From NCBI GenBank assembly GCA_021107975.1, contig JAIORT010000600.1:1-29693 (forward strand): DNA of 29,693 nt. The letters run 5' to 3'. The stretch comes from Bacteroidales bacterium (lineage in GTDB: Bacteria; Bacteroidota; Bacteroidia; Bacteroidales; JAADJA01). A program made the translations under genes and the position numbers. Numbering within the stretch: the first letter of the stretch is position 1; each line of letters begins with the position of its first letter. Shown here piece after piece: positions 1-29,693 of the stretch. The notes below the pieces were generated by a model. The model ran no database searches. It was not told the DNA's origin and saw nothing but the letters and a program-made list of their open reading frames with translations.

Positions 1-147
1 ATATTAAATTATACTTAATTTTAAGCCCTGTGATGAGTTTTCACCATTTTGTAGTATCGCAACTCTTTTTTTAATTAATATTACAACAGAAGCACTTATT
101 TAATGCAGCCTTACATTGCTGTTATTCAACACATTAAACGAACTAAA

Positions 148-3100
148 ATGTTTAAAAAGCAAACAAATAAACATATCTACCTCATTTTCTTATCGTTAGC
201 TATATTTTTAGTTTTAATAGCTTTAGCATACACAAAAATCTACATCTCTCCAAAAAATCCGGAAAGATTAACTAAAGGTTTCCAAAGTGTTTTAATAAAA
301 AAAGAAAAACAGCTTGATAAAATCCTGAACAATATAGAAAGCGGTTTAAAGGAAAAATCTGCCGATTCACTTTTTATTTACGGGCAATATTCCGACATTT
401 TTTATAAACATGGTTTTTTAATCCTGATTTTTAAAAACGACACATTAAAATATTGGTCAGACAATTCGGTACCGGTTTATGAAAATTTTAACAATAATGA
501 ATTTCAGAAAAAGTTTAGTAAATTCTCAAACGGTTTGTATGAAGTACAGAAAATTGAAAAAGATAATTTTACAATAGTAGGGTTAATAAAAATTAAAAAT
601 GACTTTGCCTATGAAAATCAATATTTAATAAACGAATTTCAAAAAGATTTTAAATTATCCGGTGCCATTACTATTTCACTTCAAAAAGGTGAGTATAATA
701 TTTTTGATAAAGATGGTTTTTTCTTGTTTTCGCTGGAATTTCCGACTGAAATCGGTTTTGCAGATTATCACATAATAATTTTATTTTTAATTTATTTAGC
801 TGCTTTTATTTTTTTAATAGTTGCTATTTATAAAGCTTACAGGCATTTTCAGTATTTTACAAAAAAACGATTATTCCTTATATTAGGCTTTAGTTTTGAT
901 ATTCTTATCATCCGGTTTATCACTTTATATTTTGAAATACCACAAGTTCTTTATTCCTCCAAACTCTTTAGCCCTGATTTTTTTGCTAATTCATTTTTAT
1001 TTCCTTCACTGGGTGATTTATTAGTAAATTCTATTGCAATTCTTTCGATTGCGTTCGTAATTTATAAAAATATAAATATCGAAAGAGTGGTTTTAAAAAA
1101 ATCAAATACGATAAAATATTTAATCTCAACCGGCTTGATTTTTATTGTTTTTATTTTGTTTTTGAGCCTATCGGGTTTGCTCAAAAGCCTCGTGATTAAT
1201 TCAAACATTTCTTTTAACCTTAACGATATTACCGGTATTAACAGTTACAGTATTATTGCTTTTATCTGTTTTGCCCTGTTAATTTTATCCTTTGTATTTT
1301 TGACTTTCAGAATTTCCCAGGCGCTTACCAAAATATTCAATTCATGGAATGTTTTCTTCAGTGCAATTCTCCTTATCAGTATTATCTTTTTCCTTGTATG
1401 TCGGTTCATTCTTAAATGCGATGAAATAAATTTTATTTTCCTGATAATCTATATTACATCTTTTTGGTTTATTTTTAAGTCGAGCAGCATTAACATAAAA
1501 TTTTCTTCAACAATTTTTTATTTGCTACTCTTTTCGTTGTATTCAACTTATATTTTATATCAAAATAATAACAGCAGCGAAAAGGAAAGAAGAATTATAA
1601 TAGCACAGAAACTTGCAAAAGAAAGGGACCCTGTGGCAGAATATATGTTTAACAGTATATCAAATGAAATCGGGCAAGATACTGTTTTGAGTAACTATAT
1701 TAATAAATATCCATTTGATGAAGAAGCAGAACTTGAAGATATTACATCTTATTTTATTAACACATATTTTTCGAATTATTGGGAGAATTATGATTTTTTA
1801 ATAACGATTTGCGATTCCTCAAAGATACTGGATATTCAGCCCGATAATTACCTGGTAAATTGCTTTGATTATTTCGAGAACATCATAAACGAATATGGTA
1901 AACAAACAGAAAGCGAGAATTTATTTTACCTTGATTATGATTTGTCAACAGACAATTATCTCGCTATAATTGATTATAATCTGTCAGACACACCTGTTAA
2001 AATCGTAATAGAAATTTTTCCCAAATATATTCCTAAAGGATTAGGTTATCCGGAATTATTAATAGACGAGGATGCCAGAAAATCAGCAGATTGGTTGAAA
2101 TATTCCTGGGCTAAGTATGAAAACGGAGAATTGGTATATCATTTCGGGAAATATTTTTATTCAATGAATCTTTCTAATTATGGAAAATTTAAGGATAATA
2201 CCGTCTTTTTCAATCGCAATAAATTCAATCATCTCTTTTACCAGGTTGATGAAAATACAGTATTGATAATTAGCAAAAAGAAACCCGGGCTACTGGATAT
2301 TGCCGCACCATTTTCCTACATCTTTATATTTTACGGATTAATGCTTTTTTTAATTCTTTTAGTTTTAAGAAGTCCAATTGATATTCGGTTTTTTGACATC
2401 AGTTTTAAAAAAAGATTACAATTATCAGTAACTGCTTTAATAGTTGCCTCATTTCTCTTTATTGGTATCGGTTCGTTATTCTATATTACTTCCCTTAACA
2501 ATAATAAAAACCTTGATATACTCAGTGAAAAAGCACATTCGGTTCTAATAGAGCTGGAACATAAGCTGGCATCAGAAGAATCGCTCACGCCCGAAATCAA
2601 GGACTATTTATCTAATTTATTGCATAAATTTTCATTGGTTTTCTTTTCTGATATAAACCTGTACGATTTAGAAGGAACACTATTGGCAACTTCAAGACCA
2701 GAAATTTTTAACAAAGGGCTTATATCAACTAAAATGAATTCGGAGGCGTTTAATTATATGAGTAACTACAAAAAGTCACTGTATATTCATAATGAATCCA
2801 TTGGTGATTATAAGTACTCATCAGCGTATGTACCTTTCCGAAATGAACAAAATAAATTAATCGCTTATCTGAATCTTCCTTATTTTGCAAAGCAGGATGA
2901 ACTGACAAATGAAATTTCCACATTTCTTGTAGCATTTATAAATATTTATGTAATCCTTATAGCTATTGCCATTTTTGTTGCCCTAATAATAGCTAATTAT
3001 ATTACTAAACCTTTACAATTGATAAAAGATAAAATAAGCAGGTTAAAGCTCGGAAAAGCAAATGAAAAGATAGAATGGGAAAGGATGGATGAAATTGGCA

Positions 3101-3840
3101 GCTTAGTGATGGAATACAACAGAATGGTGGATGAATTGGCAAATAGCGCTGAATTATTGGCAAAATCGGAACGTGAGAGCGCGTGGAGGGAAATGGCAAA
3201 ACAAATAGCCCATGAAATAAAAAATCCGTTAACTCCAATGAAATTGAGCGTTCAGTATCTTCAAAAAGCTTATAATGAAAAGGCGCCCGACTGGGATAAA
3301 AGACTGAACAGATTCACTCAAACCATTATAGAACAAATAGACTCTCTTTCGATAATTGCAACGGAATTTTCCGATTTTGCAAAAATGCCTAAATCCAAAA
3401 TTGAGAAAACCGAACTGACTGAAATCATCAAAAACTGTATCGGTTTGTATAAAGACATAACTCAAATTCGCTTTGTATTTCATTATCACGAAAAACACTA
3501 TGTGCCGGCAGATAAAGAACAACTTTTAAGGGTATTCAATAACCTGATAAAAAATTCAATACAGGCAATCTCCAATCCTGAAAACGGGCTTATTGAAATC
3601 TCAATAGAGAAGAATGATAATTACCATATAATAAAATTCTCTGATAATGGTAAAGGCATTCCCAAGGAACAAAGAGAAAAAGTATTTTATCCCAATTTTA
3701 CAACAAAATCCGGCGGGATGGGACTTGGACTTGCAATGGTAAAAGATATTATTCAGAATACAGGCGGGGAAATAACTTTCGAATCGGAAATAGGTGAGGG
3801 GACAACTTTTGTTATTTCTTTGCCCGTTTTTAATGACTAA
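148..3840 (+). CDS. Large multi-TM sensor histidine kinase (HAMP-HisKA-HATPase_c, NtrY-like). The ORF track starts at 103; ATG at 148 is preferred.
   Basis: H-box EMAKQIAHEIKNPLTPMKL, N-box RVFNNLIKNSIQA, G1 FSDNGKGI, F box FYPNFTTK, G2 GMGLGL. HAMP-like region ITKPLQLI...DEIGSLVMEYNRMV. Many hydrophobic segments in the N-terminal ~970 aa. ATG148 has an A-rich context (taaacgaactaaaATG). Confidence 0.9.
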   Translation: MFKKQTNKHIYLIFLSLAIFLVLIALAYTKIYISPKNPERLTKGFQSVLIKKEKQLDKILNNIESGLKEKSADSLFIYGQYSDIFYKHGFLILIFKNDTLKYWSDNSVPVYENFNNNEFQKKFSKFSNGLYEVQKIEKDNFTIVGLIKIKNDFAYENQYLINEFQKDFKLSGAITISLQKGEYNIFDKDGFFLFSLEFPTEIGFADYHIIILFLIYLAAFIFLIVAIYKAYRHFQYFTKKRLFLILGFSFDILIIRFITLYFEIPQVLYSSKLFSPDFFANSFLFPSLGDLLVNSIAILSIAFVIYKNINIERVVLKKSNTIKYLISTGLIFIVFILFLSLSGLLKSLVINSNISFNLNDITGINSYSIIAFICFALLILSFVFLTFRISQALTKIFNSWNVFFSAILLISIIFFLVCRFILKCDEINFIFLIIYITSFWFIFKSSSINIKFSSTIFYLLLFSLYSTYILYQNNNSSEKERRIIIAQKLAKERDPVAEYMFNSISNEIGQDTVLSNYINKYPFDEEAELEDITSYFINTYFSNYWENYDFLITICDSSKILDIQPDNYLVNCFDYFENIINEYGKQTESENLFYLDYDLSTDNYLAIIDYNLSDTPVKIVIEIFPKYIPKGLGYPELLIDEDARKSADWLKYSWAKYENGELVYHFGKYFYSMNLSNYGKFKDNTVFFNRNKFNHLFYQVDENTVLIISKKKPGLLDIAAPFSYIFIFYGLMLFLILLVLRSPIDIRFFDISFKKRLQLSVTALIVASFLFIGIGSLFYITSLNNNKNLDILSEKAHSVLIELEHKLASEESLTPEIKDYLSNLLHKFSLVFFSDINLYDLEGTLLATSRPEIFNKGLISTKMNSEAFNYMSNYKKSLYIHNESIGDYKYSSAYVPFRNEQNKLIAYLNLPYFAKQDELTNEISTFLVAFINIYVILIAIAIFVALIIANYITKPLQLIKDKISRLKLGKANEKIEWERMDEIGSLVMEYNRMVDELANSAELLAKSERESAWREMAKQIAHEIKNPLTPMKLSVQYLQKAYNEKAPDWDKRLNRFTQTIIEQIDSLSIIATEFSDFAKMPKSKIEKTELTEIIKNCIGLYKDITQIRFVFHYHEKHYVPADKEQLLRVFNNLIKNSIQAISNPENGLIEISIEKNDNYHIIKFSDNGKGIPKEQREKVFYPNFTTKSGGMGLGLAMVKDIIQNTGGEITFESEIGEGTTFVISLPVFND

Positions 3841-3941
3841 AGTTGAAAATGCCTAAAATATTTAAAGCAAAAAAATAAAAAAATGTGTTGCAATTAAATA
3901 ACAATATTAAAGTTTAATATAAACGATTAAAATATATCTCA

Positions 3942-3949
3942 TACATTTG
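3942..3949 (+). promoter_or_regulatory. Bacteroidota sigma70 -7 element (TACATTTG) for pyrE
   Basis: Exact TAnnTTTG match 4 nt before ATG 3954. Confidence 0.7.
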
Positions 3950-3953
3950 CCAC

Positions 3954-4592
3954 ATGGTTTACAACAAAGAAACAGCAATAGCCATTTCGGAGTATCTATT
4001 ACAGGTAAAAGCAGTAAAATTAAGTGTGGAAAAGCCTTTTACATGGGCTTCGGGCATTAAATCACCGATTTATTGTGACAACAGGAAAACACTTTCGTTC
4101 CCCAAAATTCGTACGTTCATACGTCAGCAGTTTGTAGATATTATCAGCGAAGAATACGGCTCAGTCGATCTGATTGCAGGCGTTGCTACTGGAGCTATAG
4201 CTCATGGTGTGCTGGTTGCCGAGGGGCTTGGATTGCCATTTATATATGTCAGACCTTCGGAAAAAAAGCATGGTTTGGAAAATAAAATCGAAGGTCATTA
4301 TGAATCGGGTCAATCGGTAGTAGTAGTTGAAGACCTCGTTTCAACAGGTAATAGCAGCCTGAATGTTGTAGAAACTCTCAGGAAAGCAGGTTGTAATGTG
4401 AAAGGAATGGTGGCTATTTTTAGTTATAACCTGGAAAAAGCACAAGCTAATTTCAAAAAAGCCAAATGCCGGCTTTTCACCCTCACCGATTATGATGAGC
4501 TTATTAAACAGGCTGTTGAAAGTAATTATGTTTCGGAAAAGGACTTGCAATCACTAATTAAATGGCGTGAAAATCCTGAAAAGTGGAGGTAA
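3954..4592 (+). CDS. pyrE: Orotate phosphoribosyltransferase
   Basis: FTWASGIKSPIYCDNR, AGVATGAIAHG, PRPP-binding loop VVVVEDLVSTGNS. Confidence 0.96.
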   Translation: MVYNKETAIAISEYLLQVKAVKLSVEKPFTWASGIKSPIYCDNRKTLSFPKIRTFIRQQFVDIISEEYGSVDLIAGVATGAIAHGVLVAEGLGLPFIYVRPSEKKHGLENKIEGHYESGQSVVVVEDLVSTGNSSLNVVETLRKAGCNVKGMVAIFSYNLEKAQANFKKAKCRLFTLTDYDELIKQAVESNYVSEKDLQSLIKWRENPEKWR

Positions 4593-4597
4593 AGATA

Positions 4598-4639
4598 AAA
4601 TTCCAAAAACCAAAAACCAAAAATCAAGAGCAAAGAACA
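4598..4639 (+). repeat. Degenerate 7-bp-period tandem repeat (6 units)
   Basis: aaattcc aaaaacc aaaaacc aaaaatc aagagca aagaaca, just after the pyrE stop. Confidence 0.65.
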
Positions 4640-4652
4640 TAAAGTAATATAT

Positions 4653-4690
4653 ATTCGTGTTAATTAGTGCAATTAGTGTCAATAATTAGT
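4653..4690 (+). repeat. 9/10-bp-period ATT(C/A)GTG repeat
   Basis: attcgtgtta attagtgca attagtgtca ata attagt. Confidence 0.6.
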
Positions 4691-4704
4691 AATCAATAAT
4701 TAAA

Positions 4705-5106
4705 ATGACCGAAATAAAAAGCAATAAGGTTTCAATAAATAATACCGGTAAAAATATTTTTTCATTCCTTAGCGATTTCAATAACTTTGAAAAGCTGATG
4801 CCTGAGCAGGTTGTTAACTGGAAGTCAACAGCCGACACCTGTTCTTTTACGATTAAGGGTATGGCTGACCTTGCTATGCGTGTAAAATCCAAAAGCGAAT
4901 TTTTTGAGATCAATTATGTTTCGGATGGTAAGGCACCTTTTGGTTTTACTTTGCATTGCTTCCTTGCAGAAAACGGCAATCAGACGAACGTGCAAATAAT
5001 TCTTAATGCCGATTTAAGCACGATGTTAAAACTCATGGCAGTCAGACCGCTGCAGAATTTTATCAATTTATTGGTTGACAAACTAAAAGAGATAATGGAA
5101 GAGTAG
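4705..5106 (+). CDS. SRPBCC/START-like small protein
   Basis: 133 aa; IFSFLSDFNNFEKLMP N-terminal pattern, beta-rich middle, C-terminal helix (PLQNFINLLVDKL). Confidence 0.65.
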   Translation: MTEIKSNKVSINNTGKNIFSFLSDFNNFEKLMPEQVVNWKSTADTCSFTIKGMADLAMRVKSKSEFFEINYVSDGKAPFGFTLHCFLAENGNQTNVQIILNADLSTMLKLMAVRPLQNFINLLVDKLKEIMEE

Positions 5107-5117
5107 AAAGTTAAATA

Positions 5118-5870
5118 TCAAATCACAAATTCAATTTCTTTTAAATCGCACTCAATATTTTGGTTATTCTTTGTTATAAGTTGAAGTTTTCCATATTCCG
5201 ATACGCCGGTTATCCGGGCATAAATATTATTATTTCCAAACCTGTAACGATGTATTTCGTTCAATCTGAATAATACTGAAAGGTAATCCGAATTAAGGAC
5301 TGAATAGTTATGCATTTCCAATTGCTGATACCTTTTGTTAAAAAAACTGCATAATGAATTTAAACATTCTTTTAAATCCAGATTATGTTTTAAATAATTC
5401 CTTAAAGAAACCGGGTTGGGAGCATTGCTTGCAAACCGGGTTTGATTGATATTGATCCCGGCACCAACGATGGAATATACGAATTGATTTCCGCTGATTG
5501 TATTATTAATGAGAATACCGGCTACTTTGCCGTTATTAATATAAATATCGTTAGGCCATTTTATACTGACTTTTTGTTTTTTAACCACCGACTTTACAAA
5601 ATCATATATTCCAAGAGCAATGGTTTTATTTAGCATAAATTGCCTTTCTGCTTTAAGAAATTCAGGCTTTATAAAAACCGAAAATGTAAGGTTTTTGCCG
5701 GTTTCACTCTCCCAGGTATTAGCATCCAATCCTTTACCCTTTGTTTGTTTATCTGCAATTATTATTGTACCTTCCTGTATTATCGTACCTCTCCTGATTT
5801 CATCAGACATATAATCATTCGTTGAATCAACCGTAGCAAGCCTTATTATTTTTTTCCCGATAATGTTCAT
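5118..5870 (-). CDS. birA: Biotin-[acetyl-CoA-carboxylase] ligase, group I (no N-terminal HTH)
   Basis: VDSTND, QTKGKG...W, SIKWPNDIY, KVAGILI, C-terminal GVSEYGKL. Confidence 0.93.
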   Translation of the reverse strand: MNIIGKKIIRLATVDSTNDYMSDEIRRGTIIQEGTIIIADKQTKGKGLDANTWESETGKNLTFSVFIKPEFLKAERQFMLNKTIALGIYDFVKSVVKKQKVSIKWPNDIYINNGKVAGILINNTISGNQFVYSIVGAGININQTRFASNAPNPVSLRNYLKHNLDLKECLNSLCSFFNKRYQQLEMHNYSVLNSDYLSVLFRLNEIHRYRFGNNNIYARITGVSEYGKLQLITKNNQNIECDLKEIEFVI

Positions 5871-5989
5871 GGCGAATACCTGAAGTTATAAGTGCCTAAA
5901 ATTATATAGAAAATACAAAATAAATCATTTAATTTTTTGTTTACCAGATAAACATGAGCTAAAAGCCTTTTTAATTATCGGAAAATGAT

Positions 5990-5997
5990 TAATTTTG
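5990..5997 (+). promoter_or_regulatory. -7 promoter element (TAATTTTG) for the rsfS-ftsH operon
   Basis: Exact TAnnTTTG match 22 nt before ATG 6020. Confidence 0.65.
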
Positions 5998-6019
5998 CAT
6001 AGAATTTTAAACTTTATAT

Positions 6020-6394
6020 ATGCCGGGAAAACAAAAGCAAACCGAATCGGAAATATTAGCAGACATTATTATTAAAGGAATTCTTGAAAAAAAAGGAAAG
6101 GATATAATCAGTTTGAATTTAACGAAGCTTCCAAATGCAGTATGTAATTATTTTATTTTATGTCATGGAAATACAAAAATACATGTGGAAGCAATAGCCG
6201 AGTCGGTTGAGAATGAAGTTATCAAGGGTGTTAGAGCTAAACCCTGGCATAAGGAAGGTTTTGAAAATGCGGAATGGATTTTGATTGACTACGTTGACGT
6301 TGTTGTTCATATATTCCAGGAACACACGAGGATGTTTTATAATCTTGAAAAATTATGGGCTGACGCAGAAATTAAAAAATACGACAGTAACTAA
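6020..6394 (+). CDS. rsfS: Ribosome silencing factor
   Basis: KKGKDIISLNL, YFILCHG, WILIDYVDVVVHIF, FYNLEKLW. Confidence 0.95.
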   Translation: MPGKQKQTESEILADIIIKGILEKKGKDIISLNLTKLPNAVCNYFILCHGNTKIHVEAIAESVENEVIKGVRAKPWHKEGFENAEWILIDYVDVVVHIFQEHTRMFYNLEKLWADAEIKKYDSN

Positions 6395-6413
6395 TTATGA
6401 AGTTTGTATCCCC

Positions 6414-6453
6414 TCCCGTCCCGAAATTTCAGGATTCGTAATTCGGGACAGGA
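6414..6453. repeat. GC-rich intergenic inverted repeat (REP-like hairpin)
   Basis: tcc-c-gtcccgaa (6414-6425) / ttcgggac-a-gga (6442-6453): 12-bp stem with one mismatch, 16-nt loop. Confidence 0.7.
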
Positions 6454-6472
6454 TTGCTAAAACAAGGACATA

Positions 6473-8608
6473 ATGGCAGCAGAAAAACAAAAAGAACAAG
6501 ATAAGCAAGAAAATCAACAGAAAAGCAAGACACCGGTAGGTTTTCCTAAAGGAAAAACTCCTAATAAAAAGTTTAGTTTCTATTGGATTTATGGTATCAT
6601 AGCGCTGGTATTCCTGACATATACATATACCGGCTGGAATGCTAATCAAGTTAAAGAAATCGACTGGGGCGAACTCAAGCAAATGCTTTCAAGTCAGGAT
6701 GTGGAGAAAATAATTGTCGTAAACAGGGAAAATGCTGAAATTTTTATTAAACAAGACAGATTACACGATTCTAAATATCAACAAGAAAAAGAAAAAAGTA
6801 TAAGCGGCACGGGACCTCATTACACTTATAACATAGGTTCTTATGATACTTTTAAGGAAGACGTTGAACGAGCGCAGGAAGGAATAGAAAATCCCATTTA
6901 CATAAGAAATGAAAAGAGGCATAATTGGTCAGGAGAAATTTTAAGCTGGATTTTACCTTTGTTAATTTTAGTTGTAGTATGGATTGTTATTATGCGAATG
7001 ATGAGCCGGGGAGGAATGGGTGGCGGCCATATTTTTAATATTGGTAAATCAAAAGCACAGCTCTATGATAAAGAGACTTCTGTAAGTATAGATTTTGAAG
7101 ATGTTGCAGGTTTGGAAGAAGCCAAGGTTGAAGTTATGGAGATAGTAGATTTCCTGAAGAAACCTGAAAAATATACAAACTTAGGTGGAAAAATTCCAAA
7201 AGGTGCGTTACTGGTCGGTCCTCCGGGTACAGGTAAAACATTACTTGCAAAAGCTGTTGCCGGTGAAGCACAGGTTCCGTTTTTCTCAATTTCCGGTTCC
7301 GATTTTGTTGAAATGTTTGTTGGAGTCGGCGCATCAAGGGTTCGCGATTTGTTCAAACAGGCAAAAGAAAAAGCACCGTGTATCATTTTTATTGATGAGA
7401 TTGATGCCATTGGCAGGGCAAGAGGTAAAAACCCGATGACAGGCGCTAATGATGAAAGAGAAAATACATTAAACCAGTTGCTTACAGAAATGGATGGTTT
7501 CCAAAGTAATACAGGTGTTATCATCCTTGCCGCCACCAACCGTGCCGATATTCTCGACAGGGCGCTGTTGAGAGCCGGACGATTCGATAGGCAAATTCAC
7601 GTTGAACTGCCTGACCTCGAAGAAAGAAAAGCTATATTTAATGTACATTCGAAGCCGCTTAAACTTGATAAATCGGTTGACATGGTATTTCTTGCCAAAC
7701 AAACTCCGGGATTCTCAGGTGCGGATATTGCTAATGTTTGTAATGAATCGGCTTTGATTGCAGCCCGTAAGGATAAAAAGAAAATTGACAAGCAAGACTT
7801 TATGGATGCAATTGACAGGATCATCGGTGGGCTTGAGAAAAAAAACAAGATCATTTCTGCTTCCGAAAAAAAAGTAATTGCATACCATGAATCAGGACAT
7901 GCAGCAGTTAGTTGGCTGACCGAACATGCCAATCCACTTGTTAAGGTTACTATTGTACCAAGAGGAAAATCACTTGGCGCTGCATGGTATTTACCCGAAG
8001 AAAGGCAAATTACGACTTATGATCAGATGTTCGATGAATTATCTGCTGCTTTGGGAGGCAGGGCTTCGGAAGAAATTAATTTCGGAAAAATATCTACCGG
8101 CGCCTTAAACGACCTTGAAAAGGTAACCAAAATGGCATATAACATGGTAGTTTATTTTGGATTGAATGATAAAATTGGAAATGTTTCTTTTTATGATTCA
8201 ACCGGTCAGCAGGAATTTTCGTTTCATAAGCCTTATAGCGAAAAAACCGCCCAGATGATTGATGAGGAAGTAAGCAAGATAGTTGAAAAGGCATATCAAA
8301 GAGCGCTTAAAATTATAAGTGCAAATAAAGATAAGGTTGTAAGCCTGGCTAAATTATTACTCGAAAAGGAAGTCATTTTCGGCGAGGACCTTAAAGCTAT
8401 TTTTGGACCACGTCCCTTTGAAGAAGAAAGGAAAAGGTTTGAAGAAGCTGCCGAAGAAGAAGTAAAACAGCTTAAAGCCAATAATAATAAGATAAAGAAA
8501 AACAGAAAGGCTTTGCCGGTAAAAAAAACAGGAAAGAGCGCAGCCCGTATAGAAGATAAAAAGACTGAGAAAGTCCAAAAGAAACAACCCGAACCTCAGG
8601 AAAAATAA
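6473..8608 (+). CDS. ftsH: ATP-dependent zinc metalloprotease FtsH
   Basis: Two TM segments, Walker A GPPGTGKT, Walker [27 protein letters not shown] zinc motif. Confidence 0.98.
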
Positions 8609-8634
8609 TTTAAGTATTTTAGTTATTAATTTAC

Positions 8635-9276
8635 ATGGAAGAAACGACCTCGAGAGAAAAAATTTTAAAAAAAATCAGGAATGCCCTGATTAATAAAACC
8701 GAAAATCCTTATCCTTCTGTTGATATCGAGTCCTCAGTTTACCATGAATTTGAAGATACCTTAGATATTACATTTGCCCATGAATTTACTAAAGTTGAAG
8801 GTAAATTTATTTATTGCGAAAATGAAAAAGAATTATACGATAATCTGATATCCTTAATCGCAGAAAAAAACTGGGAAAATATTTTTTGCCTTGAACCGGG
8901 AATTAAAAAAACGCTTGATAATGCAGGAATACCATTTAAAAGTGAAAAAGCGGATTTTACTAAAATGAAAGCCGGTATCACTTATTGCGAATATCTTATT
9001 GCCCGCCTGGGAAGTATAATGATAACTTCAAGACAGACTTCGGGCAGAAGATTGAATGTTTTTCCGGAAAATCATATTGTTATAGCTTATACCTCGCAGA
9101 TTGTCCCCGATTTGAAAGATGCACTAAAAAATATTAAAGAAAAATATATAAATAATATGCCTTCGCTTATTTCGGTTATTACCGGACCAAGCAGAACGGC
9201 AGATATTGAAAAAACACTTGTTATGGGAGCTCATGGCCCAAAAGAACTTTATTTGTTTTTAATTGATGAAGAATAA
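8635..9276 (+). CDS. LUD-domain (LutC/YkgG-like) protein
   Basis: ITGPSRTADIEKTLVMGAHGP; LNVFPENHIVI. Confidence 0.85.
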   Translation: MEETTSREKILKKIRNALINKTENPYPSVDIESSVYHEFEDTLDITFAHEFTKVEGKFIYCENEKELYDNLISLIAEKNWENIFCLEPGIKKTLDNAGIPFKSEKADFTKMKAGITYCEYLIARLGSIMITSRQTSGRRLNVFPENHIVIAYTSQIVPDLKDALKNIKEKYINNMPSLISVITGPSRTADIEKTLVMGAHGPKELYLFLIDEE

Positions 9277-9287
9277 AATATTTTGTT

Positions 9288-9491
9288 ATGGAAGAAAATT
9301 TAAGAGAAATTTTTTCGGCAAGTAAAATGTATAAAATTGGCATTATACAGGAATTGCTAACTGAAAATAATATTGAAAGTTATGTGCTGAATCAGAAAGG
9401 TTCGGCATTTCTCATTGGAGATATTCATCTTTATGTTGATGAAAAAGATGAAGCAAAAGCTCTTGCTATAATAAAAAAGCATGAAATGTAG
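9288..9491 (+). CDS. DUF2007 (putative signal-transducing) small protein, copy 1
   Basis: 67 aa; IIQELLTENNIES...G.I.LYV...D..KA..II pattern. Confidence 0.7.
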   Translation: MEENLREIFSASKMYKIGIIQELLTENNIESYVLNQKGSAFLIGDIHLYVDEKDEAKALAIIKKHEM

Positions 9492-9507
9492 ATTATGTAA
9501 CAATATT

Positions 9508-9598
9508 TTATACCGATACGAAACAGGTTTACCAAATTTAAAAGGTTGTCCCTATCGGTATAACTAACTCTAAACAGCTTTTACTTCCTAAACCTGTT
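9508..9598 (+). other. Candidate structured RNA or element with interleaved inverted repeats (pseudoknot topology)
   Basis: ttataccgata 9508-9518 / tatcggtataa 9553-9563 (11 bp perfect); aacaggttta 9522-9531 / taaacctgtt 9589-9598 (10 bp perfect); order A-B-A'-B'. Confidence 0.5.
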
Positions 9599-9612
9599 AA
9601 GATTTAGTAAAC

Positions 9613-9819
9613 ATGGATAAAAATTGGGTGAAAATATTTTCAACAAGCGAAAATTATAAAGCCGAAATTCTTAAAGGATTATTATTAGAAAATAATATTG
9701 AAGCTGTTATTATTAATAAAAAGGATTCGGCATATTTATTCGGCGAACTTGAACTTTATGTTCGTATGGATAATGTATTAAAAGCTAAACGAATTATAAC
9801 TACACACAACGAGAAGTGA
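9613..9819 (+). CDS. DUF2007 small protein, copy 2
   Basis: 68 aa; KAEILKGLLLENNIEAVIINKKDSAY.FG..ELYV; 30 of 67 positions identical to copy 1 in a manual ungapped alignment. Confidence 0.75.
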   Translation: MDKNWVKIFSTSENYKAEILKGLLLENNIEAVIINKKDSAYLFGELELYVRMDNVLKAKRIITTHNEK

Positions 9820-10637
9820 AAATCCTTCTGACAAGAGCTTTTTCAGGCACGGTTTACGTAATACTTATAATGGGTTCTATTATTTGGGGACCTTTTGCTT
9901 TTGGAATATTGTTTTTATTTTTCCTAATTCTGAGCTTACTCGAATTTAATAAATTAGCATTAAAAGCAGGTTTTAAACCTGAAAAATTTACTTTTCTTTC
10001 CGTAGGAATTATTTTGTATTTACTGGTTTTATTATACTCGTGGGATTACCTTGCACCTGCAAGCCTGTTGTTGAGTTTACCATTGCTTTTCCTTGTTTTT
10101 ATCGTTGAAGTGTTCAGAAAGGAAGCCCGGTCATTCGGGAATATCGGACTAAGTGTTCTTGGGCTTATTTATATAGTTATTCCACTCTCAGTTATTAACC
10201 TCCTCTTTTATCCGGGTTTTGATATATCTGCTCCATACAAGGAAATTTTATATGGATTTTTTATTTTAATCTGGATGAATGATATTTTTGCTTATATAAC
10301 AGGAACACTTTTTGGAAAACACAAATTATTCAATAGCATTTCTCCTAATAAAACATGGGAGGGAAGTATTGGCGGAGCTGTTTTCAGTGTTGCAGGAGCT
10401 TACGTGTTATCTTTATTTTTCCACGAATTGAATACATTGGAATGGATAGGACTGGCATTCATTATTATAATTTTTGGTACTTTTGGCGATCTGTTTGAGT
10501 CTATGTTGAAAAGAAACCTGGATTTAAAAGACTCAGGTAATATAATGCCGGGGCATGGAGGTATTTTAGACAGGTTAGACAGTATTTTATTTGCTGCTCC
10601 TTTTGTCTTTATTTATTTTGCTTTTGTAATAAATTAG
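9816..10637 (+). CDS. cdsA: Phosphatidate cytidylyltransferase
   Basis: SPNKTWEG, KDSGNIMPGHGGILDRLDS; hydrophobic; GTG start overlaps the upstream TGA (GTGA). Confidence 0.95.
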   Translation: MKILLTRAFSGTVYVILIMGSIIWGPFAFGILFLFFLILSLLEFNKLALKAGFKPEKFTFLSVGIILYLLVLLYSWDYLAPASLLLSLPLLFLVFIVEVFRKEARSFGNIGLSVLGLIYIVIPLSVINLLFYPGFDISAPYKEILYGFFILIWMNDIFAYITGTLFGKHKLFNSISPNKTWEGSIGGAVFSVAGAYVLSLFFHELNTLEWIGLAFIIIIFGTFGDLFESMLKRNLDLKDSGNIMPGHGGILDRLDSILFAAPFVFIYFAFVIN

Positions 10638-10639
10638 TA

Positions 10640-11302
10640 ATGAAAATAAAGTTACATAAAGAAGGATATCCGGTAATAATCGTAGTGTTATTGCTTTTGC
10701 TGGTAATAGTAGTGCTGATTAATATATTATTTCCTAAACAAACACCAATTCATTATTTACTTTATCTTGCAGGATTGATATTTTATTTTTTTGTTGTCAG
10801 GTTCTTCAGGAATCCGATACGTGATGTTACTCCCCAAAATAATCTAATACTTAGCGGAGCCGACGGAAAAGTTGTAGTCATTGAGGAGGTTGAAATGAAG
10901 GAATATTTTAATGATAAACGAAAACAGGTATCTGTTTTTATGAGTCCACTTGATGTGCACGTTAACTGGTTTCCCGTAAGTGGTAAAATTAAGTATTATA
11001 AACATAATCCCGGTTCTTATTTTATTGCATCCAAACCTAAATCATCTGAGCAAAATGAGCGGACAACAGTTGTTGTTGAAACCCAAGACAATAAGGAAAT
11101 TCTGTTCCGCCAGATAGCAGGCACTGTTGCCCGGCGAATTGTATGTTATGCTAAAGAAGGAAAAGAAGCTACTCAGGGTGAGGAACTGGGAATAATAAAG
11201 TTTGGTTCGCGGTTCGACCTGTTTTTACCTCCGGATGCTAAAGTAGAAGTGGAATTAGGGCAAAAGACAATAGGTTGTGAAACGGTGATTGCAAGGTTTT
11301 GA
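10640..11302 (+). CDS. psd: Phosphatidylserine decarboxylase proenzyme (short type)
   Basis: FFRNP, ADGKVV, FMSPLDVHVNW, RQIAG..ARRI, self-cleavage motif FGSR. Confidence 0.93.
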   Translation: MKIKLHKEGYPVIIVVLLLLLVIVVLINILFPKQTPIHYLLYLAGLIFYFFVVRFFRNPIRDVTPQNNLILSGADGKVVVIEEVEMKEYFNDKRKQVSVFMSPLDVHVNWFPVSGKIKYYKHNPGSYFIASKPKSSEQNERTTVVVETQDNKEILFRQIAGTVARRIVCYAKEGKEATQGEELGIIKFGSRFDLFLPPDAKVEVELGQKTIGCETVIARF

Positions 11303-11356
11303 CAAGTAAACTGTAATTTGTAATTGCAAAATATTTTAGTATTAAATTGGATTGTA

Positions 11357-11409
11357 CCTGTCTGCATCGCTTATGCATAGCTTTATCGGAGCAAAGCCGA
11401 CAAGGCAGG
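11357..11409. repeat. Nested palindromic element between the convergent psd and hicA genes (REP-like or bidirectional terminator)
   Basis: Outer cctgtct / aggcagg; inner gcttt-atcggagc-aaagc. Confidence 0.5.
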
Positions 11410-11476
11410 AATCCCGGTGTCTAACGTCCTTTAAGTTATAAACTTCAGGGTGCAGGGAAAAAGACAGAATAGTTAT

Positions 11477-11683
11477 CTATAATTTACTAAATTCTTCAAG
11501 GGTTAAACCCGACTGTTTTAATATAGAATGAAAAGTACCTATAGGAATATCTTTTGTGTGAAATGCAACATAAGTTTGCCTACCATTAGGATGTCTCAAA
11601 ATAATATGGGAGCCGGATTGACGTTTGATGACAAATCCAGCCTTCTGTAATTTTCTAAGGACTTCTTTAGATGAATAAGGCAT
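11477..11683 (-). CDS. hicA: HicA-family toxin (dsRBD-fold mRNA interferase)
   Basis: 68 aa; LQKAGF..KRQSGSHIILRHP...HTKDIPIGTFHSILKQSGL. Confidence 0.92.
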   Translation of the reverse strand: MPYSSKEVLRKLQKAGFVIKRQSGSHIILRHPNGRQTYVAFHTKDIPIGTFHSILKQSGLTLEEFSKL

Positions 11684-11909
11684 CTTCCAATTCTATTGAA
11701 GAAATATATGACTCATTTTCTTTCTTAATGACTTCACCATTTGCTTTTCTCTCCTCAATCCATAATGTTAATAAATCATTCATGGCGTTTTTGGCTCCTT
11801 CAAGCCCTAATCCATGAGTGGTTAAACCTAAAGAAGGAACATAAGCATAATAGTAATCCTCATGGAAATCCTGCTCTTCAATTTTTTCATATAATATTGT
11901 ATATTTCAT
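11667..11909 (-). CDS. hicB: HicB-family antitoxin, short form (80 aa, no obvious DNA-binding domain). Start moved from 11936 to 11909.
   Basis: YYAYVPSLGLTTHG..LEGAKNAMNDLLTLWIE partial RNase H-like pattern; overlaps hicA by 17 nt; the -7 box at 11924-11931 lies inside the longer ORF call. Confidence 0.82.
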   Translation of the reverse strand: MKYTILYEKIEEQDFHEDYYYAYVPSLGLTTHGLGLEGAKNAMNDLLTLWIEERKANGEVIKKENESYISSIELEDALFI

Positions 11910-11923
11910 TCTTTGTATTTTTA

Positions 11924-11931
11924 CAAAAATA
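11924..11931 (-). promoter_or_regulatory. -7 promoter element (TATTTTTG) for hicBA
   Basis: Exact TAnnTTTG on the minus strand, 14 nt before ATG 11909. Confidence 0.6.
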
Positions 11932-11966
11932 ATCAATTATTAATTAAATGTTTACCAAAAACACAT

Positions 11967-13595
11967 CTAAAACTTCTCATCATACTTTGTCCACAGGAAA
12001 TCGCCCAATTCCCATGCTTTCTTAACAACCTTATTACCCCATTCATTTGTATAATTGGTGAGTAACAATATTGTTTCTTCAGGTTTATTCGGATCGTACA
12101 TTTCAAGAGCTTCGGTTTCAATCTCTTTTTGCTTTTCAAATAATTCCTTCTGCCAGGGAGTCCACACTGCATCCACATCATATCGCATATCGCCCCAACG
12201 CTGGGCAGTCAGTGTTCCCAACCGGTTAAATGTCCACCATGCTGACTCATTAGTAAACCCATTTGGTCTTCCTGGGGTTTTATATGGCTTGGGAAGGTCG
12301 GTTACGCTGCAGTAAACCGGAATATAAATAGATGTTGCTACATTATCCATAGCCAGCCAAACCACACCGCCAATTTCATCAGGCAAATAGTTGCGGCATT
12401 GGATGATAGTTGCATACATAGTGTACCATCGGGCAATGGTTCTTTCTCCGAGAAATCTGATATCACCTGATTCATCATCAACATGATACCAGCCACCCCG
12501 GACATTTTGTATATTTAATTGATCATAAGGCATAAATGGATTTGCAAGCGGCGAAACAATGGTCTTCCCATCTTTATCCGATGTAGTAAGCAATCTTGTC
12601 ATATCATAAGGAGTGCTTTCATAATAATCCTTAAATATGGAAACCAGCTTTTCAAGAGATACAAGTGTATCCGGCTTCACAGAAAACGGAAAATTTTCTG
12701 CATTGGGATCAAGATGTAATGAGGGAGCAAAAAGATCAAATACACGCCATTCTCTTCTGCGGGCTGCAATAGATGTACGGCTGTGCGGTGCATAAGCATA
12801 ACAAAACCTGAATGGTTTCTCATCCGGGTTCCACCAGCCACTGTCTTTTGCCATCTCAAAAATATTTGCCGAAGCTAAAAAACAATCAGGGTCATTTAAA
12901 TCAATTTGCCTGATAGTACTTGCGTTAGCATTTACACTAATGTGTTCATCAGGCACTCTTTGTGCAACCCAGATAGCGCCAACCTTTCCCTTTCCCGGAC
13001 CTAAGATCTCAAAATGCCAGACCTCATTTTTATCAGCAATGGTCAGACATTCCCCTGCATCGCTCCAGCCATATTTCTTAGTCAGATCATCTGCCATTTT
13101 TATAGCTCCTCTTGCCGTAGAGCAGCGTTCCAGCATAAGCTGACATAACCGCTGGCAATCTATCAAACCGGAATCCGATTGAAGGCAATCCCTGCCACCG
13201 AAAGTGGATTCGCCTATTGCCAGTTGTTTTTCATTCATGCAGGGATAGGCAGTATTTATATAACCGTAAGTATGCCCGACTTGCGGAATTTCACCGATTA
13301 TATTGTGAGAGTATGTCGGCATGGCAAAGGTGTCGCAGGCAACTCTTTTGTACATAGGAGTTGTTGAGCCGGGTTTATAATCTTTAGGTGGCTGAATATC
13401 AATCCATGAACGTGTCCTGTGGCTGTCGTCGGTATGTGAAGTGAACACCGAACCATCGACACTGGCTTTTTTACCAACTGTAATTGATGTGCAGCCATCG
13501 GGATAACCGCCAACCCAATCCGATTTATCTATTTGTGAATACCCTGATAATGATATTAAAAATGCCACACTTAAAAATAAAAAATATTTTTTCAT
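11967..13595 (-). CDS. Secreted/periplasmic peptidase family C69 (dipeptidase, Ntn-hydrolase)
   Basis: Signal peptide MKKYFLFLSVAFLISLSGYSQ; DGCTSITVGKKASVDGS (nucleophile Cys); MNEKQLAIGESTF; GECLTIAD..EVWHFEI; WVAQRVPD. Confidence 0.9.
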   Translation of the reverse strand: MKKYFLFLSVAFLISLSGYSQIDKSDWVGGYPDGCTSITVGKKASVDGSVFTSHTDDSHRTRSWIDIQPPKDYKPGSTTPMYKRVACDTFAMPTYSHNIIGEIPQVGHTYGYINTAYPCMNEKQLAIGESTFGGRDCLQSDSGLIDCQRLCQLMLERCSTARGAIKMADDLTKKYGWSDAGECLTIADKNEVWHFEILGPGKGKVGAIWVAQRVPDEHISVNANASTIRQIDLNDPDCFLASANIFEMAKDSGWWNPDEKPFRFCYAYAPHSRTSIAARRREWRVFDLFAPSLHLDPNAENFPFSVKPDTLVSLEKLVSIFKDYYESTPYDMTRLLTTSDKDGKTIVSPLANPFMPYDQLNIQNVRGGWYHVDDESGDIRFLGERTIARWYTMYATIIQCRNYLPDEIGGVVWLAMDNVATSIYIPVYCSVTDLPKPYKTPGRPNGFTNESAWWTFNRLGTLTAQRWGDMRYDVDAVWTPWQKELFEKQKEIETEALEMYDPNKPEETILLLTNYTNEWGNKVVKKAWELGDFLWTKYDEKF

Positions 13596-13691
13596 AATGT
13601 AAAATTTACAATTTCATAATTCTCCAATTTCATTTTTTTTGCTCAAACATTTTATAATGTTCTCTAATTGCCGTTGATATTTTTTAATAAC

Positions 13692-13699
13692 TATTTTTG
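13692..13699 (+). promoter_or_regulatory. -7 promoter element (TATTTTTG) for purF
   Basis: Exact TAnnTTTG match in the divergent intergenic region. Confidence 0.55.
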
Positions 13700-13763
13700 C
13701 AGTAAAGAGCAAGTGCGAATTTATTATAAAATAAAATAAAGAGCCTGATAAATTTATAAATAA

Positions 13764-15665
13764 ATGAGTGAGTTGATAAAACACGAATGCGGTATTGCCC
13801 TTATTCGCTTATTAAAACCCCTTGAGTATTACCTGTCGAAATATGGCACGGGGTTTTACGGGCTTAACAAATTACATCTGTTAATGCAAAAGCAACACAA
13901 CAGGGGGCAGGATGGGGCAGGTATAGCCGGTATTAAGCTCGACATGGAGCCAGGGCATAATTATATCAGCAGAATTCGCTCAAATTCAGAATCTCCGATT
14001 AAAGATATTTTCAACAAGGTTTACAATAAGCTAATCAAACTGCAAAAAAAACATCCTGACCGTTTAAAAGATGTCCAATGGTTGAAAAACAATATAGACT
14101 TTACCGGTGAACTATTCCTCGGTCATCTTCGATATGGTACTTATGGACAAAATAAAATTGACAACCTACATCCTGTTATAAGAGCAAATAACTGGATAAC
14201 ACGGAATCTTGTTTTAGCCGGTAACTTTAATATGACAAATGTTGATGAACTTTTTAACAAGCTGGTTGAGTACGGTCAATATCCCGTAGAAACATCTGAT
14301 ACTATAACCATACTTGAAAAGATCGGTCATTTTCTTGATGAGGAAAATGAAAGACTTTACCGGCAATTTAAAAAAGAGGGTTATTCAAAAAAAGAAAGCA
14401 CTGATAAAATTGCCGATAGCCTGGACTTACAAAGCATCTTGCAAAAATCATCCGTTAACTGGGATGGCGGTTACACAATCGCAGGATTATTGGGTCATGG
14501 AGATGCCTTTGTTTTAAGAGACCCATCAGGAATAAGACCGGCTTTTTATTACAAAGACGATGAAGTGGTGGTGGCTGCTTCCGAAAGACCCGTTATCCAA
14601 ACTGCTTTCAATGTTCCGGTTGATAGAATTAAAGATTTGCAGCCCGGTCATGTCCTGATAATAAAAAAAGACGGACGAGCAGGTGAATTTCTTTGTAAAG
14701 AAAAAAGAGAACATAAATCCTGCTCTTTTGAAAGAATTTATTTTTCCAGGGGAACCGACAAGGATATTTACACTGAACGAAAGCGACTTGGAAAACTTCT
14801 TACACCTTCTATTCTGAAAGTTATTGATTACGATTTGGAAAACACGGTTTTTTCGTATATTCCAAACACAGCGTCGGTTGCTTTCCGTGGGCTTGCCGAA
14901 GAACTTGATTTATTCTGCAATTCGGTTAAAAAAGATAAAATCATTCAATTGGGAGAGAATATCACTTCTGAAAAGCTTGATAAAATTTTACAGTTAAAAC
15001 CCCGAATTGAAAAAATTGCAGTTAAAGATGTTAAATTAAGAACCTTTATCACACAAGAAAATCAACGGAATGACCTTGTGGGACACGTATATGATGTTAC
15101 CTATGGAATTATCAGAAAGGGAGTTGACAATTTATTGATTCTTGATGATTCAATTGTTCGTGGCACAACTCTAAAACAAAGTATCATCAGGATACTCGAC
15201 AGATTAGGGCCTAAAAAAATAATTGTTGCTTCCTCTGCTCCTCAAATCCGCTATCCTGATTGTTATGGCATTGATATGACAAAATTGAATAATTTTATTG
15301 CTTTCAGAGCAACCATTGAATTGCTACGGGATACCAACCGGCAAAATGTCATTAACGAAGTTTATAAAAAATGCAAGGAGCAGGAAAACAAACCAAAGGA
15401 AGAAATTATTAACTATGTGAAAGAGATTTATAAACCTTTTACAGCCGGGCAAATCTCAGATAAAATTGCAGAAATGCTTACTACTAAACAAATTAATGCA
15501 GAAGTAAAAATAATTTATCAAACCATTGAAGACCTGCATGAGGCTATTCCAAATCATAAAGGTGACTGGTATTTTACCGGTGATTATCCGACCCCCGGAG
15601 GAAATAAGGTGGTTAACAAATCATTTATAAATTATATAGAAGGAAGAAATGAAAGAGCCTATTAA
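13764..15665 (+). CDS. purF: Amidophosphoribosyltransferase (long Bacteroidota type)
   Basis: HECGI (GATase-2 Cys), QHNRGQDGAG, GHLRYGT, DDSIVRGTT, SSAPQIRYPDCYGIDM. Confidence 0.95.
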   Translation: MSELIKHECGIALIRLLKPLEYYLSKYGTGFYGLNKLHLLMQKQHNRGQDGAGIAGIKLDMEPGHNYISRIRSNSESPIKDIFNKVYNKLIKLQKKHPDRLKDVQWLKNNIDFTGELFLGHLRYGTYGQNKIDNLHPVIRANNWITRNLVLAGNFNMTNVDELFNKLVEYGQYPVETSDTITILEKIGHFLDEENERLYRQFKKEGYSKKESTDKIADSLDLQSILQKSSVNWDGGYTIAGLLGHGDAFVLRDPSGIRPAFYYKDDEVVVAASERPVIQTAFNVPVDRIKDLQPGHVLIIKKDGRAGEFLCKEKREHKSCSFERIYFSRGTDKDIYTERKRLGKLLTPSILKVIDYDLENTVFSYIPNTASVAFRGLAEELDLFCNSVKKDKIIQLGENITSEKLDKILQLKPRIEKIAVKDVKLRTFITQENQRNDLVGHVYDVTYGIIRKGVDNLLILDDSIVRGTTLKQSIIRILDRLGPKKIIVASSAPQIRYPDCYGIDMTKLNNFIAFRATIELLRDTNRQNVINEVYKKCKEQENKPKEEIINYVKEIYKPFTAGQISDKIAEMLTTKQINAEVKIIYQTIEDLHEAIPNHKGDWYFTGDYPTPGGNKVVNKSFINYIEGRNERAY

Positions 15666-15669
15666 AATT

Positions 15670-15698
15670 TTAGATTTATGATTTTAGATTTATAGATT
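15670..15698. repeat. 7-bp-period tandem repeat between the convergent purF and HIT genes
   Basis: ttagatt tatgatt ttagatt tatagatt. Confidence 0.65.
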
Positions 15699-15701
15699 AT
15701 T

Positions 15702-16103
15702 TTATTTTTCAAACTCATTATTAATCTTTGTGGCAATTTCAATAAATTCTTCCTCTGTCATTTCAACTTTAGGTTTACTGAAATCAATATCATTTCCGGT
15801 TCCTTTAAGCGGGATCAAATGGATATGGGCATGAGGTATATCCAATCCATACACAACCATACCGAGCCTGATGCATTTTACACTTTTCTCAATAGCTTCG
15901 GAAACTTTTTTAACAAAGTCAAAGAAACCAGTATATGTTACGTCATCCAAATCAAAGAGGTAATCAACTTCCTTTTTAGGAACAACAAGGGTATGTCCCT
16001 CAGTTAGAGGATTTATATCAAGGAATGCATAATAATTGTTATCTTCGGCTACTTTATACGAAGGAATCTCTCCATTAATAATTTTTGTAAAAATGCTTGC
16101 CAT
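15702..16103 (-). CDS. HIT-family nucleotide hydrolase
   Basis: SIFTKIINGEIP, AFLDINPLTEGHTLVVPK, histidine triad HAHIHLIP; start overlaps the greA stop (TAATG). Confidence 0.93.
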   Translation of the reverse strand: MASIFTKIINGEIPSYKVAEDNNYYAFLDINPLTEGHTLVVPKKEVDYLFDLDDVTYTGFFDFVKKVSEAIEKSVKCIRLGMVVYGLDIPHAHIHLIPLKGTGNDIDFSKPKVEMTEEEFIEIATKINNEFEK

Positions 16104-16576
16104 TATCTTGTTATTTCAATAATTTTAAAAGTAATAATTCCTGCCGGCACTTTTATTTCAGCGGTTTCGCCAACTTGTTTTCCAAGCAATCCTCTCGCTA
16201 TTGGTGAGGTTACTGATATTTTACCCGACTTAAAATCTGCTTCCTGTTCAGGAACAAGCGTATATGTCATTTCAATCCCGTTTTTTAGGTTTTTGATTTT
16301 AATTGTTGATAAAAGCAAAACCTTTGAAGTATCTAATTTAGATTCATCAAATATTCTTGCATTCATTACCAACTCCTGCAATTTTGCAATTTTTAGTTCC
16401 AACAATCCCTGAGTATCTTTGGCGGCAGTATATTCAGCGTTCTCCGACAAATCACCTTTATCTCTTGCTTCAGCTATTTGCTTGGAAATAGCCGGTCTCT
16501 CGACCCTGATGAGTTGCTCAAGTTCGTCTTTTAAGTTTTGCAATCCTTCTTTTGTATAATAATTAACTTTCGTCAT
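16103..16576 (-). CDS. greA: Transcription elongation factor GreA
   Basis: ARDKGDLSENAEY, ISVTSPIARGLLGK. Confidence 0.97.
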   Translation of the reverse strand: MTKVNYYTKEGLQNLKDELEQLIRVERPAISKQIAEARDKGDLSENAEYTAAKDTQGLLELKIAKLQELVMNARIFDESKLDTSKVLLLSTIKIKNLKNGIEMTYTLVPEQEADFKSGKISVTSPIARGLLGKQVGETAEIKVPAGIITFKIIEITR

Positions 16577-16603
16577 GTTACTACTTTCAGTTAAAAAAAA
16601 ATA

Positions 16604-16636
16604 TAAAAAGACCCTTGAAATTAAGGGTCCTTTTAT
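16604..16636 (-). terminator. Intrinsic terminator downstream of the porV-like gene and upstream of greA
   Basis: gaccctt (16610-16616) / aagggtc (16623-16629) stem, followed on the minus strand by TTTTTATATTTTTTTTT; also T-flanked on the plus strand. Confidence 0.8.
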
Positions 16637-16674
16637 TAAATCTGTGTGATATAAAAGTAAAATCCGACCGTACC

Positions 16675-17739
16675 TTATAAGGTAAATCTAATCCCTATAG
16701 AATGAGTATTATTAAAATGATCAGTAGGTCTAAATGAATAATCTACAGCAAAAATACTTCCTTTTTCTTTATTTAAAGGAACCTGAACAGTAAAACCACC
16801 GCTAAATCCTTTGTTTGCATTTGATCTTTCCGGATCGTCAATATTCTTCCCAATGCCTTCTTCGTACGAATATGCCGCTCTCAGCAATACGTAATTTTTA
16901 TACGAGTATTCCCCGCCAACAATTAATTGGTCTTTTGTAAAGGAGTTTGATGCAAAATTTCCTGCAATTGTAAATCTCGATTCGTCGAATAAAAAGTCAT
17001 AGGCTACTCCAATATTCAATTGTGCAGGTAATTCAAAAGCCGCTCCTCTCTGTGTCATAGTATATTTATTATCTTTTCCGGCATACAGCGTTTTTAATGA
17101 ATATCCGTCGCCTGAGAACTTCATTTTTGGTCCCCAGTTTCTTAATGAAACACCAAATTTAACGTTTTCCTTCTCACCGGCAACATATTGAATGCCGGCG
17201 TCAATTGCAACACCCTGAGCAGAAGCATCCGAGATTGATTCGGAAATAATTTTCAGTGTCAATCCCCCGTAAATGCTGTTAGAGAATGCTTTTGCATAAC
17301 CAAGTGCAATATTAAGATATCGTGGAGAGAAAGTACCTATGCCTCCTTCCGGTGAACCAACTGTTGTTTTCTCAATTTCACCAAAATTCATTGACATAAC
17401 GCTTACACCAATTACACCTGCATCGCTAACTCTCGCAGTAATACCAAACGACATAAGCTTAATGTCAGCTCCTCTCAACCAATCAGTATAAGAGAATATT
17501 AACTCTGTTTTCTGAGTAAATGCAATACCTGCAATATTGTTAAACATTCCTTCTAATCCCTGCACATTTGCAACATTCACTCCACCCCATCCCGAACTTC
17601 GTGCCCACGGATTTATGAGAAGTTCTGCCGCTCCTGCCTCACCTGACCTGTCTTTATTACCGGCATTGACTTTATGTACGGGAAACGCTATAATACTTAT
17701 TAAGAATATTACACCTAAGTATTTATAAAAATTCTTCAT
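16675..17739 (-). CDS. PorV/PorQ-family outer-membrane beta-barrel (T9SS PorV paralog)
   Basis: Signal peptide ending VNA; ELLINPWARSSGWG resembles the PorV N-terminal L.I.P.AR..GMG motif; alternating barrel strands; ends THSIGIRFTL. Confidence 0.8.
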   Translation of the reverse strand: MKNFYKYLGVIFLISIIAFPVHKVNAGNKDRSGEAGAAELLINPWARSSGWGGVNVANVQGLEGMFNNIAGIAFTQKTELIFSYTDWLRGADIKLMSFGITARVSDAGVIGVSVMSMNFGEIEKTTVGSPEGGIGTFSPRYLNIALGYAKAFSNSIYGGLTLKIISESISDASAQGVAIDAGIQYVAGEKENVKFGVSLRNWGPKMKFSGDGYSLKTLYAGKDNKYTMTQRGAAFELPAQLNIGVAYDFLFDESRFTIAGNFASNSFTKDQLIVGGEYSYKNYVLLRAAYSYEEGIGKNIDDPERSNANKGFSGGFTVQVPLNKEKGSIFAVDYSFRPTDHFNNTHSIGIRFTL

Positions 17740-17784
17740 ACTAATATATTTTTAATGTTTCATTAATTATTCTTTCACAAAATA

Positions 17785-20700
17785 TTAGAATTCGTTGAAG
17801 TCTTCAACTCGTAATGAACCAAACCATTTAATAATCTTTTCATTGCCGGTAGTTTCATCTTTTACATGTATTAAATAAATACCACCTGCAATAGGTATTC
17901 CTGCGTGGTTTTTTAAATCCCAGTCAATGAATGTAACCGGATCATCTTTTGAATATTGCCTTATTAATGACCCATTCACATTATAAATTGTTACCGTACA
18001 TTTTTCCGGCAGGTAAGTAATCTTGATCCTGTTATCTAAAGGAACCCTTTCATACGCTGAATATGCGTAATAGGGATTCGGAACAACATTTATCATGTCG
18101 AGATCATCTTCAGCTTTCGTTTGGTTATAATATGTAGTGGCAATTCCTTCGGTTGAAAAACTATATAAAGGGTAGTATTTATTTTCACCTTCGCCATAAA
18201 CCGAATCAAGCGGTTCTGAATAATACCTTTTATAAGGTTTCCCTATTCTTATCCTGATTCTTGCTTCATTCGACAACCACTCTTCATTGTCAACCGATAA
18301 AGGAATACCTGCGTACATTACACTGGCATATATTAAACATCCATATTGCTGATAAAGTACAGGTGGAATAGTATCAATAGTTTTTACTAATGTTTTACCT
18401 GCATCATAAGCCGGGAAATCATATTTCAAATAAGTGTTTTCAATTGTACCGCTACGCATTATATATACATAATGCTTTCCGCCAAATAAAGGAAAAGCAG
18501 AAGGCATGTCAAAATATGATGATGTCGGATTGAAAAGCATGTCTCTTCCGTTTTCACCTACTAACCATGAATCTTCACCAAACATGATATTTAACCTTTC
18601 ACCGGTTTCAAGGTTAATGGCATATCCGGGGAACCAGCCCATACCGTAAGGATGAATATAATTCGGATCATCCGGATTATCACTTGAAGGAACATCCGGT
18701 TCTGCAGGATTTCCGTCTTTATCTAAAGAAGGTGAACGCCTTAATAAAAATCTATCGGCATTACCTTCGGATAAAGTAACATCCGGGCACATCTCAATAA
18801 CAGGACTTCTCGTCCATTTCGATTTATCCGGCGTTAAAACAATATCAATGCTGGAAATAGCTTTTAATCCCCCACTCCCAGATTTGGAAATTTTATCGAA
18901 AGCAGGAGCACATCCTGACATATTCTGATCAACGGCAGCACACATACAATATGGCGCCCAGGTACCGTTTACAATTTTTTCATAAGCCTCATCCGGATCC
19001 AATGGGTTGGGGGGACTGCCTGACATTTGCCAATCATCATTACCCGAATTTTGGTCATCCTTGTATGTTCCGGAACGAATCCAATTAAGCGGATTGGAAG
19101 GAACGTCATAATCAGACACACCGCCTAACCATTGTCTCGAACTGTCGGCATATTCAATGGAAAATTCAATCAATCCGTTATTCTCAGCAGGTATTTCATA
19201 AATAGCTTCACCGACGCTGGTATTCATTGCTCCTATTTTATATGGACCGGGTTCGAAAACAGGACCGAATGTTATAGAAATACCGAGTTCGGGTAAAAGT
19301 TGCTCATAATTAATATTTGTACTTGTATCGGAAACATATTTATTCCCGGTATTCAAATCTGTTAATACCCATTTTCGGGTTGCATTTACACCAATAGTAT
19401 CACCTCCGGGGCGCATTCCTTCGGCTCCTGTTACTTTGTGATATGTATAATGGAAAAACGCAGTATCAAATTTTAGGCTGTAGTTAGCACCTTTTACGTT
19501 TAACGGGTCAATAACTCTAATATTTACCGGGCCATTGCCATATTTGTAAATCGCGTTATAAGCTAATGGATAGTCCGGGTCACCATAATTATTATAAATT
19601 GTATCTCCCTCCGGAGTAATTTCTTTAATTACTGATAAAGCAGGAGGTTGATTTAAAATTTCTTCTATGGTTTCTTCTGATAATTCCAATACCATTCCTC
19701 CATTGCCCTGTCCTTCAATTCTTGTAATTTGCGGTCCGTCTCCATATTCCGAATTCATAATAATTCCATTAATAGATTTGTGGGGGATGGCAGTATATAA
19801 CTGGATATTTTTACGACCTGCCAGATACGGTTTTTTCTGTCCGTCAAGCTTTGTAGGATCGGTTTGGTCATAATCCTTAAAGTTATTATAACCATAAGCC
19901 AAAACACTATAATAATATTGCTTATGATTAACAAGCGTTTTGTTTTCGGTTGCAAACCGATCCTCGAATATTCTGAATGAATGGACAACTCCGTTATCAC
20001 CTCCATCAACTTCAACAACCGGAACATTGGCTCCGATTGCCTGATCATAATAAAAATTAACAAGTTGCCCTACACCGTTTTTAATACTAAACTCAGCTAC
20101 CAATCTTACTTTATCCGGATCATGTCTGCTTTCAGATATTGTAACAGTTGCATCCTTTAACTGGAATATCTGGTATCCCTCAAAATAGTAATAGGGATCG
20201 TACGCCTCCGGTGTGCCTATCAAAGAGTCAGGTGTTTGAGCTTTGATCTGTGGATCAAGTTCTTTATAAGATTCTTTATAATTATTAGATGTTTTGCTGT
20301 TCGTAATATATACTATTAACTCCTTGTCAAGTTCCCGGAAAGTTAAATCAGGTGCATCGGGACCATTTATAACTTTAAAACAATTATCGAAAAGTGCCTG
20401 GCATTTATCATCAACTACACGAAGTAATTCAACAGATGCCCATGCACCTCCTGCAATTGCTCTTGCCCATGGAATACCGACTGTAATATAATTAACAGCG
20501 CCCGGCTGCAATGTAAACGGACCGGCAGATTGCATAAATCGTCTGTCGTAAGGATTGTTTCCTGTAACTTCTTCTGTCCAGTAATAATCGTTTTGGTTAA
20601 AACCTCCGTTGGGAGGAATGCCTCCCGTACCCCAGTTACAAGGATCGGTATCACCGGGGAACATAAAATCACATTCAGGTCCTAATGCGCCTGAATTAAT

Positions 20701-22197
20701 GTGTGCATTTCCTCCATAAAGCATCCTTGAATTATCTTTCCAAAATCCTCTTAAATAGTTATAATATTCCGGGGCAATTCCCGGGTCTCCTTGGGGACCG
20801 CCTGAATTATTATGATATACGAACCTTCTCATTCCATAACGTTCATCATCAACAATGCCGTTTCCAAAGTTAACTCCGTTAATAGCCTCGGCTCTTATTT
20901 TAAATAATCCTGACTGAATACTGTCAGGCGGACCGTAATACCTAATTATCTCTGTACCATGAAAACTGACAATGCTGCAATCACCATCGAAAGAAGGTCC
21001 TAAAAGTCCGTCGCCATAAAAAGCCGGGTTATCGCATGTATCAGGGTCCATGTAAGGTCCCTGGAAGAAGTCAACGCCAATGGCAGGAGGCTGATCACCG
21101 TAAGCTTCAGGCTCTCCTCCTCCATCAACAGGTGTACCGTTATAACAATAACCCAAGCCCCTGTTAACATCACAACCCACGTAATCGTCCCATGCATAAC
21201 CAAGATCGGTATCAACCCACGGACTAAAATAAGTTTGAGTTAATACATAAGTTGAACGGTTTATTATTTCATAACTATAAAATGTCATGTTATTAATTTC
21301 ATCATTGGTTGCAAATCCGAATGCCTGTGCACGAATTTCCATACCAATTGCAGCCCCGTTTGTTTCTGTGTGGAAATTTCCTTTATCATTAAATATCCAC
21401 CACAGGGTTTCATCACCTTTTAATACCTGGTCAACGAGTATCCCGCCAAAATAATCAGGATAATAAAGTTCTGTCTCCATGGTAGGTGTTGGAACATAAT
21501 TAGGATCGCCTGCATAATTAAGCGGACACAGCTCATTAGTGATATCATAATAAGGATAGTCGCCGCTGCCCGGGTCATAATCACCATCGCCATCAACATC
21601 TTTAAAAGGCGCTAAATAATAGCTTTGTCCTTTTGAAATATCACCATGAGCCGGATACTCAAGAATAGAATTGGGTATTGAATAGCCTGGGAAATCTTCA
21701 GCCTTGTTGTCGCTGTTAAACCAATCAATAAATTCATCAATCTCGGCACGGGTAATCCTAAAGAATTTATCCCATTCCGAGCAAGTTTCTTCATCAATAG
21801 CCGCAGTACCATCAATAGTTAAGGGTCCTGTCCAGTAATCTTGTCCTATCTGGCGGTATCTTAATGCAGCTAATTTAAGCTGGTTATTGATATCAAGTCC
21901 GCCGATCCATAATGAACCGGAAAATAAGGATGTTGCCGATCCGTTAGCAGGAATAAAATACTGAGCGCCTATACCGCCCGGTAAATCCCACCACATGTCG
22001 CCACCTGTATTAATTCGTGCTCTTACATTGTTCACATGCAAAAACCTGTATCCTGACGGTGCTCCACAACCGGCTGCCGTGGATTTTATACTTTCGGTGC
22101 TTTTAAAACTGCCGAACTGAAATTCTCTGGCAACACTCAGGCGGGCAACAGATAGACAGAACAGCAAAATAAACAGAATTCGGAATATATTTCTCAT
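17785..22197 (-). CDS. Large secreted protein with a T9SS type A-like C-terminal domain; function unknown
   Basis: SPI signal ending SVA; C-terminus INVVPNPYY...IKITYLPEKCTVTIYNVNGSLIR...WDLKNHAGIPIAGGIYLIHV...KIIKW; Dx[DN]xDG motif DVDGDGDYD; FN3-like segment (YFEGYQIFQ...YYYSVLAY). Confidence 0.8.
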   Translation of the reverse strand: MRNIFRILFILLFCLSVARLSVAREFQFGSFKSTESIKSTAAGCGAPSGYRFLHVNNVRARINTGGDMWWDLPGGIGAQYFIPANGSATSLFSGSLWIGGLDINNQLKLAALRYRQIGQDYWTGPLTIDGTAAIDEETCSEWDKFFRITRAEIDEFIDWFNSDNKAEDFPGYSIPNSILEYPAHGDISKGQSYYLAPFKDVDGDGDYDPGSGDYPYYDITNELCPLNYAGDPNYVPTPTMETELYYPDYFGGILVDQVLKGDETLWWIFNDKGNFHTETNGAAIGMEIRAQAFGFATNDEINNMTFYSYEIINRSTYVLTQTYFSPWVDTDLGYAWDDYVGCDVNRGLGYCYNGTPVDGGGEPEAYGDQPPAIGVDFFQGPYMDPDTCDNPAFYGDGLLGPSFDGDCSIVSFHGTEIIRYYGPPDSIQSGLFKIRAEAINGVNFGNGIVDDERYGMRRFVYHNNSGGPQGDPGIAPEYYNYLRGFWKDNSRMLYGGNAHINSGALGPECDFMFPGDTDPCNWGTGGIPPNGGFNQNDYYWTEEVTGNNPYDRRFMQSAGPFTLQPGAVNYITVGIPWARAIAGGAWASVELLRVVDDKCQALFDNCFKVINGPDAPDLTFRELDKELIVYITNSKTSNNYKESYKELDPQIKAQTPDSLIGTPEAYDPYYYFEGYQIFQLKDATVTISESRHDPDKVRLVAEFSIKNGVGQLVNFYYDQAIGANVPVVEVDGGDNGVVHSFRIFEDRFATENKTLVNHKQYYYSVLAYGYNNFKDYDQTDPTKLDGQKKPYLAGRKNIQLYTAIPHKSINGIIMNSEYGDGPQITRIEGQGNGGMVLELSEETIEEILNQPPALSVIKEITPEGDTIYNNYGDPDYPLAYNAIYKYGNGPVNIRVIDPLNVKGANYSLKFDTAFFHYTYHKVTGAEGMRPGGDTIGVNATRKWVLTDLNTGNKYVSDTSTNINYEQLLPELGISITFGPVFEPGPYKIGAMNTSVGEAIYEIPAENNGLIEFSIEYADSSRQWLGGVSDYDVPSNPLNWIRSGTYKDDQNSGNDDWQMSGSPPNPLDPDEAYEKIVNGTWAPYCMCAAVDQNMSGCAPAFDKISKSGSGGLKAISSIDIVLTPDKSKWTRSPVIEMCPDVTLSEGNADRFLLRRSPSLDKDGNPAEPDVPSSDNPDDPNYIHPYGMGWFPGYAINLETGERLNIMFGEDSWLVGENGRDMLFNPTSSYFDMPSAFPLFGGKHYVYIMRSGTIENTYLKYDFPAYDAGKTLVKTIDTIPPVLYQQYGCLIYASVMYAGIPLSVDNEEWLSNEARIRIRIGKPYKRYYSEPLDSVYGEGENKYYPLYSFSTEGIATTYYNQTKAEDDLDMINVVPNPYYAYSAYERVPLDNRIKITYLPEKCTVTIYNVNGSLIRQYSKDDPVTFIDWDLKNHAGIPIAGGIYLIHVKDETTGNEKIIKWFGSLRVEDFNEF

Positions 22198-22244
22198 AAC
22201 TTAGTATAGTTTTAGTTTCTATTCAAATAATTATGTTTTATAAA

Positions 22245-25200
22245 TTAAAAGTTAAACATTATACCGAGACGAATTAGCCTCGGACGGCTATAATGATAGG
22301 GACTATTTATTCTGAGGGCATAAAGATCGCGGTATGATTGCGGATCGATTTGTTCGTTGATCTCCCTTTGCCACTCAGCAGCAGCAAGATATCCATCATC
22401 GCCAGGATTACCTGTCGCCGGATAAACTCCTAATACGTTCTTAACATTAAAGAGATTTAATACCTGTAAATAAATATTGAAATAAGTTCTGTTATCACCG
22501 CTTCCGTGTTTCAGATAAAATTCCTTATCAAGTCTCATATCAACCCTGAATTGCCAGGGTAACCGGGAGCCATTCATAGTTCCTTTCAGAATTCGTGTGG
22601 CGGGCGTAGTTATTGCGTTGATATTTTCCTGGGCAGTATATGGAGTTCCCGAACCACCGGTAATTGTAAAGTTAACCCCCATATTTTTCAATATCTGCAC
22701 GGCTTTCTCGCTGTCAGTCCCTTTGTTCCTTGTAATTGTCGGACCGTTATAATCTTTACCCTCTCCATACCTGTAGTCTATAGTTATGTTGAAAGCATGT
22801 CTTCTGTCCCAAGCCAATGGATTAGTAGTACGAAGGTTTGGTAAACCCGATGCTACTAAAGCAGCAGCAGTTGTACTGCTCGATCCTGTTCCGTCGGCAA
22901 ACTGTAAAGTATAACTTGCATTTATTCGTGTATTACTGTTTAATCGTCGCTGGTCATAAGTTACGGTTAATCCTTTAACAGTTCCAAAGTCAATATTATT
23001 AAAAGATGTATAATCTCTCGGATAGGCGCCGTTAAACCGGTATATTTGGATGTCATCACGCATTTCACGATAAAATGCAGTAAGCTTCAATGAAGATTTA
23101 TTGGTTAGTTTTTGCTGAAATCCTAACTCGTAGTCAATTGTCTTGGTGGGTTTCAGGTTAGGATTATTAATATTTCCTCCAATAGTATTAATAAAATAAT
23201 AAGAAGAGGGGTCAGCCGCTACATTAGTCATCGGTCTTTGAGTTAATACGTCATAGTGAGCAAAGAACAAGGCTTCATCTGAAATAGGGAATGAGAAAGA
23301 TATCCGTGGCATAACATTCCACTGCGGCTCATAATCCTTAAATGCGCTGTAATTTATGAATTCCTGGTTAGGATCAATTAAAAGAGGTGAAACACCTGAA
23401 CCGACGTCAAGCACATTAGGGTCCTGAATTTCAACACCATCAGCGTTATACCAGGTAAATTCATTTCTGTATCCTGTTATTATGGTAGGGTCGCTCACAT
23501 TATCAACGTAAACAACATAATCATTCCCCATGTTTCCGGGGTGAGTTACTGTTTTCCCACCTACCTCTGTAACTTCATTAACCGTATAAGCCGGGTAAAA
23601 TAAAAACGGGTCTTTTAAAACAGGCTGGTTTGCATCAAAACGATCGACACGAACACCGACATTAAATATAAGGTCGCGGAATGCAAATTTGTCTTGTATA
23701 TAACCCGCCATATAAATAGGCTCATAAGCCGGCATCGGTCGTAAATAATCTCCGTTTTCATCTTTCTTTGTAAAAAAATCATTCCAGCTCGGCTTACTCG
23801 TTAATTTATTTCCTTTATAATCATATCCATAGTAATTAGCGACATAATGACCATCATTCAATAATTCATCGGCGCTGAACATATCAATCGAGTATAAATC
23901 TTCGCCAACATTAATTGTATGCATATTCCCATCCTTGTCGTAATACTGGATAGACTTTTTTTCCATATCATAAGAGTCAATCAAAATAAAATCAAGTCCT
24001 TTTTCATCAAGCCCAAGCTTGTTCCTGAGATTTTTATCAAAGGCAGTTTGAGTTAATTCGTCGTATTTTCTATTATATATAATAGTATCCATAAAAATAC
24101 CATCATGATATATCGCAATTGGATTATCAACATCTAACTGTCCGATGTGGAAATTGGTTAAAGCTCTCATTCGGGTCCAAAGGTTATTTGCATCATAATA
24201 ATACCCCCTGTTCGTCCTTTGATTGTATTGAAAACCAAATTTAATTTCATTATTTCCAATATCGGCAGCAGCAGAAGCATTTATTGATATTTGTGTATTA
24301 TTGCTTTCCGCATATACTGTTTGTAATGAACCGGGTGCTGCCCACAATCCATATACATTTGGCGGTCCCTGTCCATTAGCCAAACCTCCTGATAACCACA
24401 AATCATCCAAATTGTCAATTAACCCGGGATATAATTCGTAAATCTGCCTTGTATAATTTGCCACATAAGGATTATAGTCAAATTTTTGAAAGATATAAGC
24501 TGTATCATAATCCCAGCTATTTAACAGCCAAACATTTTCATATTCTTTATCACCGATGGTTTCATCGCCTAATTCAAAGGTTGGGGTTTTATATGAAGAA
24601 TATTTTCCCAGGTAACCATATTCAAACAGATTATCTTTATGATAAGGATCCATTCTCCGTGTACGATACTGAGAATAGTCTGCCTGAATGCTGTAATAAA
24701 CATTTTTTATTACTGAAGCGCTTTCACTGCTTGAAGGAAATCTCTGTGTAAATTTTCCAAAAACCCTCCATGTATTGTTCATTGATAAATAATTCCTGTC
24801 ATAATTGAACATGGAATGGTATAAGCTGAAATTTTTTCCATCGTTATAGATATACTGACCGCCAAAAGTAAGGTTAGTATATTTTGTTGTTCTTATATCG
24901 ATTTTACCGGATAAGTTAATGCCATACCTGCTTGTATTTGGTGTAGCTTTTTGGTTTTCCAGATCGCTCTCTCTGACAAATCCGGTATTAGTAAAAGTAC
25001 CTCCGCTAGCCATACCTGTCGGACGAAGAGGGCTTTCTTCAAGATTTCGTAACACATCATCCTCTGCCACCCATACACCATTGGCAGTTGGTCTGCTGTC
25101 TTCCTGATAAATTAAATCGCCTGAGATAAAATATCCTAATAATGATGTTTGCTCCTCCTTTTTTCCTTTGATTAACGGACCTTGTACACTGAATCCAAGT

Positions 25201-25946
25201 CTGCTGTATCCGAATGCATCCAAAAATTTAGAAGACTGTAGTTCAATACCGGCTCCGAACTTACGTGATGGACCTTTTGTAGTTACATTGATAATACCAC
25301 CTCTTGCATCGCCATATTGTGCCGGTAAACCACCAAGGTAAACAGCCACCTGTTCAATAGCGGATTGAGGCAGGGTGGACGAACCTAACACCTTAATCCC
25401 ATCAATATACATAACTGTTTGATCGGACCGGGCGCCCCTGACACTTCCTCTCTCACCGTCAGCAGAGAACACACCTCCTACACTGGTAGCAATTGAATTT
25501 GCATTCCGGTTAGGCATTTTCTTAATTTCTTCTGCCGTTACGGTACCTCCTGATACCGTTTCATCCTTGTTAATAAGAGGTATCTTATAGTCGGAAACAA
25601 CGATTTCTTCGAGTTGCGCTGCCGTAGATTCCATTTCTATATCATAGAAACGGATCTGATCGGCATTGATAACCATACCTCTCACTAAAACCGTTTTATA
25701 GCCCACATAAGTAGCTTTAAGATCGTAAGTTCCGGGAGGGATCGGTTTTATAATATAATTTCCCTCAAAATCGGAAGTTGCACCGCCTACCAGCGTTCCA
25801 CCCAATTCAAGAATAATATTTGCAAAAGGAACTGGCTGCCTGGTTTCTTTATCTACAATCTTACCCTTAAGTGACCCGGATTGTGAAAAGACTAACAGAT
25901 TAGCGGTTAAAATAAACCCAATTGTTAATAGTAAATTTTTTAACAT
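22245..25946 (-). CDS. TonB-dependent receptor with an N-terminal carboxypeptidase-regulatory-like domain
   Basis: Signal peptide; GKIVDKET..PVPFANI...SDFEGNY.I..IPPGTYDLKATYVGY; TonB-box-like LEEIVVS; plug VRGARSDQTVMYIDGIKV; NPNLKPTKTIDYELGF; C-terminal Phe (LGIMFNF). Confidence 0.9.
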   Translation of the reverse strand: MLKNLLLTIGFILTANLLVFSQSGSLKGKIVDKETRQPVPFANIILELGGTLVGGATSDFEGNYIIKPIPPGTYDLKATYVGYKTVLVRGMVINADQIRFYDIEMESTAAQLEEIVVSDYKIPLINKDETVSGGTVTAEEIKKMPNRNANSIATSVGGVFSADGERGSVRGARSDQTVMYIDGIKVLGSSTLPQSAIEQVAVYLGGLPAQYGDARGGIINVTTKGPSRKFGAGIELQSSKFLDAFGYSRLGFSVQGPLIKGKKEEQTSLLGYFISGDLIYQEDSRPTANGVWVAEDDVLRNLEESPLRPTGMASGGTFTNTGFVRESDLENQKATPNTSRYGINLSGKIDIRTTKYTNLTFGGQYIYNDGKNFSLYHSMFNYDRNYLSMNNTWRVFGKFTQRFPSSSESASVIKNVYYSIQADYSQYRTRRMDPYHKDNLFEYGYLGKYSSYKTPTFELGDETIGDKEYENVWLLNSWDYDTAYIFQKFDYNPYVANYTRQIYELYPGLIDNLDDLWLSGGLANGQGPPNVYGLWAAPGSLQTVYAESNNTQISINASAAADIGNNEIKFGFQYNQRTNRGYYYDANNLWTRMRALTNFHIGQLDVDNPIAIYHDGIFMDTIIYNRKYDELTQTAFDKNLRNKLGLDEKGLDFILIDSYDMEKKSIQYYDKDGNMHTINVGEDLYSIDMFSADELLNDGHYVANYYGYDYKGNKLTSKPSWNDFFTKKDENGDYLRPMPAYEPIYMAGYIQDKFAFRDLIFNVGVRVDRFDANQPVLKDPFLFYPAYTVNEVTEVGGKTVTHPGNMGNDYVVYVDNVSDPTIITGYRNEFTWYNADGVEIQDPNVLDVGSGVSPLLIDPNQEFINYSAFKDYEPQWNVMPRISFSFPISDEALFFAHYDVLTQRPMTNVAADPSSYYFINTIGGNINNPNLKPTKTIDYELGFQQKLTNKSSLKLTAFYREMRDDIQIYRFNGAYPRDYTSFNNIDFGTVKGLTVTYDQRRLNSNTRINASYTLQFADGTGSSSTTAAALVASGLPNLRTTNPLAWDRRHAFNITIDYRYGEGKDYNGPTITRNKGTDSEKAVQILKNMGVNFTITGGSGTPYTAQENINAITTPATRILKGTMNGSRLPWQFRVDMRLDKEFYLKHGSGDNRTYFNIYLQVLNLFNVKNVLGVYPATGNPGDDGYLAAAEWQREINEQIDPQSYRDLYALRINSPYHYSRPRLIRLGIMFNF

Positions 25947-26088
25947 ACCATATAATTTTATGTTAGATTATACACTGTGCTTTAAAAAAGGGGGTAAAGT
26001 TAATAATAAAAAAATGTAATCTCCAAAATTTTTTTTATCCCAATACTTTAAATTCACACCCATTTGTACTAAATATTGCTTATATTGA

Positions 26089-26529
26089 TTAGATATAAGG
26101 AGCATTTAAAATTTCTGAATATATAACAGCTTTTCTTAAATTAAAATCCTCTATGTATTTTTTGATTTCTGATTTTTCTTCAATATCGATATACGAGAAC
26201 TCCTCCTTCTTAAAGCTTACACGTTGTCCTTCCTGTAAAAAGTCCGATAGTTCTTCACGTAAAAATGGCTGGGGTTCCTGTTTTTTAACCTCCTCTTCAT
26301 AAACCTCAACTCTTTCAGGTTCATTTTCAATCGGTTCAATAAATGATTCATACGGTTGAGGATGTGGGGACTCTTCTCCTAATAATATTTGTTCTAAGAA
26401 GGAAGCACCCGACTTTTCTTTTTCCCCGGAAGGCTGTGGATTTTTAGCATGTTTTTTCTTCTGCCCTTTACTATATATTGTATAAGCCAGCCAAATAATC
26501 CCGATTATTATGGGTAACAATTCTTCCAT
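26089..26529 (-). CDS. Small N-terminally membrane-anchored acidic protein with a C-terminal LRKAVIYSEIL motif (possibly YqfB-like)
   Basis: TM segment LLPIIIGIIWLAYTIY; Glu/Pro-rich linker; C-terminal helix FNLRKAVIYSEILNAPY. Confidence 0.7.
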   Translation of the reverse strand: MEELLPIIIGIIWLAYTIYSKGQKKKHAKNPQPSGEKEKSGASFLEQILLGEESPHPQPYESFIEPIENEPERVEVYEEEVKKQEPQPFLREELSDFLQEGQRVSFKKEEFSYIDIEEKSEIKKYIEDFNLRKAVIYSEILNAPYI

Positions 26530-26599
26530 AAAAGCTAATCAGTTAACATCATTTTAAAATTGTGCGTAAATATAATATAATATTTTTGAAAAAAAAGAG

Positions 26600-26637
26600 A
26601 AAATCAGTTTTCGGTAGAATAAAATCAGTTTTCGGTA
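26600..26637. promoter_or_regulatory. Perfect 17-bp direct repeat at 21-bp period; candidate transcription-factor (LytTR-like) site
   Basis: aaaatcagttttcggta at 26600-26616 and 26621-26637. Confidence 0.6.
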
Positions 26638-26718
26638 AAAAATTAGTGATTGTATATTGAATATTTTCTATTGTATTCTGACCTATCATAAATATGGTTG
26701 ACAAAAAACACCAAATTT

Positions 26719-27444
26719 TTATTTTAATTGTTGATAATACTCCATGGTTCTTATGTTTTCATTAATCTCGTCGGAAGCTATCTCACCGTCAATCAGCCTG
26801 ATTATGCGATGAGCATGTTGTGCAATATCTTCCTCGTGAGTTACTACAATAATTGTATTTCCGGCTTTATGAATTTTTTCAAGCAAACCCATTATCTCAA
26901 TGGAGGTTTTCGAATCGAGGTTACCGGTAGGTTCATCTGCCAGGATAATAGACGGATGATTTACCAAAGCCCTTGCAACAGCCACCCTTTGCCTTTGACC
27001 GCCGGACAGTTCGTTCGGTTTATGCTCCATACGGTCAGACAAATTAACATCTCCAAGAACTTCCTCAGCCCTTTGCAAACGATTTGATTTGTTAAAGCCT
27101 GCATAGATAAGCGGAAGTATAACATTTTCAAGCGCTGTGGAACGAGGCAGGAGGTTAAATGTCTGAAAAACAAATCCTATTTCCTTATTCCTGATTTCAG
27201 CCAAATGGTTATCGTCTAACTTACTTACATCTTTGCCATTTAAAATGTATTGTCCACCAGTGGGAGTGTCGAGACATCCTAAAATATTCATCAACGTTGA
27301 CTTTCCGGAACCTGAGGCACCCATTAAAGCCAAAAATTCATTTTTGTTTAAAGTCATCGAAATCGAACGCAAAGCCTTTACAACCTCTGTGCCGACTTTA
27401 AAGTATCTCTTTATATCGACAAGTTTAATAATTTCTTCATTCAT
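26719..27444 (-). CDS. ABC transporter ATP-binding protein (LolD/MacB-type NBD). Start moved from 27468 to 27444.
   Basis: Walker A GASGSGKS, signature LSGGQ, Walker [13 protein letters not shown]-loop VTHE; the -7 box at 27466-27473 overlaps the longer start. Confidence 0.93.
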
Positions 27445-27465
27445 ATTAACTAATTTTGTTATGAG

Positions 27466-27473
27466 CAAATATA
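27466..27473 (-). promoter_or_regulatory. -7 promoter element (TATATTTG) for the ABC ATPase
   Basis: Exact TAnnTTTG on the minus strand, 21 nt before ATG 27444. Confidence 0.6.
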
Positions 27474-27483
27474 GAAACTATTA

Positions 27484-28269
27484 TCAAAACCTGATAATAA
27501 AATCTTCTTTGCTTAATTCTTTTTTTAAAAAAACCAATCCCATAAAAAAAATATCTACGGTTAATGTTACTGAAGCATGATTTTGAACATACTTCCAGGC
27601 AGCTTCCATTCCCTTTGACCAATGAATATCATCAAAAATTAAAACAGAATTGTTATTTACTTTTTGCAGTATTTGTTCAAAATATTTAATTGTCGGTTCC
27701 TTCCTGTGGTTCCCATCTATAAAAACGAAATCTATCTTATCGGTTCTATTAATAACTTTTGGGAGTTCATCATTAAATTTTCCGGTTATTAACTCTATAT
27801 TTTTAATATTAAGTTTTCTGAAATTTTCAGTAGCAACAGAAGAAATATTCGGACATCCCTCTATCGTTATCACTTTCCCGTCAGGGTTTGCCAGTGCCAT
27901 ATAAGCAGAACTTAAACCTAACGATGTACCAAGTTCAAGAATTGTATGGGGGTTAAAATATTTTACCAGCCTGTAAAGCAATCTGCCGTATTTTAATGGC
28001 TTGGAAGAATTTTTTGCAATTTGTTTGATTTTTCTTTGCGATCCTTTATCAACTGCCGACCCAGCGCCAAAGTCTTCTATATTAATGGTTTTATTATTCC
28101 TTAAAAGTTCTTTTTTAAGATTTTCGACTTTTATATAATCAGAGGTTTTCGATTTGTCTTCAAAAACCCTGGTAATCAGATCAAAAAGAAAGGGTGGGTG
28201 GACATCATGCTTGGTTTGTGAAAAAAAACGATATGCTAAGTATTTTCTGATAAAACTAAAATTTTGCAT
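27484..28269 (-). CDS. Class I SAM-dependent methyltransferase (O-methyltransferase/Methyltransf_24-like)
   Basis: ILELGTSLGLS (motif I), VITIEG, FVFIDGNH, IFDDIHWS. Confidence 0.88.
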   Translation of the reverse strand: MQNFSFIRKYLAYRFFSQTKHDVHPPFLFDLITRVFEDKSKTSDYIKVENLKKELLRNNKTINIEDFGAGSAVDKGSQRKIKQIAKNSSKPLKYGRLLYRLVKYFNPHTILELGTSLGLSSAYMALANPDGKVITIEGCPNISSVATENFRKLNIKNIELITGKFNDELPKVINRTDKIDFVFIDGNHRKEPTIKYFEQILQKVNNNSVLIFDDIHWSKGMEAAWKYVQNHASVTLTVDIFFMGLVFLKKELSKEDFIIRF

Positions 28270-28273
28270 AAAG

Positions 28274-28281
28274 CAAAGTTA
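28274..28281 (-). promoter_or_regulatory. -7 promoter element (TAACTTTG) for the methyltransferase
   Basis: Exact TAnnTTTG on the minus strand, 4 nt before ATG 28269. Confidence 0.65.
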
Positions 28282-28363
28282 ATTAAATTATTCATCTTAC
28301 GATTTCGAAAAAACTTGTAAGATATAAAAGACATTGCAGGTTTACCTGTTATATAAAAGTTCG

Positions 28364-28371
28364 TACTTTTG
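28364..28371 (+). promoter_or_regulatory. -7 promoter element (TACTTTTG) for the flippase / polysaccharide locus
   Basis: Exact TAnnTTTG match in the divergent intergenic region. Confidence 0.55.
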
Positions 28372-28500
28372 AGCCTTATAAACTGAATGAAAACAGGAAT
28401 GCAAATTTCTTTAATTGTAGTTTATTTAAAACCACACAGTTAAATTATCAGAAAATTGCAAAGTTTATGCGTTTCAGTATAACGGGTTGGTAAATTTTAG

Positions 28501-29693
28501 ATGAAAAAAAAACTTCTTCAATCAGAATTTCTGAAAAATGTTATTACCCTGATGAGCGGGACTGCTATTGCACAGGCAATTCCTGTATTGATCTCTCCCA
28601 TCTTAAGCCGGTTATATACGCCTGAAGACTTTGGCGTCCTGGCACTATTTATGTCAATTGCTGCGGTTATAAGCGTAATTGCCACCGGACGATATGAATT
28701 AGCTATAATGCTGCCTAAAAAGAAAAGGGATGCATATAACGTTTTGGCTCTATCGCTGCTATTTACATTTATAGTTTCTGTTTTTACATTCATTCTGGTT
28801 GTTATATTTAAAAAGCCTGTTGCTATTTTTTTTGAAGAACCGGGAATAGAACCCTGGCTTTATTTTTTACCCATTGTTGTGTTGTTTGCAGGGATGTACC
28901 AGGCTTTTAACTATTGGTCAACAAGACACAAAACATTTAAAAGAAATGCTACCGGCAGGGTTTCCCAGTCAACGGTTATGTCTGCCACAAACATAGGAAT
29001 GGGAGTTGCAAAGGCAGGCTCTTCCGGTCTGATACTCGGTTATATCCTCGGTCAGGTTGTTGCCGCATTAGTCTTAGGCTGGCAAACATTAATACATCTG
29101 AAAGAAATAAGAAAAGAGATAACACGGAAAGAAATAATTGAAAATGCTAAAAAGTATAAGAATTTTTTAAAAATAAATACCCCACATGCTTTTTTGGATT
29201 CATTACAGAATAATGGAATTATTTATTTGATAATGTTCTTTTTTTCAAAACTCATTTTGGGGTCATACTCGTTTGCTTTCAGGGTTTTAAAAGCTCCTGT
29301 GGGATTGATTGGTAATGCAATATACCAGGTCTTTTATCAAAAAGCTACAGAAGCATTGAAAAATGGACAGCAAATACAACCAATGGTTAGAAGAATTTAC
29401 AGAAATCTGTTTTTGATCGGATTTCCGGTGTTTTTTCTTTTGTTCCTTTTCGCACGACCTGTTTTTGCTTTTGTTTTTGGAGAAGAATGGAAAATTTCAG
29501 GCGAGATAGCACAAATTTTAATGCCCTGGTTATTTTTGAATTTTATTGCTAATCCTGTTTCATGTATAGCTATTATAATGAATAAGCAAAGAGAAGCAAT
29601 GTTTATTACCTTTGTAGATATTACTTTTAAAGTAATAGCAATAGTAATTGGCGGGATAAGTAATGATTTTAAATTAGCATTCATTATAATGAG
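28501..29693 (+). CDS. Wzx-like oligosaccharide flippase / polysaccharide biosynthesis protein; 3' truncated by the window edge and absent from the ORF track
   Basis: Manually translated open frame to the end of the window: MKKKLLQSEFLKNVITLMSGTAIAQAIPVLISPILSRLYTPEDFGVLALF...TGRYELAIMLP...; many TM segments; FGEEWKISG. Confidence 0.88.
   Translation, partial: MKKKLLQSEFLKNVITLMSGTAIAQAIPVLISPILSRLYTPEDFGVLALFMSIAAVISVIATGRYELAIMLPKKKRDAYNVLALSLLFTFIVSVFTFILVVIFKKPVAIFFEEPGIEPWLYFLPIVVLFAGMYQAFNYWSTRHKTFKRNATGRVSQSTVMSATNIGMGVAKAGSSGLILGYILGQVVAALVLGWQTLIHLKEIRKEITRKEIIENAKKYKNFLKINTPHAFLDSLQNNGIIYLIMFFFSKLILGSYSFAFRVLKAPVGLIGNAIYQVFYQKATEALKNGQQIQPMVRRIYRNLFLIGFPVFFLLFLFARPVFAFVFGEEWKISGEIAQILMPWLFLNFIANPVSCIAIIMNKQREAMFITFVDITFKVIAIVIGGISNDFKLAFIIM

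Follow-up and report, generated by a model that had tools for sequence, protein, structure and literature searches.

A conserved trio of TonB-dependent transporter, T9SS cargo and PorV/PorQ-family barrel as a putative lipoprotein-free surface module of Bacteroidota

Three adjacent genes, encoding a TonB-dependent transporter (P0001), a large secreted protein with a T9SS-type C-terminal domain (CTD) (P0002, the cargo) and a barrel of the PorV/PorQ family (P0003), form an ancient Bacteroidota module. No published description of it turned up in the literature that deals with PorV paralogs, TonB-dependent transporters or the T9SS. We propose that the trio may work as one outer-membrane unit, in which the barrel-anchored T9SS cargo would present a substrate to the TonB-dependent transporter; we consider this reading about as likely as not. 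Most likely, the module sets a partner that is not a lipoprotein next to a nutrient transporter and dispenses with a SusD lipoprotein.

The window (the whole stretch of DNA that was analysed, 29,693 nt) contains the following features.

16603..16636, minus strand: intrinsic terminator with a 14-pair stem, a loop of 6 and then a T-run, closing the operon
16675..17739, minus strand: P0003, 354-aa PorV/PorQ-family barrel of a triad-specific subfamily (NF033709, tree)
17785..22197, minus strand: P0002, 1470-aa secreted protein whose unnamed family is highly conserved (translation, relatives, AlphaFold2 models)
17788..18126, minus strand: PorZ/PorU-like T9SS C-terminal domain, residues 1358-1470 of P0002 (structure comparison, Foldseek, NCBIfam)
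17788-17826, minus strand: family-specific tail extension past Lys 1457, residues 1458-1470 of P0002 (conserved in 35 orthologs)
20371..22068, minus strand: galactose-mutarotase-like beta-supersandwich with large insertions, about residues 44-609 of P0002 (VIA-align)
22245..25946, minus strand: P0001, 1233-aa TonB-dependent transporter (CarbopepD_reg_2 and Plug in Pfam, family profile against solved receptors)
25587..25610, minus strand: TonB-box-like strand EEIVVSDY, residues 113-120 of P0001, between N-terminal extension and plug (named by position and pattern only)
26089..26529, minus strand: small membrane protein of 146 aa with an N-terminal helix, a Pro/Glu-rich middle and a conserved ...AVIYSEILNAPY end (translation)

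The three ORFs are co-oriented and read 25946..22245 (1233 aa), 22197..17785 (1470 aa) and 17739..16675 (354 aa), with gaps of 47 bp between transporter and cargo and 45 bp between cargo and barrel. The hairpin of the terminator, a strong one, lies at 16636..16603, 38 nt past the last stop codon of the trio. This compact arrangement with a single terminator, described in the earlier note, was confirmed. The lack of a lipoprotein was borne out as well: by reading of the translations, all three proteins have ordinary signal peptides and none has a lipobox, and no SusD-like ORF was found within the window, including next to the transporter. The gene of the 146-aa small membrane protein is co-oriented with the trio and lies 142 bp upstream. 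Its homologs occupy the same position in a cluster of 20 loci; the protein, which gave no Pfam match, may belong to the unit. Within the window, Rfam matched no riboswitch or other RNA family upstream. As for expression, no RNA run was listed among the public runs that hold the sequence. Synteny with a 94%-identical relative stops at about 26667. A chimeric contig at this point was ruled out by a 1629-nt contig from another run, which spans 26156-27783.

P0001 is a real TonB-dependent transporter and not of the SusC/RagA type. It consists of a signal peptide, a carboxypeptidase-regulatory-like N-terminal extension (residues 25-117), the TonB-box-like motif, a plug (residues 131-217) and a predicted large barrel ending in ...RLGIMFNF. 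Pfam recognized CarbopepD_reg_2 (E 2.3e-15) and Plug (E 1.2e-7; PF07715, 32.6 bits against a cut-off of 23.9), and the family profile matched solved TonB-dependent receptors over the plug and the initial strands of the barrel (E 1e-14). Plug was matched in 31 of 33 P0001 orthologs, and the pattern L-x-x-V-x-V-x-x-Y-x-V-P-L-I is conserved over these 33. The barrel model PF00593 (TonB_dep_Rec_b-barrel) was matched in 13 of the 33 orthologs (best E 3.6e-26), while P0001 itself gave no barrel match in Pfam; PF25183 (OMP_b-brl_4), which we take to be the Oar-type barrel, was matched in two. No SusC/RagA model was among the NCBIfam matches of P0001 at E <= 0.1.

The earlier note also described the barrel as a dedicated PorV paralog and not the housekeeping porV, and our results support this. 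P0003 scored 150.7 bits with the PorV/PorQ family model NF033709 (cut-off 90; profile positions 4-325 of 326), 73.7 bits with the PorV equivalog NF033710 (cut-off 250) and 81.4 bits with the PorQ equivalog NF033711 (cut-off 220). Its match to PorP_SprF was weak (E 2.3e-4, below cut-off). In a 67-protein tree, the triad-linked barrels formed their own clade (100/100), separate from the PorV clade (100/99) and the PorQ clade (100/97). P0003 was thus rejected as PorV or PorQ proper, being below both equivalog cut-offs and outside both clades. The gene upstream of P0003 is that of the 1470-aa cargo and not porU. The genome encodes six PorV/PorQ-family members, including a canonical PorV (511 bits), a second PorV and PorQ (367 bits), which rules out P0003 as the only or housekeeping porV. 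It also encodes PorZ, two PorU and SprA, and this gene content indicates a full T9SS.

The C-terminal domain of P0002 is closest in structure to that of PorZ (5m11; Z 11.4, rmsd 2.5, 89 aligned, 26% identity), followed by PorU (6za2; Z 9.4), and then by RemZ, RemA and NucA (Z 7.4-7.6). Foldseek (E 4.8e-7 to PorZ) and the NCBIfam model of the PorZ C-terminus (E 2.6e-8) agreed with this, and the domain can be placed in the retained PorZ/PorU kind. By sequence it is divergent, falling just under the thresholds for type A sorting domains (TIGR04183, 21.2 bits against 23; PF18962 Por_Secre_tail, 15.3 against 27). Structurally it has the type A characters, namely a beta-sandwich at the extreme C-terminus and a conserved C-terminal Lys. 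The tails of PorZ and PorU stay on, bound to PorQ and PorV (PMC10202324), and type A tails contact PorV through a conserved Lys (PMC10994853). K1457 of P0002 is nearly invariant in orthologs and is central in the predicted interface with the barrel.

A complex model of P0003 with the P0002 tail scored 0.91, and the best of three controls scored 0.00. For comparison, 58 of 80 solved complexes attained this mark, against 2 of 110 mismatched pairs, counts that hold only roughly here because the alignments were our own. The runs agreed in at least 88% of contacts, with partner pLDDT of at least 74. The interaction between the CTD and the PorV-like barrel is therefore predicted as the earlier note expected, and the model suggests that the P0002 tail binds its private barrel. 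Since PorV-CTD complexes have already been solved, the high score may reflect likeness to them.

The body of P0002 is highly conserved, with 58-91% identity over the full length among the best 120 of more than 7273 relatives. Its invariant positions are rich in Asp, Trp and Arg. Pfam matched no family in it, and searches with the single protein and with family profiles found no relatives of solved structure for the body, only PorZ/PorU tails. Two AlphaFold2 models (pLDDT 82.8 and 83.9) were compared with known structures. For the N-terminal half, Foldseek against the PDB gave only weak matches (TM about 0.2) and nothing clear; the supersandwich was recovered only by the exhaustive aligner VIA-align among 48,161 chains (best match Z 18.8, rmsd 3.1, 253 aligned). 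Its best matches were the N-terminal supersandwich domains of dextran dextrinase and of GH94/GH15/GH65/GH116 enzymes, aldose epimerases and YidC P1. This fold is widespread, and most enzymes carrying it do not use it for catalysis, so its presence is no proof of sugar binding by P0002. The middle part (residues 889-1330) was without match, and the C-terminal half matched only unnamed T9SS-tagged or hypothetical proteins in AFDB clusters and the ESM Atlas. P0002 was rejected as PorZ: the PorZ model NF052228 gave 32.8 bits against a cut-off of 260, matching only at profile positions 653-752 (the tail), and the body has the supersandwich fold in place of the two N-terminal beta-propellers of PorZ.

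Across 79 loci from species-representative genomes, the order transporter-cargo-barrel was retained in essentially every one whose contig reaches far enough. It was also retained in 18 of 20 more distant loci, including versions in Rhodothermia with a cargo of about 1100 aa, so the linkage is non-random. The identities of the three proteins co-vary across the 79 loci (for example 50/50/51%). The trio ranges from Bacteroidales to Rhodothermia, with Rhodocaloribacter litoris as a cultured carrier (cargo WP_166978514), and SprA was found in five of five distant carriers. On the three points that the earlier note had named as possible refutations, the genes co-occur across the phylum, other porV genes exist in the genome and an interaction is predicted. 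None of these results speaks against its interpretation, which is partly supported overall.

The cassette layout is generic, with 8-11 of the same layout per Rhodothermia genome. A P0001-like transporter lies 1-7 kb upstream on the same strand for 11 of 16 PorV-family genes in R. litoris and for 8 of 14 in a second Rhodothermia genome. In six of these cassettes, five from R. litoris and one from the second genome, the genes run in the order transporter, CTD cargo and barrel. These sister cargos have the P0002 tail type, two of them also have the supersandwich core, and none matched a Pfam family. In three of four cassettes scanned, T9SS-tagged hydrolases are encoded downstream (Glycoamylase PF10091, GHL10 and Amidase_2), two of them glycan-active and one an amidase. 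Indirectly, these sister cassettes favour a SusD-free unit for capture and import.

The trio could also be read without the transporter: cargo and barrel alone would cooperate, as a surface-anchored adhesin, enzyme or shield on a PorQ-like anchor, and the transporter would merely be co-transcribed and serve an unrelated import. The tail-barrel pair is indeed the sole interaction with model support. Cargo-barrel pairs lacking a transporter exist on another contig of the same genome (C247) and among several Rhodothermia paralogs, and some genomes (L087, L089 and L095) carry extra cargo copies without a transporter of their own. However, the transporter stays beside the pair phylum-wide with matching divergence, and 8-11 copies of the three-part layout, with different cargos, occur per Rhodothermia genome. 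Both would be difficult to account for if the transporter had no functional link to the pair. We regard this explanation as unlikely, although it is the best placed of the alternatives.

The surroundings of the trio bear on another explanation. Its neighbours in the window are housekeeping genes (greA, HIT, purF) and no polysaccharide locus; greA and HIT are retained downstream in 63-69 of the 79 loci, and the trio is usually single-copy. With the very high conservation of P0002 over 1470 aa (58-91% in the best 120 relatives), this would fit an envelope housekeeping role, in which P0002 would carry a surface glycan (LPS or capsule precursor) in the manner of PorZ, or serve the T9SS attachment machinery as an accessory, with the pair of barrels as platform. 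The PorZ-like tail agrees with this, as PorZ is described as binding A-LPS (PMC8545088). The BAM complex known as BtBAM offers a precedent, since its large barrel has at its side a FadL-like barrel by which a surface protein is held (PMC12578637). However, the trio was carried by only 64 of 401 genomes sampled and was not found in 87 genomes of the largest sampled family or in many other T9SS-bearing lineages, and such patchy distribution does not suit a core function. PorZ and PorQ proper are present in the genome as well, and a partner that is a plug-bearing TonB-dependent transporter points to import. A housekeeping role is therefore improbable in our view. For nutrient capture the trio is also unusually well conserved, and this, like its location among housekeeping genes, is a counterpoint to uptake.

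That the transporter works outwards, aiding export or insertion of P0002 while the small barrel receives it, is very improbable. Oar of Myxococcus, a TonB-dependent transporter that has a carboxypeptidase-regulatory-like domain, is required for PopC secretion (PMC6434023), and the PF25183 model does occur in those two of 33 orthologs, but the bona fide T9SS tail, SprA in every carrier checked and the predicted docking on a PorV-type barrel, as for T9SS substrates, make a second exporter unnecessary.

[quoted passage not shown] Its PorZ/PorU-like CTD would not be removed, putatively escaping both PorU cleavage and A-LPS attachment, and P0002 would stay docked on the extracellular face of P0003, which would act as specialised shuttle and anchor. 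The large beta protein of carbohydrate-binding type would thus be held on the surface next to the co-expressed P0001, with a contact that gene linkage, its only basis, suggests. There, P0002 may capture or present a substrate for import energised by TonB; a glycan or a glycoconjugate is the probable candidate. SusD-type lipoproteins do this job for SusC. Retention of the tail, uptake and substrate are all putative for the trio.

In a broader sense, and with somewhat less confidence than in the unit itself, we suggest a second, lipoprotein-free way to give TonB-dependent transporters a surface partner, which would be delivered by T9SS and permanently held beside the transporter by a private PorV/PorQ-type barrel. 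The trio in the window would then be an ancient, vertically inherited founder serving one conserved substrate. If the three proteins form one complex, T9SS would also assemble nutrient-import machines, beyond releasing enzymes and adhesins. PorV/PorQ paralogs, which number 14-16 in some genomes, would for the most part be private anchors of these machines. This would account for a large block of outer-membrane genes labelled 'hypothetical' in Rhodothermia and in Bacteroidota of sediment, rumen and digester, and would broaden the SusCD paradigm.

Among known systems, PorZ-PorQ and PorU-PorV of Porphyromonas gingivalis resemble the trio in having a T9SS-exported protein whose CTD stays on and docks to a PorV/PorQ-family barrel (retention being presumed here). 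The P0002 tail is structurally closest to these two proteins (Z 11.4 and 9.4), and the gene order, CTD protein then barrel, is that of porU-porV. In contrast, P0003 is neither PorV nor PorQ, P0002 has neither the beta-propellers of PorZ nor the peptidase domain of PorU, its tail has an extension of about 13 residues, and the trio includes a TonB-dependent transporter.

With SusC/SusD (RagA/RagB) and other transporter-lipoprotein complexes, the trio shares a transporter with an N-terminal extension encoded beside a surface-exposed partner (predicted here). As in polysaccharide utilisation loci, glycan hydrolases that are secreted adjoin its sister cassettes, and a Reg_prop/Y_Y_Y sensor adjoins the trio in many relatives: the histidine kinase and a LytTR regulator lie immediately upstream in 19-21 of the 79 loci, but this two-component system is not adjacent in the window itself. 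This sensor type serves periplasmic glycan sensing in Bacteroides. Unlike SusC/SusD, the trio has no lipoprotein, no SusD fold and no SusC/RagA signature, and its partner, with a putative lid function, would be exported by the T9SS and anchored through a third protein.

In BamA-BamG-BamH of the Bacteroidota BAM, the extracellular loops of a small FadL-like barrel hold a surface protein beside the large barrel (PMC12578637). The trio would likewise combine a large barrel with a FadL-like small one, a resemblance in architecture only; the protein families differ and the role of BAM is OMP assembly. For type B CTD cargo of Flavobacterium johnsoniae, the cognate PorP/SprF FadL-like barrel decides the destination of the cargo (PMC12618676, PMC9143113). 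There too a cargo gene is followed by the gene of its own specialised FadL-like barrel, but the P0002 tail is type A-like and P0003 belongs to the PorV/PorQ family.

The earlier note described three co-oriented envelope genes with gaps of 47 and 45 bp, a single closing terminator and no lipoprotein. The features of this trio are as follows.

25946..22245, minus strand: P0001, ORF of 1233 aa, TonB-dependent transporter
22197..17785, minus strand: P0002, ORF of 1470 aa, cargo
17739..16675, minus strand: P0003, ORF of 354 aa, PorV/PorQ-family barrel
16636..16603, minus strand: terminator-like hairpin after P0003, 14-pair stem and T-run

The spacers are 47 bp (P0001/P0002) and 45 bp (P0002/P0003), all three proteins start with an ordinary signal peptide, and a lipobox is absent from each of them. 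The description was therefore correct. The window (34% G+C) comes from a fragmented Bacteroidales-type MAG (3.8 Mb, 1001 contigs, 92% complete), and its DNA was also found in metagenomes from marine sediment, cold seeps and vents.

The transporter-cargo-barrel module is real and ancient. The linkage of the three genes in the note is not a chance one: the gene order was kept in 79 loci of species-representative genomes wherever the contig was long enough, and in 18 of 20 distant loci. The identities of the three orthologs vary together across the 79 loci. The distant loci include compact cargo versions of about 1100 aa in Rhodothermia, which differ through many short loop deletions and not through loss of a domain. 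A relative was present in 64 of 401 sampled genomes of the phylum, and none was found in the two largest families of this sample (0/87 and 0/28). Among the named carriers are the cultured Rhodocaloribacter litoris as well as Saprospiraceae and Sphingobacteriales MAGs; SprA was found in all five distant carriers.

In P0001 a carboxypeptidase-regulatory-like extension at the N-terminus precedes the plug, a conserved EEIVVSDY-type strand takes the position expected for a TonB box, and the C-terminus is FNF, which is typical of outer-membrane proteins. A profile built from 33 orthologs matched solved siderophore and colicin receptors over the plug and first barrel strands (E 1e-14). The Plug model was matched by 31 of these orthologs and the TonB-dependent barrel model by 13. 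No SusC/RagA model matched P0001, and no SusD-like gene was found within the window.

The P0002 family is large and unnamed (more than 7273 matches), and its best 120 members are 58-91% identical to P0002 over the full length. AlphaFold2 models from our own alignments were confident (pLDDT 82.8 and 83.9). Structure comparison of the predicted model showed that residues ~44-609 fold as a galactose-mutarotase-like beta-supersandwich containing large insertions (top match Z 18.8, rmsd 3.1, 253 residues aligned). It resembles the non-catalytic N-domains of GH15, GH65, GH94 and GH116 enzymes and their relatives, and no catalytic domain was recognised in P0002. Structure and sequence profiles agreed that P0002 closes with a T9SS C-terminal domain (CTD) of ~110 residues. 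In structure it came closest to the PorZ tail (Z 11.4, 26% identity) and the PorU tail (Z 9.4); these are the two T9SS proteins with uncut tails that are kept on PorQ and PorV (PMC10202324). Type A tails contact PorV through a Lys (PMC10994853). The equivalent K1457 of P0002 is nearly invariant in the family, and in all 35 orthologs it is followed by a family-specific extension of ~13 residues, the last of which is Phe, Leu or Tyr.

In the source genome, another secreted protein cut off by the contig end (C83:3-2300, L145) carries a copy of the supersandwich region, 46% identical to residues 48-612 of P0002, after additional N-terminal sequence. A second cargo paralog was seen in several genomes (L087:11417-15394; also L015, L016, L026, L072, L073, L089 and L095), encoded either directly past the barrel gene or at another site that lacks a transporter and a barrel of its own. 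This placement suggests that different cargos may be swapped on a single transporter-barrel pair.

P0003 scored above the PorV/PorQ family cut-off and below both equivalogs. The source genome encodes five further family members (canonical PorV, a second PorV, PorQ and two divergent ones), together with two tandem PorU, PorZ and SprA. A tree of 67 proteins placed the 35 barrels linked to a triad in one group (100/100) apart from the PorV and PorQ clades, in line with the dedicated paralog of the note. The group splits into Rhodothermia and Bacteroidia, as vertical descent would predict. A complex model supports binding of the tail to the barrel: P0003 residues 27-354 with P0002 residues 1340-1470 scored 0.91, versus 0.00 for the best of three controls, with at least 88% contact agreement between runs and partner pLDDT of at least 74. 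Of 80 solved complexes 58 attained this score, as did 2 of 110 mismatched pairs, counts that hold only roughly because our own alignments were used. Since PorV-CTD complexes are already solved, the model shows likeness to a known binding mode and not specificity for the private barrel.

Elsewhere in this genome, the tandem PorU sortase genes are full-length (C20:159-7365, L136 and L137; 1354 and 1305 bits) and the two PorV genes lie on contigs C38 and C161, the latter adjoining a flexirubin tyrosine ammonia-lyase. Because PorU and PorV each occur twice, the T9SS attachment complex may be duplicated. A second cargo-barrel pair with no adjacent transporter (C247:602-3011, L005 and L147) consists of an endonuclease/exonuclease/phosphatase-like protein with a type A tail, then a divergent PorV-family barrel.

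Downstream of the trio, greA and a HIT-family gene (15702-16576, minus strand) are kept in 63-69 of the 79 related loci, unlike the upstream side, where no conserved neighbours were found among these loci. With only 27 nt between the T-run and the greA start, the greA promoter must overlap either the terminator or the last part of P0003. A 146-aa protein (26089-26529, minus strand), co-oriented with P0001 and 142 bp upstream, consists of a single helix at the N-terminus, a spacer rich in Pro and Glu and a conserved motif at the C-terminus, a layout loosely reminiscent of a truncated TonB. It had no Pfam match, and homologs occupy the equivalent place in ~20 related loci. In 52 of the 79 loci, the strand opposite the transporter encodes, 0.6-5.5 kb upstream of it, a lipoprotein of ~150-165 aa with conserved Cys residues (for example L007:472-921, minus strand); this protein has no Pfam match and is absent from the window. 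The genes directly upstream encode a Reg_prop/Y_Y_Y histidine kinase and a LytTR regulator in 19-21 of the 79 loci; in the source genome the orthologs of these two are at the very end of contig C159 (L142, L146). The window matches the closest relative locus, L008, at 93.9% over 15.1 kb until synteny stops at ~26667. Past this point L008 has the regulator and the kinase, and the window has an ABC ATPase, a methyltransferase and a polysaccharide-synthesis gene. The junction is a real rearrangement, because an independent contig from another run bridges it.

The present analysis adds the barrel clade test and a census of Rhodothermia cassettes. Rhodothermia genomes contain 14-16 PorV-family genes each, most of them after a gene with a type A-like tail. 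In R. litoris, 11 of 16 PorV-family genes have a P0001-like transporter 1-7 kb upstream on the same strand; in a second genome this holds for 8 of 14. Transporter, CTD cargo and barrel follow one another in the six cassettes that were read completely (five from R. litoris, one from the second genome); all cargos have the P0002 tail type and two have the supersandwich core. T9SS-tagged hydrolases (Glycoamylase PF10091, GHL10, Amidase_2) lie downstream in three of four scanned cassettes. Some cassettes have an altered plan (L131, G128:C1:513182-517084; L151; L152): in one, the transporter is followed directly by the barrel and then an NHL-like lipoprotein, and in others the gene after the barrel encodes a ~470-500-aa protein whose C-terminus is of the outer-membrane type.

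The PUL-like context given by the T9SS-tagged hydrolases is the best indirect argument for a role of the layout in capture and import. We give the trio an even chance of being a capture-and-import unit, because we infer the cargo's contact with the transporter, the retention of its tail and the substrate. No published description of the trio was found in the literature searched; reviews have speculated that cognate PorV-like barrels shield tails from cleavage. The trio would follow the known anchoring principle of PorZ-PorQ and PorU-PorV; what is new is that a TonB-dependent transporter is a fixed part of it.
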